64,000 nucleotides of DNA. It comes from Clostridia bacterium (GTDB taxonomy: Bacteria; Bacillota; Clostridia; Oscillospirales; CAG-272). The DNA is taken from the NCBI GenBank assembly GCA_017453365.1, contig JAFTKH010000006.1, forward strand, positions 6,321 through 70,320, read 5' to 3'. Each line of letters begins with the position of its first letter. Positions within the stretch are counted from its first letter, which is position 1. The notes below the pieces were generated by a model. It was given only the letters and a program-made list of their open reading frames with translations. It searched no databases and was not told where the DNA came from. Positions 1-64,000 of this stretch are shown here, piece after piece. The translations under genes were made by a program, and so were the position numbers.

Positions 1-24
1 AGATATGTGAAAAGGTGGTTGTTT

Positions 25-51
25 TCCGTTTCCATAGGAGACGGATTTTTT
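25..51 (+). terminator. Intrinsic terminator/attenuator hairpin in the ileS leader, probably the 3' end of a T-box leader cut by the window edge
   Basis: 9-bp stem TCCGTTTCC/GGAGACGGA (25-33/37-45) with a 3-nt loop, then TTTTTT (46-51), 36 nt before the ileS ATG. GGTGGT at 14-19 resembles the T-box core. aaRS genes in Firmicutes are commonly T-box regulated. Confidence 0.45.
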
Positions 52-86
52 GTTTTGGAAGGCTGAAATATAAAAGAGAGGTTATT

Positions 87-3000
87 ATGGAAATCTACGA
101 AAAGGTCTCGACAAGTATGAATTTCGTCGAGCGTGAAAAGCGAGTACGCAAGCTCTGGGAGGAAAAGGGAATTTTCGAGAAGAGCATCAAGATGCGCGAG
201 GGTGCCCCCTCGTTCACCTTCTACGACGGACCTCCTACGGCAAACGGTAAGCCGCACATAGGCCACGTCTTAACGAGAGTTATTAAAGATATGGTACCGA
301 GATACCATACTATGAAGGGTAAGAGCGTGCTTCGTAAGGCAGGCTGGGACACCCACGGTCTTCCCGTCGAGCTCGAGGTCGAAAAAAAGCTCGGCATCGA
401 CGGAAAGGACCAGATTGAGGCCTATGGCCTCGAGCCCTTCATCGCTCACTGTAAGGAGAGCGTGTGGAAATACAAGGAGATGTGGGAGGATTTCTCCGGC
501 ACCGTTGGCTTTTGGGCTGATATGGAGCACCCCTACGTCACCTACACGAACGACTTCATAGAGAGTGAGTGGTGGGCGCTCAAGGAGATATGGAACAAGG
601 GGCTTCTTTATAAGGGCTTCAAGATAGTTCCCTACTGTCCGAGATGCGGCACGCCCCTCTCAAGCCACGAGGTGGCGCAGGGCTACAAGACCGTCAAGGA
701 GCGCTCTGCCGTCGCACGCTTCAAGTGCCGCGATGAGGATGCATATTTCCTCGCGTGGACGACGACTCCCTGGACGCTTCCGTCTAACGTCGCGCTCTGC
801 GTAAATCCCGAGGACACATACTGTAAGGTAAAGGCAGCCGACGGCTACGTTTACTATATGGCGAAGGCACTTCTCGACAAGGTTCTCTCCCCGCTTGCAA
901 AGGAAGGTGAGAGCGCCTACGAGATACTCGAGGAGATGAAGGGTGCAGCTCTCGAATACCGTGAGTACGAGCCCCTTTTCGAATGCTCTGGCAAGGAAGC
1001 GAAGCGCCAGGGCGCCAAGGCGCACTACGTCGTATGCGACAGCTACGTAACGATGTCCGACGGTACGGGTATCGTTCATATAGCCCCCGCCTTCGGTGAG
1101 GACGACTCAAGGGTAGGAAGAAAATACGAGCTTCCCTTCGTTCAGTTCGTTAACGGAAAGGGAGAGATGACCGAGGAAACGGATTATGCAGGCGTGTTCG
1201 TAAAGAACGCAGACCCGCTCGTCCTTACAGACCTTGACAAATCGGGCAAGCTCTTCTCCGCACCGAAATTCGAGCACGAGTATCCCCACTGCTGGAGATG
1301 CAACACTCCGCTCATTTACTATGCCCGCGACACGTGGTTTATCAAGATGACCGCGGTACGCGACAGACTGATAGCCAACAACAACACCGTTAACTGGATA
1401 CCCGAGAACATTGGTAAGGGACGCTTCGGTGACTGGCTCGAGAACGTTCAGGACTGGGGTCTTTCCCGTGACAGGTATTGGGGAACTCCTCTCAACATTT
1501 GGGAGTGCTCCTGCGGCAAGCGCCATTCGATAGGCTCGATAGCCGAGCTTAAGTCGATGTCCGACAACTGCCCCGAAAACATAGAGCTTCACCGCCCCTT
1601 TATCGATGAGGTAACTTTAAAGTGTCCCGACTGCGGTGGCGAGATGAAGCGTGTAAAAGAGGTTATCGACTGCTGGTTCGACTCGGGCTCTATGCCCTTC
1701 GCACAGCTCCACTACCCCTTTGAAAATCAGGAGCTCTTCCACTCGACTCAGTTCCCCGCCGATTTCATCAGCGAGGGCGTCGACCAAACGCGCGGATGGT
1801 TCTATTCGCTTATGGCAATATCCACGCTCGTGTTCGATAAGGCTCCCTACAAAAACGTCCTCGTTCTCGGCCATGTGCTCGATAAAGACGGACAGAAGAT
1901 GTCTAAATCGAAGGGCAACGCGGTAGATCCCTTCGAGGCGCTCGACACCTACGGTGCCGATGCGATACGTTGGTATTTCTATTCAAATTCAGCACCTTGG
2001 CTTCCCAACCGCTTCTACGGCGACGCCGTCGTCGAGGGGCAGAGAAAGTTTATGGGAACGCTGTGGAACACCTACGCGTTCTACGTACTCTATGCGAATA
2101 TAGACGGCTTCGACCCGACGAAATATACGCTTGATAAGAGCACCCTCTCCGTTATGGATAAGTGGATACTCTCCAAGCTGAACACTGCTGTGAACAAGGT
2201 AGACGCGGCGCTCGCCGCCTATAAGATACCCGAGGCTACCAGAATTCTCGAGGATTTCGTCGACGGACTTTCGAACTGGTACGTTCGCCGAAGCCGCGAA
2301 CGCTTCTGGGTCAAGGATATGCCCGAGGACAAGGTAAACGCATATCTCACTCTCTATACCTGCCTCGTAACGCTCTCGAAGCTCGCCGCCCCCCTCGTTC
2401 CGTTTATCACAGAGGATATATACAGAAATCTCGTGCTCTCCGTTGACAAGAATGCTCCCGAGTCAGTGCACCTGTGCGATTATCCCGTGGCCGATGAATC
2501 CTTAATCGATGCAGCTCTTATGGAGAATATGGACGAGGTGGTAGAGGTAGTCGTGCTCGGCAGAGCCTGCCGTAATGCGGCAAATATCAAAAACCGCCAG
2601 CCCGTAAGCAAAATGTACGTCAAGGCAGACAAGGCTCCGAGCGAGAGCTTTATATCGGTTATAGCCGAGGAGCTTAACGTCAAGAGCGTTGAGTTCACCG
2701 ACAACGTCCGCGAGTTCACGACCTATTCCTTCAAGCCGCAGCTTCGCACAGTGGGCCCGAAATACGGAAAGTATCTCGGAGATATAAGAAATACTCTCTC
2801 CACCCTCGACGGAAACGCGGCTATGGACGAGCTCGAGGCGAAGGGCTCGCTCACCTTCACTGCACGTGATGCGGAGATAGTACTGACAAAGGAAGACCTC
2901 CTTATAGAGATGACGCAAAAGGACGGCTTCGAGAGCCTCTCCGACAGAGGAGTAACAGTCGTCATAGACAAGAACCTCACCCCCGAGCTTATAGAAGAGG

Positions 3001-3245
3001 GCAATGTTCGCGAGATAATCTCGAAGGTACAGACGATGCGTAAAGACGCAGGCTTTGAGGTTATGGACAATATAAAGATAGCCTTCTCCGGCAACGAAGC
3101 CGTCGAGGCAGTAGCCTCCCGTAACGCGGAGCTGATAAAGGACGAGACGCTCGCCCTCGATATAGTCTTCAGCACCGAGCTCACCCACTCGAAGAGCTGG
3201 AGCATCAACGGCGAGAACGTAGTTATCTCCGTTGAGAAGCTCTAA
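87..3245 (+). CDS. ileS: Isoleucine--tRNA ligase (long, type-2 form, about 1052 aa)
   Basis: HIGH-type motif (PHIGHVL) and KMSKS motif (GQKMSKSKGN); CP1 editing region; ATG at 87 preceded by AGAGAGG. The ORF-track start at 15 is an upstream extension. Confidence 0.97.
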   Translation: MEIYEKVSTSMNFVEREKRVRKLWEEKGIFEKSIKMREGAPSFTFYDGPPTANGKPHIGHVLTRVIKDMVPRYHTMKGKSVLRKAGWDTHGLPVELEVEKKLGIDGKDQIEAYGLEPFIAHCKESVWKYKEMWEDFSGTVGFWADMEHPYVTYTNDFIESEWWALKEIWNKGLLYKGFKIVPYCPRCGTPLSSHEVAQGYKTVKERSAVARFKCRDEDAYFLAWTTTPWTLPSNVALCVNPEDTYCKVKAADGYVYYMAKALLDKVLSPLAKEGESAYEILEEMKGAALEYREYEPLFECSGKEAKRQGAKAHYVVCDSYVTMSDGTGIVHIAPAFGEDDSRVGRKYELPFVQFVNGKGEMTEETDYAGVFVKNADPLVLTDLDKSGKLFSAPKFEHEYPHCWRCNTPLIYYARDTWFIKMTAVRDRLIANNNTVNWIPENIGKGRFGDWLENVQDWGLSRDRYWGTPLNIWECSCGKRHSIGSIAELKSMSDNCPENIELHRPFIDEVTLKCPDCGGEMKRVKEVIDCWFDSGSMPFAQLHYPFENQELFHSTQFPADFISEGVDQTRGWFYSLMAISTLVFDKAPYKNVLVLGHVLDKDGQKMSKSKGNAVDPFEALDTYGADAIRWYFYSNSAPWLPNRFYGDAVVEGQRKFMGTLWNTYAFYVLYANIDGFDPTKYTLDKSTLSVMDKWILSKLNTAVNKVDAALAAYKIPEATRILEDFVDGLSNWYVRRSRERFWVKDMPEDKVNAYLTLYTCLVTLSKLAAPLVPFITEDIYRNLVLSVDKNAPESVHLCDYPVADESLIDAALMENMDEVVEVVVLGRACRNAANIKNRQPVSKMYVKADKAPSESFISVIAEELNVKSVEFTDNVREFTTYSFKPQLRTVGPKYGKYLGDIRNTLSTLDGNAAMDELEAKGSLTFTARDAEIVLTKEDLLIEMTQKDGFESLSDRGVTVVIDKNLTPELIEEGNVREIISKVQTMRKDAGFEVMDNIKIAFSGNEAVEAVASRNAELIKDETLALDIVFSTELTHSKSWSINGENVVISVEKL

Positions 3246-3285
3246 TATTGTAAATTTTGATTTACATCGCAATTCGCACTGCAAA

Positions 3286-4074
3286 ATGAAAATAGACACA
3301 GAACAAATCCGAGGGTCCATGACAGACCCTCGGGTACATGACTCAGTGCCCATAATTGTGTTCGAAAGTACGGGCTCGACTAACGACGATGCGAGAGCCT
3401 ATGCTAGGACGCACCCCGAGGAGCGCGCGGCTCTTATCGTTGCAAACTCGCAAACGTCAGGACGCGGCAGACTTGGAAGAAGCTTCCTGTCCCCGGCCTC
3501 TCGCGGTATTTATATGTCAATTCTCCTTATAAGACCCGAGCTTGCACCAGCAGACGCACCGCTCATCACCGCATACGCCGCGACCGTTGTCAGGCAGGCG
3601 ATATCGGACGTGTGCTCTCTCGACACAAGGATAAAATGGGTAAACGACATAACCGTAAGTGATAAGAAGCTCTCGGGAATACTTACCGAGGGTGCGCTCT
3701 TACCTGACGGCAGCTACGAATACTGCACCGTTGGAATAGGAATAAACGTTTCGGGGTGCGTTTTTCCGCCCGAGCTGAAGGACATCGCGACCTCTCTCGA
3801 GTGCGAGGGGGCCGCGGTCGGAAGAGAGGCCCTTATCGCGCGTATAACCGAGCTTTTCTTCAAAAAACTTAACACGGTTGGCACCTTACCCGTCGCCGAG
3901 GAATACAGACAGCACTCGTCGGTTATCGGACGGCGTGTTACGGTTATAAAGCCCGACACACGGTATGGAGCCGAGGTTACAGGCATTACCGACCGGTGCG
4001 AGCTTATGCTCTCACTCGATGGGGGCGGGACGGAGATACTCTCTACAGGTGAGGTAAGCATACGGCCCGAGTAA
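3286..4074 (+). CDS. birA: Biotin--[acetyl-CoA-carboxylase] ligase, group I (no N-terminal HTH)
   Basis: STNDDA...GRGRLGRSF (GRGRxGR biotin-binding loop) and KWVNDI motifs. Start is uncertain: ATG at 3286 or 3319, and the ORF-track TTG at 3232 overlaps the ileS end. Confidence 0.8.
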   Translation: MKIDTEQIRGSMTDPRVHDSVPIIVFESTGSTNDDARAYARTHPEERAALIVANSQTSGRGRLGRSFLSPASRGIYMSILLIRPELAPADAPLITAYAATVVRQAISDVCSLDTRIKWVNDITVSDKKLSGILTEGALLPDGSYEYCTVGIGINVSGCVFPPELKDIATSLECEGAAVGREALIARITELFFKKLNTVGTLPVAEEYRQHSSVIGRRVTVIKPDTRYGAEVTGITDRCELMLSLDGGGTEILSTGEVSIRPE

Positions 4075-4098
4075 AAGAAAAAGGAAGGGACAAAGGTA

Positions 4099-5121
4099 AT
4101 GACAAAGACGAAAAAGCGACTCGCAGTATTAGCAGCCGTGCTTCTTGGTATCATATTTGCATACATACTTTTATCCTCTGCACCCAGGCTTAACAACTTT
4201 GACGGTGACAATCCGATGATGAAGGAAGGCGAGCTCCCGATACTTATCGCCCACGGCGGCGGTAACAAGGAGTTCCCCGACAATACTCTTGAAGCCTTTT
4301 ATAACGCCTATAGCGTAGATAGCCGGGTTATGATGGAAACCGACGTCAGTATCACGAAGGACGGCGTGGTTATTCTCTCTCACGACACGACTATAGACAG
4401 AAAGACCAATGCCACGGGCGCTATTGCCGAGTGGAGCTATACAGACCTTATAAATCAGAGGGTCGATTTTGGCTACACAAACCCCACCGAGGACGGAGTC
4501 CTCTGGGGCGAACGCGAGCACTTTAATGTAGACGGTGAGAACAAATATCCGACAGACGTTCCGGGATACCCCGAGGGTCTTCCGGGGCGAGACAGCGAGG
4601 TCTTTCTCGCAACGACGCTGGAGGAGCTTATAACCGACTTTCCGAGCAACCGTATAAACGTCGAGATAAAGCAATCGGGCGAGCTTGGTCTCGAATGCCT
4701 TACCGAAGTATTGCGGATAGTTAAAAAACACGATGCGTGGGAGCGTGTCGTTTTAGCAAGCTTCCACTCGGAGATATACGACGAGTTTCTTTCTCTGAAA
4801 AAATCGGGTGACGTCCCCGAGAGCTTTATGTTCTCTCCGGGAACGGAGGGAGCCGCGAAATATTTCGTGCTGTATCTTCTCGGACTCGACGCCTTCTTCA
4901 CCGACGAGATGTGCGTTTTCCAGCTTCCTATGGAAGAGCTTGGACTCAATCTCGCAACGAGCGGACTCGTTAACAACGCGCACAGGCACAATTTGGCCGT
5001 TCACTATTGGACTATTGACGACGAGGACGATATGAGAGCGCTTATAGAGATAGGCGCAGACGGTATAATGACGAATTACCCCTCTCGCCTCAAAGATGTG
5101 TACAAGGAATACGGTAATTGA
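4099..5121 (+). CDS. Membrane-anchored glycerophosphodiester phosphodiesterase family protein
   Basis: N-terminal TM helix. GDPD signature IAHGGG..FPDNTLEAF...ETDVSITKDGVVILSHD. RBS AAAGGAAGG. Confidence 0.8.
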   Translation: MTKTKKRLAVLAAVLLGIIFAYILLSSAPRLNNFDGDNPMMKEGELPILIAHGGGNKEFPDNTLEAFYNAYSVDSRVMMETDVSITKDGVVILSHDTTIDRKTNATGAIAEWSYTDLINQRVDFGYTNPTEDGVLWGEREHFNVDGENKYPTDVPGYPEGLPGRDSEVFLATTLEELITDFPSNRINVEIKQSGELGLECLTEVLRIVKKHDAWERVVLASFHSEIYDEFLSLKKSGDVPESFMFSPGTEGAAKYFVLYLLGLDAFFTDEMCVFQLPMEELGLNLATSGLVNNAHRHNLAVHYWTIDDEDDMRALIEIGADGIMTNYPSRLKDVYKEYGN

Positions 5122-5305
5122 AGGAACCGGCACATTAGGATGCAATCGAAAATTTCCTAAAGCAAAAATTTCGAAACCGACTAAATGAGTTAAGAACATG
5201 CCAAATAAGCTTTAATTAGGTAATTTTCGCCTCCGTTTTCCCTCCTACGTTACGGCTCACGGAATGAAAAGCGGAGATTTTCACTCTTAAATTTTCCTCT
5301 ATGCG

Positions 5306-5349
5306 AATAGGCTAGCTTAAGTTTTATGCAACTTGAGCTAGCCTATTTT
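5306..5349 (+). terminator. Long stable hairpin in the convergent GDPD/spoIIE spacer
   Basis: About 17-bp stem (5306-5322 / 5331-5347, AATAGGCTAGC.../...GCTAGCCTATT), 8-nt loop, short T run after the stem. Confidence 0.5.
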
Positions 5350-5412
5350 AATTATGACGACAGGCTGTGTCAACCAATGATTTGATTATGCTGAAAGGAA
5401 GCAGCCCTTTTA

Positions 5413-7854
5413 TTAAAGCGCAGTGATTTTCGCCACAACGACGGTCATATCGTCGGCGGGAGACTGATTTTTCCCCGCCGCATCAATAATCTTTCTCGAG
5501 AATGTGTCAAGATCATCTCCAACTGGAGAGGATATAAGCTCTATCAGCCACGGAGTGTCCTCGACGTTCTGACTTACCCCGTCGGAGAGCATTACGATAA
5601 CGTCCCCGTCCTCTACTTCTACGCGTATTCTCTCTGCATCGAGAGATTTAAGGAGCCCTAGCGGCGCGGTCTTCGACCTTATGCGAAAAAGCGAGCTTCC
5701 GCGCTTAACGTACGAAGCCGCAGCTCCGCTTTTTATAAAAGAGGCCTCGCCGCTTATAAGGTCCAGTGAGAAAAGGTCAACAGTTGCCGAGCATTCCTCG
5801 CTACGTCTCGCTATTATATGGTTCAATATCTTCAAAAGAGTGCTCGCCGCACCGGAAAACTCGAGCGAGCGTGAGAGCATATCGGCAACAAACAACGATG
5901 TTTCCTTTGCCTCGCGGCCACGCCCCATACCGTCGGAAAGGAGCGAGAAAAACCTGCCGTCGCCGCTCTCGAAGCAGCGAGCGGTGTCACCCGACACCTC
6001 ACCCCCCTCACCCGCGCGCCCTGCTATCGCATACTCCGCGCGAAATCTACGCTCTGCCGAGCACTCCATAAGCACAGCTCTGCCACGCTTATAAAACTCG
6101 GGTCTGCCGAGGCGGTATCCGACGGCGCCTTCTATTTTCCGCATCAGCTCTCCCGAGCTAATTTTTTCACCGCTCTCGTCCTCGCAGGCTATAAGAAAAT
6201 ACGGGCGCCGTGTACCGAGAACTCTCGCCGTTCCGTCGTATATCCCCACCTCGGGGAGAAGCTCCGTAAGTGCTGCCGTCAGCTCTCCGTTCGTGCTCTT
6301 TTCTTCTCTGTCGGCGGCTCTTGCCTCGCCTAGAAGCTTGGCTACCAGGGCAAAATCCTCCGAGGTCGTATCCCTTTGATAGAACTTATACTTTTCCTCT
6401 GCAAGTATCGATGCTGCGCGATTGACAGCCGAGGCTATTGCCTCCCGCTTCTTGCAATTAAAGCTGTCCGGAAAATCCTCTGCGATTACATCCTCTCCCG
6501 ACAAGAGCTTGTCTGCAATATATTCAAGAGTCTCACCGCCGAGCTCTGTTCCTACACAAACCCCAGAACCGTCACAGTCCCTGCAATATTTCTCCACGCA
6601 CTCTGATACGAGTCTTGCGTATTCCTCTTTTGCAGGGTGCGCACTCCTCTCGCTGTATTTTCTCATCACGGCCGAGACACCCGAGAGAGCCGCCTCGAGA
6701 TTAGACAGCATTCCCGAATATTTGTTCTTGTATGCGAGGGACATAGTACCGAGCATATCAGAGACTCCCGGAGTGTTATCCGCGGCCGTTTCCTGCCGTC
6801 GCTCTCCCGAGAGCTTCCGTATTGCGGGCGCTGACAAAAGCGCCGCTATCATATATTCCGGAAACGCAGATAAAAAGCCCGACAGCCCCCCGGCATAAGC
6901 GCACCACGCAGCGAGCGCCGCTCCGCCTCCAATGAAGGCGTATACCCACCCGAGCGAAAACAAAGCACCCGCGGCGAGCCCCGCAAGGCCAAAGGCAACC
7001 GAATAGACGCTAGAAAGCCCAAGCGTCGATACAAAGCCGAGAGCACCTGCCCGAAGAGCACCGAAGCGACGAGCGGTAAGAAGTGTTGCCGCTCCCGCGT
7101 ATATATATGAAAGATTGATTCCGAAGACATTATATTCGGCAAGTGACAAGGATATAAGAAAAGAAAGAAGCAGCGCCGAGCTCTGAAAGAATATTTTTTC
7201 ATATTTAGCGTGCCTGTCCGCACCGGCGAGTGACAGCACGGGCTCGCGAGTGAAAAGTGCACGGGGAAAGTCGACCGAACTCATAAACAGTCCCGCGAGG
7301 GCAAAGGCGCAGGCGGGCGGCAGGAGTATCATCGATGCCCCGAAAGCCACCGCAGTCATAGAGAAGCCCGAAAGGAGCGTTTCATACACGGCAGCGATAA
7401 AGCCGCCTATCAGTGCCGCGGACAGTCGAAGAACTATACTTTCGCCAAAGAGCTTCGTGTCCTCGCCCTCTCCGTTCTTATCCGTTCCCGATACTATCAT
7501 ACGCAAAAATACTACGATAGCAGATATCATAGCATATATAAGTCCCGATTTTCCAAGAGTAAGTGCCCCCACAGCGCCGCCAAGCGCGGCGAGCCATACA
7601 CGCGACGGCAACACCGCAATAAAAGCGATAGACAAGGGGTGTGCGCCGAAAATCACGTGGCAGCGGGAGAACACGAGGCCGATAAGAAAGGTGAGAATAT
7701 CGAGCACGGGTGCCAGCTTGTTCTGCCGCCTTTCTTCTTTTGCCTCGCGAATTTTTGCGCCTATCCGCCCGCGCAGGCCTCGCCCGCCCGCCTTCGAGTC
7801 TGCATTAGCGCCGACGGCGCTCTCGTTTTCCTTCGGTATATTAAGCTTGTCCAT
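5413..7854 (-). CDS. spoIIE: Stage II sporulation protein E (PP2C phosphatase with polytopic membrane N-terminus)
   Basis: About 330 aa of multiple hydrophobic helices followed by a PP2C domain (LSDGMGRGREA, DLFSLDL, VMLSDGV). The 813-aa size is typical. Confidence 0.9.
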   Translation of the reverse strand: MDKLNIPKENESAVGANADSKAGGRGLRGRIGAKIREAKEERRQNKLAPVLDILTFLIGLVFSRCHVIFGAHPLSIAFIAVLPSRVWLAALGGAVGALTLGKSGLIYAMISAIVVFLRMIVSGTDKNGEGEDTKLFGESIVLRLSAALIGGFIAAVYETLLSGFSMTAVAFGASMILLPPACAFALAGLFMSSVDFPRALFTREPVLSLAGADRHAKYEKIFFQSSALLLSFLISLSLAEYNVFGINLSYIYAGAATLLTARRFGALRAGALGFVSTLGLSSVYSVAFGLAGLAAGALFSLGWVYAFIGGGAALAAWCAYAGGLSGFLSAFPEYMIAALLSAPAIRKLSGERRQETAADNTPGVSDMLGTMSLAYKNKYSGMLSNLEAALSGVSAVMRKYSERSAHPAKEEYARLVSECVEKYCRDCDGSGVCVGTELGGETLEYIADKLLSGEDVIAEDFPDSFNCKKREAIASAVNRAASILAEEKYKFYQRDTTSEDFALVAKLLGEARAADREEKSTNGELTAALTELLPEVGIYDGTARVLGTRRPYFLIACEDESGEKISSGELMRKIEGAVGYRLGRPEFYKRGRAVLMECSAERRFRAEYAIAGRAGEGGEVSGDTARCFESGDGRFFSLLSDGMGRGREAKETSLFVADMLSRSLEFSGAASTLLKILNHIIARRSEECSATVDLFSLDLISGEASFIKSGAAASYVKRGSSLFRIRSKTAPLGLLKSLDAERIRVEVEDGDVIVMLSDGVSQNVEDTPWLIELISSPVGDDLDTFSRKIIDAAGKNQSPADDMTVVVAKITAL

Positions 7855-8294
7855 TTCAAACCCGCCCTTTGTCTGTTTTTCCCTATTTTAATACGCAGAG
7901 CGCGCAAAACTTGCCGCACCGCGTCTGTCGCAAAAGGGCGGAAAAGAATAAAAAGACATATCAAGCGGTGAAAAGCAGTGAAAAACCTCTGCACCGCACC
8001 AAAAATGTAGCATATCGCGATATATTTTCCCGTTATATTATCACCGTCATTATAACCTGTTTTAGATTGAACGTCGTAATTCATTTCAGATTATATATAA
8101 CAACATCAAAAGCTTTTTCCGAGCTATAGTAGGGAAAATTACGGTATTTACGGAATGATATAGAATATTATACTAACGTACACGGACATTTGAAAAATCA
8201 AAAATTCCTTTAAACGCTTGACAATAAAAACACATACTGCTATACATTAGGATAGCACCGATGCTGCTTGCTTCCCCAAAAGCTATTATTTAAA

Positions 8295-8330
8295 AACAGC
8301 CGCCTTATGAGCCAGGCGGCTGTTGCTTTT
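8295..8330 (-). terminator. Bidirectional rho-independent terminator
   Basis: 10-bp stem AACAGCCGCC/GGCGGCTGTT (8295-8304/8315-8324) with a 10-nt loop. An A run lies upstream and a T run downstream. It sits 26 nt after the stop of the 8356-8775 gene. Confidence 0.7.
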
Positions 8331-8355
8331 TATTTATCACGGGGATTGTTAATAT

Positions 8356-8775
8356 TTATTCGTCACTATCCTCTTCCCTTGCCCTCTCATCCAGCTCGTC
8401 GTTAAAACGGTCGATTTTTTTCGAATTTACATAATAGGTATCGCCAAGAGCGCTGATGAAGGAAAACTCCTCGTCGTCAACATCGTAAAATCTGCCCTCG
8501 ACGTCGAGGTTTTTTGCTGCACGGCAGAACACGTCAAGAAACTCGTCGGAGTCAAATTCGTCTATTTCAACTCCGCAGTCATCATCGGTAAACACAAGAG
8601 ACGTTTTATCTCCGTCACCCGCTTCGTCATAGCCATCGTCAAAATTTATATAATCCGAGGATATCGGGAAGAAGTCGTCAAGCTCGCCCGAGCGCAAAAA
8701 GCTTGCAATTTTTTTAATTTCCGCCTTTGTTCCCGTTAGGGTTATTTCAAAATAAATCTCGTCACAAAACGTCAT
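8356..8775 (-). CDS. Hyper-acidic hypothetical protein (139 aa)
   Basis: ATG at 8775 preceded by GGAGG with a 5-nt spacer. The ORF-track TTG at 8805 lacks an RBS. My hand count gives about 42 D/E against 13 K/R. It is monocistronic with its own terminator. I recognise no family. Confidence 0.6.
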   Translation of the reverse strand: MTFCDEIYFEITLTGTKAEIKKIASFLRSGELDDFFPISSDYINFDDGYDEAGDGDKTSLVFTDDDCGVEIDEFDSDEFLDVFCRAAKNLDVEGRFYDVDDEEFSFISALGDTYYVNSKKIDRFNDELDERAREEDSDE

Positions 8776-9129
8776 ATAGTCCTCCATATAGGCAAAAGTA
8801 AACAATCCGAACTCGTTTTAGAGAGGTGAATTATCCGTTATACGTCGGTAAAAATTCTTATAATATCTCATATTATCTCAAACCTTAACCTCGTTTGAGG
8901 AAAAATTCGCTCTCCCCCCGAAAATTCGAAGAGCTCCGGGGCCTCAATTTTTAGATAATTTTGGTGCTTGACATCTACAGACACGCACGGCTTTGCAAGA
9001 ATGGCAAGTACCGAAGGCTCTGAAATTCACGCTCGGTAGCGTAATCAAATTATCCGCTCTTGCCTATCAAATTGCTGTAAGAGAGTATAGCACAGTGATT
9101 ATTCCTTGTCAATAGGAATTTTATTGCTA

Positions 9130-10308
9130 TTATATGAGTCTTATTCCCGCCTTGTCATAGAAATAATTTCCGTCCTGCAAATATTTTTTCACCGCTCTTT
9201 GCATAGAGCTCCTCTCGGGGAGCGCTTCGGCAGGTGTTCCCTGCTCTACACCGAAGAGGTACATATATGCTCCGTGCTGGTTGCCCTTCGTCGGTATGCC
9301 AACGAACATATCGGCAAGCCTCGTTATGTTGGTATCCCTGCCCATAATGTCGCGAAGGCGCTTTTCAAGAACCCAAGAATGTGCAAAGTAGCCCTTCACC
9401 TCCACATCGGGATAATATTGGGGGAAAAATTCGTCAGCTGCCGCGAACGAAGCCTGCACAAGCTCGAAATTAAACGGCTCGCTATTCGTTATATGTATCG
9501 CAAGAACGGTGTCCCCTCGCTTAAGAGGCTCACTGTAGCCCACGAGTGTTACGGGCTCGGGATCAACCTCGCCGTACCTATTCGCTCTGTAGCCCGTGAC
9601 TGCATTTCCTTCTTCCTTAATGTCCGCGAAATACTTTCCTTCCTCGTCACACTGGCCGAGCGAGCCGAATAACATCCCCTTTTTATGCATATCAACACCA
9701 TCCATAAGGACCGCGACGTCATCTCCCTTTCTAAAAACTCTTACGGGAGAGGAAAACTTAATGAACTGATACTGTAATCTTCCGACGCGGATAATCTCAC
9801 CGTGAAGGAAAAGAGAATACCAGCCGACGTATCCGCGAGTTCCGTATCTGCCGTTAAATTCAAAATATGCTATCATTTCAGACTCTATACCACCGAGGGT
9901 ATCGGATATTATTTCTAGCGGCAGGTTTCTTTTCTCGAGTCTCGCTATTGCGTCCTCGAGATGCGAAAGTATCGCGTAGGTGACCGAGTGGTCGGTTTCG
10001 ACACAGCCTCTATCAGGCAAGGAGAGAAGCTTATTAAAGGGAACTTTGTCCGCTATTACCTCTCGGGCAATATAATTGTATAGAACGAGGTCGGGGTTTT
10101 TCTGAATTATCTCTCCGGCCTCCAGCACTCGGTCGAGGAGTGTTCTGAAAATATTGTATTTTTTGTTTATCCTGCGAAGCCTGTCGGAGTCGAAGATGCG
10201 AAGCCCCTCACTCCGATAGTGCTTAAGCCCGCGCTCATAGTAAGGAAGAAGACCTTCCGAATATTCTATCCCCAGCCTTTCGCAAAATTCCATCGCTTGT
10301 TTTTTCAT
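9130..10308 (-). CDS. Uncharacterised protein, possibly of the 'acyltransferase domain-containing' (GNAT-like C-terminal domain) family
   Basis: 392-aa ORF whose ATG overlaps the addA stop (ATGA at 10305-10308). The family assignment comes only from my recollection of similar Clostridial proteins. Confidence 0.55.
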   Translation of the reverse strand: MKKQAMEFCERLGIEYSEGLLPYYERGLKHYRSEGLRIFDSDRLRRINKKYNIFRTLLDRVLEAGEIIQKNPDLVLYNYIAREVIADKVPFNKLLSLPDRGCVETDHSVTYAILSHLEDAIARLEKRNLPLEIISDTLGGIESEMIAYFEFNGRYGTRGYVGWYSLFLHGEIIRVGRLQYQFIKFSSPVRVFRKGDDVAVLMDGVDMHKKGMLFGSLGQCDEEGKYFADIKEEGNAVTGYRANRYGEVDPEPVTLVGYSEPLKRGDTVLAIHITNSEPFNFELVQASFAAADEFFPQYYPDVEVKGYFAHSWVLEKRLRDIMGRDTNITRLADMFVGIPTKGNQHGAYMYLFGVEQGTPAEALPERSSMQRAVKKYLQDGNYFYDKAGIRLI

Positions 10309-13300
10309 TCCGTTTGACCTTTCTGAAAGCTTATTTTCATATCAACGGTATCGCCAAGAGGCATAGAATATACCTCACACCTCTCGGGATATTTACCGAA
10401 CATAATCTTCACCGCCTCAGCGTAGTAGCCCAGCTGACGTGCGTGCGCCCTGCGGAGCTTCTCCTCTGCGAGCGTACGGTTTGAAAGCTCCGAGCGCGTG
10501 AGCCTGTCGGTTTTATAGTCCAAGAGGTAAAGTCTGCCGTCCGCGTCCTCTATAAGACAGTCTATAACTCCCTGCACAAGAATTCCCTCGCCCGCAAACG
10601 CTTCGCGAGCCTCGCTCTCCGTCGCGAAGAGCTCCGCAGGGAGAATTACGTTAAATCTGAACTCGCGATAAAGCTTCTTCGCTCCCCTCATTCTCTCAAA
10701 AAGGCGCGAGTACAAAAACAATTCAACCTCTTCAAGCCTAACGAGCTCTCGGTCAGTCTCGGAGAGAAACCTGTCCCGAACGAGCGCATCGAGCTCCGCG
10801 CGAGCGCCAAACTTCGAAAGCCGCTCAAGGTCGCAGAACTGCAAGAGCATATGCGTGGCAATTCCCCGCGCCTTCGCATCCTGCGAGCTATCCTTTTTTA
10901 TAAACTCGGGAGCACGTCCGAGCGGCGATAGGCGCCAGTCCTCGCCGGGCTCCGAAAGGTCAAGAGCCTCCCTGTTATTACCGTCGAGTATTTCGGGATA
11001 TAGTCTCGACACAGACACCTTCTCGGGAAGACCGGTTCTGTGGACCCTCGGATAAACGAAGGTAAACCTTCTGACAAGCTCCGCGGAAAGTCCTTCTATA
11101 CCCTCCGCCACAGCTTCGCCGGAAACGGATGCAAAGTCATCTCGGACACGCGGCGAAAGCTCTTCACCGTGAAGAAAATCCTCCGTACCGAGGACACGGC
11201 ATCCGTGACCTGCGAGTATCATCTCAAGGAACGAGCCTAGAGAATAGACCGAGTAGTCGTCGAGATATTCGCGCTTAACCGCTACGTCCGCGAGAAACGC
11301 CTCGCGCCCCTTCCTTGCCGTCGCGACAACGTAAAGCTGCTCGCGTGCGCGCGTTAGAGCGACGTAGAGCACTCTCGCCTCTTCCTCTATGCGCAAACGG
11401 GCGGAACGCTCGTTTATTATTGCCTTCGTCGGGTTTTCAACAAGGGCAAGCGCCGACGGCGTTCTCGCATACATTCCGAGACCGAAGTCCTCGCTGTATA
11501 CGTACCTCGGTGCTGTGCCGCGAGAGCGGTTGAAGCTCTCCTCCGCTCCCACGAAGAATACAATCGGAAATTCAAGTCCCTTCGAGGAATGAGCGGTTAT
11601 TATCTTCACGGCGTCGGCGCTCTTCGGCGCCTCACGCTTGTCGAAGGAGTTTTTCCTGTCTATGACGCTGCCGATATAGTTAAGGAAATTGTAAAGGCCG
11701 AGATAGGAGCCGCTCTCAAAGCGTCTGGCATTCTCGTACAGGAGCATAAGATTATCTCCGCCGCCCGCCGACTCCGCAAGCGAGAGAAGCCCGGTATCCT
11801 GAAAAAGGAAGGAGATAAGCTCGTCGGTCGCGAGAGAGGCGGAAAGCTCCCTGTAATAATCGAGCTTACGAAGAAAGTGCGCACCGCGCTCATAATCGGG
11901 ATTCTCTTCACTGTAATGAACAAGACTCTCGTAAAGCGTGTCGCCGCTCGCCGTGCGTATCATAACGAGCTCGTCGGGCGTGAAGCCGTAAAGGGGCGAG
12001 CACATAAGCCCTGCGAGATACACGTCGCGCCTCGGATTATCTACAGAAAACAGCAACGAAAGGGCAAGGAGCACCTCGCGGTCGAGGAAGAAGCGTGCAT
12101 CGTCCGCACACGCCGCGCTTATTCCCTCTGCTTCGAGCGCCCTTTTGTATATCCCCTCGCGGCTCCGGGCGTTTCTCATAATTATAGCGATATCCGAGGG
12201 CGCGACGGGGTGGCCGCCGTCTAGCGTGCCGCTGTCAAGAAGCTCTCTGATTTTCTTTGCAACCACGGTGGCGGTTATCTCCGCCTCCTTCATCTCGGGT
12301 GGGAAATCCGCGCGGTCGGCAAGGCATATCTCTGGATATCTGTACTCGGGCTCTCCACCCTCATGTATTTTCGCGTAAGTAAGCCTGTCGTCGGAAGCAT
12401 ATCCTATGCTATCGCGAAGGCGGAAGAAAAGCGTATCGAAAATATCGTTGACAAAATCTATAACACCCCTGTCACACCTGAAATTATCCGACATAAATAT
12501 CGACGCACCGGGCTGCTCTGCGTCGGGGTCTATCCTCGGCAGACTCTTTTTTAAGTCTGCAAATATCTCTGTATCCGCGCTTCTGAAGCCGTAGATGCTC
12601 TGCTTTATATCCCCGACCATAAAGCGCACGCCCTCCGAGGATATGGCCTCAAAAATTTTGTTTTGCAGTGCGTTGACGTCCTGATACTCGTCGATGTATA
12701 CCGCACTGTAATTTTCACGCTCCGCGCGCGCCACGTCGGTAAGCTCACCGCCCTGCCATAGGCACAGGTAGGCATATCTTTCGATATCCGAGTATTCAAG
12801 TATTCCGCGCCTTCCCTTCTCTAGGGCAAGGAGCGTGTCAAATCTACGAAGCACCGAAAGCAGTGTCGAAAGCTCGCGATAGAGGTCACGGTAAGCGACC
12901 CTTATATCCTCTTCGGTATAGGAGAAATACTTCGTATATCTTTCCTTGATATCGTCCTTCATTCTCGCGCGGAGCTGTGTCACAGGCGGAAGAGTCGGGT
13001 CACGTCTCGCGGGAGTCACGGGAAATTCGTGCTCCGACAGTATACCCGAGAGTACGGAGTAGCTATCCGTTCCCATTATCCGGTCGAGAAGCTCAACATC
13101 CGAGCGAAGGACAGCGAGTGTCTTTTCAAGTTTCGCATCTCCCCTGCCGTCCAGCTCGCGAAGGAGAGAGGAGAGGGTGCTTCTATGAGATGCGGCCGCC
13201 TCGTGCAAACGAGCTATCGCATATCCACCGAGCCTCGTTTTCTCAAACAAGGTGTATTTTTTCGGGTCGTACTCCTCGACAAGCGAGCTTATCGACTCGA

Positions 13301-13880
13301 CACCCTCGGGCGAGGTGAGCGTCGAATTGTAAAGTGACAATATAACTGCCGAAAGCTCCCCCTCGCTCCTCGTATCGGTCATGCAGTCGGCGAGTCTCTC
13401 AAACGCCTCAGGCGTCGCGCACTCCTCGTGCCCCTCATAAATCGACGAAATCAGTCCGTCGAGAATGCCCTCGGCAAGAATTTCAGCCTCTGCGGTGTCG
13501 GCTATACGGAAGGTAGGGCTGACACCCACTCTGTCGCAGTTTTCGCGAAGGAGCGACGAGCAAAAGGAGTCTATGGTGCATATTTTTGCCGACGGCAAAA
13601 GGTGAAGCTGCCTTACGAGCTCATCGTTTTCGGGATTTTCTCTTATCGCGGCGGTAAGCGCCGCGCCTATTCTCTCGCGCAGCTCGCCTACTGCGGCGCG
13701 GGTAAAGGTAACTATAAGCATCTTATCGATGCAGACAGGATTTTTCTTATCAAGAATAGAGGAGATTATGCGCTCGGTGAGTGTCGCGGTCTTTCCCGAG
13801 CCCGCGGCAGCAGATACGAGCAGAGTTCTGTCCCTCGTATCTATCGCAAGCCTCTGCATCGGTGTCCAATTCCGTGCCAT
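10305..13880 (-). CDS. addA: ATP-dependent helicase/nuclease subunit A (AddA/RexA type)
   Basis: UvrD-type Walker A (AAAGSGKT), helicase motifs (DEYQD, GD.KQSIY.FR) and a C-terminal RecB-type nuclease motif (GVIDCL...LLDYKTD). 1191 aa. Strong RBS AAGGAG. Confidence 0.9.
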   Translation of the reverse strand: MARNWTPMQRLAIDTRDRTLLVSAAAGSGKTATLTERIISSILDKKNPVCIDKMLIVTFTRAAVGELRERIGAALTAAIRENPENDELVRQLHLLPSAKICTIDSFCSSLLRENCDRVGVSPTFRIADTAEAEILAEGILDGLISSIYEGHEECATPEAFERLADCMTDTRSEGELSAVILSLYNSTLTSPEGVESISSLVEEYDPKKYTLFEKTRLGGYAIARLHEAAASHRSTLSSLLRELDGRGDAKLEKTLAVLRSDVELLDRIMGTDSYSVLSGILSEHEFPVTPARRDPTLPPVTQLRARMKDDIKERYTKYFSYTEEDIRVAYRDLYRELSTLLSVLRRFDTLLALEKGRRGILEYSDIERYAYLCLWQGGELTDVARAERENYSAVYIDEYQDVNALQNKIFEAISSEGVRFMVGDIKQSIYGFRSADTEIFADLKKSLPRIDPDAEQPGASIFMSDNFRCDRGVIDFVNDIFDTLFFRLRDSIGYASDDRLTYAKIHEGGEPEYRYPEICLADRADFPPEMKEAEITATVVAKKIRELLDSGTLDGGHPVAPSDIAIIMRNARSREGIYKRALEAEGISAACADDARFFLDREVLLALSLLFSVDNPRRDVYLAGLMCSPLYGFTPDELVMIRTASGDTLYESLVHYSEENPDYERGAHFLRKLDYYRELSASLATDELISFLFQDTGLLSLAESAGGGDNLMLLYENARRFESGSYLGLYNFLNYIGSVIDRKNSFDKREAPKSADAVKIITAHSSKGLEFPIVFFVGAEESFNRSRGTAPRYVYSEDFGLGMYARTPSALALVENPTKAIINERSARLRIEEEARVLYVALTRAREQLYVVATARKGREAFLADVAVKREYLDDYSVYSLGSFLEMILAGHGCRVLGTEDFLHGEELSPRVRDDFASVSGEAVAEGIEGLSAELVRRFTFVYPRVHRTGLPEKVSVSRLYPEILDGNNREALDLSEPGEDWRLSPLGRAPEFIKKDSSQDAKARGIATHMLLQFCDLERLSKFGARAELDALVRDRFLSETDRELVRLEEVELFLYSRLFERMRGAKKLYREFRFNVILPAELFATESEAREAFAGEGILVQGVIDCLIEDADGRLYLLDYKTDRLTRSELSNRTLAEEKLRRAHARQLGYYAEAVKIMFGKYPERCEVYSMPLGDTVDMKISFQKGQTE

Positions 13881-13914
13881 AGTTTTTTCTCCTTCTTTTC
13901 AAATAGGTTAAATT

Positions 13915-13946
13915 AGTCGATGCTTTAACGCCGTATTGCGTAATTT
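13915..13946. repeat. Direct repeat copy 1 (26 nt exact, 32 nt with 1 mismatch)
   Basis: AGTCGATGCTTTAACGCCGTATTGCG at 13915-13940 is identical to 14040-14065, and AATTT follows after one mismatch in both copies. Confidence 0.9.
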
Positions 13947-14039
13947 GTCTAATTCGGGAGCCGGTGATAAGAAATTTCGCAAGACAAGGCAAAGCAAGCG
14001 CGAAGCCCGAAGGCGTAGATAACTACGGCGAGGGCGACA

Positions 14040-14071
14040 AGTCGATGCTTTAACGCCGTATTGCGGAATTT
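14040..14071. repeat. Direct repeat copy 2, abutting the truB stop codon
   Basis: Same 26-mer as 13915-13940, 125 bp away. It ends at the truB stop (14070-14072). Confidence 0.9.
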
Positions 14072-14969
14072 ATTTAAATTGCCTAATTGGCTTAATCGCA
14101 TCTCCAGTATCATACGTCCTCACCTCGCCCACGGCAAAAAAGCCGTCCTTATCGTAGAGCCTCACTGTCGTGCCGACGGGGTAATTTTCGTTTATCTTCC
14201 TCTCGTATATCTCGAGCCCCGAATGAGCAAGGCGGGCAAAGAAATCAGGAAGCCTTACTATCGGGTATTTTTCAAATATTTCTTCGGTGGGTCTGATGAC
14301 GGAGAGTCTTTCCTCCTCGGTCAAGACCTCAAGCTCCTCGAGGGTATGTGACACGTCAAGCGTATACCCTGCGGCGGAAAGGCGCACGAGAGTCTTCATA
14401 ACACCGCCGCACCCGAGTGTCGCGCCGATATCCGCGCAAAGCGTTCTTATATAAGTGCCCTTCGAGCACTTAACGTCGAGAAAATATTCGCGCTCCGAGA
14501 GCCTGCTTGCCTCTATGGAATAGATATGCACGGAGCGCGCCTCGCGCTCGACGGTCACACCTGAACGGGCCAACTCATAAAGCTTACGCCCCCCGACCTT
14601 CAAGGCCGAGTACATAGGCGGCGTCTGCATTATCTCCCCAACGAAACCGTGTATCGCTGCATAAACCTGCTCTGCCGTCGGCACGCTGTCCGTGCGGGTA
14701 AGAAGCTCGCCTGTCACATCCTCGGTATCGCGGGTCTCGCCAAGCAAGAGTGTCGCTCCATAGTGCTTATCCTCGGCGAGCATAAACTCACTCGCCTTCA
14801 CCGCGCGACCGATGAGCACCGGAAGAACTCCCGTAGCAAGCGGGTCAAGGGTACCCGTGTGTCCCGCCTTATCAACGGAAAAAAGCCGCTTCACACGGTT
14901 TACCACACTCTGTGAGGTTAAGCCCTCCGGCTTATTTACTATTACAAGTCCCGAAACCGCTCTCGACAT
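14070..14969 (-). CDS. truB: tRNA pseudouridine(55) synthase
   Basis: GLVIVNKPEGLTS, catalytic-Asp motif GHTGTLDPLATGVL, YSALK, and a PUA-like C-terminus. ATG at 14969 preceded by AAGGGGG. Confidence 0.92.
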   Translation of the reverse strand: MSRAVSGLVIVNKPEGLTSQSVVNRVKRLFSVDKAGHTGTLDPLATGVLPVLIGRAVKASEFMLAEDKHYGATLLLGETRDTEDVTGELLTRTDSVPTAEQVYAAIHGFVGEIMQTPPMYSALKVGGRKLYELARSGVTVEREARSVHIYSIEASRLSEREYFLDVKCSKGTYIRTLCADIGATLGCGGVMKTLVRLSAAGYTLDVSHTLEELEVLTEEERLSVIRPTEEIFEKYPIVRLPDFFARLAHSGLEIYERKINENYPVGTTVRLYDKDGFFAVGEVRTYDTGDAIKPIRQFK

Positions 14970-15118
14970 AGAGACCCCCTTCATTTTTTCTTTTATTTTA
15001 CCATATATAAATTTAAAATTCAATAGAAACCTTCCGCATAAATTTCACTCGTAACAAAAGTTTCGGAGAGGTTGTGAAAAAAGCGCCCCGCTTTCTCAAA
15101 AAAATTCGCGAGTTGGGG

Positions 15119-15147
15119 TTGAAAAGCAAGGTACAATAATGTATAAT
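15119..15147 (+). promoter_or_regulatory. Sigma-A-type promoter for the ACT/UPF0210 operon
   Basis: TTGAAA (15119-15124), 17-nt spacer, TATAAT (15142-15147). Confidence 0.55.
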
Positions 15148-15184
15148 TCTTAATGAAGACAAAACCTACAGGGGAGTAACAGTA

Positions 15185-15454
15185 ATGAAGGCAGTTGTAA
15201 CCGTAACCGGTAAGGACAAGGTTGGCATTATCGCTATGGCGAGCGCAGAGTGCGCAAAATACGGTGCGAACATCGTCGACATCAGCCAAACGGTAATGAA
15301 GGAATATTTCGCTATGATAATGCTCGTCGAGCTCGAGGGTCTCTCGACCGATTTCCGCACCTTCGCGGAGAATATAACGAAGGCGGGAAAGGAGAGCTCT
15401 GTTGATATCCGCGTGATGCACGAGGATATATTCAACAGTATGCACAAAATCTGA
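15185..15454 (+). CDS. ACT domain-containing protein (UPF0237 family)
   Basis: 89 aa. [17 protein letters not shown] is a typical ACT beginning. It shows the conserved pairing with the following UPF0210 gene. Confidence 0.85.
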
Positions 15455-15456
15455 TT

Positions 15457-16815
15457 ATGCTGAATACACACGACGTACTCGAAACCATAAAGATGATACG
15501 GGACGAGAACCTGGATATCAGAACGGTAACTATGGGTATCTCTCTTTTCGACTGTATCTCGGACGACCCCGAGCGTCTTGAGACACGTATATACGATAAA
15601 ATAACGCGCTCGGCGAAAAATCTCGTATCTGTATGCGAGGAGCTCGAGGCAACCTACGGCATTCCGATAGTAAACAAAAGAATCTCCGTAACCCCGATAT
15701 CCCTCGTCGGCTCGGGGCTTTCTCCCGACGGCTTCGTTAGGCTCGCAGGAGTGCTCGAGCGTGCTGCGAATACGCTCGGTGTAAATTTTATAGGCGGCTT
15801 CTCCGCGCTCGTGCAGAAGGGAGCTACAGCGGGAGCTGCTAATCTCATCGAGGCTATTCCCGAGGCCCTCTCCACGACCGAGCATATCTGCTCATCGGTC
15901 AACGTAGCGTCGACGAAGGCGGGCATCAATATGGATGCCGTCAAGAAAATGGGCGAGATAATAAAGCAAACGGCGTATCTGACCCGCGAACGTGACTCTA
16001 TTGGCTGTGCGAAGCTCGTGGTGTTCGCAAACATTCCCGAGGACAACCCCTTCATGGCGGGCGCCCTGCACGGTGTCGGTGAGCCCGACACCGTAATAAA
16101 CGTCGGAGTCAGCGGCCCCGGTGTCGTGGCCGTGGCTGTCCGCGAGGCGGGCGACTGCGACTTCTCGACCCTCGCAGATACCGTTAAGAAGATAGCATTC
16201 AAGATAACGAGAGTCGGCCAGCTTATCGCGGCAGAGGCGGCGGCACGGCTCGGCGTTCCATACGGTATCGTCGACCTCTCGCTAGCTCCCACTCCTGCAA
16301 AGGGCGACTCGGTAGCAGAGATACTTGAGAATATGGGTCTTGAGCGCTGCGGAACTCACGGAACAACGGCGGCTCTCGCCCTTCTAAACGATGCGGTGAA
16401 AAAGGGCGGAGTTATGGCATCGAGCCACGTCGGCGGTCTGTCGGGTGCTTTCATTCCCGTCTCCGAGGACAGAGGTATGATAGATGCGGTACGCCGCGGC
16501 ACACTCTCCCTCGAAAAGCTCGAGGCTATGACGGCGGTATGCTCCGTCGGCCTTGATATGATAGCTATCCCCGGCGATACGTCGGCAGCTACGATATCGG
16601 GAATTATCGCCGACGAGATATCCATAGGCGTTGCCAACACGAAAACGACGGCAGTAAGAGTCATTCCCGTCGTGGGAAAGGGCGTCGGCGATTCCGCCGA
16701 GTTCGGTGGTCTTCTCGGCTACGCTCCGATAATGCCGCTGCACGGCGAGAGCTGCGAGCGCTTCATCTCGCGTGGCGGAAGAATCCCCGCTCCCATTCAT
16801 TCTCTTAAAAACTAG
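15457..16815 (+). CDS. UPF0210 / DUF711 (PFL-like) family protein
   Basis: 452 aa. N-terminus ...[22 protein letters not shown] is typical of UPF0210. Starts 3 nt after the ACT gene. Confidence 0.85.
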
Positions 16816-16824
16816 TATAAAGAA

Positions 16825-16868
16825 AACCTGTCGAATAGGTCTATATGACTTTCTTCGGCAGGTTTTTT
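16825..16868 (+). terminator. Rho-independent terminator
   Basis: Stem AACCTGTCGAA/TTCGGCAGGTT (1 mismatch) followed by TTTTT. Confidence 0.7.
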
Positions 16869-16899
16869 ATTGATGTTTTATTGATGGGCGGATAAGCAC

Positions 16900-17760
16900 C
16901 TAAATCTTTGCCTTGAGTTTTTTTCTGTACGCGAGGGGAGTACATCCGAAGGCCTTTTTGAACTGAATGAAAAAGTAGTTCTCCGAGTTGAAATTTGAAG
17001 TTTTTGCAATTTCCGATATAGTCATATCGGTAGTAAGAAGCAGGTGTGCGGCGGCACCTAGGCGTTTTTCGTTTATCAGCTCTGCCAGCGATTTTTTAAA
17101 ATACTTGTAGATAATTCTCGAGGTTTGCTTTTTACCAAGATGCAGCTCGCTCGCGACCGCAGAAAGAGTGACCTCTCGCGACGGAGTGAGACTGTATGAA
17201 TTTATCATACGCTCAATTATAATGAGATAGCTTTCCTTCACACTGAAGTCGCGGCGGTGCTTCTTTGTGTTACCGGTGTAAATGCTGTAAAAAACAAGGC
17301 TCAAAATAGACGATGCCGCCTCGTTTCCAAGGCTGCTCTCCGATTTTATTACCTCTCCGAGTCTCGGAAGATAAATGTCAAAAGCCGGGTCGTAATCAAA
17401 CGAAAACACACCGCCGGCAGAAAAGAAGCTGCCGCAGAAAACCGAGAAATCAGAGGGCTTCTGCCCGCCTGCCTCGAAGGAAAAAAGCAATCCGTAATCG
17501 CTCGTACGCTCGGCAAAATGGGAAAGAAAGGGCGGAACGCATACGACACAATCAGAATATTCTTCCACACCATCAACAGTGTGAAGAATGAGGGGCTCGT
17601 GCCCGACGAAAAACAGCTCATACTTCGCGTGGTAATGCGGAAGCTTCGCGGCCTCGGAGCGCCGAACCTCTTCGGGCATCGTTGCAGCAGAGAAGCTGGA
17701 GCCAATGTCCGCGCTGAATTTTATATTACCAAATTTAAACGTATAGTTTATATTTGTCAT
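16900..17760 (-). CDS. AraC family transcriptional regulator
   Basis: Cupin-like N-terminal domain and a C-terminal double HTH (...ISEIAKTSNFNSENYFFIQFKKAFGCTPLAYRK). Divergent from the 17959 operon. Confidence 0.85.
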   Translation of the reverse strand: MTNINYTFKFGNIKFSADIGSSFSAATMPEEVRRSEAAKLPHYHAKYELFFVGHEPLILHTVDGVEEYSDCVVCVPPFLSHFAERTSDYGLLFSFEAGGQKPSDFSVFCGSFFSAGGVFSFDYDPAFDIYLPRLGEVIKSESSLGNEAASSILSLVFYSIYTGNTKKHRRDFSVKESYLIIIERMINSYSLTPSREVTLSAVASELHLGKKQTSRIIYKYFKKSLAELINEKRLGAAAHLLLTTDMTISEIAKTSNFNSENYFFIQFKKAFGCTPLAYRKKLKAKI

Positions 17761-17958
17761 AGCTGTTTTCTCCTGTCAAGATATCACTGTAAGTATAAAG
17801 CAAAAAACAAAAAAAGTCAAGAAAAAGACACCAAAGGGCAAAAAACACTGTAAAAACTTCACAAAAAGGACTTCGTGTGGCAGAAAAGTACCAAAAAGTA
17901 ATTGTTTGCTTTCCCGTATATATTATAGAATAGAATAAAAACGCATAGGAGCCAAAAA

Positions 17959-18918
17959 ATGATATCCTGCACAGAGTTCGTACCGCTTTACAGCGACTTT
18001 TTTAAGCATCTGGATAAAATAGGCGGACACGCCGAGGTTGAAAAATACTGGGCATACGTCTCGGAGCACCGCCTCGGTGATAAAAACAATCCATTAACAC
18101 TGATTTCATTTCTCGAAAGAGCGGAAATTCCATTTTTCGGTGCGAGAGATTATTGGGCTTTAACGCTCAAAGAGGAGAAGAGCGATTACGTGACTGCTAT
18201 TGATATGGAAAAACGCTTTAGCTCCTCTCACATGCGCCGCTGTCCGTCGAAGGGAAAGCTCCTCGAGATTACTCACAACGAGCCCTACTACGACTACTGC
18301 GGACACTGCGAGGCGATTTTCAAGCCATTACTAGCAAAATACGGTCTCACCTACGAAATGGACCTCACCCACTGCGATCAGGCGGAATGTAAATCTCTGC
18401 TGTTCGAAACGGGCAATCGCCCAACTGACGGGGAAATTGCCGCCGTGTGGGAAAAACAGGTTGACGAGATACGCCTCGATGACAATGAATATTATCACCC
18501 CGGCTTCCACATATCCTGCGACATAGCACTGCGCTATTGCGGACTTACATACGGAGATGACGAAGTTGTGAAGTTCCTTGGTGAGCACACGAGGGCATAC
18601 TATGCACCGAGAATAAACGACATAAGGGAGCGCGGACTCCCCGCCCTCGCCGATTGGCTGACCGAATACTATAAAATCGAGCGTGCGAGCGACAGACTTC
18701 ATACCGAGCTTTCGGAGGACGTTCTCCGAGTCACCGTTAGCTCCGACCCTGTTCTTGATTTTATGAGAAGCGTAAACCACGTACCGAGCAAATACCACCG
18801 AGAGCGCACAAGGACGGTGCTCGCATCGGTATGTAAGAAAGCGGACCTTTGCTTCGAGCTGCACTATTATAATGAAAACGGCGGCACAGCCTTTACCGTG
18901 TCGCGAGGTGACGTATGA
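17959..18918 (+). CDS. Hypothetical protein (319 aa) with a Cys-rich motif in the first half
   Basis: RBS AGGAG. First gene of a three-gene operon with 4-nt overlaps. Contains the motif CPS...YCGHC...HCDQAEC. I recognise no family with confidence. Confidence 0.6.
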   Translation: MISCTEFVPLYSDFFKHLDKIGGHAEVEKYWAYVSEHRLGDKNNPLTLISFLERAEIPFFGARDYWALTLKEEKSDYVTAIDMEKRFSSSHMRRCPSKGKLLEITHNEPYYDYCGHCEAIFKPLLAKYGLTYEMDLTHCDQAECKSLLFETGNRPTDGEIAAVWEKQVDEIRLDDNEYYHPGFHISCDIALRYCGLTYGDDEVVKFLGEHTRAYYAPRINDIRERGLPALADWLTEYYKIERASDRLHTELSEDVLRVTVSSDPVLDFMRSVNHVPSKYHRERTRTVLASVCKKADLCFELHYYNENGGTAFTVSRGDV

Positions 18919-20084
18919 CGGACATTACCCTTGCTATAAGAAACTGTAATATAGTTCTTGAAGACGGAATAATTTTTGACGGAGTGCTATTGCTTTCCGG
19001 TGACAGAATCACCGAATACGGAAAAGAAGGAGAAATCGAAATTCCCGAGTGTGCAGAGACTGTGGATGCTCACGGCGGATACGTCGGTCCGGGATTTGTA
19101 GACCTGCACGTACATGGCGGAGATGGGAAGAGCCTTGTGTTCGATACCGTAGCCGCGGCTGATTATTATCTGCGGAGCGGAACGACCTCAATACTCGCCG
19201 CACCGTGGTACAAGCTGGATTTCAAAACCTTCCTCTCGGCTATAGAGAACGTAAAGGAAAAGATGCCCCTCGCCCCAACTGTAAAGGGGTTTTATATGGA
19301 AGGGCCGTATACCAATCAGAAATACGGCTCGCACGCGGCAAGCAATCCGTGGAAAGAGGGAATCGTCGAAGAAGAATACCGTCTGCTGGTAGATAGCGCA
19401 GGCAGCCTCGCGAAGGTGTGGACAATAGCTCCCGAGATTCCCGGCATCGGGGATTTCGTTCGGTATGCAAAGGACGTGAATCCGAGTGTTGTCTTCGCCG
19501 TCGGACACAGTGAGGCGACACCTGACGAGATACGCGCCCTCGGCTCTCGCTATCTCCCAACCCTCGAAACCCACTCAACGAATGCAACGGGACAAAGAGA
19601 CAGGCAGGGGGGTATAATAGGAGCCGGCCCTGACGAATATGCCCTCGCAACACCCGAAATGTACTGCGAGCTCATTTCGGACTCACAGGCGATACACGTC
19701 AAGCAGGATATACAGAGAATGCTCATACGGTGTAAGGGCGTTGACAAAATAGTTCTTATCACAGACGGCTCGGTTTATAACAATCCAACACCCGAAAAAT
19801 TTGCGGGGGTTACGGATATAAATTTCAGCCCCGCCGGCGAGGTTGCGGGCAGCAAGCTCACTATGGCTATGGCGTGCAGAAATATAATGACACACTCGCG
19901 TGTAGGTATTACCGAGGCCTTTTTAATGGCCTCGCGCAACCCCGCACGGGTTATAGGGATAGACGGCGAAGTAGGAACAATCGAGCGCGGCAAGCGTGCA
20001 GACCTCGTTATTGTCGACGGAAAATTCAACGTTTTCGGCGTTATTCTCGGCGGTGTGAAATGCAAATTTGAGGAGCAAGTATGA
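18915..20084 (+). CDS. Amidohydrolase of the N-acetylglucosamine-6-phosphate deacetylase (NagA) family
   Basis: GFVDLHVHGGDG metal-binding motif, GHSEAT and ITDGS. 389 aa. Its start overlaps the upstream stop. Confidence 0.75.
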   Translation: MTDITLAIRNCNIVLEDGIIFDGVLLLSGDRITEYGKEGEIEIPECAETVDAHGGYVGPGFVDLHVHGGDGKSLVFDTVAAADYYLRSGTTSILAAPWYKLDFKTFLSAIENVKEKMPLAPTVKGFYMEGPYTNQKYGSHAASNPWKEGIVEEEYRLLVDSAGSLAKVWTIAPEIPGIGDFVRYAKDVNPSVVFAVGHSEATPDEIRALGSRYLPTLETHSTNATGQRDRQGGIIGAGPDEYALATPEMYCELISDSQAIHVKQDIQRMLIRCKGVDKIVLITDGSVYNNPTPEKFAGVTDINFSPAGEVAGSKLTMAMACRNIMTHSRVGITEAFLMASRNPARVIGIDGEVGTIERGKRADLVIVDGKFNVFGVILGGVKCKFEEQV

Positions 20085-21442
20085 ATAAACTGGAAATTGG
20101 CTTCGGTTCTCAAAAAATAGAGACTCTGGGCGGCGAGGGTATTGCCGGCTACTACGTACCGAGGTATGTACGGGGACATCTTGACGACATCCTTACACAG
20201 GCTATTGCCTTCAGATGCGAAGACTCAACAATTCTTATGATAAGCATCGATACGCTCGGTGTGGCATCCGAATTTGTCCGTTCCGTCTCGGAGAGGATAG
20301 AAAGCGCTGTCGGCATTCCGCGGGACAGGATATACATAAGCGCTACGCACACGCACACCTCTCCCCTGGTCTTTGAGACGACAATGTTCAAGACCGACCC
20401 CAAAAAAACAGAATATTACCGAGAAAGGCTAATAGAAAAAACAGTCGAGACGGCAATCCTCGCCGTACAGGATTTGTCTTTTGCGAGGATGGGGTATGCG
20501 GTCGGCACCGCTCCCGACAGGGTTGCGTACATACGCCGCTACCGTATGAAGGATGGCTCGATTATGACCTGTCCTCCGATAGACGACCCAAATATTAAAG
20601 AGCCGATAGGCGAGCTCGACCGCCGTGTGAACGTTATCCGCTTTATGAGAGAGGGAAAGCCGGACGTCGTTATATTAAACTTTGGACTTCACGCCGACAC
20701 TATAGGCGGAGAGCTGGTATCTGCCGACTGGCCCGGATGGACCAGAAAAACGGTATCCCTGGCCCTCGACGGTGCAGAATGTATGTTCTTTCCCGGAGCA
20801 GAGGGTGACGTAGGAAGCACGAACGTTCACCCATCCACGTCGGATATGAACGATACGGAGATAAGCTTCGACAACGAAATGAAAAGTCCGGGGATGGCAA
20901 GATTCGTCGGACGCGCACTCGCGGGCGTTATACTGCAGGTCTACGACAAGGTGGAATTTTCCGACGTTGACAGCATTTCACTTGCAAAAAGGGAAATCAG
21001 CGTTCCGTCGAACAGGCCAACTCCCGAGGATTTACCAAGAGCAAAGGAGTACAAGAGTCTGCACGATGCAGGCCGCGACGACCTGATTCCTTATACGGCT
21101 ATGGAGCTCACAACCGTCGTTGCCGAGGCGGTTCGTATGTGCGAACTCGAAAACGGCCCCGACAGCTTCACCCTCGAGCTTTTAGGAGTCCGCATAGGTA
21201 ACGTTGCGTTTGTTGGCATCCCCGGCGAGCCGTTTACCGATATCGGTGTAAGAATAAAAGCGCACGGGGGCTACGGTATGATACTCCCCACCGCTCTGAC
21301 AAACGGAGATGCAGGATATTTTCCGGTAAGCTCCGCCTTCGACGAGGGGGGATATGAAGCGCGCTCCTCTCGCTATACCAAGGGTATCGACGACCTCATT
21401 GTTAAGGGAGCAAAAGAGCTGCTTCGTTCGCTCAAAAAATAA
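20081..21442 (+). CDS. Neutral/alkaline ceramidase N-terminal-domain-like hydrolase
   Basis: HLDDILTQAIAF...ISIDTLG and ISATHTHTSP motifs, typical of bacterial ceramidase-like proteins. Its start overlaps the nagA-like stop. Confidence 0.6.
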   Translation: MNKLEIGFGSQKIETLGGEGIAGYYVPRYVRGHLDDILTQAIAFRCEDSTILMISIDTLGVASEFVRSVSERIESAVGIPRDRIYISATHTHTSPLVFETTMFKTDPKKTEYYRERLIEKTVETAILAVQDLSFARMGYAVGTAPDRVAYIRRYRMKDGSIMTCPPIDDPNIKEPIGELDRRVNVIRFMREGKPDVVILNFGLHADTIGGELVSADWPGWTRKTVSLALDGAECMFFPGAEGDVGSTNVHPSTSDMNDTEISFDNEMKSPGMARFVGRALAGVILQVYDKVEFSDVDSISLAKREISVPSNRPTPEDLPRAKEYKSLHDAGRDDLIPYTAMELTTVVAEAVRMCELENGPDSFTLELLGVRIGNVAFVGIPGEPFTDIGVRIKAHGGYGMILPTALTNGDAGYFPVSSAFDEGGYEARSSRYTKGIDDLIVKGAKELLRSLKK

Positions 21443-21493
21443 AATGCAAGACCCCGGGAATACTGTGTTTTCAAGCTTTTTTGCAAAAAACAA

Positions 21494-21529
21494 GGTAGAG
21501 GTCTCTTACGCAAACCTCTACCCTTTTTT
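21494..21529. terminator. Bidirectional rho-independent terminator
   Basis: Stem GGTAGAGGT/ACCTCTACC with an A run before and TTTTTT after. Sits between convergent genes. Confidence 0.75.
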
Positions 21530-21557
21530 AAGCTGCGCCTAAATACGGCGCTCCCAA

Positions 21558-22214
21558 TTAATAACTGCCGTTGTTTTCAAGATACGCCAGCACCCAGTCG
21601 GCAATTTCGGTCATTCCCTTCGCCGTCGGATGGTTCTGGTTTCTGTCCATCATAGGGAGAAAGAGCGTCTCGCACCCGTAGTGTACGCACGCTTCGCGGA
21701 CTGCCAAGTTTATCTCATCCTTAAGCCCCGCGTTCACGATATATATGACACGGGTGGTGGGTAAGTGCTCCTTCACACGGGACAGAAGATAGCAGACGGC
21801 GGGACAGAAGGAGAAGAGCTCCTCACGGCTCCAATCGCCGAATTTCACCTCTCCGAGGGGCGAGCCTGCCCAGGAGTCGTTCGTGCCGCCGAAAATAAAT
21901 AGGGTGTCTATGCTGTTTTTCTCGAAAAAGCCCTCATCTATAAGCTCATCAAATCTCGCTATAAAGGATTTATGGCTACAGTCCTCGCCGCGCCAGCCGG
22001 TGTGGCAAACGGTCGTGCCGGACCAGCTCGAATTGAGCACTATTTCGCCCTCTATGCGTGACATAAGCTTATGCCACCAGGTGTCCTTGACCGACAGTAC
22101 GCCGTTATCAAGATTATGCCGTCCCGAATACCAATAGTCGAAGCCCTCGGGGATATACCCGAAAAAGGTAGAATAGCTGTCGCCGAGTATCATTACGTTA
22201 CCGAGATTTATCAT
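21558..22214 (-). CDS. SGNH/GDSL hydrolase family protein (esterase)
   Basis: Block I GDSYS near the N-terminus, GGTNDS block III, and a C-terminal ...NHPT block. Confidence 0.8.
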   Translation of the reverse strand: MINLGNVMILGDSYSTFFGYIPEGFDYWYSGRHNLDNGVLSVKDTWWHKLMSRIEGEIVLNSSWSGTTVCHTGWRGEDCSHKSFIARFDELIDEGFFEKNSIDTLFIFGGTNDSWAGSPLGEVKFGDWSREELFSFCPAVCYLLSRVKEHLPTTRVIYIVNAGLKDEINLAVREACVHYGCETLFLPMMDRNQNHPTAKGMTEIADWVLAYLENNGSY

Positions 22215-22332
22215 AAGCCCTCACAAAAAATTTATTATAAACATTATAACAAGACACACTTTACGTGTCAAGCTTTTTCGGCGCACCTCCGGCTCTCCAC
22301 GAGAAAATTTTTTCCGTTTTTCCCAACCTCTC

Positions 22333-22361
22333 TTGACTTTCCGAAAATATAGTTTATAATT
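22333..22361 (+). promoter_or_regulatory. Sigma-A-type promoter
   Basis: TTGACT (22333-22338), 17-nt spacer, TATAAT (22356-22361). Confidence 0.6.
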
Positions 22362-22415
22362 AATACAGTTAAGCTTTTAAAACCTAAATAATCTAATCAA
22401 AAAGGAAGAAAGACT

Positions 22416-23291
22416 ATGAAATTTGAAGGAATTTTACCCGCTCTTATAACCCCTATCGACAAAAACGGTAAGCTGAACGTTGTGGAGCTCGAGAAGATGC
22501 TCGAGCGCTTCATCGCTGAGGGTGCTGACGGCTTCTACGTTCTCGGCGCTACGGGCGAGGGAGTTATCGTATCGAAGGAGCTCCATATGGAGATGACCCG
22601 CGAGACTCTCAGAATTGTTAACCACAGAGTTCCCTGTATCGTTCACGTCGCGAGAATAAACAACGACGAGATGATAGAGCTCGCGAAGTATACCGAGTCT
22701 CTCGGCGCTGAGGCTCTCTCTGCAATCCCCCCAATCTTCTACAAGTACAGCGAGGCAGATATCTACAAGTATTTCAAGGCTCTGTGCGATGCGGTTAAGA
22801 TTCCCGTGCTCATATACAACAACCCCAACACGGGTGTGTCCTTCTCGGACGAGCTTCTCGAAAAGCTCTTCTCCATCCCGAACCTCACGGGTATCAAGTG
22901 GACCAACCCCAACTACCTTCAGGTTATCGCGCTCAGAGATAAGCACCCCGAGCTCAACATAATCAATGGTCCTGACGAGCTTCTTCTCCTCGGTCTTACC
23001 GCAGGATGTGACGCAGGTATCGGTACTACCTACAACTTTATGCTTCCCCTCTTCAAGAAGGTATACGAGAACTTCAAGGCAGGCAATAACGCCGAGGCTA
23101 AAAAGTATCAGACCCTCGTTACCAACATCATCCTCGCTATACTTCCCTTCGGCGCGCTCCGCGCGACCAAGTTCCTTCTTTCCGTTCAGGGACTCGACGT
23201 TAACTACAACTTCAACCCCACCTCCGGATACTCGAAGGAGGAGGAAGAGGCTATCCTCGCAGCTGTAAGAGCCGCAGGACTTGAGATTTAA
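22416..23291 (+). CDS. DapA/NanA family pyruvate-dependent lyase (N-acetylneuraminate-lyase-like)
   Basis: ALITP...GADGFYVLGATGEG, a Schiff-base Lys context (TGIKWT) and GTTYNF. 291 aa. Confidence 0.8.
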   Translation: MKFEGILPALITPIDKNGKLNVVELEKMLERFIAEGADGFYVLGATGEGVIVSKELHMEMTRETLRIVNHRVPCIVHVARINNDEMIELAKYTESLGAEALSAIPPIFYKYSEADIYKYFKALCDAVKIPVLIYNNPNTGVSFSDELLEKLFSIPNLTGIKWTNPNYLQVIALRDKHPELNIINGPDELLLLGLTAGCDAGIGTTYNFMLPLFKKVYENFKAGNNAEAKKYQTLVTNIILAILPFGALRATKFLLSVQGLDVNYNFNPTSGYSKEEEEAILAAVRAAGLEI

Positions 23292-23301
23292 GAATATAAG
23301 A

Positions 23302-23329
23302 AGAGACCGAGTTTATCGGTCTCTTTTTT
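23302..23329 (+). terminator. Rho-independent terminator
   Basis: Stem AGAGACCGA/TCGGTCTCT, 5-nt loop, TTTTT. Confidence 0.8.
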
Positions 23330-23514
23330 AATGAATAGTGATGGCAGTTGACTCTGTCAGCCGATGAAAAATTAAAAATGCTTTCCTTCGGCCGGTACGA
23401 AGCTCCGGCACTTCCTTCGCGCCCTTATCAAAGCTGACCGCTAAAACTTCGTACTGCTCGAGGCGGCGGCTTTTTCCTACCGCTTTTCCTATCCAACTCA
23501 CTAGGTTAAGGTAT

Positions 23515-23760
23515 TTACTGCTCCAAAAAAAGCTCTTCCATCGCTACACCGAGTATTCGAGCAATAACAAACAGCTCCTTATCGTTAGCACTGCGCAACT
23601 GTCCTTCGAGCTTAGAATAACTTGTCGGGTTTATATCACAGCCCATAGTTTGCATTTTTGCAATAAAATCCCTTTGCTTTATTCCCCTCTCTAGGCGGAG
23701 CCTCTCGATATTTTTCCCAACTATATTTGCAGTGCCGTACGCTTGCTTTCTTATTTTCAT
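23515..23760 (-). CDS. XRE family HTH transcriptional regulator (81 aa)
   Basis: IVGKNIERLRLERGIKQRDFIAKM... is a Cro/C1-type HTH. Divergent from the TM2 gene. Confidence 0.85.
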   Translation of the reverse strand: MKIRKQAYGTANIVGKNIERLRLERGIKQRDFIAKMQTMGCDINPTSYSKLEGQLRSANDKELFVIARILGVAMEELFLEQ

Positions 23761-23808
23761 AGAATTTGCCCCTTTTATTCTTTTTTAGAATTATATCCTT
23801 AAAAAGAC

Positions 23809-23837
23809 TTGACAAAATTCCAAAACGGAATTATAAT
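23809..23837 (+). promoter_or_regulatory. Consensus sigma-A promoter of the TM2 gene
   Basis: TTGACA (23809-23814), 17-nt spacer, TATAAT (23832-23837). Confidence 0.7.
23816..23832. promoter_or_regulatory. Palindromic operator copy 1 (AATTCCaaaacGGAATT), filling the promoter spacer
   Basis: 6-bp inverted-repeat arms separated by 5 nt. Lies exactly between the -35 and -10 elements. Confidence 0.6.
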
Positions 23838-23843
23838 ATAAAT

Positions 23844-23859
23844 AATTCCAAAACGGAAT
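23844..23859. promoter_or_regulatory. Palindromic operator copy 2 (AATTCCaaaacGGAAT)
   Basis: Same 16-mer 28 bp downstream of copy 1, around the expected transcription start. Confidence 0.6.
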
Positions 23860-23884
23860 AATAAGAATATAGGGGTATAGAACT

Positions 23885-24265
23885 ATGACAGAAAATTTTG
23901 AAAATAACGAACAAGATTTGGCCAACAAAAAAAGAAGGCAACAGGTAGATAATTTCTTGGTTTTAAATCAAAATTACCTCCCCGTGGATAAAATTGGTTA
24001 TATCAAAGAAAGGCTTTTAAAGGCCGACACATCTCAATGGTCCTTCATTCAGTCGTTTAAATTTAAAAGCCCGATGGTTGTTTGGCTTCTTTCCTTCTTC
24101 TTCGGTTGCTTAGGAGTAGACAGATTCGTAACGGGAGATATAGCTCTGGGGGTATTAAAGCTGCTTACCTGCGGGGGCTGCGGAGTTTTTACATTTATCG
24201 ATTGGTTAATTATTTGCAGAAGAACGAAAGAGGTAAATTTATCCAAATTATTGCTAATAATTTAG
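23885..24265 (+). CDS. TM2 domain-containing membrane protein
   Basis: FFFGCLGVDRFVTGDIALGVLKLLTCGGCGVFTFIDW is a typical TM2 two-helix motif. Confidence 0.8.
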   Translation: MTENFENNEQDLANKKRRQQVDNFLVLNQNYLPVDKIGYIKERLLKADTSQWSFIQSFKFKSPMVVWLLSFFFGCLGVDRFVTGDIALGVLKLLTCGGCGVFTFIDWLIICRRTKEVNLSKLLLII

Positions 24266-24302
24266 TAGAAAAACGATTTATTCTGAATAAATTTACATAA
24301 AA

Positions 24303-24362
24303 AAAGAGCTAGGATATTCGCGTTCTCCATTAAGGATAACACAAATATCCTAGCTCTTTTTT
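24303..24362. terminator. Bidirectional terminator-like hairpin
   Basis: About 14-bp arms AGAGCTAGGATATT/AATATCCTAGCTCT with a long loop, an A run before and a T run after. Sits between convergent genes. Confidence 0.6.
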
Positions 24363-24363
24363 G

Positions 24364-25641
24364 CTATCTCCACTTTGTCAAGGCACCTTCGGGTATTGTC
24401 AGCGAGACGCTCGTTTCCACGCCCTCGCGAAGTATTTTGAAGCTTACCTCGGAGCCTGCGCGGGCGTTCAGCATACTGTCGACGACGTGGAACATTCTCG
24501 TCACCTCGTAGGCCGTACCGTCTATCGTTATTTCTTTTATTATATCCCCTTTTTGGAGCGTTCCCTCGGCAACCGCTCCCGCGCTGACAGAGTCGACGAT
24601 AACGTCCTCACGCTTATGAATACTGCCCGTTTCGGTATCGACAGCAGTGTAGCTCTCGTCAGCGGTCACCGTTATGCCGACGAGTGCGCGGTAGGGTGTT
24701 TCGGCCGTCTTTCCGTCACAGTAATAAAGGATATTCTCCGCCACGTATTTTACTATATTGGACGGTATGGCGTAGCCGATATTTTCACTGTCGGTCATCT
24801 TGGCGTTAACTATGCCTATAAGCTCTCCAACGGAATTGTAAAGACCACCGCCCGAGTTGCCCGAGTTCACCGCCGTATCGATACGCATAACGCGCAGCTC
24901 CACCTCAGTCGATCCCGTGGTTTCGGTAAAGTTAAGTGTTACGTACTCGCTGTCGACATTCACGTAGCCGACCGTCGCGGAAATTCCCTCGCTCTCGGGG
25001 TTTCCGACGGCAATAGCAGTATCGAGCACAGCGACGTCGTTCGAGTCGGCGAAGGTTGCCGCCATAGCATTGCTCTCGGCGAGTATGCGTTTGTCATCAA
25101 TCTTAAGAACAGCAAGGTCGTACTGCATAGAGCCGCCGACGTAGGTCGCGGGAATTGCATACTTTGCGTTCTCCATACCGTAAAGGTAGAGGGAGATATT
25201 ATCGCTTATCTTATTAGAGGTCATAGCCTGGTGGTTATAGACCACGTGGTAATTGGTTATAACGTATGCGTCACCCTGCTCCTTATCGAGCTTATAAATA
25301 ACTCCGGAGCCCGCACTGTATGCCTGGGTTGTTTGTGTGCTGCCAAAGCCCGTGCTCGCAACCTCGAAGGAGCAAATGACACTCACTGCGGACAGCAGCG
25401 ACTTTGATGCTGCGGCAATAGTCCTGTCAGCGCCCTCTATAGTTATATCGTAATTATCGCCGCCCTCAACCGTAACGTCGCCCGAAAGAGCTCCGTCAAG
25501 CATCTGCTCCAGCTCCGCTCTCGTCACGTAATCAGAATCTCTCTCTCCCGAAAGAAGATACATGCAGGACGAAAGCATCAAGGTAGATGACAGAACCGCA
25601 AGGCAGAGAAGAAGCGATAAAATCCTTCTTACATTTTTCAT
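24364..25641 (-). CDS. S1C (HtrA/DegP-like) trypsin-like serine protease with C-terminal PDZ domain
   Basis: N-terminal signal/anchor sequence, TNYHVV (His), DLAVLK (Asp), GNSGGGL (Ser) and a PDZ-like C-terminus. I prefer the ATG at 25641 to the TTG at 25671. Confidence 0.85.
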   Translation of the reverse strand: MKNVRRILSLLLCLAVLSSTLMLSSCMYLLSGERDSDYVTRAELEQMLDGALSGDVTVEGGDNYDITIEGADRTIAAASKSLLSAVSVICSFEVASTGFGSTQTTQAYSAGSGVIYKLDKEQGDAYVITNYHVVYNHQAMTSNKISDNISLYLYGMENAKYAIPATYVGGSMQYDLAVLKIDDKRILAESNAMAATFADSNDVAVLDTAIAVGNPESEGISATVGYVNVDSEYVTLNFTETTGSTEVELRVMRIDTAVNSGNSGGGLYNSVGELIGIVNAKMTDSENIGYAIPSNIVKYVAENILYYCDGKTAETPYRALVGITVTADESYTAVDTETGSIHKREDVIVDSVSAGAVAEGTLQKGDIIKEITIDGTAYEVTRMFHVVDSMLNARAGSEVSFKILREGVETSVSLTIPEGALTKWR

Positions 25642-25728
25642 AAAACACCGCCATATTATAGATGTAAACAAATTTTACACGAAAATTATGTCCTTTATGT
25701 TACCAATGTTTTGCGCACCTTTAAATTG

Positions 25729-26850
25729 TTAATTTTTAAAAAACTGGTAAAGGTAACACGGGAGCATACCGTTGTAGAGCTTCTTCACCTTATCGGCACG
25801 GCGGCCGTAAAGTCGCTCAAAGCCCTCGTGCGAGGTGATAACGTATACCTGCCACGGAGAGAGTGAGCGAAAACGGATCCCGATATCGCGGTAGAGGCGC
25901 TCGACCTCGGAGAGCGTTCCAAGCCTCTCGCCATAGGGGGGATTTGTAACTATAGTTCCGCGTCTCCCGGGAGCGGCTATAGTCCTCGCATCACGTTCGA
26001 ATACTCGAAGAGAATTTAACACGCCCGCCCGATATGCGTTCTTTTTCGTGAGCTCGACGCACTCCGGGTCGATATCCGAGGCAAAGGCCTCGAAATCCGA
26101 TGCAACTATATTTTCTCTCGCCTCGTCCTTCGCATCCTTCCAAAGTCGAGCGTCTATAAATGGAAACTCCTCGGCTGCGAAACGGCGCTTCATTCCGGGA
26201 GCTATATTTCTCATGAGCATAGCCGCCTCAATGGCGATAGTTCCGCTTCCGCACATCGGGTCCCAAAGAAGAACGTTCTCACGGGGCCTGGAGGTCGCGG
26301 CAATTGCCGCCGCCAGCGTCTCGCGAATAGGTGCGAGATTTGACTCGTACCTGTAACCCCTTTTATGGAGGGGAACTCCGGAGGTGTCTATCATCAAAGT
26401 CACCTCGTCCTTAAACAGGAAGAACTCCACCTTATATTTCGTCCCTTCCTCGGGAAAGCGAAATATTCCGTAGTGCTCCGACATTTCCTGTACTATCGCG
26501 CGCTTAATTATAGCCTGACAGTCGGGGACCGAATGAAGTCCAGACTTTATGGAATGACCCGAAACGGGAAATATGTCGTTTCGCCCTATAAATTCGTGCC
26601 ATGGGAGCACTCTTGTACCCTCGAAGAGCTCGTCGAAGGTCGTAGCGGGGAAGCTCCCCAGAGCTATATACACCCGCTCCGCATAGCGGAGATTTACGTT
26701 TGCGAGGGCTACCGCCTCTGGGTCGCCGAGAAAGGTCACCCTGCCGTCTATAGTACTGATTTTAGAATAACCCAGTGCCTCTATCTCACAACCCAGAAGA
26801 TGCTCGAGTCCGAAAAGGCAGGTCGCAACAAGCTTAAATTTCATTTTCAT
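25729..26850 (-). CDS. THUMP-domain class I SAM-dependent RNA methyltransferase (RlmL/YpsC-like)
   Basis: N-terminal ferredoxin-like/THUMP region, DPMCGSGTI SAM motif I and a NPPYG catalytic motif. Start ATG at 26850 or 26844, overlapping the end of the upstream gene. Confidence 0.8.
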   Translation of the reverse strand: MKMKFKLVATCLFGLEHLLGCEIEALGYSKISTIDGRVTFLGDPEAVALANVNLRYAERVYIALGSFPATTFDELFEGTRVLPWHEFIGRNDIFPVSGHSIKSGLHSVPDCQAIIKRAIVQEMSEHYGIFRFPEEGTKYKVEFFLFKDEVTLMIDTSGVPLHKRGYRYESNLAPIRETLAAAIAATSRPRENVLLWDPMCGSGTIAIEAAMLMRNIAPGMKRRFAAEEFPFIDARLWKDAKDEARENIVASDFEAFASDIDPECVELTKKNAYRAGVLNSLRVFERDARTIAAPGRRGTIVTNPPYGERLGTLSEVERLYRDIGIRFRSLSPWQVYVITSHEGFERLYGRRADKVKKLYNGMLPCYLYQFFKN

Positions 26851-27709
26851 TTTTTGTAAACATTTGTTTGTTGTTCGGCATGTATTTTTCGAAGATAACG
26901 CTGTCGAAGCCACAGCTCCTCGCGAGTCTCTCCTCGTCCTCGCTCTTCACGGTCCACGCGAGGGTAGGCACCTTAAAGAGTCTCCTTATCAGGCGAAGCG
27001 CCGTCACTCGCCAGCCCTCCTTATCATAAGCAATAAAGTCGGGACGGCAGAGAAAATTCATACGTAGTCTTTCGAGCTGGCGGTAAAAAATCTTCCCCTT
27101 ACATTTTTCGTTTCTCGTATACTCTGTCGAAAGAATACCGAGCAGAATATCGGGTCGCGCACGTCTTACGGTGCGGAGGGCGAAGGGATTAAAGCTTTCT
27201 GCTATATATTCACCGTCGTAGTCCGCAATCTCCGAAAGAAAGCGCTCCGCAACAGCACCCTCTCCCACATCCTTCTTTATTTCTACAAGGAGAGGTACTC
27301 TCCCCGCGACGAGGGAGAGCACCTCACGAAAGGTGGGGATACAATCCTCGGTGCTGCCGAGGGGAATTTTTTTGAGCTCGTCTGCAGTGAGGTCTACGAC
27401 CTTTTCATCTCTTCCGCACACGCGGGCAAGCGTTGCGTCGTGAAACACGACCAGCTCACCGTCGCTCGACAGCCTAACGTCAAGCTCAATACCGAATCCC
27501 GCATCGCACGCACGCGAGAAGGCGGTAAGGGAGTTCTCGACCGCCCCCTCTCCGTGAAGGCCCCTGTGCGCGAAGCGCACTGACTTATATTTTTCCATTT
27601 TTTCGCGCGTCCTTCTGGGCGCGACCAGAAAAAGCCAAAGGAGAAACAAAAGCACACAGGCCCCCGCGAGGGAAGCCGCGACTGTTAAGATAATTTCAGG
27701 TAAGGTCAT
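26834..27709 (-). CDS. Membrane-anchored glycerophosphodiester phosphodiesterase family protein
   Basis: N-terminal TM helix. FAHRGLH...ENSLTAF...GIELDVRLSSDGELVVFHD. Confidence 0.8.
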   Translation of the reverse strand: MTLPEIILTVAASLAGACVLLFLLWLFLVAPRRTREKMEKYKSVRFAHRGLHGEGAVENSLTAFSRACDAGFGIELDVRLSSDGELVVFHDATLARVCGRDEKVVDLTADELKKIPLGSTEDCIPTFREVLSLVAGRVPLLVEIKKDVGEGAVAERFLSEIADYDGEYIAESFNPFALRTVRRARPDILLGILSTEYTRNEKCKGKIFYRQLERLRMNFLCRPDFIAYDKEGWRVTALRLIRRLFKVPTLAWTVKSEDEERLARSCGFDSVIFEKYMPNNKQMFTKNENEI

Positions 27710-28992
27710 CAGTCCTCCCCACCGCCGAGGCTCTCGAGCGCACCGACACGCTCCGGCTTCGAATCACCGTGGCGAACGAACAGCATAGTAACGAAGGAGA
27801 GCGCGGAGAACACCACCGCATACGGGAAGAATATTTCCCAACCGAACTCATCAACAAGAGCGCCCGAGAGAACAGGGGTGATTATCTGTGCTGCCATAGA
27901 CGCGGTGTAATAATATCCTGTATATTTACCTACGTCACCGGCCTTTGCAAGCTCAACTGCCATCGGGAAGGAATTTACGTTTATTGTTGCCCAGCCGATA
28001 CCTGCAAGAGCAAATACGGGGAACATTATAACCTCGCTCTTAACATCTGTCAAGAAGATGCCTATAAAGAATGCTACGGTCAGCATCCCAACACCTGCAA
28101 GAATGCTCTTTTTTCTACCTACCTTCGAGGATATCATACCAACAGGAATATAAGCAACGACGGCAGCGGCCTGCGCAACTATGAGCGTAGTATTAAAATC
28201 TACGTGAAGAACCTCCTGTGCATAGACCGAATACTTACTCGTTACGGCGTTATACGCAGTATACCAAAGAGCAACCGAGGCGAGAATGAATATCAGCGAC
28301 ATAAGCTCGGGACGCGTCAGCTTGCGCACGGGTGCGGCGGGCTCGGTCTTTTCCTCGATACCGTATTTTACAGTGTCCTCTTCCATTTCACGGGCCCACT
28401 CCGGCTCACGGACGGTAAGAAGAAATATGATAAGCCCCACTACCATAAGAGCGGAAACCGATATTATATACCACAAAAAGTCGCTCTTCCCCTCTTCGCC
28501 CGTATTAAAGACGATACCCAAAGCGAGGACTATAATACCGCCGGCAGTACCCATAAGATTTATCACGGCATTACCCTTCGTGCGCAGGGGCTTCACCGTT
28601 ACGTCGGGCATAAGAGCCACGGCGGGCGAGCGAAAGACCGCCATAGAGGTAAGCACCAAAAGCAATACTATGACAAAAAGAGGAAGAAGGCTCGCGTCTC
28701 TTATCAATCCGAGCGCTAAAAAAAAGACTACCGCGAGAAGGGTTCCGACAATTATAAACGGAGTTCTCTTACCCATTTTAAATTTTGCTTTATCAGAAAG
28801 GGTTCCAAAAAGCGGAAGCATAAAGAGTGCGAAGATATTGTCAAGCGACATAATAAATCCCGACGGGCCCTGGTCCATATGAAACAAATTCGTCAGAATT
28901 TTCGGCACTATCGCGTCATAGGCGCCCCAAAAGGACGTTATTATGAAAAACGCGAAGCCGACGAGTATTGTTTTTTTGTAATTCAGCTTCAT
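27709..28992 (-). CDS. MFS transporter (SLC45/GPH-like)
   Basis: About 12 predicted TM helices and a GTLSDK..FKMGKRTPFI loop motif. Its stop overlaps the GDPD start by 1 nt. Confidence 0.8.
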   Translation of the reverse strand: MKLNYKKTILVGFAFFIITSFWGAYDAIVPKILTNLFHMDQGPSGFIMSLDNIFALFMLPLFGTLSDKAKFKMGKRTPFIIVGTLLAVVFFLALGLIRDASLLPLFVIVLLLVLTSMAVFRSPAVALMPDVTVKPLRTKGNAVINLMGTAGGIIVLALGIVFNTGEEGKSDFLWYIISVSALMVVGLIIFLLTVREPEWAREMEEDTVKYGIEEKTEPAAPVRKLTRPELMSLIFILASVALWYTAYNAVTSKYSVYAQEVLHVDFNTTLIVAQAAAVVAYIPVGMISSKVGRKKSILAGVGMLTVAFFIGIFLTDVKSEVIMFPVFALAGIGWATINVNSFPMAVELAKAGDVGKYTGYYYTASMAAQIITPVLSGALVDEFGWEIFFPYAVVFSALSFVTMLFVRHGDSKPERVGALESLGGGED

Positions 28993-29107
28993 ATCAGTCT
29001 CCTAAATTAAGCTTTAGTATTAACGTAAGTATTTTAACACATAAGTAATATTTTGTCAATTGTCGGTATGGCTGCTTTATTTACTCTCCCATTTACCCCT
29101 CTTTTAA

Positions 29108-29136
29108 TTGACTTTTCTCGCGCGTTGGTGTATAAT
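29108..29136 (+). promoter_or_regulatory. Sigma-A-type promoter for ribF-prmA-rsmE
   Basis: TTGACT (29108-29113), 17-nt spacer, TATAAT (29131-29136). Confidence 0.6.
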
Positions 29137-29166
29137 GTATATCAAAAAGACAGGAAGGAGAAGGAT

Positions 29167-30078
29167 ATGAGAGTCACGGAATACAAGCTTGGCAACAGTG
29201 TGCGTTGTGACGGCTCGCATTGTGACAGTGCTGCCGTATGTCTCGGTTTCTTCGACGGGGTACACCTAGGGCACAGGGCTCTTGTCGAAGAGTGCGTTCG
29301 CTACGCGATAGAGCACGGACTCGTCCCGACCGTCTTCACCTTCCCGTCGGAGTGTGCATCTCTCAAGGGCGGCGCGCCCAGAATCTACCCGACCGAGGAG
29401 AAGCTCGCACTACTCTCTTCCCTCGGTGTCGAGCACACAGTGCTCGCAGATTTTGAAAGTGTATCGGGTCTTTCCCCTCGCGAATTTGTTAAACAGGTTC
29501 TGCTGCGGGACGTTGGTGCCGCAACCGCCCATTCGGGCTTCAGCTTCCGCTTCGGGCGCGGAGCTTCCGGAGACTTTTCTATGCTCTCGGCTCTTATGGC
29601 CGAGTATGGCAGAGCCTGCTTTGCCGTCGGGGACGTTACGCTACTCGACGCTACTGTTTCCTCGACACGGATAAGAGAAGCACTCGCATCGGGAGATATT
29701 TCTCTTGCAAGAAAGCTTCTCGGCGAGCCCTATTTTATCTCGGGTCAAGTAATACACGGTGACGGGCGCGGACATCTGTTCGGCTATCCTACGGTGAACA
29801 CTGCGCTCTCAGACCACGGGCTCTTACCCTCGGGGGTATACAAGACCGAGCTCGACATAGACGGCGTTACCTACTCCGCGCTTACAAACGTCGGCACCTG
29901 TCCTACCTTCGGTGAGAGGGAGAGACACGCAGAGACGCTCATTCTCGGCTACTCGGGCGACCTGTACGGCAGAGTGCTCAAGATACGCTTTCTTGAGTTC
30001 CTTCGCCAAGAGAAAAAATTTGAGAGCACCGAGGAGCTTTTAAAAACGATAGAAAAAGATATAAAGGGGATAGAATAA
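29167..30078 (+). CDS. ribF: Bifunctional riboflavin kinase / FMN adenylyltransferase
   Basis: GFFDGVHLGH, a C-terminal kinase domain (GDGRG..LGYPTVN, ...E.H.) and RBS AGGAAGGAG before the ATG at 29167. Confidence 0.9.
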   Translation: MRVTEYKLGNSVRCDGSHCDSAAVCLGFFDGVHLGHRALVEECVRYAIEHGLVPTVFTFPSECASLKGGAPRIYPTEEKLALLSSLGVEHTVLADFESVSGLSPREFVKQVLLRDVGAATAHSGFSFRFGRGASGDFSMLSALMAEYGRACFAVGDVTLLDATVSSTRIREALASGDISLARKLLGEPYFISGQVIHGDGRGHLFGYPTVNTALSDHGLLPSGVYKTELDIDGVTYSALTNVGTCPTFGERERHAETLILGYSGDLYGRVLKIRFLEFLRQEKKFESTEELLKTIEKDIKGIE

Positions 30079-30995
30079 TGGGCGCTTGGACTAAGCTTAC
30101 CGTAACGGGGCGCACCTGCGACCTCGACGGGATTTCGGCAATAATGAGTATGCTCGATAACGGGCTGATGATAGAGGATTACAGCGACTTTTCACTAAAC
30201 GGAATGTACGGCGAGCTCGTCGACGAGAGCATTCTGAATGCCGACCGCGAGACCGTCAAGGTCTCGATATTCGTACCCGAGGAAAAGAATCTCTTCGAAT
30301 ACCGCGCCTTTATCGACGAGAGGCTTGCGTCACTCGGTATCGCGGCTGCGGTCTCGGCAGAGGGACTTCGCGAGGAGGACTGGGCGGAGGCGTGGAAGCA
30401 ATACTACAAGCCCGTAAAGCTTGGCAGAGTGACCGTCGTGCCCGCATGGGAGAAATACGAGGCAGAGGACGGAGAAGTCACGGTACGTATGGATCCCGGA
30501 ATGGCCTTCGGCACGGGAACGCACGAGACGACGAGGCTCATTATACGCGAGATGCAGAAGCTCGAGCTCTCGGGTGCGAGAGTGCTCGATATAGGCACAG
30601 GCTCGGGTATTCTCTCGATATGCGCATCGGCGCTTGGCGCTCGCGAGTGCTTCGCCTATGATATCGACCCCGTGGCGGTAAGGGTAGCGAGGGACAATTG
30701 CCTCTCCAGCGGCTATAATAACATAACCGTCGACACCTCCGACCTCTTGACGAACGTCGATAAGAGTGAAAAATACGATATATGCTTCGCGAATATCGTC
30801 GCGGAGATAATTATAAGAATGCTGCCTGACCTCAGCAGTCACCTCGCGCCGGAAGCGCCCGTTATTCTCTCGGGTATCATCGCACCGTCCGAGGGCGAAG
30901 TTATCGCGGCAGCCGAGAAATATGGCTACGAGGTGACGGGCAGAGCCGTCGAGAACGACTGGGTATCTCTGACGATAAAGAAGAGAAAAAGTTAA
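30078..30995 (+). CDS. prmA: Ribosomal protein L11 methyltransferase
   Basis: WKQYYKP..., MDPGMAFGTGTHETT, DIGTGSGIL. Confidence 0.9.
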   Translation: MGAWTKLTVTGRTCDLDGISAIMSMLDNGLMIEDYSDFSLNGMYGELVDESILNADRETVKVSIFVPEEKNLFEYRAFIDERLASLGIAAAVSAEGLREEDWAEAWKQYYKPVKLGRVTVVPAWEKYEAEDGEVTVRMDPGMAFGTGTHETTRLIIREMQKLELSGARVLDIGTGSGILSICASALGARECFAYDIDPVAVRVARDNCLSSGYNNITVDTSDLLTNVDKSEKYDICFANIVAEIIIRMLPDLSSHLAPEAPVILSGIIAPSEGEVIAAAEKYGYEVTGRAVENDWVSLTIKKRKS

Positions 30996-31011
30996 TAAAT
31001 TCGGGGGTATT

Positions 31012-31749
31012 ATGCCTAGATTTTTTGTAAATGAGGAAAGCATAGACAAAAAGAGCGGCACGGCAGTCATTGTCGGAGACGACGCAAGGCACATAGCACG
31101 CTCGCTCCGCATGGCGGTCGGCGACGGGCTCACCGTCTCTGACGGCGTCGGCACGGACTACGAATGCACGCTCACATACATACGTGACGAGGAGTGCAGA
31201 CTGAAAATAGAGAGCTCCTCCCTCTCGATCGCCGAGTCGCCAGCGGACATCACGCTCTATATGGCGTATCCAAAATCGGACAAGCTCGAGCTGGTGGTAC
31301 AGAAGGGGGTGGAGCTCGGCGCTCTGCGCATAGTACCATTCGTCTCCGAGCGGTGCATAAAGCGCCCGAAGGCGGAGAAGGAAGAGAAGCAGACCGAACG
31401 CCTTAAAAGAATTGCGGAAGAGGCGGCAAAGCAGTGCGGCCGCGCACGGCTGCCGGATGTGACGGCGCCGATAACCTTTCGCGAGCTGCTTCTTCACATA
31501 AATGAGGAGGAGCTTACTCTGTTTTGCTACGAGGGTGATGGGACGGAGTCCCTCTCTGCGGTTTTGTCAGAGAAAAAGGCCAAAAGAATTGCCGTCGTCG
31601 TCGGCTCGGAGGGCGGATTCACAAAGGCAGAGGCCTGTGCTGCGGAAGCAGCGGGTGCTAGGCTTGTAAACCTCGGGCCGCGCATTCTGCGCTGTGAAAC
31701 GGCACCCGTATACTGCCTTTCGGCAATTTCGTTTACACTTGAGCTCTGA
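31012..31749 (+). CDS. rsmE: 16S rRNA (uracil1498-N3)-methyltransferase
   Basis: MPRFFV...ARHI.RSLRM PUA-like N-terminus and a SPOUT C-terminus (VVGSEGGF...LGPRILR.ETA). Confidence 0.9.
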   Translation: MPRFFVNEESIDKKSGTAVIVGDDARHIARSLRMAVGDGLTVSDGVGTDYECTLTYIRDEECRLKIESSSLSIAESPADITLYMAYPKSDKLELVVQKGVELGALRIVPFVSERCIKRPKAEKEEKQTERLKRIAEEAAKQCGRARLPDVTAPITFRELLLHINEEELTLFCYEGDGTESLSAVLSEKKAKRIAVVVGSEGGFTKAEACAAEAAGARLVNLGPRILRCETAPVYCLSAISFTLEL

Positions 31750-31849
31750 TATATCGTGACAGATTTTTCCAATTTACTTTTTTGTGGGATATTTCACAAT
31801 TTTTTTGTAACTTTTTTGTATTATTTATCGATATTTTTTTGAAAAACTA

Positions 31850-31878
31850 TTGAAATTTATCTAAAAATCAGTTACAAT
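31850..31878 (+). promoter_or_regulatory. Sigma-A-type promoter
   Basis: TTGAAA (31850-31855), 17-nt spacer, TACAAT (31873-31878) in a very A+T-rich spacer. Confidence 0.5.
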
Positions 31879-31949
31879 ATAGTACAGTATTAACAAATCC
31901 ACGGGGAAACCCTTGTTTTTTTATTTTTTGAAAGGAAAGGTTTCACGAT

Positions 31950-33035
31950 ATGTCAAACCGCTTGTTCCAGACAGTAATACATCAGATGAAGGACGTCGTC
32001 GGCCGTACAATAGGTGTTATTGATGAAAACGGTATTATCGTCGCTTGCAGTGAGATAGGTAAGATTGGAGAGTCTCGTCAGCGCATAAGAGAGGAGCTCG
32101 CATACTCGGGAGATACCCTTATATTCGAGCACTACACGTACCGCTTCTTCTCTCCCCAGAGTAAGTTCCAGTCGATAGTCTTCGTAGAGGGCGAGGATAA
32201 AGAGGCTGACAGAGCAGTCAAGATGCTTGCTATCTCGCTCGGCAGTATGAAGAACCTTTACGACGAGAAGTACGATAAGGGCTCGTTTATAAAAAATATA
32301 ATTCTCGATAACATACTTCCCAATGATATATACATAAAATCCAACGAGCTTCATATGAATAATGAAGGGCGCCGCGCGGTTATGGTAGTTAAGCTTGAGG
32401 GTCACACCGAGCTTGCCCCATACGAGATGATACAGAACCTCGTAGCAGACGCCGCGAAGGACTACGTTATCAACATAAGCGAACAGGACACGGTCATCGT
32501 AAAGGAGCTCGCAGAGGATGAGGACGAGGAAACTCTCGAACACGAAGCGGCAGGGCTTATTGCAAAGGCCGCCGAGGAATACGGAGTCAAGATGCTCGTG
32601 GGTATATCCTCGACCGTCGAAAAGCTCAAGGATCTCGCACGTGCCTACAAGGAAGCAAGAATATCCCTCGAGGTCGGCAAAGTGTTCGATATAGAGCACC
32701 CTGTTATGTCGTATGAAAACCTTGGTATAGGAAGACTTATATATCAGCTACCCGCAACTCTTTGCGAGATATTCTTAAGCGAGGTGTTCAAGCGCGGGTC
32801 GCTCGAGTCGCTCGACCGCGAAACACTTATGACCGTGCAGAGCTTCTTTGAAAACAACCTTAACGTATCGGAGACGTCAAGAAAGCTTTTCGTACACAGA
32901 AACACTCTCGTTTACAGACTCGAGAAGATAAGAAAGCTTACGGGACTTGACCTTCGCGAGTTTGACCACGCCGTGACCTTCAAGGTTGCTCTTATGGTCA
33001 AGAAATATTTGACTAACAAACCGACTAAATTCTGA
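31950..33035 (+). CDS. PucR/CdaR family transcriptional regulator
   Basis: C-terminal PucR-type HTH (NLNVSETSRKLFVHRNTLVYRLEKIRKLTGLDLR). Confidence 0.8.
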   Translation: MSNRLFQTVIHQMKDVVGRTIGVIDENGIIVACSEIGKIGESRQRIREELAYSGDTLIFEHYTYRFFSPQSKFQSIVFVEGEDKEADRAVKMLAISLGSMKNLYDEKYDKGSFIKNIILDNILPNDIYIKSNELHMNNEGRRAVMVVKLEGHTELAPYEMIQNLVADAAKDYVINISEQDTVIVKELAEDEDEETLEHEAAGLIAKAAEEYGVKMLVGISSTVEKLKDLARAYKEARISLEVGKVFDIEHPVMSYENLGIGRLIYQLPATLCEIFLSEVFKRGSLESLDRETLMTVQSFFENNLNVSETSRKLFVHRNTLVYRLEKIRKLTGLDLREFDHAVTFKVALMVKKYLTNKPTKF

Positions 33036-33175
33036 TTTCTTTTGAATATTGTATTCCGAGGCTGTCGCAAATTTATATTTGCGGCGGCCCCTTTGAGACT
33101 TGACGGGGTTGTGCGAAGACTTGTCTTGCGGCGATATTTGATGTTTTTTGCAGATTATGGGGGCGATTTGGTATT

Positions 33176-34546
33176 ATGAATATGAAAAAAACAAAAAACG
33201 CCGAGCACACCGCTCGAATAATCGTTCTCATACTTTTCGTATGTCTTGTTCTCTCGCTGTCGGTGTGCGCCGTTATATTTTCGGCAATAGGTGGCGGAGA
33301 ACCCCTGCCGCGTGAGGAAATCGCAGAGAACGTCGAGGAGCTCCGTTCCCATGACACGGGACGGTCGAGCGCCGCGGCCTACCTCGGTGACCTCGGAATA
33401 TCCGGCTTTGACGCACTAAAACTGAAGACTGTCGAGAGATATTTTAAAAGCTACTCCGACCTTACGCTCCCAACAGACCGCGAGCTGGCTATACTGACCG
33501 CAGAATATTTCCTGGATTTTTATTACGATAGCGTAGACCTCTCGGACAGGGCGGCTCTGACCGATGCTCTTCTCGTATGCTACGTGGATGCCACGGGCGA
33601 CAAATACGCCTTCTACCGAACCAAGGAGCAGTACGAGGAATATAACGAAGAGATGTCAGGTAGCTTCGTCGGAATTGGTATAAGAGTTATATACGACGAA
33701 AACGACAAAACGCTTCTCATTACCGACGTTATAAATGACTCACCTGCCGAAGCCGCTGGCTTTCTCAAGGGTGATTATATTCACGCAGTAGACGGCAAAA
33801 CGCTTGCCGAGCTGGGATACGATGCGACGGTATCCGCCATACGAGGCGAGGCCGGCACGGACGTGAATGTAACCGTGCTTCGCGGGAGTGAATACGTCGA
33901 CCTTACCGCAACGCGAGCATCCGTCGTTGACGTCAGTGTCGAATATTCGCTCGACGGGGATGGCATCGGATATATTGCAATCTCCTCGTTCAAGGAAAAC
34001 ACACCCGAGCAGTTCTACCGTGCCGTGGATTATATGATGGAAAATGGCGCTGTCGGAATTATCTTCGACCTTCGCGACAACCCCGGCGGTTATCTTATTT
34101 CCGTTGTTGATATGATAGATTACCTTGCGCCCGAGGGTGCAAGAATTGCCTCGTACGTCTCTCGCGCCGACGGTGAAACGGTTTACATCTCTGACGACGG
34201 ACACGGACTCGCCCTTCCCATTACGGTAATATTCAACGAAAACACTGCGTCTGCCGGAGAACTTTTCGCCGCAGCTATACGCGACTACGGCGATATGGGC
34301 TATTTTCCCGTCACGACCGTGGGCGAGGTGACGTATGCGAAGGGAGTTATGCAGTCTACCGTATACTTAAGTGACTATTCCGCCCTGACCTTCACAGTCG
34401 CGCACTACAATCCTCCCTCGAACGTAAACTACGACGGCATAGGTGTTATACCCGACGTCGAGGTTTTGGAGAGCGACGACGGCACGGATGCACAGCTTGA
34501 GTGCGCCTACAGCGAGCTTTTGGTTCTTATCGGAGCACAGAATTAA
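33176..34546 (+). CDS. S41 family C-terminal processing peptidase with PDZ domain
   Basis: N-terminal anchor, GIGI...PDZ (SPAEAAGFLKGDYI), DLRDNPGG and NENTASAGE (catalytic Ser). Confidence 0.85.
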   Translation: MNMKKTKNAEHTARIIVLILFVCLVLSLSVCAVIFSAIGGGEPLPREEIAENVEELRSHDTGRSSAAAYLGDLGISGFDALKLKTVERYFKSYSDLTLPTDRELAILTAEYFLDFYYDSVDLSDRAALTDALLVCYVDATGDKYAFYRTKEQYEEYNEEMSGSFVGIGIRVIYDENDKTLLITDVINDSPAEAAGFLKGDYIHAVDGKTLAELGYDATVSAIRGEAGTDVNVTVLRGSEYVDLTATRASVVDVSVEYSLDGDGIGYIAISSFKENTPEQFYRAVDYMMENGAVGIIFDLRDNPGGYLISVVDMIDYLAPEGARIASYVSRADGETVYISDDGHGLALPITVIFNENTASAGELFAAAIRDYGDMGYFPVTTVGEVTYAKGVMQSTVYLSDYSALTFTVAHYNPPSNVNYDGIGVIPDVEVLESDDGTDAQLECAYSELLVLIGAQN

Positions 34547-34591
34547 TTTTGAAAACAAAAATATACATTATAGACACAGGAGATACACAAA

Positions 34592-35071
34592 ATGGAACAA
34601 AAACTCTACACGCCCCAGGGCTTTAAGGCTCTTCAGGACGAGCTCGACTACCTCATCAACGTAAAGGTAGAGGAGAATAAAAAGGAGATATCGAAGGCTC
34701 GCGCATACGGCGACCTCTCCGAGAACAGCGAATACGATGCGGCAAAGCAGGAGCAGGCTGTAATCCACGCGAGAATTGACGAGCTCCGCGAGATGATTGT
34801 TAACGCGAAGGTTATTGACGAGTCGCAAATAGATGAATCGAGAATAAGCGTAGGCTCCGTGGTTGTTCTCTTCAACGTTGAGAGAAACCGCGAGTTCACC
34901 TATCACATAGTCGGCTCCTACGAGACCGACCCCGCGAACGGAAAGATTTCCGATTCCTCTCCAATTGGCGCGGCCCTTCTCGGTGCCCGTGAGGGCGAAG
35001 AGGTAACCGTCGAGGGTGCAAGAGTACAGCATCTTCGTATTCTCTCCGTATCGAGAGCAAAAGAAAACTGA
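34592..35071 (+). CDS. greA: Transcription elongation factor GreA
   Basis: GDLSENSEYDAAK coiled-coil tip motif and the ISDSSPIGAALLG C-terminal domain. Confidence 0.95.
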   Translation: MEQKLYTPQGFKALQDELDYLINVKVEENKKEISKARAYGDLSENSEYDAAKQEQAVIHARIDELREMIVNAKVIDESQIDESRISVGSVVVLFNVERNREFTYHIVGSYETDPANGKISDSSPIGAALLGAREGEEVTVEGARVQHLRILSVSRAKEN

Positions 35072-35115
35072 TTTCTCAAACGATTTTCAAGGTCTTATGG
35101 AAGGACGCTAAAAAT

Positions 35116-36618
35116 ATGGACAACAACACCCAGAACTCAACCAACGAGCTCGTAGTAAGACGCGAAAAGCTCGAAGCTCTGAAGGCGGCAGGCAACAACC
35201 CCTTCACCATAACCAAATATGAGGTGACTCACGAGGCCCCCTGTGCTATAGCACAGTTTGAGGAGCGCGAAGCGGAGATAACGGAGGATAACCCCTTCGC
35301 AGTCCGCGTTGCGGGAAGGCTCGTATCGCGCAGAATTATGGGAAAGGCATCCTTTGCGCACCTTCAGGACGGCGCAGGAAAAATACAGCTCTACGTCGCA
35401 CGTGACGGCATCGGAGAGGACTCCTATGCCGCATTCAAGAAGATGGATGTCGGAGATATAGTGGGAGTCGAGGGACGCCTTTTCCGCACGAGGACGGGAG
35501 AGGTTTCCGTACACGCAACGTCGCTTATTCTTCTTTCGAAGTCGCTCCTGCCCCTTCCCGAGAAATTCCACGGTCTTACCAATCTTGAACAGAGATACAG
35601 ACAGAGATACGTTGACCTTATCGTCAATCCCGAGGTAAAGGACACCTTTACGAAGCGCTCAAAGATACTTAAGCTGATAAGACAGTATCTTGACGACAAG
35701 GGCTTCCTCGAGGTTGACACCCCGATACTTCTCCCTCTTGAGATAGGCGCAAACGCGCGACCGTTCGTGACGCATCACAACACTCTCGACATCGATATGT
35801 ATCTTCGTATTGAAACCGAGCTTTACTTAAAGAGACTGATTGTCGGCGGTATGCACAAGGTATACGAGGTCGGCAGAATATTCAGAAACGAGGGAATGGA
35901 CCAGAAGCACAATCCCGAGTTTACGACGATTGAGCTCTACCAGGCGTTCACCGATTACTACGGTATGATGGACCTCGTTGAGGAGCTTTACAAGATGCTC
36001 GCGGAGCAGGTATGCGGCAGCACAAAGATAACCTACCAGGGCACCGAGATAGACCTCGGGCATTGGGAGAGGCTCACTATGGTCGAGGCTGTGAAGAAAT
36101 ATGCCGGCGTCGACTACTACTCGTGGACGGGCGACGAGGACGCCCGCGCATCGGCGAAGACTCTCCACGTTGAGGTGCCCGAGGATGCAACTGCGGGCAC
36201 GGTGCTCGTCGAGCTGTTTGATGCATTCGTTGAGGACAAGCTCGTTCAGCCCACTTTTATATACGACTATCCGGTAGAAAACAGCCCTCTTGCAAAGAGA
36301 AAGCCCGAGGACCCAAGATTTACCGAAAGATTTGAGTATTTCATAAACTGCACCGAGTACGGTAACGCCTTCTCGGAGCTTAACGACCCAATCGACCAAA
36401 AAGAGCGCTTCGAGCGTCAGGTCGAAGCAAAGAGACGTGAAAACCCGAACACAACCGCAGAGGTCGACTACGACTACGTAACGGCACTCGAGTACGGTCT
36501 GCCCCCGACAGGCGGTCTTGGCTTCGGCGTCGACAGACTGGTAATGCTGCTCACCGACTCGGCATCAATAAGGGACATTTTATTGTTCCCAACGATGAAG
36601 CCGGAAGCAAATAATTAA
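35116..36618 (+). CDS. lysS: Lysine--tRNA ligase (class II)
   Basis: OB-fold N-domain, RYRQRYVDL, FRNEG (motif 2) and GGLGFGVDRL (motif 3). Confidence 0.97.
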   Translation: MDNNTQNSTNELVVRREKLEALKAAGNNPFTITKYEVTHEAPCAIAQFEEREAEITEDNPFAVRVAGRLVSRRIMGKASFAHLQDGAGKIQLYVARDGIGEDSYAAFKKMDVGDIVGVEGRLFRTRTGEVSVHATSLILLSKSLLPLPEKFHGLTNLEQRYRQRYVDLIVNPEVKDTFTKRSKILKLIRQYLDDKGFLEVDTPILLPLEIGANARPFVTHHNTLDIDMYLRIETELYLKRLIVGGMHKVYEVGRIFRNEGMDQKHNPEFTTIELYQAFTDYYGMMDLVEELYKMLAEQVCGSTKITYQGTEIDLGHWERLTMVEAVKKYAGVDYYSWTGDEDARASAKTLHVEVPEDATAGTVLVELFDAFVEDKLVQPTFIYDYPVENSPLAKRKPEDPRFTERFEYFINCTEYGNAFSELNDPIDQKERFERQVEAKRRENPNTTAEVDYDYVTALEYGLPPTGGLGFGVDRLVMLLTDSASIRDILLFPTMKPEANN

Positions 36619-36628
36619 ATCAAAACAA

Positions 36629-36672
36629 ACAGCTATGAGACATGCGTTTTTTGCCGTTCATAGCTGTTTTTG
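36629..36672 (+). terminator. Rho-independent terminator of greA-lysS
   Basis: Stem ACAGCTATGA/TCATAGCTGT followed by TTTTT. Confidence 0.8.
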
Positions 36673-36826
36673 ATACACTTTATCGCACAAGGCGTACGGC
36701 TTGCTTTTTCGCAAGAATACTGTATAACAAAATCAACGGAGCGTTTAGCTCATGTTTCTTACAAGTATATTCAAAAACACGGTATTTTTTGATATACTTA
36801 TGGTAACGAATTGTAGGAGGAGCTTT

Positions 36827-37954
36827 ATGCAACATTCTATTGGAAAAACTATAAAGGAGCTTCGCAAAAGCCGTGGTCTTACACAAGAGGAGCTTGCAGA
36901 AAAAATCGGCGTTACTGCTCAAGCAATATCGAAATGGGAAAACGAAAGCGGTATGCCCGACTTATCGCAAATTGTTCCCCTTGCGCACGTGTTTGGTGTT
37001 AGTGCGGACACCATTCTCGGAACTGGAGATATCAAGAAAAACGAGGACGTTTCGGAAATCATGAGGAGAGCGCAAAGCAAGCTCACCTTCCCCTTAACAA
37101 CCGAGTGTCTGACCGATAAATATAACGTGCTTCTTGAGGGGTTAAAGATTTATCCCAACAACTTTACTCTTATTCTTCAATGTATGGAGCTTGAAATTTC
37201 TCTCGCTTATCCGGCAAATCCTATTTATGATGAGAAAAACGCCAAAGCTCTTTACGAGTCGTGCGAAAGACATGCAAATACAATCTTCTCGTACGATGAT
37301 AACGTAAACCGTATACTCAGAGCTAGAATGATAATGCTTATGCTCCACTCAGCTAACGGTAAATTTGAAGAAGCAAGAAGGCAAGCTGAAAAATTTCCGT
37401 CAAGGGCAGATTTCAATATCCATAAAATGTACTCCATTCACGCACATTGGCAGAAGGATTACAAGACCGAGATCACAAGCTGGCAGTTTTATATAATGAA
37501 TTTACTCCACGCCCTTCTGTACGGTGCAGTCAGTCTCGGCAAGGCTTATGATCTGACAGAAGAACCTGACAAAGCGATGGATATATATCAACGTCTGATA
37601 AAAATGCTCGACGTTATATTTGAAGGCGAGACAAAGATGCCCTTCCACCACGTTGAAGGCGGTGATATCTACGTTCTGCTTGCGGAAAAAGCGATGGAGT
37701 TTGGCAACTCAGAGCTTGCGCTTGACTCTCTTGAGAAAGCAATCAACTATGACATCAAGGATAAAGAGGAGCTTATCACATCAGGTTTTAAAATCGAATC
37801 TCCGTTTCTTTCTAATGTGGGTAGCCGTTTAGGTGACAGATTCCAGAACCTTGAAGAAATAATGACAAATGAATGCTTTGCACCATTACGAGATAACGAA
37901 AGATACAAAAAAATGTTAAGCGAAATTGAGGAATTTAACAAGAGGTCGAAATAA
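36827..37954 (+). CDS. XRE-type HTH regulator with an all-helical TPR-like C-terminal domain (RRNPP-like architecture)
   Basis: N-terminal IKELRKSRGLTQEELAEKIGVTAQAISKWENE, followed by about 300 aa of helical-repeat-like sequence. ATG at 36827 preceded by AGGAGG. Possible promoter TTCAAA-17-TATACT at 36770-36798. Confidence 0.75.
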   Translation: MQHSIGKTIKELRKSRGLTQEELAEKIGVTAQAISKWENESGMPDLSQIVPLAHVFGVSADTILGTGDIKKNEDVSEIMRRAQSKLTFPLTTECLTDKYNVLLEGLKIYPNNFTLILQCMELEISLAYPANPIYDEKNAKALYESCERHANTIFSYDDNVNRILRARMIMLMLHSANGKFEEARRQAEKFPSRADFNIHKMYSIHAHWQKDYKTEITSWQFYIMNLLHALLYGAVSLGKAYDLTEEPDKAMDIYQRLIKMLDVIFEGETKMPFHHVEGGDIYVLLAEKAMEFGNSELALDSLEKAINYDIKDKEELITSGFKIESPFLSNVGSRLGDRFQNLEEIMTNECFAPLRDNERYKKMLSEIEEFNKRSK

Positions 37955-38385
37955 TGTGCTTTGCTAAATCGAAGGAACTTTCTAAATTTATAGGTAAGTC
38001 TGCTAAACAAAGATTAGAATATTTTGATTTATATCAGTTCGAATACAAAGAACAAAATGTGAATCTTTATATTAGCCACAAACGTGCGCGAAAATCAACT
38101 TACATTCACTGCACCGAAAGCGGCGATATAATTTGGGAACAGCTTTACCCCTTCGGCGGTATGTCAAGATCTGCAAGAGAAAAGAAATATGTATTAAAAC
38201 CCAAATGCGATAAAACCGCTATTACCGTGATTGTTATACGAGGGAAGCCGGGCAACATCATAGGTTTGGATAACGGTATCTTCAAATCACACTTGTCCGC
38301 ATCAAAAACATATAACTTTTATTTAATGACAGAGAAAGTGTTTCGTGTTTTCAAGCTCGGCATAGGTAAATATGAAGCAGACTGA
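37954..38385 (+). CDS. Hypothetical basic protein (143 aa)
   Basis: Its ATG overlaps the upstream TAA (TAATG at 37952-37956). No signal peptide, TM helix or recognisable motif. Very A+T-rich codons. Confidence 0.55.
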   Translation: MCFAKSKELSKFIGKSAKQRLEYFDLYQFEYKEQNVNLYISHKRARKSTYIHCTESGDIIWEQLYPFGGMSRSAREKKYVLKPKCDKTAITVIVIRGKPGNIIGLDNGIFKSHLSASKTYNFYLMTEKVFRVFKLGIGKYEAD

Positions 38386-38429
38386 AATATACTAAATAAA
38401 GAAACCCTTGAATTGGAGAAGGCTTATTT

Positions 38430-39104
38430 ATGGGAATTGAAATAATCGGGTTAAAGAAGAAATACGACTCCTTTGGTAAAGAGGTCATCGCTCTTGACGG
38501 GATAACCCTGCGCTTTGGTGACGGTGAGCTCGTCGCCATTGTTGGCGAGTCCGGCTCGGGAAAGACGACGCTCTTAAACAATCTGTGCGGTATGGACATA
38601 CCCGATGAGGGGGCCGTTATTATTGACGGTACAGAGCTATCAAAGCTTTCTTCAAACGAACTTTGCAAAATGCGGCGCAGGAGCGTAGGTGTTGTTTACC
38701 AGTTTTACAATCTCGTTCCGGAACTTAATATAAGAGATAATATAACGCTCCCTGTAGAACTCGACGGAAAAGAGGTAAACGAGGACGAGCTTTCCGAAAT
38801 TCTCAACACCGTCGGGCTGCTCGGCAGAGAGAGGGATTTTCCAAGCGCTTTGTCGGGCGGTCAGCAGCAGAGAGTGGCAATTGCACGCGCGCTGTTTCAA
38901 AAGCCGTCACTTATACTTGCAGATGAGCCTACGGGTAACCTCGATGAGAAGAACGCAGAAGAAATTTTAAGCCTTCTTTACAGACTGAACAAAGAAAAAC
39001 GCATTACGGTGATAATAGTTACACACTCGAGAGCTGTTGCCAACAAGGCAAAACGCCTCATCACTCTCAAAAACGGACGGATTGTAAGCGACGAGGTTCG
39101 GTAA
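38430..39104 (+). CDS. ABC transporter ATP-binding protein (MacB/FtsE/LolD type)
   Basis: Walker A GESGSGKTT, signature LSGGQQQRVAIARAL, Walker B ILADEPTGNLD. Confidence 0.9.
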   Translation: MGIEIIGLKKKYDSFGKEVIALDGITLRFGDGELVAIVGESGSGKTTLLNNLCGMDIPDEGAVIIDGTELSKLSSNELCKMRRRSVGVVYQFYNLVPELNIRDNITLPVELDGKEVNEDELSEILNTVGLLGRERDFPSALSGGQQQRVAIARALFQKPSLILADEPTGNLDEKNAEEILSLLYRLNKEKRITVIIVTHSRAVANKAKRLITLKNGRIVSDEVR

Positions 39105-39105
39105 T

Positions 39106-40242
39106 ATGAAGCTGCTTTTACATATCACGCTCGCAAAAATAAAGCGAAGCCCAAAAAAGTGTCTCTCTCAATCCTTTGCAGTCTTCGTGTCTATGCTCGT
39201 AATCTCCTTCTTCGTATGCTTTATATTTTCACTCGAAGCCTTCGGTGAAAAGCACCCCGCCTTCGGTATCAATGTCGATGGGTGGGAAAGCGCACTCACA
39301 ATAGAGTCGCTTAATAGCTTTTTCAGAACGGTACTATCCGCTATAGGCTTCCTCGCGGGAGCGACGGCAATGCTCTCGGCGGTTTCTCTTTACGTTTACT
39401 CAAGAATGAGGATAGACGAGGATAAGCAGTTTTACGCCACTCTCGCAAGCATTGGAGCTACAGCAGGGGAACGCACCGCGATTTCTACGTTGGAAACTCT
39501 CATATTATACGGCGTACCCGTTGTTATCGGCAGCTTTTTTGGAATGATACCTTCTCGGTGGATTGCAACCGCAGTCATCCGTATTTTCGTCAGTGATTAT
39601 TCCGTTTCTCCGGCAACGCCGCTTATCCCCCTTTTGCTTTCTCTGGTTGGACTTCTGACGGTGCTGGCATTTACTCGCATTCCCACCGTAAAACGAAAAA
39701 AATCGGTAATTGCATACGTAAGAGCTCATAACGAAAAAGAAGCGGCCGAGCCCCGCAGCTACCGAAAATCCTATACCTTTAGACATATGCCGATAGAACA
39801 GCGTATAGCAAAAAAGAGTATAGAGTATCACAGTGGCGCATACAGAAGAATTACTATTATGATGATTTCCTGCGCTCTATACCCTGTTTTGGCAATTTTC
39901 TTTATCGTACTGATATCAAGCGCAGAGGTCAGTGACTACACCCCTTCTTACGGAATCGACATCGAGGCTCTTGTAGATATTTTTGCAAGCAGCCTTGCGG
40001 TATTTGGCGCGGTTGCTTTTCTCGTACTTACAGTATTCGGAATACTTCAAACAATTTATATGATACAGGCTCAAAACAGAGTAAGAATGCAAGCATTTAA
40101 AGTGTATAAAAGTCTGGGTATGACAGATAAGTCCATCCGACGGGTTTTATATTACGAATACAGAGCTGTGGTCCTTCGTGCAGCGGCCTGCCTTGTAGTT
40201 TTCGGAATGTTTTTGCTTGTGCTGCTTTATGGAATAGGCTGA
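39106..40242 (+). CDS. FtsX-like ABC transporter permease
   Basis: Multiple TM helices and a C-terminal FtsX-type motif (YKSLGMTDKSIRRVLYYE) followed by a TM helix. Starts 2 nt after the ATPase stop. Confidence 0.75.
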   Translation: MKLLLHITLAKIKRSPKKCLSQSFAVFVSMLVISFFVCFIFSLEAFGEKHPAFGINVDGWESALTIESLNSFFRTVLSAIGFLAGATAMLSAVSLYVYSRMRIDEDKQFYATLASIGATAGERTAISTLETLILYGVPVVIGSFFGMIPSRWIATAVIRIFVSDYSVSPATPLIPLLLSLVGLLTVLAFTRIPTVKRKKSVIAYVRAHNEKEAAEPRSYRKSYTFRHMPIEQRIAKKSIEYHSGAYRRITIMMISCALYPVLAIFFIVLISSAEVSDYTPSYGIDIEALVDIFASSLAVFGAVAFLVLTVFGILQTIYMIQAQNRVRMQAFKVYKSLGMTDKSIRRVLYYEYRAVVLRAAACLVVFGMFLLVLLYGIG

Positions 40243-40278
40243 TTTTCTCCAAAGTTCCAAATTGTTTACTTTTATCGG

Positions 40279-40307
40279 TTGACTTTCAGCTGCTTTAGCG
40301 TTAGAAT
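40279..40307 (+). promoter_or_regulatory. Sigma-A-type promoter
   Basis: TTGACT (40279-40284), 17-nt spacer, TAGAAT (40302-40307). Confidence 0.55.
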
Positions 40308-40333
40308 GTTATTAAAAAACCTTTGGAGCTATT

Positions 40334-41074
40334 ATGGAAGATAATATACAAAATGAAGAGGTGAAGGAGAGCGCAAAACCCAAAATGCGCTTCGGTGAGC
40401 GAGTCGAGAATTTTTGGTATCACTACAAATGGCACTCAATAGTTGCTGTTTTTGTGATAATCGCGGTTACAGTATGCACTCTGCAAATGTGCTCGAAGGA
40501 GCGTTTCGACAATTATATCCTTTATGCGGGCGGATACGGAATATCCCGAAACGGAGCTGACGACGTTGCCGAATATTCCATAATTCTCTCGTCGATGAAG
40601 AAGGTTTCGCGCGATGTCGACGAAAACGGAGAGATAGTCACGTCGTTTCTCGACCTGTACGCACCGACGCCGAGCGAAATGGACGCGTCGGGCTCCGACC
40701 TGTACAATCTTACTATTGAGAACTTTGACAGGCTCAAATATGAGCTTATATCCGGCAGCGAATACTACGTATGCCTGCTCTCTGAATACAACTACGATGA
40801 GTACAAGGAGTGGGACGGCGTAAGAATATTCACACCCCTAGCCCCCTATACAAAAGAAGGTAACGAATACGAATATTACGACGAGTGTGCCATTTATCTT
40901 CATTCTACAGAATTTGGTGAGCTCGACGGGCTTAAAAACCTTCCCGACGACACTCTCATAGTCCTGCGCTCACTCTCGGCCGTCGCCTCTGCGTTCGGAA
41001 GAGATGAAAGCCAAAAGAACTTCGAGTACGGAGAGGAGCTCATGCGCTCCATTCTCGCATATAAAAAGCAATAA
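40334..41074 (+). CDS. Hypothetical N-terminally membrane-anchored protein (246 aa)
   Basis: Single TM helix (WHSIVAVFVIIAVTVCTL) and then a soluble domain. I recognise no motif. Confidence 0.6.
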   Translation: MEDNIQNEEVKESAKPKMRFGERVENFWYHYKWHSIVAVFVIIAVTVCTLQMCSKERFDNYILYAGGYGISRNGADDVAEYSIILSSMKKVSRDVDENGEIVTSFLDLYAPTPSEMDASGSDLYNLTIENFDRLKYELISGSEYYVCLLSEYNYDEYKEWDGVRIFTPLAPYTKEGNEYEYYDECAIYLHSTEFGELDGLKNLPDDTLIVLRSLSAVASAFGRDESQKNFEYGEELMRSILAYKKQ

Positions 41075-41082
41075 ACAAAAGA

Positions 41083-41149
41083 ACCCCCACTACATATACT
41101 GTAAGTGGGGGCTGTCTAACCCCCGCGGCATATACTGTCGGTGGGGGCT
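41083..41149. repeat. Tandem pair of 31-nt G/C-clamped hairpin repeats (terminator-like, bidirectional)
   Basis: ACCCCCACTACATATACTGTAAGTGGGGGCT (41083-41113) and ACCCCCGCGGCATATACTGTCGGTGGGGGCT (41119-41149). Each folds CCCCC.../...GGGGG around the loop ATATACT. T-rich runs lie on both outer sides. Confidence 0.7.
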
Positions 41150-41217
41150 CTTGCCTTTTTGCAACGGCTCGCGCGGCGCTTGCCGCAAATATTTACTTAA
41201 AATACCAAGGAGAATAT

Positions 41218-41301
41218 ATGAAAATCGTTGTACTTAAATCTCCGAAGCTTATATCCAAGCTCATCTCGAAGCTGATGAGAGATAAATCAAAAGAACGCTG
41301 A
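41218..41301 (+). CDS. Candidate 27-aa small ORF (MKIVVLKSPKLISKLISKLMRDKSKER), speculative
   Basis: AAGGAG 6 nt upstream of the ATG. It overlaps the last 41 nt of mnmG on the opposite strand. I found no convincing promoter. Confidence 0.2.
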   Translation: MKIVVLKSPKLISKLISKLMRDKSKER

Positions 41302-43144
41302 TATCCGCAGGATTAACGCCGCTTATTCTCGACGCCTGACCAAGGCTCGCGGGTCTTATTCTCGCGAGCTTTTCCGCTGCCTCGAGTCGCAGACCCGATA
41401 TTTTCCCGTAGTCTATATCGGGTGGCAGCTTCTTTTCGTCGAGACGTCTCTGCCGTTCAGCTTCCGCAAGCTCACGCTTTATATAACCCGAATACTTTAT
41501 CCTGACACCGACATTCAGCGTGACAGCATAGGGAAGCACGGGTCTGGCGGAGTCGATTTCGGCAAGCGCTTCGTAATCAAGCTCGGGTCGCGACAGAAGC
41601 TCCGAGAGCTTAACCCCCGTCTTTATCGGAGAGGAGCCACGAGCGACAAGAAACTCGTTCACCTCGGCGCTCGGTGCTACTGTCGTCGTGTTTATTCTCC
41701 GTTCTTCCCTGTCCTCTGCCTCGCGCTTTTCAAGAAAGCGCGCGTATCTTTCTTCGTCGATAAGTCCTATTCTGTATCCTATCGGCGTCAGGCGAAGGTC
41801 AGCGTTGTCCTGACGGAGCAGGAGTCTGTATTCGCTTCTTGACGTCATCATTCGGTAGGGCTCGTCCGTACCTTTTGTTACCAAGTCGTCGATAAGAGTG
41901 CCTATGTAAGAGCTGTCGCGAGAGAGCACGAGCGGCTCTTCTTTTTTTATCTTTAGCGCAGCGTTAATTCCTGCAATAAGCCCCTGTGCCGCAGCTTCCT
42001 CATAGCCGGACGTTCCGTTGAACTGTCCCGCACCGAAAAGCCCCGATATGCGCTTAAATTCAAGCGTTGGCAAAAGCTCTGTCGGGTCAACAGAGTCGTA
42101 TTCTATCGCATAGGCGTATCGCATAATTTCGGCGTTTTCAAAGCCGGGAAGAGTCCTCATCATCTCGTGCTGAACGTCCGTCGGCATAGAGGTCGAGAAG
42201 CCCTGTATATACATCTCGTCGGTATTCTCACCGCAGGGCTCGACAAAAAGCTGATGACGCTCCTTATCCGCAAATCTCACAAGCTTCGTTTCTATTGACG
42301 GACAGTATCTCGGGCCTGCGCCCGTAATATTTCCCGAATACATAGCCGAGCGCGAGAGATTATCCGTTATCACCTTATGAGTATTCTCGTTTGTATAAAC
42401 CACGTGGCAGGATACACGGTTGACACGGGTGTCTGAATAGTCCTGCGTGTCGGCAGAAAACGGAACGGGGGCGTTCTCGCCCGACTGCTCCTCAAGCACC
42501 GAAAAATCTATGGAACGGCGATGAACTCTCGCAGGAGTTCCCGTCTTAAAGCGTCGGATCGAAACACCAAGCGAGGAAAGCGACGCAGAAAGTCCGCGAG
42601 CAGCAAGCATTCCGTCGGGGCCGGCAGAAAAAACCTTGTCCCCCACGAATATCTCGCTCTCGAGATAGGTTCCTGTAGCTATAATCACGCATTCGGCACT
42701 CCACACCTCACCAAGAGAGGTTTTAATACCAACGGCAAAAATTTCACCGTCGCGCTCCTCGGTAAGAAGCTCTGTTACCTCGGATTGAATAAGGCGAAGC
42801 CCGCGGCAGCTCTCGACCGTTCGCTTCATCTCCTCCTTATATCTGTTTCTGTCAGCCTGAACCCTCTTTGCGTGCACGGCGGAGCCGCGCCCGAGATTTA
42901 GGGTGCGCGACTGTATAGTCGCCTTATCAGCACATCTGCCCATTTCACCGCCAAGGGCATCTATCTCAAAAACCAGATGTCCCTTCGCAGAGCCGCCGAC
43001 AGACGGATTACAGGGCATATTTCCAACAGCATCAAGACATATTGTGAAAAGAGCGGTGTCAACGCCCATTCTGGCCGAAGCGAGAGCCGCCTCTACGCCA
43101 GCGTGCCCCGCGCCTATTACCAGACACTGTGTTCTATAATTCAT
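41261..43144 (-). CDS. mnmG: tRNA uridine 5-carboxymethylaminomethyl modification enzyme MnmG (GidA)
   Basis: N-terminal FAD motif VIGAGHAGVEAA, GPRYCPSIE. 627 aa. Confidence 0.97.
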   Translation of the reverse strand: MNYRTQCLVIGAGHAGVEAALASARMGVDTALFTICLDAVGNMPCNPSVGGSAKGHLVFEIDALGGEMGRCADKATIQSRTLNLGRGSAVHAKRVQADRNRYKEEMKRTVESCRGLRLIQSEVTELLTEERDGEIFAVGIKTSLGEVWSAECVIIATGTYLESEIFVGDKVFSAGPDGMLAARGLSASLSSLGVSIRRFKTGTPARVHRRSIDFSVLEEQSGENAPVPFSADTQDYSDTRVNRVSCHVVYTNENTHKVITDNLSRSAMYSGNITGAGPRYCPSIETKLVRFADKERHQLFVEPCGENTDEMYIQGFSTSMPTDVQHEMMRTLPGFENAEIMRYAYAIEYDSVDPTELLPTLEFKRISGLFGAGQFNGTSGYEEAAAQGLIAGINAALKIKKEEPLVLSRDSSYIGTLIDDLVTKGTDEPYRMMTSRSEYRLLLRQDNADLRLTPIGYRIGLIDEERYARFLEKREAEDREERRINTTTVAPSAEVNEFLVARGSSPIKTGVKLSELLSRPELDYEALAEIDSARPVLPYAVTLNVGVRIKYSGYIKRELAEAERQRRLDEKKLPPDIDYGKISGLRLEAAEKLARIRPASLGQASRISGVNPADISVLLIYLSSASR

Positions 43145-43224
43145 ATTTCCTCTTAATGTAAATAATTATTTATATAAAAAAGAATTTAATTACGAGCTTG
43201 GGTGTACCCCGAGCCCGTACCGTG

Positions 43225-43998
43225 TTAAATTTCGACCTGTTTTATTTCTGTCACCCGATGCTTCGACAAATCGACAGTGAATATGACTCCGTCAGCTCTC
43301 GGCGTGCCCTTCGCGGGAGAAAACCGTTGCGGCAGATGGAATCTCACCGACTCTATGACACCGAGTGTGTCAAGACCAAGAATACCTCCGCTCTCGCCAC
43401 ACATACCAACGTCGGTTATATACCCCGTTCCAGAGGGGAGGACCGTCGCATCGGCCGTAGGAACGTGAGTGTGAGTTCCGAAAACGATGTCTATTCTACC
43501 GTCAAAAAAATGCGCAAGAGCAAGCTTCTCGCCCGTTGCCTCGGCGTGTATATCGAGAACGGAGACATCGTAATTTCCGCGCTCGGCTTCAAGCGCGCCT
43601 TCAATATAGTCAAAGGGAGAATTGAGCGTCGGCTCAATGTGCACACAGCCCATAGCGTTTATCACAAGAACCCTCACTCCTGAAGCATCAAGAACAGTAT
43701 ATCCGCGCCCGGGAACAGAGTCGCCGAAATTTATTGGCCTTATTATCCTGTCGTTTTCCTCAAGGAAGGTGTATATCCCCTTATTTCTCATAGTATGATT
43801 TCCGCCCGTAAGACAGTCTGCACCGCCAAAGAGAAGTCTATCGGCGATATCGGCGGAGACTCCGGTAATAAAACCTGCGTTCTCCGCATTCACGACAGTA
43901 AAATCTATTTTTTCCCTTTCGCGAAAGCTCCAAAGCTTCGACGCAAGGTATTCTGCCGCAGATGGGCTTGTTACGTCACCTATTGCAAGAATTCGCAT
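43225..43998 (-). CDS. ymdB: YmdB-like metallophosphoesterase (TIGR00282 family, 2',3'-cyclic-nucleotide phosphodiesterase)
   Basis: MRILAIGDV..., VVNAENA, GNH, GTHTHVPTAD. ATG at 43998 preceded by GGAGA. The longer ORF-track start would overlap the upstream gene. Confidence 0.85.
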   Translation of the reverse strand: MRILAIGDVTSPSAAEYLASKLWSFREREKIDFTVVNAENAGFITGVSADIADRLLFGGADCLTGGNHTMRNKGIYTFLEENDRIIRPINFGDSVPGRGYTVLDASGVRVLVINAMGCVHIEPTLNSPFDYIEGALEAERGNYDVSVLDIHAEATGEKLALAHFFDGRIDIVFGTHTHVPTADATVLPSGTGYITDVGMCGESGGILGLDTLGVIESVRFHLPQRFSPAKGTPRADGVIFTVDLSKHRVTEIKQVEI

Positions 43999-44018
43999 AT
44001 TGTTCTCCAAACAATTTT

Positions 44019-44327
44019 TTATCCAAAAATCCCCGAAAGCGATACTATCATAGAGAACACGCCAAAGACAATGCCCACGATAGAGAGGATGAGACCGAAG
44101 AGGGCAAGCCTTGTAAAAAAGCCATGCCGCCGTCTCGAATACAGTGCAAGAGCGAAGGAAACAGCACCGAGTATAAGTCCAAGCACATAAAGCGGACACG
44201 TAAGCACGGACAGAACGCCCGCTATAAGAGAGAGCGCCGACCATATCATACTGCGTGACGAGTGAGCGGGGAGCTCGTAATACTCCTCTTCCCCGATTTT
44301 ATGTTCCTTGTATTCGTTATCGCTCAT
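44019..44327 (-). CDS. Small membrane protein (102 aa, 3 predicted TM helices)
   Basis: Acidic N-terminus followed by hydrophobic helices. Lies 20 nt upstream of ymdB. Confidence 0.6.
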   Translation of the reverse strand: MSDNEYKEHKIGEEEYYELPAHSSRSMIWSALSLIAGVLSVLTCPLYVLGLILGAVSFALALYSRRRHGFFTRLALFGLILSIVGIVFGVFSMIVSLSGIFG

Positions 44328-44476
44328 AGAGAAAACTCCTTTTTCGGAAATGCTGACGGTTTTTAAACCGTTACAGCCGTATATATTCTAACACACAGAC
44401 CCATAAAAATCAATACGAATAAATAACAAAAAGATGAAAACACTAACCAAAAAGAAGTTTTTTGGGAGTTGAAAAC

Positions 44477-44941
44477 ATGGATATATACTCGGAAAAGGGT
44501 AAAAAAAGACTTATAAAACGGTACACTCCGAAAACAAAGCTTTTTAAAACCTCGATTTTAGCTTTTATTTTCGGCGGGACTATTTGCGCGCTCGGCGAAG
44601 CTCTGCGTATTCTCTTCGTAAACCTCGGTCTCGAGGACAAGCTCGCCGTTACACTCGTAAGCTTAAGCTTCGTCGCCATAGCCTCGGTGCTTACGGTTAT
44701 AGGTCTGTTTGACAGAATTGCACGGCACGCGGGAGCGGGAACGCTCGTCCCGATAACAGGCTTTTCAAACTCTGTGACAAGCGAGGCTATGGACTCGGCA
44801 AGCGAGGGCTACGTGCTCGGCGTCGGCTCAAAAATATTCACGGTAGCAGGACCGGTTCTCCTTTACGGAACGGCGGCGGGAGTAGTCTACGGTATTGTTT
44901 ATTTCATAGCGAAGCTTATAGAAGGGGGTGCGGTCAGATGA
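44477..44941 (+). CDS. spoVAC: Stage V sporulation protein AC
   Basis: ...FIFGGTICALGEAL..., and gene order AC-AD-AE. ATG at 44477 preceded by GGGAG. Confidence 0.9.
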   Translation: MDIYSEKGKKRLIKRYTPKTKLFKTSILAFIFGGTICALGEALRILFVNLGLEDKLAVTLVSLSFVAIASVLTVIGLFDRIARHAGAGTLVPITGFSNSVTSEAMDSASEGYVLGVGSKIFTVAGPVLLYGTAAGVVYGIVYFIAKLIEGGAVR

Positions 44942-45993
44942 GAGTAAGAAGGCTGTCACGCCCGCCGAGATTTGTATCGTGGGCATCGGTCGGCGGCTAC
45001 GAGGAGTCCCGCGGACCTCTTGGGGAGAAGCTGGATTTTGTAGACAAGACAGATACCTTCGGGCAAAAGACCTGGGAGCTCGCCGAGGGAGAAATGGGCA
45101 GATGTGCTCTCAATATGGCGCTGACGAAGGCAGGTCTCTCTCACGACAGACTCGAGCTTCTTGTCGCGGGTGACCTTCAAAATCAGTGTGTGGCAAGCTC
45201 TCTTGGCGCGGGCAGCTTCGGTATTCCATTTCTCGGTGTATACGGTGCGTGCTCTACCTGCACGGAGTCACTCCTCATACTCTCCGTTATGTTAAGCGAG
45301 GGCTGCGCAACGCTCGGAGCGGCGGCAACGACGAGTCACAACTCTGCGGCAGAGCGGCAATTCAGAACACCTGTCGAGTACGGTGCTCAAAGAGCCCCCT
45401 CGGCACAGTGGACGGCGACGGCAGGCGGTGCTTTTATTCTGTCATCCGACTACGGTATTATCTCCTGCGAGCGAAAAGGCTCGGTCGAGCTCTCCGAGGT
45501 CGCCGTCGGAAAAATAATCGACGGAGCTACCGCCGATGGCTCAAATATGGGTGGGGCTATGGCCTTCGCCGCAGCAGATACAATTCTCTCGTATTTCGAA
45601 GAAACGGGAAACGACCCCGCTATGTTTGACCATATCGTTACGGGAGACCTCGGACGCGTCGGCTCGGATATCCTGCGTCACATTCTCGGAGAGAAGCTAC
45701 CTAAGGCTGTGTCAAGACATACCGACTGCGGTCTTCTTCTTTACGACTCGGAAATACAGGACGTTCACTCCGGAGCATCGGGGTGCGGAACTTCAGCATC
45801 CGTTCTAGCCGCGCACTTTCTCCCCGCCCTTGAGCGCGGCGACCTCTCCGACATTCTCTTTCTTTCAACAGGAGCACTTATGTCACCGTCAAGCGTATTG
45901 CAGGGCAGAAACATTTCGGCTGTAGCACCGCTTATAAGGCTCACGCATAGGGATAACGAAAAAACGGAAAGAGAGGAACCTTCAAATGAATGA
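44938..45993 (+). CDS. spoVAD: Stage V sporulation protein AD
   Basis: Thiolase-like fold motifs (SVGGYEESRGPLG, GACST). ATGA overlap with spoVAC. Confidence 0.9.
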   Translation: MRVRRLSRPPRFVSWASVGGYEESRGPLGEKLDFVDKTDTFGQKTWELAEGEMGRCALNMALTKAGLSHDRLELLVAGDLQNQCVASSLGAGSFGIPFLGVYGACSTCTESLLILSVMLSEGCATLGAAATTSHNSAAERQFRTPVEYGAQRAPSAQWTATAGGAFILSSDYGIISCERKGSVELSEVAVGKIIDGATADGSNMGGAMAFAAADTILSYFEETGNDPAMFDHIVTGDLGRVGSDILRHILGEKLPKAVSRHTDCGLLLYDSEIQDVHSGASGCGTSASVLAAHFLPALERGDLSDILFLSTGALMSPSSVLQGRNISAVAPLIRLTHRDNEKTEREEPSNE

Positions 45994-46357
45994 TATAACC
46001 GCAATTCTTCTCGCCGCACTCGGCGGTGGTATACTCTGCGTAATAGCGCAGCTTCTGCTCGACCTGACGAGTCTCACCCCTGCGCGTATTCTCGTCGGCT
46101 ACGTAGTGCTCGGGGTATTTCTCTATGCCGTCGGAATATACGACCCCCTCTTTGAAATTTTCGGTGAGGGTGTGTCTCTTCCGCTCATCGGTTTCGGCGC
46201 CGTAATAGGAAGAGGTGTCAGAGAAGCAATAATCGAAAGTGGGGCTATAGGTATAGTCACAGGCGGACTCACCGCTTCTGCCGCGGGGATAACGGTTGCT
46301 CTGCTTTTCGGCCTTTTAGCCTCTCTTATCACCAAAGGAAAGCCAAAAAGACTGTAA
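45986..46357 (+). CDS. spoVAEB: Stage V sporulation protein AE (AEB-type)
   Basis: 123-aa polytopic membrane protein that overlaps the spoVAD end. Confidence 0.85.
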   Translation: MNDITAILLAALGGGILCVIAQLLLDLTSLTPARILVGYVVLGVFLYAVGIYDPLFEIFGEGVSLPLIGFGAVIGRGVREAIIESGAIGIVTGGLTASAAGITVALLFGLLASLITKGKPKRL

Positions 46358-46422
46358 AACAGCCTTTTTTTCAGTGGAAAGTTTGATTTACAAAAATCTT
46401 TTGGCTTTTCGCGCGTGCGTAC

Positions 46423-46451
46423 TTGATTTTTAAATATTTTTATGGTATACT
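46423..46451 (+). promoter_or_regulatory. Candidate dnaA promoter (extended -10)
   Basis: TTGATT (46423-46428), 17-nt spacer ending in TGg, TATACT (46446-46451). Confidence 0.55.
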
Positions 46452-46539
46452 ATTGATAAATGTTGTAATTATATTCGGATGATATAGATTCGGGGCGCTT
46501 GTCGCCCCGAGCAGCACTCGAGAAAGGACGGATGAGAGA

Positions 46540-48063
46540 ATGCTTGATTTTTCGGACATAAACTTTTCAGACCTCGAATATTCGGATTTTGACCTACCCG
46601 GTATTAACGAGCTTATAATGCCTGAACTGAAGTCGAGAGTAAACACACTCTCCTCTATATTCGAATTTTGGTTCGGGGGGCTGCGCCTTATATACCTCTC
46701 GGATAAAAAAGCTATATTCCAAACTCCGACAAATTTAAGAAAGAACATTCTGAACAACAAGCATATTCCCTTGATACGCGAGGTTCTCGAGGAAATTACC
46801 GCCTGTCAGGTGGAGGTGGTTCTCTGTTCTCTCCCCGAGCTTCGCGCTATGGCGGCTGAGGACCCGAGAATAAACAAGCTTATATATATAGACGACGAGG
46901 CTGTTAAAGAAGAGGCACAAAAGGAGCGCCGCATTACCGACTACATAAATTCTTCTCCCGAGAAAGAGATAGAGAAGCCCGTGGAAAAGGAGAAAATCGA
47001 CAGTGACGAGGATACCGATACAAAGGACTCGCCCACGGTTAAAAAATCGACGCTCGAGGAATATACCTTCGATAATTTCGTCGAGGGCTCGTCGAACAAA
47101 TTTGCCCGAGCCGCCTGCTATGCGGTTGCAAGAGAGCCAAACTCCTACAACCCCCTTTTCATATACGGTCATTCGGGACTCGGAAAAACCCATCTGCTCT
47201 ATGCGGTCATAAACTATATGAGGAAAAATCATCCGCACCTTAAGATAGTATATAAGAGGTGCGAGACCTTCCTCGATGAGCTTATAAAGGCAATAAAAAG
47301 CGGAAGCACCGCAACGTTTAAGGAAAAATATCGCTCGGCTGACGTTCTGCTCATCGACGACGTTCAATTTCTCGCGGGAAAGGAGCAGACGCAGGAGGAG
47401 TTCTTCCATACCTTCTCTGTTCTCTACGAGAGTGACAGGCAGATAATACTCACCTCGGACAGGCCCCCGAAGGAAATAAAGCCTCTTGAGGACAGACTTC
47501 GAACCAGATTTGAGGGCGGACTCCTCGCAGACGTTCAGCCCCCGTCCTTCGAGCTGCGCCTCGCAATAATAAAGAAAAAAGCCGACACTATGGGGCTCTC
47601 TATCTCCAACGAGATAATCGAGTATATGGCGGAAAGGCTTCAGAACAATATAAGGCAAATAGAAGGAGTTCTCAAGCGTATCCACGCTATATATTCTCTC
47701 ACGAGTGCCGAGGTCACACGTGAGAAGGTTGATGAGGTTATCTCTATAATCGATCCCGGAAACATTCCCACAGACACACTGATAGAGCGTATACTTTTCG
47801 CAGTCGGCCGTTCCTTCGGCGTATCCCCGGAGGATATGAAGTCGAAGAAGCGCACGGATAACATTGCCTCGGCTCGTCATGCCGCAATATACATAATTAA
47901 GCAGCTAACGGAGCTTACGCTTAAGGAGATAGGAGCGGTCTTTGACCGAGACCACGCGACGGTCATCTCCTCAATTGAGAAAGCGGAGAAAAATATGAAG
48001 ACCGTCAACAACTATGAGGCGGAAATAGAACGCCTTATGAAGGAAATTCGCGGCGGAGCGTAA
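46540..48063 (+). CDS. dnaA: Chromosomal replication initiator protein DnaA
   Basis: AAA+ Walker A GHSGLGKTHLL, Walker B LLIDDVQFL, and domain IV ...FDRDHATVISS. 507 aa with a long acidic linker. The start could alternatively be M27 (46618). Confidence 0.95.
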   Translation: MLDFSDINFSDLEYSDFDLPGINELIMPELKSRVNTLSSIFEFWFGGLRLIYLSDKKAIFQTPTNLRKNILNNKHIPLIREVLEEITACQVEVVLCSLPELRAMAAEDPRINKLIYIDDEAVKEEAQKERRITDYINSSPEKEIEKPVEKEKIDSDEDTDTKDSPTVKKSTLEEYTFDNFVEGSSNKFARAACYAVAREPNSYNPLFIYGHSGLGKTHLLYAVINYMRKNHPHLKIVYKRCETFLDELIKAIKSGSTATFKEKYRSADVLLIDDVQFLAGKEQTQEEFFHTFSVLYESDRQIILTSDRPPKEIKPLEDRLRTRFEGGLLADVQPPSFELRLAIIKKKADTMGLSISNEIIEYMAERLQNNIRQIEGVLKRIHAIYSLTSAEVTREKVDEVISIIDPGNIPTDTLIERILFAVGRSFGVSPEDMKSKKRTDNIASARHAAIYIIKQLTELTLKEIGAVFDRDHATVISSIEKAEKNMKTVNNYEAEIERLMKEIRGGA

Positions 48064-48339
48064 AAATTTTCAACATTTTAATGTTTGAAAGTTGAAAACT
48101 CCGTGTTCGTAAGATGTTCGTAAGATGTTGAAAAACCTGTTGAAAGCTTCCAACATTTTCTCCACACCCGTGCTATCAAGAAATTGTTGAAACTTTTTGG
48201 GAGAAATTCCTCTCCCGGCCTTGAAATTTTCGGTTTTCAACATTTTCAACACTACTAATACAACAACGACAACCGATAAATACATTTATTAATTCATCTC
48301 CCTCCGGGAGAAAAAGTGACAAGGAGAGTTTGACAAGTT
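48064..48339. other. oriC: Probable oriC (dnaA-dnaN spacer): 9-mer repeat array, triplet tract and an A+T-rich stretch
   Basis: Exact TTTTCAACA at 48067, 48234 and 48243, and its complement at 48126. One-mismatch copies at 48090, 48138 and 48185. One near-canonical DnaA box, TTCTCCACA, at 48158-48166. NAN triplets at 48250-48273, then an AT-rich stretch. Confidence 0.7.
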
Positions 48340-49500
48340 ATGAAATTCACAGTTTCGAAATCAGAGCTTATGCGTGTACTTACTCCCGCTATGGGAAGCG
48401 TATCCAATAAAAATACCATAACCGCTATCGAGGGAGTGCTTATCGAAACTCTCGATGAAGGTAAGGTAAGAATATCTACCTATGATATGAATAAGGGATT
48501 CAGAGCTACCGTTACCCCGACGTCTATTGAGCGTGACGGAAGGTTTATAATAAATGCGCAAAGGCTTTATCAAACCGTGCGCGTGCTTCCTGACGAGGAT
48601 ATTACCTTTAACATCGACGACCGTCTTTCCTGTGAAATATCCGCCGGTAAGGCTTCCTTCTCTATGTTTGCTCTGCACGGCGAGGATTTTCCAAATCTCC
48701 CCGACCTAGTTACCGAGCGCGGCTTCACCGTTTCTGCGGAAATTCTCCGCAAGATGATATCGAAGGTCGTTCACTCTATAGCAGAGGCTGACACAAGACC
48801 CATGCTCTGCGGTGCCTTTATGAAGGTTACAAGCGGACTTCTCGAGGTTGTGTCCTGTGACAGCTACCGACTTTCAAAGTGCCGTATGGCCTGCGATATC
48901 GGAGCACTGTCCTCTGACGGCGAGCTCGAATATTCCTTTATTGTTCCGGGACACGCACTCGGCGAGCTTATGAAGATACTCGCTGACGGAGACGACGAGA
49001 TGTGTCAGTTCTACCTTTCGAGAAAGCATGCTATTATAAATAAAGGAAACGTTGTATTCTTCACAAGGCTTATTGACAGCGATTACATTGACTATAACAG
49101 AATTATACCTCGCGATAACGATATACACGTAACCGTAGACAGGGAGAGGCTTCTCTCTGGGCTTGAGCGTGCTAATATTATTGCCGAGGAAAAAATACAG
49201 GGAAGCGGCAGAAGCTACGTAAAGCTTTCTGTTGAAAGACATTACCTCGACCTTACCTCGACGTCGGTCAACGGTGCTGTTACCGACGAGATGGACTGTA
49301 TTCACGACGGTGCAGATATAGAAATAGGCTTCAACTGCCGATATCTTATCGATGCGGTTAAGGTGGCAGAGGGCGAGGAAATACTCATTAAGCTCAAGAG
49401 CGCAAATCAGGCTATAACAATAGAGCCGAAGGAGCGCGACGAGAAATTCGATTATTTCTATATGATACTCCCCGTGCGAATGAATGAGTCGGCAAGCTGA
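48340..49500 (+). CDS. dnaN: DNA polymerase III beta sliding clamp
   Basis: MKFTVSKSEL...; three-domain size (386 aa); position after dnaA; RBS AAGGAGAG. Confidence 0.95.
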   Translation: MKFTVSKSELMRVLTPAMGSVSNKNTITAIEGVLIETLDEGKVRISTYDMNKGFRATVTPTSIERDGRFIINAQRLYQTVRVLPDEDITFNIDDRLSCEISAGKASFSMFALHGEDFPNLPDLVTERGFTVSAEILRKMISKVVHSIAEADTRPMLCGAFMKVTSGLLEVVSCDSYRLSKCRMACDIGALSSDGELEYSFIVPGHALGELMKILADGDDEMCQFYLSRKHAIINKGNVVFFTRLIDSDYIDYNRIIPRDNDIHVTVDRERLLSGLERANIIAEEKIQGSGRSYVKLSVERHYLDLTSTSVNGAVTDEMDCIHDGADIEIGFNCRYLIDAVKVAEGEEILIKLKSANQAITIEPKERDEKFDYFYMILPVRMNESAS

Positions 49501-49506
49501 CCTCTT

Positions 49507-50613
49507 ATGAAAATAAGAAAATTTCGCGCCGAGGGCTTCCGCAACATAGATTTATGTGAGATAGATTTTTCTGACGGTACAAATCTCATAGTGGGCGGAA
49601 ACGCAGAGGGGAAGACCAACGTTATTGAGGGAATATACCTCTTTTCGCGCGGCAGGTCGTTTCGTACGGCAGATGACCGAGAGCTTATAGGCTTCGGTCA
49701 CGACGGCTTCCGTATCTCGGTAGAGTATGAGGACGAGGGAGGCACATCCACACTAGAATACGCTCTTTACGGAAAAGCGCGTAGGAGAATGAAGAATGGG
49801 TACAAGCTTTCCTCTGCTGCAGAGATGCTCGGCAACTTTCGCTCCGTGCTCTTTTTTCCCGACGACTTAAGGCTTGTTAAGGGGAATCCAGAGGAGAGGC
49901 GCTCGTTTTTGAACGTTGCTCTTTCACAAACCTCACCGCTTTACGTTTCAGACTATTCAAGATTTAAGACTGCGCTTGAAAACAGAAATGCAATTTTAAA
50001 AAATGCCGCTCGCGGACTCTATTTTGATGAAGGAGAGCTTATCGCGTGGAGCGACGTTATGGCTGAATATTCGGCGAATATATATATTGAAAGAAAAAAA
50101 TACACAGAAGAGCTCTCGCGCTTCGCAAAATCTCATCTTCTCGAGCTTTCGGGCGGGGCGGAAGAATTAGAGCTTGCTTATAAATCCGATATCGAAAGCG
50201 GAACTGCGGACAGGTCCGAGGCTGTAGCCGAATATAAAGAGGTGTACAGACGGAGTCTTGAGCGCGAGCGTGCGGCTGGGACTTCGCTCTTCGGACCGCA
50301 ACGCGATGATATCACGGTTCTTCTCTCGGGACGCGAGGCGAGGAGCTTCGCATCGCAGGGGCAGCAGAGGTCGATAGTCCTTGGTATGAAGCTCGGAGAG
50401 GGAGAGATAATTCACGAAAGGTTTGGGGAGTACCCGGTATTTCTCTTCGACGACGTTCTCTCGGAGCTCGATGACGAGCGTCGCACCTACCTTGCCGGCA
50501 AGACGGACGATATGCAGACCGTTATAACTTCCTGCGAGGGCGGAGAGAGATATCTCAAGAATATAAACGTTATAAGTGCCAAGGGAGGAACGTATGTATC
50601 TTCACATAGGTAA
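49507..50613 (+). CDS. recF: DNA replication/repair protein RecF
   Basis: FRN...Walker A GGNAEGKTN, SMC-like signature SQGQQRS, Walker B LFDDVLSELD. Confidence 0.93.
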   Translation: MKIRKFRAEGFRNIDLCEIDFSDGTNLIVGGNAEGKTNVIEGIYLFSRGRSFRTADDRELIGFGHDGFRISVEYEDEGGTSTLEYALYGKARRRMKNGYKLSSAAEMLGNFRSVLFFPDDLRLVKGNPEERRSFLNVALSQTSPLYVSDYSRFKTALENRNAILKNAARGLYFDEGELIAWSDVMAEYSANIYIERKKYTEELSRFAKSHLLELSGGAEELELAYKSDIESGTADRSEAVAEYKEVYRRSLERERAAGTSLFGPQRDDITVLLSGREARSFASQGQQRSIVLGMKLGEGEIIHERFGEYPVFLFDDVLSELDDERRTYLAGKTDDMQTVITSCEGGERYLKNINVISAKGGTYVSSHR

Positions 50614-50857
50614 CGGAAAGAGCGTTAGAAAAAAAGATATAATAGGTATATTCGACCTTGATACCGCCACGGTTTCGAAAATAACCCGAGGCTTTATCGG
50701 AAAAATGCAGAAGGACGGACGGCTGGAATATTACGATACTGACCTTCCGCGAGCCTTCGTTCTTATAGGCGGCCGCCGCGGCTCGCGCTTAAGGCTTTCC
50801 AGAATATCTCCGCAGGGACTTAAGCAAAGAGCGGACGGAGGAGCTATCGAAGAATGA
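50594..50857 (+). CDS. remB: DUF370 / RemB-like (YaaB) protein
   Basis: MYLHIGNGKSVRKKDIIGIFDLD is a typical DUF370 start. Conserved recF-yaaB-gyrB position. RBS AAGGGAGG. Confidence 0.8.
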   Translation: MYLHIGNGKSVRKKDIIGIFDLDTATVSKITRGFIGKMQKDGRLEYYDTDLPRAFVLIGGRRGSRLRLSRISPQGLKQRADGGAIEE

Positions 50858-50866
50858 TTTGTCTAA

Positions 50867-52804
<1,938 letters not shown>

Positions 52805-52834
52805 CCTGCCCCTCATCTGAAAGGAACGGTAAAA

Positions 52835-55402
52835 ATGGAACATAATTACAAAAGCTCGGATATTGAATTTCCGAGTCAGAGAATTGAATACAGGGATATG
52901 GAGCGTGAGGTCAGAACCTCGTTTATAGAGTATTCTATGAGCGTTATTACCTCGCGTGCACTTCCCGACGTAAGAGACGGACTTAAGCCCGGACAGAGAA
53001 GAATTCTCTACGCTATGTACGAGGATAATCTTACCCACGACAAGCCATTCAGAAAATCGGCAACGACGGTAGGTAACGTGCTCGGTAGATATCACCCGCA
53101 CGGTGACAGCGCGGTATATCAGTCGATGGTAAGAATGGCGCAGGATTTCTCGCTTCGTTACACTCTTGTCGAGGGCCACGGAAACTTTGGTAATGTAGAC
53201 GGTGACGGTGCTGCCGCATACCGTTATACAGAGGCGAGAATGAGTAAAATCGCGTCGAATATGATGACGGATATCGAGAAGCACGTCGTTCCTATGACGA
53301 GAAACTTCGATAACACGCGCGACGAGCCGACGGTGCTCCCTTCACGTTTTCCTAATCTTCTTGTTAACGGCTCGGTCGGTATTGCTGTCGGTATGGCGAC
53401 GAATATTCCCCCACATAACCTCACCGAGGTTATAGACGGAACAATTTACAGAATGGAAAACCCCGAATGCTCTATAGACGAGCTTATGGAGTTTATAAAG
53501 GGCCCTGATTTTCCCACTGCGGCGATAATCTATGGTTCACGCGGCATAAGAGAGGCTTATGAAACGGGACGCGGTCGTGTCTACGTAAGAGCGAGAGCTA
53601 CGATAGAGGACGAGCACAGGCGCATTATCTTCACTGAAATTCCCTATATGGTAAACAAGGCTATGCTTATCGAGAGTATAGCAAACCTCTACAAGGAAAA
53701 GAAGGTTGAGGGTATTACAGGTCTTCGCGACGAGTCGGGACGCGGCGGTATGAGAATAGTCGTAGAGTATCGGCGCGATGCAAACGCAGAGGTCATACTC
53801 AATCAGCTTTACAAGTATACGCAGCTTCAGGACACCTGCTCTGTCAATATGCTGGTTATCGACGGCGGAGAGCCCAAAACTCTTTCCCTGCCCGCAATAC
53901 TCGACAAGTACATAGAGTTCCAGAAGAGTGTTATAACTAACAGAGTTAAGTTCGACCTTGATAAGGCACTTCGAGAGATGCATATTCTCGAGGGCTATAA
54001 GACGGCGATAGACAATATCGACGAGGTTATAAGCATTATCAAGACGAGTGAATCTATCCCCAACGCAAAGGAAAGGCTTATTGGACGCTACGAGCTCTCC
54101 GACGCACAGGCACAGGCTATTGTCGAGATGACTCTCGGTAAGCTCTCCGGTCTTGAAAGGCAGAAGGTAGAGGATAGAATTATCAAGCTTACAGGACTTG
54201 TCACGGAGTACAGAGCAATACTCGCCGACGAGGGTAAGGTAATAGAGATAATCAAAAACGAGCTTATCGAAATAAAGGACAAGTATGGTGACAAAAGACG
54301 CACGGAGCTTGTTGAGGCTACAGAGGAGATAGACCTCGAGGACCTTATCGAGCGTCACACCTGCGTAATTACGGTCAGCCATACGGGATACATCAAGCGC
54401 CAGAGAGCTGACGTTTACTCCGCGCAGAACAGAGGTGGTAAGGGTATTATCGGTATGACGACGAAGGAGGATGATTTCGTCGAGGACGTTATCGTATCGA
54501 ACAGCCACTCACATCTCATGTTCTTCACGAACAAGGGACGAGTTTACGCAAAGAAGGCGTATAGGATACCGGAGGCCTCGAGAACGGCGAAGGGGACTAA
54601 CCTCGTTAATATCATCGAGCTTACCGAGGGAGAGTACGTTACGGCGATAATTCCGATAACCGAATTTGTCGAGGGCGAGTACCTCACTATGGTAACGAAG
54701 CGCGGTGTTGCGAAGAGAACTCTTCTCGAGGACTTTGCTTATCAGAGACGCGGCGGAAAGATTGCCATAAATCTTGACCCCGAGGACGAGCTTATCTTCG
54801 TTCGTCACACGAAGGGTAACGAGAGCTTGATTATCGCTACACGAGACGGTATGGCAGTAAGATTTGACGAGAACAACGTGCGTGCTATGGGCCGTGCTGC
54901 AAGAGGTGTTCGCGGTATCACTCTTTCGGGCGACGATTACGTCGTCGGTGTCGCTGTTGTTGACGATGATAAATCCCTGCTCACGGTTACAGAGGGCGGT
55001 ATGGGTAAGAGAACCTCCTTCCTTGATTTCAGAGAGATGAAGCACAGGGGCGGTAAGGGTGTTACCTGTCATAAGATAACCGAAAAGAGCGGCAAGCTTG
55101 CTTCTATTATAACGGTAAGTGAAGACGATGATATTATGCTCATCACCAATGAGGGCACTATTATCCGTATGTCGGTATCGGGCATAAACGAATATTCGAG
55201 AACTGCTGGCGGTGTTATTCTTATGAGACTGTCCGAGGGCGGATATATCAACAACGTTGCAAGGCTTGAGAAGACCGAGGATATAGAGCGCGAGAGCCAA
55301 GAGGTTGAGCGCGAGATTGAGGCTATGCCGAAGGAAGAGGTAAGCCTTACCGATAAGGATAAAGTGGCCGATGTCTCTGCCGATACGGAGAGCGAGGAAT
55401 GA
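52835..55402 (+). CDS. gyrA: DNA gyrase subunit A
   Basis: [19 protein letters not shown], an AAYRYTE-type active-site Tyr context ([11 protein letters not shown]), a beta-pinwheel C-terminal domain and an acidic tail. Confidence 0.97.
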
Positions 55403-56070
55403 GAGCATTTCGTAAAGCAATAGCTCTTTTACTTGTTCTTATAACTCTCGGAGCTTGTGTACTTATCTCTTGTGACAGGAGCTACGATGAAGAAGAGGTT
55501 CTCGCGAGCGCTAAAGAGCTTCTTTTTCAGGCCGAGATATTGAACAAGGTATATTACGGCGGCGGAATAAATTATATCTCCACGGGGTATAAAGACGGAA
55601 ATTACTACGAGGCTGACCCCATACATCTTGCTGTTTTGGGCTTTACTACGATAGATGAGCTTAAAAATATGACGCTCGACACGTTTACTCTAGGATATTC
55701 CGAGGAAATATTCTCAACAAAGCTCTCTATGATAGAGGATGAAACGGGAATACAAGAAATGACGAGATATTACCAAAAATACGACGGCAATGAGCTTTCG
55801 GAGCCTGTATGTATTATGGTATATTCAATGGCGAAAAGACAGCTTACGGGTGATATAGAATACGATTATTCCACGCTCCGCATAACGGGAGTTAAAAGAC
55901 AAACGGTGTACGTTACGGTTACGGCAACGGTGAAAAATTCCGAGGGAAAGCAGATGACGGTAGATATCGAGCTTAACCTTATCGAGGAGGACAACGGTTG
56001 GCGCATTGACAATCCCTGTTATGCAAACTACAGCGAGCTTTCTGACAAATACGGAGAGCTTGGCGGTTAA
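55399..56070 (+). CDS. Putative lipoprotein (223 aa)
   Basis: Signal peptide with lipobox ([10 protein letters not shown] / VLISC). Its ATG overlaps the gyrA stop (ATGA). Confidence 0.6.
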
Positions 56071-56126
56071 GACTTTACGATTAGTACAAATATTAAAACA
56101 AATTTTTAAAATAAGGAGAAGGAACG

Positions 56127-56591
56127 ATGACCTTTAACGAGAAACTTGTAAAGCTGAGAAAGCTTAAGGGTATCACACAAGACGAATTTGCAAGCGCGGT
56201 TGGAGTATCAAGACAGGCTGTTTATAAGTGGGAGTGCGGACAGTCTTATCCTGAAGCTGCCAAGCTTATTGAAATCAAGGCAGTTTTTGGTATCAGCATC
56301 GACGATCTTCTTGACGATAACTATGAGGTTGTCGTTCCAGAGAAGACCAAGAAGAAGATTACCCCCGCGAAGGCGCGTGCTATAGAGAATGCTGTTGAGA
56401 ACGAGGAGAAGGCAGAGGCGGCGCTCGTTGCTGCAAAGGAAGAGTCAAAGACAGAAGAGACTACAGCTTCTCCTGCAAAGGAAGAGCCCGCAGCACCTGC
56501 AACAGCACCCGAGACATCAATTGCTCCTGACAAGGAAGCGCAGAAGACAGAGACAAAGCGCGGCTTCTTCGCAAGACTTTTTGGCAGATAA
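56127..56591 (+). CDS. XRE-type HTH protein with a low-complexity linker and a C-terminal amphipathic (MinD-like) tail
   Basis: N-terminal LRKLKGITQDEFASAVGVSRQAVYKWECGQ, an E/K/A/P/T-rich region (about residues 75-143), and a C-terminus of KRGFFARLFGR. Confidence 0.75.
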   Translation: MTFNEKLVKLRKLKGITQDEFASAVGVSRQAVYKWECGQSYPEAAKLIEIKAVFGISIDDLLDDNYEVVVPEKTKKKITPAKARAIENAVENEEKAEAALVAAKEESKTEETTASPAKEEPAAPATAPETSIAPDKEAQKTETKRGFFARLFGR

Positions 56592-56610
56592 AATCTTTTC
56601 TAAAACACAA

Positions 56611-56640
56611 TGAGAGCCCTGTCTTACACGCGGGCTCTCA
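56611..56640 (+). terminator. Terminator-like hairpin (weak U tract)
   Basis: Stem TGAGAGCCC/GGGCTCTCA with a 12-nt loop, followed by TATT. Confidence 0.45.
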
Positions 56641-56777
56641 TATTCGCTAAAACAAGTGTTTTTTCGTCCAAGTCAACAATATAATTAACTATAATTAACA
56701 GCACTGTAAAATGCAGATATGAATAACCGAAGCCTACTCTGACTATAATTCCATTAAAATGCTCTTTGGGGGTAGAG

Positions 56778-57065
56778 ATGCTTCGAGGTTGTCAGAAAAA
56801 AATAGTTTTTTTAAAAAACACAGGAAGTAAAATATTTGATGAGGCGTATTTTGTAATAAGCGCTAAGGACGAGGCTTCCGACACGTCGTCCGAAAAAATG
56901 ATAGATGAAGCGAAGAGGATAATAGCGGAGGCAACCTTTGAGGACGGGACCTCCGATGGGGGAGTGACCTTTCGCAAACGCTTTTTCAAATACGCTCTCC
57001 CCTTTCTTGCAGGGGGAGTTGTATCGGGAGTGCTGACTTCCGTCATATTTATTTTGATTGGATAG
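56778..57065 (+). CDS. Small tail-anchored hypothetical protein (95 aa)
   Basis: ATG at 56778 preceded by GGGGG. C-terminal TM helix (LPFLAGGVVSGVLTSVIFILIG). Confidence 0.5.
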   Translation: MLRGCQKKIVFLKNTGSKIFDEAYFVISAKDEASDTSSEKMIDEAKRIIAEATFEDGTSDGGVTFRKRFFKYALPFLAGGVVSGVLTSVIFILIG

Positions 57066-57130
57066 ATATTATAAACTTGAATACGAAAGGAATGAATAGA
57101 CCGAATTTCGGTTAAATTCGATATTTATAT

Positions 57131-58822
57131 ATGGAAAAAAAACAAAGAAAAGGAAGGCAGCCGCAAGGAAAGCTCCGCGTGATGTCGCTGGGCGGACTCG
57201 AGGAAATCGGTAAGAATATGACCGTTCTTGAGTGGGGCGACGATATTATAGTCATCGATTGCGGCATGGGCTTCCCCGATGAGGATATGCCGGGCGTTGA
57301 CCTCGTTATACCCGATATATCCTATCTTATTCAAAATGCGCATAAGATACGCGGAATACTTATAACTCACGGACACGAGGACCACATAGGTGCCGTTCCG
57401 TACGTACTTAAGCAGATAAACGTTCCTATTTATGGAACGAAGCTTTCTCTTGGAATTATCGAGGGAAAGCTGGATGAGCATCCGCTAGACGAGGAGCCGG
57501 AGCTTTACACGGTTGAGGCGGGAGACGTAGTAAATCTCGGTGTTTTTAAGGCTGAATTTATCCATGTAAATCACTCTATTGCTGATGCGTGCGCGATTGC
57601 GGTTAGAACTCCTGTCGGCATAGTTTACCACTCGGGAGATTTTAAGCTCGACGTATCGCCGATAGACGGAAATATGATGGACCTAGTAAGAATAGGAGAG
57701 CTTGGGCGCGAGGGCGTTACCCTTTTGCTTTGCGAGTCTACAAATGCGGAGCGCCCCGGCTTTACACCCTCGGAGCGTACTGTCGGCTCATCTCTTGAGC
57801 GAATTTTTGAAAAATACTGTGACAAAAGACTGATTATAGCAACCTTTTCCTCAAATGTGCACAGAGTTCAGCAGATAATAAACGCAAGTGCAGCTCATAA
57901 AAGAAAGGTTGCCGTTCTCGGCCGCAGTATGGTAAACGTAATAGGTGCAGCGGCAGAGCTCGGATACATGGAGCTCCCCGACGGTGTACTTATCGACATA
58001 TCAGAGATACGCAAATATAAGCCTGAGGAGCTGACGCTCATTACAACGGGAAGTCAGGGAGAGCCTATGTCGGCACTTTACAGAATAGCCTTCTCGGAGC
58101 ATGATAAGGTGAAGCTTTCTGCCTCGGATGTCGTAGTTCTCTCATCCAGCGCTATTCCCGGAAACGAGAAATTCGTCGGAAAGATAGTAAATGCCGTTGT
58201 AAGAAGCGGCGTCAAGGTAGTTAACGACTCCGTTGAGGACGTTCACGTTTCAGGACATGCGTGCAGTGAGGAAATAAAGCTCCTTATGGCACTTCTTAAG
58301 CCTAAATATCTTATGCCTATACACGGAGAGTACAGACATCTGTACGCCAACAAGGATATCGGAGAGTATATGGGAATACCGTCGGAGAATATCTTCATAA
58401 GCGAGATAGGTAAGGTGCTGGAGGTAGACAGACGCGGAGCTCGCTTTGCGGGCGAGGTCCCTTCGGGAAAGGTGCTCGTCGACGGCTCGGGCGTTGGTGA
58501 TATAGGCAGTGTCGTGCTTCGCGACAGGCGCCATCTTGCAGAGGACGGTCTTGTCGTGGTCGTTGCGACGGTTGACACCGATGCGGGGCTTGTTGTATCC
58601 GGACCCGATATAGTGTCTCGCGGCTTCGTCTACGTAAAGGAGAGCGAGGAGCTTATGCGCGAGGTTAAGAAAATTGCCGAGAGCTCTATTGAAAGGCTGC
58701 TTAAAAAGCGCGTAGGTGACTGGGCTCATATTAAGGGTGTTATAAGAGATGACCTTGCTAAATTTATTTTTGCAAAGACGAAGAGAAAGCCTATGATACT
58801 TCCGGTCATTATGGACTTATGA
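57131..58822 (+). CDS. rnj: Ribonuclease J
   Basis: Beta-lactamase fold HxHxDH (THGHEDHIG), a beta-CASP domain and a C-terminal domain. 563 aa. Confidence 0.93.
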   Translation: MEKKQRKGRQPQGKLRVMSLGGLEEIGKNMTVLEWGDDIIVIDCGMGFPDEDMPGVDLVIPDISYLIQNAHKIRGILITHGHEDHIGAVPYVLKQINVPIYGTKLSLGIIEGKLDEHPLDEEPELYTVEAGDVVNLGVFKAEFIHVNHSIADACAIAVRTPVGIVYHSGDFKLDVSPIDGNMMDLVRIGELGREGVTLLLCESTNAERPGFTPSERTVGSSLERIFEKYCDKRLIIATFSSNVHRVQQIINASAAHKRKVAVLGRSMVNVIGAAAELGYMELPDGVLIDISEIRKYKPEELTLITTGSQGEPMSALYRIAFSEHDKVKLSASDVVVLSSSAIPGNEKFVGKIVNAVVRSGVKVVNDSVEDVHVSGHACSEEIKLLMALLKPKYLMPIHGEYRHLYANKDIGEYMGIPSENIFISEIGKVLEVDRRGARFAGEVPSGKVLVDGSGVGDIGSVVLRDRRHLAEDGLVVVVATVDTDAGLVVSGPDIVSRGFVYVKESEELMREVKKIAESSIERLLKKRVGDWAHIKGVIRDDLAKFIFAKTKRKPMILPVIMDL

Positions 58823-59577
58823 TAAGGCTTGTTATATGTAAAAACGGGGACGGGGGAGCTGCCGTCCCCCCTGATTTTCCCTTTCTTCGCGAGCTTGTGT
58901 CCAAAACCGGTAGCAATCGACTGAAAAGTGAGAGAATAAGTGCTTATCTCGCTCTTAAATATTCTTATGAAAAGCTTTTTTTACATACCTTTCCCACTAT
59001 AACAAAAGATGAAAAAGAAAGGCCTTGCTTCACTCGTCCAAATGAGTTTGTAAGCGATTTCAGCATTTCCCACACCTCTGGAATATCAGTGATAGCGTTT
59101 CTCTCGGGAGAGGGACGGGTGGGGGTTGATGCGGAGCTCGAGTATTCTTCTGAAAAACTCGACGGTATATCGAACAAATTTTTTAAAAAAGCAAACTTTG
59201 ATTTACAGAGAAGAGAACTTTGCGTGGAAATAATGATAGCAGAGCTTTATAATGACTCTGTAAAATTTATTGACACGCTCCCCATTGTCACAAACAAAAT
59301 TGATTCTACGATACTTTTTTCTTCATCGGATACGGAGCTTTCTTATGTAAGACTTGGAGACTTTGATTTTTTCGATAGATGGACTTCTCTTGAAGCTCTT
59401 CTTAAGGCAGATGGTGGTGGCTTTTCTTCACTTTCATTAATAAACGAGCTTCTTCCTGAGTCTTTGAGCCTTGGGCTTCGTATGAGTGTTGGTAATGACG
59501 TTTACCGAATATCGCTCTGCCATCTGAAGCAGGCTTTGACAGATAAAAACGGCGCCGCTGATTGTGATAAATATTGA
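58819..59577 (+). CDS. 4'-phosphopantetheinyl transferase superfamily protein (Sfp-like, divergent)
   Basis: FSISHTSG, GVDAE and WTSLEALLKADGGG motifs. Its ATG overlaps the rnj stop (ATGA). Confidence 0.7.
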   Translation: MIRLVICKNGDGGAAVPPDFPFLRELVSKTGSNRLKSERISAYLALKYSYEKLFLHTFPTITKDEKERPCFTRPNEFVSDFSISHTSGISVIAFLSGEGRVGVDAELEYSSEKLDGISNKFFKKANFDLQRRELCVEIMIAELYNDSVKFIDTLPIVTNKIDSTILFSSSDTELSYVRLGDFDFFDRWTSLEALLKADGGGFSSLSLINELLPESLSLGLRMSVGNDVYRISLCHLKQALTDKNGAADCDKY

Positions 59578-59688
59578 TATATTGTAAATGAAAAATAAAC
59601 TTTCAACAAAGTGAGTTGAAAATACTTGCAGTTTGTGTTAAAATCATTCCGTAGGTGGCTTTTGCCCCTTTTATTTATTGGAGGCTTT

Positions 59689-60252
59689 ATGCTTGAGAAC
59701 GTATGGAATAATATTATTCTTTTAAATCTTCGCGATTTCGAGAACATTAGTGTTGATTTTTACATAAATATTTTCCTTTTCTTTCTAGCTCTTGCCATAG
59801 TTGCTTGTGCGTTTGTATTTGAGTACTCGCGCGGGGTTATGCACGTCGCGGTAAAACAGCTTCTCCGTCATGGTGCTTTAGGCGAAGGGGAGGCAAAAAC
59901 TCTGTCGAAGCTTGGACTCGCCGATAACAAAATGGTAAAACTTTTTCTCTCTCGCGATACCCGTTTATCAAAGCTTTTATCCCGTGTCGGTGCCCCGGAT
60001 GTAAAGTATGAGGATTTTGTCAAGATGAAAAGAGCGGAGCAAAAGGAGCTTTTTAGAGTTGATTTTTCTAAAGACCGTTTTTATATTTCTGATGAAAATT
60101 CAGATCAGGCAAACCGCGTTTTTTCATCGTATGCTTTTTCCCTGCCGCGTTTCTTACTCTTTGCTCTTCTCGTTTTTCTTCTTTGGGGAGCAATCGCGGC
60201 CTTCAGCTATGAGCTGATTTCTTATATTGATTCTGTGCTTTTGAATAAATAA
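59689..60252 (+). CDS. Hypothetical membrane protein
   Basis: ATG at 59689 preceded by GGAGG. One N-terminal and one C-terminal TM segment flank a charged domain. Confidence 0.5.
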   Translation: MLENVWNNIILLNLRDFENISVDFYINIFLFFLALAIVACAFVFEYSRGVMHVAVKQLLRHGALGEGEAKTLSKLGLADNKMVKLFLSRDTRLSKLLSRVGAPDVKYEDFVKMKRAEQKELFRVDFSKDRFYISDENSDQANRVFSSYAFSLPRFLLFALLVFLLWGAIAAFSYELISYIDSVLLNK

Positions 60253-60262
60253 AGACTGTACG

Positions 60263-60295
60263 GCAGCTTAAGTTTTTTGACTTGAGCTGCTTTTT
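60263..60295 (+). terminator. Rho-independent terminator
   Basis: Stem GCAGCTTAAGT/ACTTGAGCTGC, then TTTTT. Confidence 0.75.
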
Positions 60296-60326
60296 ATTAA
60301 AATATGCTCAAAATGATAAAAAGCCC

Positions 60327-60355
60327 TTGACTTTTCTTTTGTTTAGGGTTAATAT
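60327..60355 (+). promoter_or_regulatory. Sigma-A-type promoter of the MATE gene
   Basis: TTGACT (60327-60332), 17-nt spacer, TAATAT (60350-60355). Confidence 0.55.
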
Positions 60356-60392
60356 ATTTGTACCTTAATGAATCGAGGTGAGATTTGTTTTT

Positions 60393-61802
60393 ATGACAAA
60401 GGCAAAAATCGATTTTACAAGCGGTCCTATTCTGAAAAAGCTGCTGATTTTCACCCTGCCGATAATAGCGACGAACCTTCTCCAGGTTTTCTATAATGCT
60501 GCGGATATGATGGTAGTCAGCCTGTCAGATGAGCCGAACGCTGTCGGTGCTGTCGGTATTACAGGCTCGTTTATCAACCTGGTTACCAACCTCTTTATAG
60601 GCTTTTCAGTAGGTGCAAACGTAGTTATAGCGCGGCATATCGGCGCGAAGAATGACAGAGATGCAGAGCGTGCTACCCACACTGCTGTTCTTATGGCTCT
60701 TGCAGTAGGTATTTTAGGCGGTGTTATAGGACTCTTTCTTTCCCGCCCCGTACTTGTATGGATGGGGAACACGGGGAACGTTCTTGATCTCGCTACAAGA
60801 TACACCTTTATTTATTTTCTTGGAATACCCTTTATTTCCTTGACTAACGTTCTCGTTTCTATCCTCAGGGCGAAGGGCGATTCGAGAACACCTCTCATTA
60901 TTCTTTCTCTTTCCGGAATTGTCAACGTTTTGCTAAACCTCTTCTTTGTTCTTGCGGTAGGGCTCTCTGTTGAGGGGGTTGCTATTGCGACGGTTATAGC
61001 GAATGTTCTTTCGACGGTTGTGCTTGCAATTAAGCTCAAGATGAGCGAAGGTCCTGTATCACTCTCATTTAGCAAGCTCCGTATAGACAGGCGTGCCTTC
61101 CGTGATATATTCGTAATAGGAGTGCCCTCGGGTATTCAGGGGGCGTTCTTCTCTATATCGAATATGCTGATACAGTCGAGCATTGTTACGGTGAATAATC
61201 TGCTCACCCCTGACCCGAATCTCTCGCCTGTGCTGAACGGAAATGCGGCACAGATGAACCTCGACGGATTCATATACACTTCTATGTCTGCTGTCTGTCA
61301 GGCAACCTCTACCTTTATAAGTCAGAATTACGGAGCTCACGACACGATGAGAATGAAAAAGGGGCTCTTCACCTGTTACGGTATTGTTACAGTAACGGGA
61401 ATTGCGGTATCTGCAATTATTATGCTCTTCAGAGTCCCACTGCTATCTCTTTACGGAGTTGTGGACGGACCTGTCGGCAGTGCCGATGCCATAGCCTTCG
61501 AGACGGCGTATGTCCGCATGCTCTTTCTTACTATTCCTTATTTCCTCTGCGGAATTATGGAGGTTGGCACGTATTCCATACGTTCGGTCGGTAAGCCCAT
61601 AACCTCGTTCCTCATTTCACTCTTCGGAGCGTGCATATTCAGAATAATATGGACTCTCTTTATCTTCCCTCTGAAGGTTGACCTCGTGACCCTGTTTGTT
61701 TCATATCCTATCAGCTGGGCGCTCGCAGGTTTGGTAGCTTTCGTTCTCTCTGTAATCTTTATAAATAAGCTTGAAAAAAGAAGAAGCGCCACCCCGTGTT
61801 AA
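60393..61802 (+). CDS. MATE family efflux transporter
   Basis: GPILKKLLIFTLPIIATNLLQVFYNAADMMVV is the classic MATE N-terminus. 12 TM helices. Confidence 0.9.
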   Translation: MTKAKIDFTSGPILKKLLIFTLPIIATNLLQVFYNAADMMVVSLSDEPNAVGAVGITGSFINLVTNLFIGFSVGANVVIARHIGAKNDRDAERATHTAVLMALAVGILGGVIGLFLSRPVLVWMGNTGNVLDLATRYTFIYFLGIPFISLTNVLVSILRAKGDSRTPLIILSLSGIVNVLLNLFFVLAVGLSVEGVAIATVIANVLSTVVLAIKLKMSEGPVSLSFSKLRIDRRAFRDIFVIGVPSGIQGAFFSISNMLIQSSIVTVNNLLTPDPNLSPVLNGNAAQMNLDGFIYTSMSAVCQATSTFISQNYGAHDTMRMKKGLFTCYGIVTVTGIAVSAIIMLFRVPLLSLYGVVDGPVGSADAIAFETAYVRMLFLTIPYFLCGIMEVGTYSIRSVGKPITSFLISLFGACIFRIIWTLFIFPLKVDLVTLFVSYPISWALAGLVAFVLSVIFINKLEKRRSATPC

Positions 61803-61918
61803 ATTATCCAATAAAAATCTTATTAAATGTAAATAACTATTTACGGAAGAAATCAAAGAAATACGCCGTCGCCTAAATAACTTTTTCGTGCTTGGGTCGG
61901 ATGGTGTTAAAATAATGC

Positions 61919-61967
61919 AAAAAATCAACCGAAGGACACAAGAACAATATTCTTCGGTTGATTTTTT
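61919..61967. terminator. Bidirectional rho-independent terminator
   Basis: Stem AAAATCAACCGAAG/CTTCGGTTGATTTT with A and T runs on both sides. Sits between convergent genes. Confidence 0.75.
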
Positions 61968-61968
61968 G

Positions 61969-62613
61969 TTATTTTTCTTTGATTCTTGTTACTAGGCTGC
62001 CCATATGTGCGTCGTTTGAGTAAGAAATGGGGTGGAAAGCGCCATTTTCGTACTCAACTACCGAATATGATGCATTGCTTGGGAATGGAAGTTTTGCTGA
62101 GTATTCGTTCGGTAAAAATCCCGATATTTTACAGTAAAAGGAACGGATAACTGCTGCGTGAGAGGTGATGAGAATCGTTTTATCTCTGTTCTCTTCGGCT
62201 ATACTCTTCACTGCGCTTGCAAAGCGCTCGCCTGCCTCTATTACAGATTCTCCCTCGGGGATTCTGAAGGTTCCGAAATTTCTTCGCCACTCGACGGTGA
62301 AAAGCTCGCCGTCTTTCTTTATAATATCTTCGGCGCTCATTCCTTCCCATCTTCCTGCATATATTTCACGAAGTCTTTTGTCTTTTATAATAACCATATC
62401 GCGCAGCTTGGCATTCGGTACGGCGGTATTGTAAGCTCTCAAAAGGTCACTTGAATAAATTACGTCGAAATGCACATTTTTTAGTGCGTCTGCCGTCATA
62501 TCTGCTTGCTTGTACCCGCGTTCTGTTAAATCCATATTCGTATGCCCGAGAAAAAGCCTGTTGAAGTTTCCGATACTCTCCCCGTGACGAATAATGTAAA
62601 AAACTGTCTTCAT
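61969..62613 (-). CDS. Histidine phosphatase family protein (phosphoglycerate mutase-like)
   Basis: RHGES catalytic motif (IIRHGESIGN) and SHAAVIR. Confidence 0.85.
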   Translation of the reverse strand: MKTVFYIIRHGESIGNFNRLFLGHTNMDLTERGYKQADMTADALKNVHFDVIYSSDLLRAYNTAVPNAKLRDMVIIKDKRLREIYAGRWEGMSAEDIIKKDGELFTVEWRRNFGTFRIPEGESVIEAGERFASAVKSIAEENRDKTILITSHAAVIRSFYCKISGFLPNEYSAKLPFPSNASYSVVEYENGAFHPISYSNDAHMGSLVTRIKEK

Positions 62614-62764
62614 TTATCTTACCTATGATTTTGTATAATTACTCTTTGTTTCTGCTTGGTTTGTTTAACTCTATTGTTTTGAGTCCTGTAATATTCTATC
62701 ATAATTTAGCAGAATAGTCAATAAAATTGAAATTTTGTTAATTTGTGGTAAAATTAAAATTTTT

Positions 62765-62780
62765 TGTTTCACGTGAAACA
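62765..62780. other. parS: parS site (perfect palindrome TGTTTCACGTGAAACA)
   Basis: Matches the Firmicute parS consensus tGTTnCACGTGAAACa. Lies 170 bp upstream of parA. Confidence 0.85.
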
Positions 62781-62949
62781 TTTTTTTGTGATACTGGTAT
62801 AAAATTGTTTTAAAAGAGCTTTTGTCTGGTTTTCTAAACAATTTTGTTATCTTAACTATATTTCTTATTGACTAAATCCCTAATTAATGTTATAATTTAT
62901 TAAAATATGTTTTTGCTTGTTTATTAAGTGATAAGCAGAATGGAGAATT

Positions 62950-63711
62950 ATGGCTAAGGTTGTTTCGTTCTCGAACCAAAAGGGTGGAGTTGGTAAAACA
63001 ACTTCTTGTGTAAATATTGCTGCCCAAATTGGCAAAAAAGGGAAAAAGGTGCTTATGATAGATATGGACCCGCAGGGCAATGCCACAAGCGGGTTGGGTT
63101 TGCCGAAATCAAAAATCAAAAAAACGATATATGATGTTATAATTGGTAAATGTGATATAGAAGATGCTATTATTAAGACTAAATTTGCTAATTTGTCGGT
63201 TGTTCCGGCTACAATTGACCTCGCCGGAGCCGAACTTGAGCTTTACGAGCTTGATGATAATACTAATTTTACAAAAATAGCACTAGATAGCATAAAAGAC
63301 AATTATGACTACATATTTATTGATTGTCCCCCCTCGCTTGGGATGCTGACTGTTGAGGCTCTTTCGATATCTGACGGAGTTGTTATTCCTATGCAGTGCG
63401 AATTTTATTCTCTTGAGGGAATGTCTCAACTTTTTAACACGGTAAAGAAGATAAAGCAACTCTATAACCCGGATTTAAGGGTTGTTGGTATTCTTTTGAC
63501 GATGTATAACGGGAGATTGACTTTAACAAATCAAGTTGTTGCGGAGCTCAAGAAATACTACGAAGAAACATTGTTTAAGGTGCCTATTTCAAGGACTGTT
63601 AGAATTTCGGAGGCTCCCGGGTATGGTGAACCTATTTGCTATCACGACCCGTATGGCAAGGGCTCGCTAGAATATGCTGCGGTTGCAAAAGAATTAATGA
63701 TGAGAATTTAA
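62950..63711 (+). CDS. parA: Chromosome partitioning ATPase ParA/Soj
   Basis: Deviant Walker A NQKGGVGKTT, DMDPQGN, IDCPPSLG. Confidence 0.93.
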   Translation: MAKVVSFSNQKGGVGKTTSCVNIAAQIGKKGKKVLMIDMDPQGNATSGLGLPKSKIKKTIYDVIIGKCDIEDAIIKTKFANLSVVPATIDLAGAELELYELDDNTNFTKIALDSIKDNYDYIFIDCPPSLGMLTVEALSISDGVVIPMQCEFYSLEGMSQLFNTVKKIKQLYNPDLRVVGILLTMYNGRLTLTNQVVAELKKYYEETLFKVPISRTVRISEAPGYGEPICYHDPYGKGSLEYAAVAKELMMRI

Positions 63712-63712
63712 A

Positions 63713-63728
63713 TGTTTCACGTGAAACA
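63713..63728. other. parS: parS site (TGTTTCACGTGAAACA)
   Basis: Perfect 16-bp palindrome starting 2 nt after the parA stop. Confidence 0.85.
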
Positions 63729-63755
63729 TTTGTGCGAGAATTTAATAGATAAAAT

Positions 63756-63771
63756 TGTTTCGCGTGAAACA
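63756..63771. other. parS: parS site variant (TGTTTCGCGTGAAACA)
   Basis: One mismatch to the other two copies. Lies in the parA-parB spacer. Confidence 0.75.
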
Positions 63772-63841
63772 TTTGGATATAACATTAAACAATCAAACTT
63801 TATAAATAGAGTTATATAAACAATAATAACAGGAGATTATT

Positions 63842-64000
63842 ATGGCAAAAAAGAACAGTGGATTAGGTAGAGGGCTTGATGCAATATTTCTTGATAATTC
63901 AAGACTTGCTAATTCGGAAACGCGTAACTCCGGCATTTTGCAGATAAAGCTTTCTCTTGTAGACCCAAAGGGAGACCAGCCAAGAAAATATTTTGATAAG
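63842..64000 (+). CDS. parB: Chromosome partitioning protein ParB/Spo0J (5' fragment, runs off the window)
   Basis: MAKKNSGLGRGLDAIF...DQPRKYFD is the typical ParB N-terminus. RBS AGGAG. Confidence 0.85.
   Translation, partial: MAKKNSGLGRGLDAIFLDNSRLANSETRNSGILQIKLSLVDPKGDQPRKYFDK

Follow-up and report, generated by a model that had tools for sequence, protein, structure and literature searches.

The dnaA locus analyzed here raises the question of whether a chromosomal initiator with altered DNA-reading residues also reads an altered DnaA box. The locus lies in a 64-kb stretch of DNA (64,000 nucleotides), referred to below as the window. The dnaA ORF matched the profiles of the DnaA ATPase domain PF00308 (3.4e-66) and the HTH domain PF08299 (2.1e-22), and HMMER aligned the protein to B. 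subtilis DnaA (8btg) at 1.8e-96. A database record with the identical protein names it DnaA, from a 'Clostridia bacterium' MAG. The dnaA-dnaN-recF-gyrB neighbourhood is present in the window, and this synteny was kept in every relative looked up. Directly upstream of dnaA, spoVAD and spoVAE (44938-46357) replace the rnpA-rpmH genes found in E. coli and B. subtilis, as they do in every locus of the clade that we looked up (L104-L116). The genes and the domain IV residues at issue, numbered on the 507-aa ORF, are as follows.

46540..48063, forward strand: dnaA, 507 aa, with the AAA+ domain at residues 173-330 and the domain IV HTH at residues 415-481 (ORF and profile matches)
47851..47853, forward strand: R438, the equivalent of E. 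coli R399 (minor-groove arginine), kept here and Lys in about 30 clade relatives (alignment)
47923..47925, forward strand: K462, the equivalent of E. coli P423; of the 120 relatives listed, 119 have Lys here and one has Gln (alignment)
47944..47955, forward strand: D469-R470-D471-H472, a loop one residue shorter than GGRDH (GG430/431 reduced to D469), in which D471 (D433) and H472 (H434) are kept (alignment)
47956..47958, forward strand: A473, the equivalent of E. coli T435, which is S, A or T in the clade; Ala accompanies near-exclusive A6 boxes, that is, boxes with A at position 6 (alignment)
47968..47970, forward strand: S477, the equivalent of E. coli H439, which is S, F, A or Y in the clade and never His (alignment)
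48340..49500, forward strand: dnaN (beta clamp); downstream of it, recF starts at 49507 and gyrB at 50873

An earlier note on this DNA had aligned domain IV by eye. We set the residue register by HMMER against 8btg (alignment line 'ltlkeigavf.drdhatvissiek') and by a MAFFT alignment that included E. coli domain IV together with 80 further DnaAs. Both gave the register of the note, with P423, T435 and H439 replaced by K462, A473 and S477, GG reduced to D, and R399, D433 and H434 conserved; its coordinates and residue numbers were right as well. In an AF2 model of domain IV (pLDDT 85.6) the recognition helix begins at H472 and K462 starts the preceding helix. The best fold matches of the model were the DnaA DNA-binding domains 3pvp, 8btg and 1j1v; the model and the fold search support the fold only, and DNA contacts lie outside their reach. 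The agreement of two independent aligners, the fit of the model to DnaA DNA-binding domains and the conserved synteny refute an artefact, be it an error of register in the alignment or a DnaA-like paralogue from outside the chromosome, and nothing was found in favour of either. Judged from its sequence and gene neighbourhood, the window protein is a true DnaA, the initiator of the chromosome in an uncultured Clostridia bacterium.

Three papers that cite Fujikawa 2003 (PMC2533591, PMC7561715, PMC5043019) give R399, P423, D433, H434, T435 and H439 as the base-specific contacts, in accord with the residues named in the earlier note. Three of these six are kept in the window protein (R438, D471 and H472) and three are changed (K462, A473 and S477). 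It shares with E. coli and B. subtilis domain IV (1J1V, 8BTG) the fold, the HTH register and the residues R399, D433 and H434, and differs from them in P423K, T435A, H439S and the shorter loop. According to PMC5742627, the helix 434-451 reads the TnCACA portion of the box and R399 reads TTA.

These substitutions proved not to be special to the window genome. All 120 relatives listed (at least 62% identity) were without Pro423 and without His439; position 435 was mostly S, otherwise A or T, 434 was H or Y and 399 was R or K. The AAA+ domains of the clade were 82-100% identical to that of the window when full-length proteins were compared. We also drew 138 alignable DnaA clusters from the 150 nearest 50%-identity representatives, and only eight of the 138 carried the canonical R-P-D-H-T-H set. 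Position 423 was P in 50 and K in 23 of these clusters, 435 was S in 69, T in 60 and A in nine, and 439 was H in 44, S in 36, Y in 27 and N in 21. On these alignments, substitutions at contact sites are ordinary among Clostridia-like DnaAs; the full contact set marks the canonical reading head, not membership of the DnaA family. PMC7561715 holds that the base-contact residues are conserved across all Firmicutes and that TTWTNCACA can be assumed; the residues aligned here, in the clade and in its sequence neighbours, contradict such conservation.

The dnaA-dnaN spacer of the window is 276 bp long and holds about 11 boxes, counting degenerate sites. Its features are given below.

48067..48075, forward strand: DnaA box TTTTCAACA, the first box past the dnaA stop codon (motif match)
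48090..48098, reverse strand: DnaA box TTTTCAACT (motif match)
48104..48146, reverse strand: four boxes in the same orientation at 11-12 bp spacing, TTACGAACA, TTACGAACA, TTTTCAACA and CTTTCAACA (motif match)
48158..48166, forward strand: TTCTCCACA, the sole box of the spacer with C at position 6 (canonical type) (motif match)
48185..48193, reverse strand: DnaA box GTTTCAACA (motif match)
48234..48251, forward strand: tandem pair TTTTCAACA TTTTCAACA, adjoining the trio run and placed like boxes 6/7 of B. subtilis (motif match and alignment)
48252..48274, forward strand: DnaA-trio-like run CTA CTA ATA CAA CAA CGA CAA CC, aligned in all clade relatives (alignment)
48275..48300, no strand assigned: AT-rich stretch (GATAAATACATTTATTAATTCATC) upstream of dnaN, presumed to act as the unwinding element (sequence)

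The 9-mer TTTTCAACA occurs 34 times in the 64-kb window at no more than one mismatch (16.2 expected), and seven of the 34 sites fall within 48067-48251. Exact TTWTCMACA was found seven times in the 64 kb, four of them in the dnaA-dnaN spacer, and exact TTWTCCACA was found nowhere in the window. The consensus of the spacer boxes is (T/c)TTTCAACA, with A6 in 10 of the 11 boxes in place of the canonical C. The suggestion of an origin built from an altered 9-mer was borne out by this TTTTCAACA cluster. At 48104-48125 an exact 11-bp tandem duplication (two copies of TGTTCGTAAGA) yields two identical degenerate boxes TTACGAACA, which are in phase with the next two.

The layout of the basal unwinding system, in which trinucleotide repeats and then an AT-rich stretch directly follow two adjacent boxes of the same orientation, is present in the window and conserved across 20 aligned relatives. 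These tandem boxes, trio run and AT-rich stretch are features shared with E. coli and B. subtilis, as is a 9-mer box with T2, T4, A7, C8 and A9 nearly invariant. Richardson et al. are said to have given the trio consensus in 2016 as 3'-GAT-5', which is CTA on the top strand. Only the first two window trios are CTA; the others are CAA, CGA or ATA, a C-N-A pattern. Across the clade the run is typically CTA CAA CAA CAA TTA CAA, again C-N-A rather than repeated CTA, and it is the middle base, usually the best conserved, that varies. We found no boxes upstream of dnaA (spacer 46358-46539), where E. coli and B. subtilis differ, and the second cluster of the bipartite Firmicutes origin (rnpA-rpmH-dnaA-dnaN) was not found; the origin looks monopartite, with a single cluster in the dnaA-dnaN spacer. 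GC skew is clearly positive from about 48 kb onward, in a window of about 50% GC. From the box cluster, the conserved architecture and the turn of the GC skew near 48 kb, we take the dnaA-dnaN spacer to be the real origin. Elsewhere in the window, two clade-type boxes in inverted orientation (CTTTCAACA and AGTTGAAAA, 5 bp apart) lie at 59600-59622 in a short gap between two ORFs, and may mark a DnaA-regulated promoter.

We then compared the origin with those of relatives. Besides the window, 20 distinct in-clade loci were obtained: three from a scan of genome contigs with the whole protein, five from a metagenome scan with domain IV and the remaining 12 from exact-protein look-ups, all of which share spoVAD-spoVAE-dnaA-dnaN-recF. 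The whole-protein scan was dominated by Bacilli through the conserved peptide KEQTQEEF, and the Bacilli loci were used as canonical controls. A set of freshwater metagenome contigs (L090-L101), recovered through the domain IV pattern, carries 144-aa ORFs, measured from the first in-frame start codon, that end in a DnaA domain IV-like HTH (TDLTLKEIG...HHTT(I/V)LHS).

The spacers of the clade could be aligned well, and their boxes fall at corresponding offsets. From the seven columns homologous to the strong boxes of the window, in 17 loci and with no motif filter, we built a position weight matrix of 119 boxes. Its counts from position 1 to position 9 were T99, T113, T82/A29, T109, C103, A83/C29/G5/T2, A113, C112 and A102, which gives a clade box of TT(T/a)TC(A/c)ACA. 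T1, T2, W3 and T4 of the canonical box are present, as are A7, C8 and A9, and C5 is conserved; position 6, where C is the minority base, alone falls outside the E. coli consensus TTWTNCACA. The box change is confined to one base pair (C to A). Below, boxes with A at position 6 (such as TTTTCAACA) are called A6 and those with C there (such as TTTTCCACA) C6.

The ratio of A6 to C6 boxes was 61:23 in 18 clade loci versus 67:558 in 64 canonical P-D-H-T-H Bacillota loci (TTNTNxACA boxes), an odds ratio of 22 (Fisher 4e-33, kinship ignored); the clade is essentially one evolutionary event, plus locus L005. Within the clade the ratio was 22:2 with Ala435, 13:3 with Tyr434 and 26:18 with His434 and Ser/Thr435. 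Ala435 differed from His434 with Ser/Thr435 at p=0.005 (Fisher), and loci with Ala435 or Tyr434, which pooled to 35:5 and had nearly lost their C6 boxes, differed from the same group at p=0.0026 (per-locus Mann-Whitney); both tests ignore kinship. These ratios, observed directly across relatives, suggest a clade-wide relaxation or shift in the reading of position 6, with A6 near fixation in the Ala435 lineage of the window. We give this reading a probability of about 0.55.

A stricter proposal is that K462, A473 and S477 jointly switch recognition from TTATCCACA to TTTTCAACA. The 22:2 ratio of the Ala435 loci agrees with it, and so does L005, a distant DnaA (AAA+ domain 57% identical to that of the window) that has the same K/A/S residues and likewise uses TTTTCAACA boxes. 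However, K423 and S439 also occur with mixed origins and with the C6-rich origin of L003, T at position 3 is already inside the canonical consensus, and variants with Ser435, Phe439 or Thr435 use A6 boxes too, among them L107, whose boxes are mostly A6 although Thr435 is retained. The last of these points likewise rules out replacement of Thr435 by Ala as a necessity for A6. We consider the joint switch improbable, and a relaxed or shifted reading of position 6 appears to fit the sequences better. Of the co-variation between initiator and box that the earlier note had proposed, the part that stands is at the level of the clade and of the Ala435/Tyr434 loci as against the 26:18 group; a one-to-one re-coding by three residues does not stand. 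Carriers of the same substitutions with canonical boxes, which would weigh against the proposal, were found in part: L003 (K423/S435/S439) uses mainly TTTTCCACA and TTATCCACA, and most origins of the clade mix A6 and C6 boxes. The contact residues of L003 (K,K,D,H,S,S) are those of L081 and L108, yet its C6:A6 ratio is 6:1, so the six residues alone do not set the preference.

Two further candidate causes of the A6 boxes were rejected. The short loop is shared by L009, which has P-D-H-T-H residues and TTGTCCACA/TTATCCACA boxes, and an AT bias is at odds with the GC content of the window. In other families of Clostridia, the DnaAs of a Ruminococcus MAG (L008) and a Marvinbryantia MAG (L004) have E or S at 423 and Y439. 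The dnaA-flanking spacer of the former is rich in TTTTCCACC and ATTCCACC and that of the latter mixes ATCCACA, TTCAACA and TTCACCA, which suggests further box diversity in those families.

The main rival of a relaxed reading of position 6 is drift with unchanged specificity. On this account DnaA would still bind TTWTCCACA best, ATP-DnaA would occupy the A6 boxes cooperatively as weaker sites, and the K/A/S residues would be neutral or serve affinity and not base choice. The C6 boxes of L003, despite its K/S/S contacts, speak for such drift, as do the wide variation of positions 423, 435 and 439 among the nearest DnaA clusters and the A6 boxes that make up about 11% even of canonical loci. Many clade origins mix A6 and C6 boxes. 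In one subclade of eight loci, the boxes of the tandem pair (window 48234-48251; offsets 171 and 180 from the dnaA stop) are conserved as TTTTCCACA (C6) first and TTATCAACA (A6) second, unlike the window, in which both are TTTTCAACA; the C6 kept at offset 171 speaks for drift as well. The conserved C6 at 171 and A6 at 180 could represent two functional or affinity classes, with C6 perhaps still the optimum.

The oriC of Thermoanaerobacter tengcongensis, with the consensus TTATCNACA (PMC1888806), also favours drift. It is likewise a Clostridia-class origin with a variable position 6, and has among its boxes TTATCAACA sites that are bound by DnaA pairwise; A6 boxes are therefore possible in an origin of this class. 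Unlike those of the window, its boxes are situated by rpmH, upstream of dnaA; the comparison concerns the origins. Against drift, the window and its closest relatives (L104, L115 and L105) have essentially no C6 box, the tandem pair by the trio run included. The lack of any exact TTWTCCACA in the 64 kb and the odds ratio over canonical loci point the same way, as does the substitution of D433 that accompanies G6 (described below), which suggests that head and box change together in this group. We regard drift with an unchanged optimum as rather unlikely, though clearly likelier than a joint switch by three residues.

Three DnaAs nested in the clade, with AAA+ domains 82-85% identical to that of the window, have Asp433 replaced: L001 (S433), L002 (N433) and L085 (Q423, N433 and Y439). 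In their homologous boxes G occupied position 6 in 8 of 21 cases, versus 5 of 119 elsewhere (p=5.5e-5). L069, an unrelated Oscillospiraceae DnaA with N433 and Y439, has GACAG six times in a 230 bp spacer, a count reached in 0 of 2000 shuffles. We examined the dnaA-dnaN spacers of L001 and L002 and positions 3765-3990 of L085 and 5147-5380 of L069. Where D433 is replaced by N or S (L085 and L069 also having Y439, and Q or G at 423), (T/C)GACA(G) boxes replace TCAACA/TCCACA, and the box adjacent to the trios is ACTGACAG or GATTGACAG. In these origins position 6 may thus be read as G, which would be a third state of specificity.

How a relaxed or shifted reading of position 6 might arise can be outlined from the residues. 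We infer both which residue reads position 6 and a real change in affinity. We take His439 to face position 6, as it reportedly does in the 1J1V structure and as the covariation described above suggests. The clade has lost Pro423 and His439, and often Thr435, and has kept Arg/Lys399, Asp433 and His/Tyr434. Loss of the His439 imidazole together with Pro423, and in the lineage of the window also of the Thr435 hydroxyl, would remove the contacts that demand C:G at position 6. C and A both expose an amino group in the major groove, with which the retained Asp471, as acceptor, could still form a hydrogen bond. Where Asp433 is kept, A and C, the bases with such a group, account for 112 of the 119 bases at position 6, and G appears with Asn or Ser at 433; we therefore propose that Asp471 may contact the top-strand base at position 6 (and 7). 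A secondary source (PMC8235120) assigns D433 to base pair 7, not 6. His439, with Thr435, would normally read the partner G, and Ser with Ala would drop the demand for G, their small side chains making room for the methyl group that T brings to the opposite strand. The clade DnaA would then read TTWTC(A/C)ACA, and its origins would drift to A6, nearly fixed in the Ala435 sub-lineage of the window. The clade may even form a natural series of reading heads, with C read by His439 (outgroups), A or C by Ser/Phe439 with Asp433, A only with Ala435/Tyr434 and G with Asn/Ser433; this arrangement, drawn from the sequences, is tentative, and we consider it doubtful.

Lineage-specific boxes tied to DnaA variation have precedents. 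Jaworski et al. 2016 (PMC5043019) attributed the lineage-specific box TCATTCACN of Epsilonproteobacteria to variation at the helix-5 residues 435, 438 and 439; P423 varies there too. The idea of a lineage-specific box tied to helix-5 variation is the same here; there, however, the box has T at position 5, H439 is mostly Lys and footprinting lends support, whereas in the window the altered position is 6, Ser stands at 439 and the evidence comes from sequence comparison. Thermotoga maritima DnaA resembles the window protein in that contact residues diverge along with the box and in its short loop before the recognition helix (PMC7561715). Its divergence is far greater, with only the arginine kept and a different 12-mer box, in contrast to the single position changed here. 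Our literature search turned up no publication about this clade or about TTTTCAACA boxes, and nothing specific emerged from literal searches, whether for TTTTCAACA/TTATCAACA or for the DnaA boxes of Oscillospiraceae, Ruminococcaceae and related families.

The window does not present a new kind of system, since both the protein and the architecture of the origin are known, as is the idea that boxes can be lineage-specific. If binding assays confirm the altered reading, the clade would offer a tractable residue-base pair system for the co-evolution of an essential initiator with its many binding sites, and origin prediction with the E. coli box would be under-calling origins in uncultured gut Clostridia. 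The series of reading heads, if true, would give DnaA domain IV a small recognition code with which initiator-origin pairs could be re-programmed, and the standard origin finders, being based on TTATCCACA, would be mis-scoring many gut Clostridia.

Follow-up and report, generated by a model that had tools for sequence, protein, structure and literature searches.

The accepted DnaA-box consensus, TTWTNCACA, takes A or T at position 3. In the mollicutes M. pulmonis, S. citri, M. capricolum as well as M. genitalium, which belong to a lineage of wall-less, non-sporulating bacteria with AT-rich genomes, the consensus is 5'-TT(A/T)TC(C/A)ACA-3', and TTTTCAACA and TTATCAACA are explicit members of it (PMC3322544, Table 2). 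Within the class Clostridia, Thermoanaerobacter tengcongensis has the consensus TTATCNACA, which is degenerate at position 6, and an oligonucleotide with a TTATCAACA box, given as TGTTGATAA (TTATCAACA), was among the gel-shift probes (PMC1888806). Its origin is located upstream of dnaA and contains 12 boxes, with A and not T at position 3 (PMC1888806). The spelling 'ttttcaaca' has also been used as a DnaA-box motif for Lawsonia (PMC2671203).

The origin of Bacillus subtilis has a second box cluster upstream of dnaA, and its dnaA–dnaN part contains tandem DnaA boxes of the TTATCCACA type, 3-nt repeats that start with CTA (3'-GAT-5' on the bottom strand) and an AT-rich stretch. The rule used to search for this basal unwinding system (BUS) accepts a box with up to two mismatches, a spacer of 0–16 bp and three or more bottom-strand NAN trios (PMC8287927), and the central bottom-strand A of a trio is read by Asn187 of B. 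subtilis DnaA (PMC10721633). For comparison, the trios of C. difficile are CACCTACTACTATTACTACTA (PMC7561715). B. subtilis oriC also contains Spo0A boxes (0A boxes) that overlap DnaA boxes and are bound by Spo0A~P (Castilla-Llorente 2006; Boonstra 2013; reviewed in PMC5295017). In E. coli oriC, arrays of low-affinity, sub-consensus sites located 2 bp apart need cooperative filling (PMC6727663).

The locus compared here with these systems is the dnaA–dnaN spacer, at positions 48064–48339 of a 64-kb stretch of DNA from a member of the Clostridia (the window). It very probably constitutes a single-part chromosomal oriC, in which TTTTCAACA is the principal DnaA box and TT(A/T)TC(A/C)ACA is the consensus of the clade. 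The spacer combines an over-represented motif, slots equivalent to those of canonical boxes, a layout of boxes, trios and AT-rich sequence, and a switch in strand bias, and the DnaA encoded beside it has altered recognition residues. TTTTCAACA is a box variant already known in other bacteria, and the clade consensus agrees letter for letter with that of the mollicutes. In the literature searched, no description was found of the dominance of TTTTCAACA in this clade, of a single-part origin whose dnaA is preceded by spoVA, or of the substitutions in DnaA domain IV.

Gene neighbourhood and strand bias

The spacer lies in the gene order spoVAC-spoVAD-spoVAE, dnaA, spacer, dnaN-recF-gyrB-gyrA, assigned by Pfam, with mnmG upstream. 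The adjoining dnaA and dnaN genes are the neighbourhood by which an oriC is recognised, and the synteny is kept in 10 relatives, with spoVAD-spoVAE-dnaA-dnaN(-recF) present in all 10 contigs looked up for selected DnaA homologues. The spoVA genes in the window indicate that the lineage sporulates. The window DnaA is 100% identical to the DnaA of a 'Clostridia bacterium' metagenome-assembled genome (MAG), and at least 120 protein clusters, nearly all of them metagenomic, share at least 62% identity with it. In the genome collection searched, the closest species representatives by DnaA are uncultured Eubacteriales/Clostridia MAGs at 60–80% identity, and the other matches are mostly from Bacilli.

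The features of the locus are as follows (coordinates are those of the window).

46540–48063, + strand: dnaA, 507 aa, with Pfam PF00308 (Bac_DnaA, 3e-66) and PF08299 (Bac_DnaA_C, 2e-22)
48067–48075, + strand: first box, TTTTCAACA, 4 nt past the dnaA stop codon
48082–48098, − strand: degenerate boxes TGTTTGAAA and AGTTGAAAA, which overlap, matching the conserved ATGTTGAAATGTTGAAAA pair of the clade
48104–48114 and 48115–48125, − strand: two tandem TGTTCGTAAGA units, read as two degenerate boxes (TTACGAACA), slots 2 and 3 of the five-box array
48126–48134 and 48138–48146, − strand: boxes TTTTCAACA (exact) and CTTTCAACA (one mismatch)
48147–48155, + strand: weak box CTTCCAACA, from the sequence and the alignment of relatives
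48158–48166, + strand: near-canonical box TTCTCCACA, the sole spacer site within one mismatch of TTATCCACA
48185–48193, − strand: box GTTTCAACA (one mismatch), its slot kept in relatives as TGTTGAAAA, TGTTGATAA or TGTGGATAA
48234–48242 and 48243–48251, + strand: TTTTCAACA TTTTCAACA arranged head to tail, the counterpart of B. subtilis DnaA-box#6/#7 and the predicted platform for basal unwinding
48252–48272, − strand: DnaA-trio region, top strand CTA CTA ATA CAA CAA CGA CAA, bottom strand 3'-GAT GAT TAT GTT GTT GCT GTT-5'
48276–48296, no strand: AT-rich stretch ATAAATACATTTATTAATTCA (19/21 A/T), candidate DNA-unwinding element, its position after the trios kept in relatives
48297–48311, no strand: GC-rich hairpin TCTCCC-TCC-GGGAGA, downstream of the AT-rich stretch and ahead of the dnaN ribosome-binding site
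48340–49500, + strand: dnaN, with Pfam PF00712, PF02767 and PF02768

An Rfam scan of the window gave no match, and a scan for sigma-70 promoters and terminators found none inside the dnaA–dnaN spacer.

To analyse strand bias, each gene's third-position G−C and T−A skews were modelled as the sum of a constant and a leading/lagging term, and the switch point was scanned along the window. The strand-bias switch expected of an oriC was found within the 64-kb window at 47.5–50 kb, the best GC3/TA3 change-point, which has a resolution of about ±2 genes and leaves a residual sum of squares about 0.5 times that of the null. Without a switch, the fit leaves 0.85–0.90 of the null; with one placed at 29 kb, it leaves 0.87–0.97. 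When GC3 is used alone, the best break is located just past dnaN. An origin near 29 kb, at the minimum of the plain cumulative GC skew of the window, was considered and rejected, since that skew is confounded by gene orientation.

Boxes, DnaA-trios and the AT-rich stretch

TTTTCAACA occurs five times in the whole 64-kb window, where 0.59 copies are expected, and none of 100 shuffles reached five. Four exact and three one-mismatch copies fall in 48064–48255, and the other 63.7 kb contains one further exact copy. An earlier reading of this DNA, made without database searches (the sequence-only reading), had listed these copies, and its positions were confirmed for both the exact ones (48067–48075, 48234–48242 and 48243–48251 on the + strand, 48126–48134 on the − strand) and the one-mismatch ones (48090, 48138 and 48185, recovered by a scan and all on the − strand). 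Its count of six TGTTGAA/TTCAACA cores in the spacer was also reproduced; the window contains 12, against 5.8 expected. Allowing up to one mismatch to TTWTCMACA, the spacer is the densest 300 bp of the window, with eight matches compared to at most four anywhere else, and four of the seven exact matches in the window fall within it, so that both the fit to the mollicute-type box and its clustering at dnaA are observed. Eight such boxes in 190 bp compare with the minimum for an oriC box cluster of three DnaA boxes at a mean spacing below 100 bp. In agreement with the sequence-only reading, the relaxed scan of the window with TTWTCMACA revealed no box cluster upstream of dnaA, in contrast to the two-part arrangement of B. 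subtilis, and the near-canonical box at 48158–48166 proved to be the lone one of its kind in the spacer.

The same reading had described the 9-mer as non-canonical, which is correct in that TTTTCAACA differs from TTATCCACA at two positions, a distance inside the tolerance of Ori-Finder and of the BUS search. The description is nevertheless overstated, as A or T at position 3 lies within TTWTNCACA and A at position 6 is part of the mollicute and T. tengcongensis consensus sequences.

Five boxes on the same strand form an array, with starts at 48090, 48104, 48115, 48126 and 48138 and spacings of 14, 11, 11 and 12 bp. The tandem TGTTCGTAAGA at 48104–48125 does abut TGTTGAAAA at 48126, as had been noted earlier. 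All five slots are shared with the 87% identical relatives L096 and L097 (loci of relatives are given L numbers), at offsets 26–27, 40–41, 51–52, 62–63 and 74–75, and slot 2 of the L097 array is a good box, TGTTGATAA; the TGTTCGTAAGA duplication can thus be read as two degenerate boxes in a conserved array. In having five same-strand 9-mers, two of them degenerate, the array resembles the low-affinity arrays of E. coli oriC, from which it differs in the spelling of its boxes.

Downstream of the array, the spacer follows the BUS arrangement (Richardson 2016/2019; Pelliciari 2021). The abutting boxes at 48234–48242 and 48243–48251 directly precede the trios, with 9 bp between the upstream box and the first trio, and the first three trios (GAT GAT TAT on the bottom strand) satisfy (NAN)≥3. 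The AT-rich element that should adjoin the boxes of an oriC is present just past the trios, at 48276–48296. There are differences from B. subtilis in detail. Ahead of the first conserved trio, the window has 0–3 nt, and more distant members of the clade have a GC-rich spacer of 4–5 nt. Trios 4–7 of the window are of the CAA/CGA type (GTT/GCT on the bottom strand), and the bottom-strand centre of the CAA-type trios is T, not the A read by B. subtilis DnaA; past the first one to three trios, the repeats of the clade are CAA-type, and in many relatives the first trio alone is canonical. Relatives carry CTA CAA CNA CAA CAA TTA CAA at the trio site. The single-stranded DNA pocket of the window DnaA also differs from that of B. 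subtilis, with the substitutions N187D, N196G and R202K (B. subtilis numbering, alignment to 8BTG). The hairpin at 48297–48311 has a predicted RNAfold energy of −8.4 kcal/mol (z −2.8), and hairpins of other sequence occupy the same site in relatives, when folded one sequence at a time.

This layout suggests that DnaA binds the boxes and that unwinding takes place at the AT-rich stretch. In the mechanism proposed, DnaA domain IV would bind about a dozen boxes of the TT(A/T)TC(A/C)ACA type, and the five-box array (11–14 bp spacing, both degenerate TGTTCGTAAGA units being among its members) would serve as the nucleus of a DnaA oligomer. From the two adjoining boxes at 48234–48251, DnaA-ATP would be placed onto the neighbouring DnaA-trios, and the AT-rich stretch at about 48276–48296 would then open so that helicase can be loaded, in the manner of the basal unwinding system of B. 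subtilis.

Spacers of relatives and the recognition surface of DnaA

Spacers of the clade were fetched by DnaA protein similarity, without the use of a DNA motif; five came from a genome scan, 15 from a metagenome scan queried with domain IV, and 10 from contigs of chosen homologues. The sequence-only reading had suggested looking for the motif in the dnaA–dnaN spacers of related genomes, and there it is the commonest 9-mer: TTTTCAACA has 45 copies in the 29 non-redundant clade spacers and is present in 24 of them. The next distinct box spellings are TTTTCCACA (22 copies) and TTATCAACA (14 copies), and the ranks between are overlapping shifts of TTTTCAACA. TTTTCAACA still ranks first once the window and the two relatives at 87% identity are removed. 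Among 66 other Bacillota spacers, mostly from Bacilli, the commonest 9-mer is TTATCCACA (91 copies, 60 of the 66 spacers); TTTTCAACA therefore fills in the clade the place that the canonical box has in Bacilli.

A MAFFT alignment of 11 spacers shows them to be collinear, and each TTTTCAACA of the window aligns to a box, often TTTTCCACA, TTATCCACA or TTATCAACA. The slot of the first box, at 48067, contains TTTTCCACA in L003, L081, L100 and L101 and TTATCAACA in L084, L096 and L098, and the slots at 48126–48146 contain TGTGGAAAA, TGTGGATAA or AGTGGAAAA in L083, L084, L003 and L002. At the tandem pair, L003 reads TTATCCACA TTTTCCACA GTACAACAAC, and L083, L084, L100 and L103 read TTTTCCACA TTATCAACA. 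In the tandem pair of the 11 aligned spacers, box positions 1, 2, 4, 7, 8 and 9 are invariant and position 6 alternates between A and C. The spacers of all relatives end alike, with two head-to-tail boxes, a few G/C bases, a trinucleotide repeat that starts with CTA and an AT-rich run. Box slots, strands and spacing are kept down to about 50% identity of DnaA domain IV, whilst the sequence between the boxes diverges, and no loss of the motif was seen in close relatives. The earlier proposal of a divergent DnaA box in this lineage is supported by the top 9-mer of the clade, by its exchange with TTTTCCACA/TTATCCACA in orthologous slots and by its tandem position before the trios.

At position 6, the clade has 61 CAACA and 27 CCACA boxes, compared to 13 and 157 in the other Bacillota (Fisher, 4e-25), as counted with a pattern that presupposes TTWT-C-N-ACA. 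The possibility that the CAACA enrichment merely reflects AT bias was rejected, as equally AT-rich spacers of Bacilli retain CCACA.

Base-specific contacts of DnaA involve residues 423, 432–435 and 438–439 (PMC5043019); the helix from residue 434 reads 5'-TnCACA-3', and the T435M substitution abolishes box binding (PMC5742627). These residue-to-base contacts are taken from reviews, and no residue is assigned here to box position 6. Domain IV of the window DnaA reads TLKEIGAVFDRDHATVISS, which in E. coli numbering corresponds to P423 to K, T435 to A, H439 to S and A440 to S, with R399, D433 and H434 retained (aligned to E. coli 1J1V and B. subtilis 8BTG). Throughout the 120 closest DnaA clusters, residue 423 is K (once Q), residue 435 is S or A (once T) and residue 439 is S, F, A or Y; about 40% of these clusters also have H434Y. 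The 66 other Bacillota DnaA proteins read P...RDH(T/S)TV.HA. A comparable situation has been described in Epsilonproteobacteria, where changes at 435, 438 and 439 accompany a lineage-specific box with the core TTCAC (PMC5043019). Positions 435 and 439 are altered in both cases; in Epsilonproteobacteria it is T at box position 5 that is affected, and residue 439 is K (PMC5043019).

The base at position 6 varies with the DnaA residues across the clade. Considering boxes with A or C only, A is found in 7 of 14 boxes where residue 435 is T, 60 of 84 where it is S and 35 of 38 where it is A, and the A435 class differs from the T435 class (Fisher, 0.002) and from the S435 class (0.01). A435 occurs in at least four separate lineages, each with at least 80% A, on a 100-residue neighbour-joining tree without support values. 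G at position 6 occurs in 8 of 37 boxes in lineages with D433N/S and in 5 of 135 in D433 lineages (p = 0.001). The association appears suggestive only, being based on small counts, a pre-shaped scan pattern, statistics that ignore kinship and a set that includes the near-duplicate loci L081 and L102. The T435A/S, H439S and P423K substitutions may cause the acceptance of, or a preference for, A at position 6. Some CAACA boxes are also present at two loci from other Clostridia in which P423 and H439 are kept (L006 and L038); the use of such boxes therefore does not strictly depend on the residue changes.

Alternative readings and what the locus means

Another view takes the TGTTGAA(AA) repeats as 0A boxes or dual DnaA/Spo0A sites by which Spo0A~P would densely coat the origin and block initiation at the onset of sporulation; this is very unlikely. 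Dense Spo0A occupancy was one of the alternatives raised by the sequence-only reading. Tandem 0A boxes have a spacing of about 10 bp, which is near the ~11 bp of the same-strand repeats, and sporulation genes (spoVAC/AD/AE) are located directly upstream of dnaA. The overlap of 0A and DnaA boxes in B. subtilis, also a spore former, is a precedent, and the arithmetic of the earlier claim is right, since TGTTGAAAA is one base off TGTCGAAAA. Furthermore, literal TGTCGAA or TTTCGACA is found in DnaA-box slots of L001, L002, L088 and L105. The differing base, however, is C4 of TGTCGAA, and Spo0A contacts G2, C4 and G5, with C4A lowering the affinity of C. difficile Spo0A about 10-fold (PMC3485338). 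All six spacer cores are spelled TGTTGAA and have T where C4 would be, and the window copies are all without the CG step, unlike the B. subtilis precedent. Exact TGTCGAA is found neither in the spacer nor upstream of dnaA, and its 12 copies in the window compare with 9.96 expected by chance; for TGTTCGTAAGA, no 0A-box reading was obtained in any register on either strand. The 0A box likewise differs by a single base, at the same position, from TTTTCCACA (complement TGTGGAAAA), which is accepted as a DnaA box; this accounts for the known overlap in B. subtilis oriC and makes the resemblance one that is generic to DnaA boxes. In addition, the slots of relatives contain canonical DnaA boxes, which Spo0A would not recognise, the 9-bp abutting pair before the trios is a DnaA-specific architecture, and spore-forming Bacilli retain CCACA boxes (157 against 13). 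A spo0A gene was not among the window ORFs scanned with Pfam (about half of roughly 50). With the contacted C4 missing, no exact core in the spacer and a generic resemblance, the dense Spo0A occupancy proposed earlier is not supported; nothing in the window itself points to Spo0A, which may nonetheless bind some of the sites.

If the repeats are DnaA boxes, their spelling could reflect a changed recognition surface or a changed affinity. In the former case, the recognition surface and the box would have co-evolved at position 6 in this large uncultured clade of gut and rumen Clostridia, with T435 to S to A (P423K and H439S being fixed) accompanying C to A, and D433N/S accompanying G, which would yield literal 0A boxes; this is a tentative proposal, somewhat less likely than not. 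In the latter case, the boxes would be deliberately weak, tuning the firing of the origin under an unchanged recognition code, which is considered rather unlikely. The window array has the 2-bp spacing of the sub-consensus arrays of E. coli, members of the clade mix CCACA and CAACA, and some CAACA boxes also occur in Clostridia whose P423 and H439 are unchanged. About 12 of 30 relatives have CCACA as the upstream box of the tandem pair, the box that matters more in B. subtilis (PMC8287927). In the window and its 87% identical relatives, by contrast, CAACA occupies every strong slot, including both tandem boxes, and so leaves no high-affinity anchor. Tuning also sits poorly with a recognition helix changed clade-wide at three base-contacting positions, with the use of A following residue 435, and with mollicute origins that share the consensus (PMC3322544). 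The repeats could also be sites of another origin-binding protein or a recent, functionless local expansion, as both the TGTTCGTAAGA tandem and the adjoining 9-mers resemble local duplications. This is extremely improbable, given that slots, strands and spacing are conserved to about 50% domain IV identity amid diverging sequence and that the motif is a DnaA box altered at a single position.

The preferred reading, a single-part oriC with TTTTCAACA as the principal DnaA box, leaves the general picture of origin function unchanged and does away with the more exciting possibility of Spo0A sites here. The covariation of residues and boxes is the sole part of wider interest, since the link of residues 433 and 435 to the base at position 6 provides a cheap, testable hypothesis on how DnaA reads that position. 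If co-evolution is true, the clade would offer a natural series from which the DnaA recognition code could be read, and DnaA and Spo0A would compete directly at every box of the members with G-type boxes. Origin finders that demand a CACA core would under-count the boxes of this clade. For widespread, uncultured spore-forming Clostridia, the analysis provides a usable origin annotation, consisting of a single-part oriC with the box TT(A/T)TC(A/C)ACA.

DnaA recognition residues and position 6 of the box

The DnaA encoded in the window is 507 aa long, and relatives sharing about 80% identity or more with it have 504–506 aa, plus one 544-aa call. DnaA proteins in the rest of the clade span 452–482 aa and are ~35–45 residues shorter than those of the window's group. 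The extra length, which falls within residues 1–170 (window 46540–47050), is an acidic, lysine-rich linker between domains I and III.

Position 6 is a base that varies within the DnaA-box 9-mer (A in CAACA-type and C in CCACA-type boxes). In relatives whose DnaA carries N or S at the position of E. coli D433, G is found here (TTCTCGACA, TTTCGACAG, TGTCGAAAA), as seen in the dnaA-dnaN loci L105:2917-3205 and L001:3893-4277 and in the spacers of L088-L090. This G occurs in 8 of the 37 boxes of the D433N/S relatives, compared with 5 of 135 in D433 lineages, and with it the DnaA-box slots of the former spell literal Spo0A 0A boxes. Of the 120 DnaA clusters most similar to that of the window, ~40% (homologues P0009, P0028, P0030, P0045 and P0089, among others) have Y (RDYSTV) instead of the neighbouring, normally conserved recognition-helix residue H434; spacers associated with H434Y DnaAs are nearly all CAACA-type (18 A versus 2 C).

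Surroundings of the probable origin

The features flanking the tandem boxes and dnaA are as follows.

44462–46357: spoVAC-spoVAD-spoVAE operon
46423–46451: putative dnaA promoter, TTGATT-17-TATACT
46540–48063, + strand: dnaA
48297–48311: GC-rich hairpin TCTCCC-TCC-GGGAGA, −8.4 kcal/mol
48340–49500, + strand: dnaN

The spoVA operon lies directly 5' of dnaA, in place of rpmH-rnpA, and at least spoVAD-spoVAE occupies this position in all ten looked-up relatives (L096-L105). Neither the window nor any of twelve clade relatives inspected has a DnaA-box cluster upstream of dnaA, which makes the origin single-part, and the putative dnaA promoter has no obvious DnaA boxes for autoregulation.

The hairpin follows the AT-rich stretch and precedes the ribosome-binding site of dnaN. 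Hairpins are present at the equivalent position in L081, L082, L094, L096, L097, L099, L104 and L105, among others, with stem sequences that differ considerably and commonly a TTCG loop. An intrinsic terminator was rejected because no T-run follows the hairpin on either strand; the element may act as a stem-loop at the 5' end of the dnaN mRNA, or as an unwinding boundary.

Rfam returned nothing at gathering score across window 1–64000 (no tRNA, rRNA, riboswitch or leader), which is somewhat unusual for 64 kb near the origin of a Bacillota genome. Several ORFs around the replication genes lack a Pfam match (50576–50857, 55399–56070, 58819–60252 and 40334–41074), including the small ORF between recF and gyrB, a position held by remB/yaaB in Bacillus.

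Trinucleotide repeats and their register

The clade repeat 3' of the boxes reads CTA CAA CNA CAA CAA TTA CAA CC (window 48252–48275, with equivalents in L081-L105). The canonical bottom-strand central A is present only in the first repeat unit in the clade, and in three units in the window. In B. subtilis, trio bases are read by DnaA residues N187, N196 and R202; the window DnaA has D, G and K, respectively, at these positions.

The second tandem box is separated from the first conserved CTA trio by 3 nt (CTA, GCA or CCA) in the window (48252–48254) and its closest relatives (L097 and L096 compared), whereas in more distant clade members this gap is 4–5 nt and GC-rich (CCCC, GCCC), so the box-to-trio register has moved by one or two bases in the window's sub-branch.
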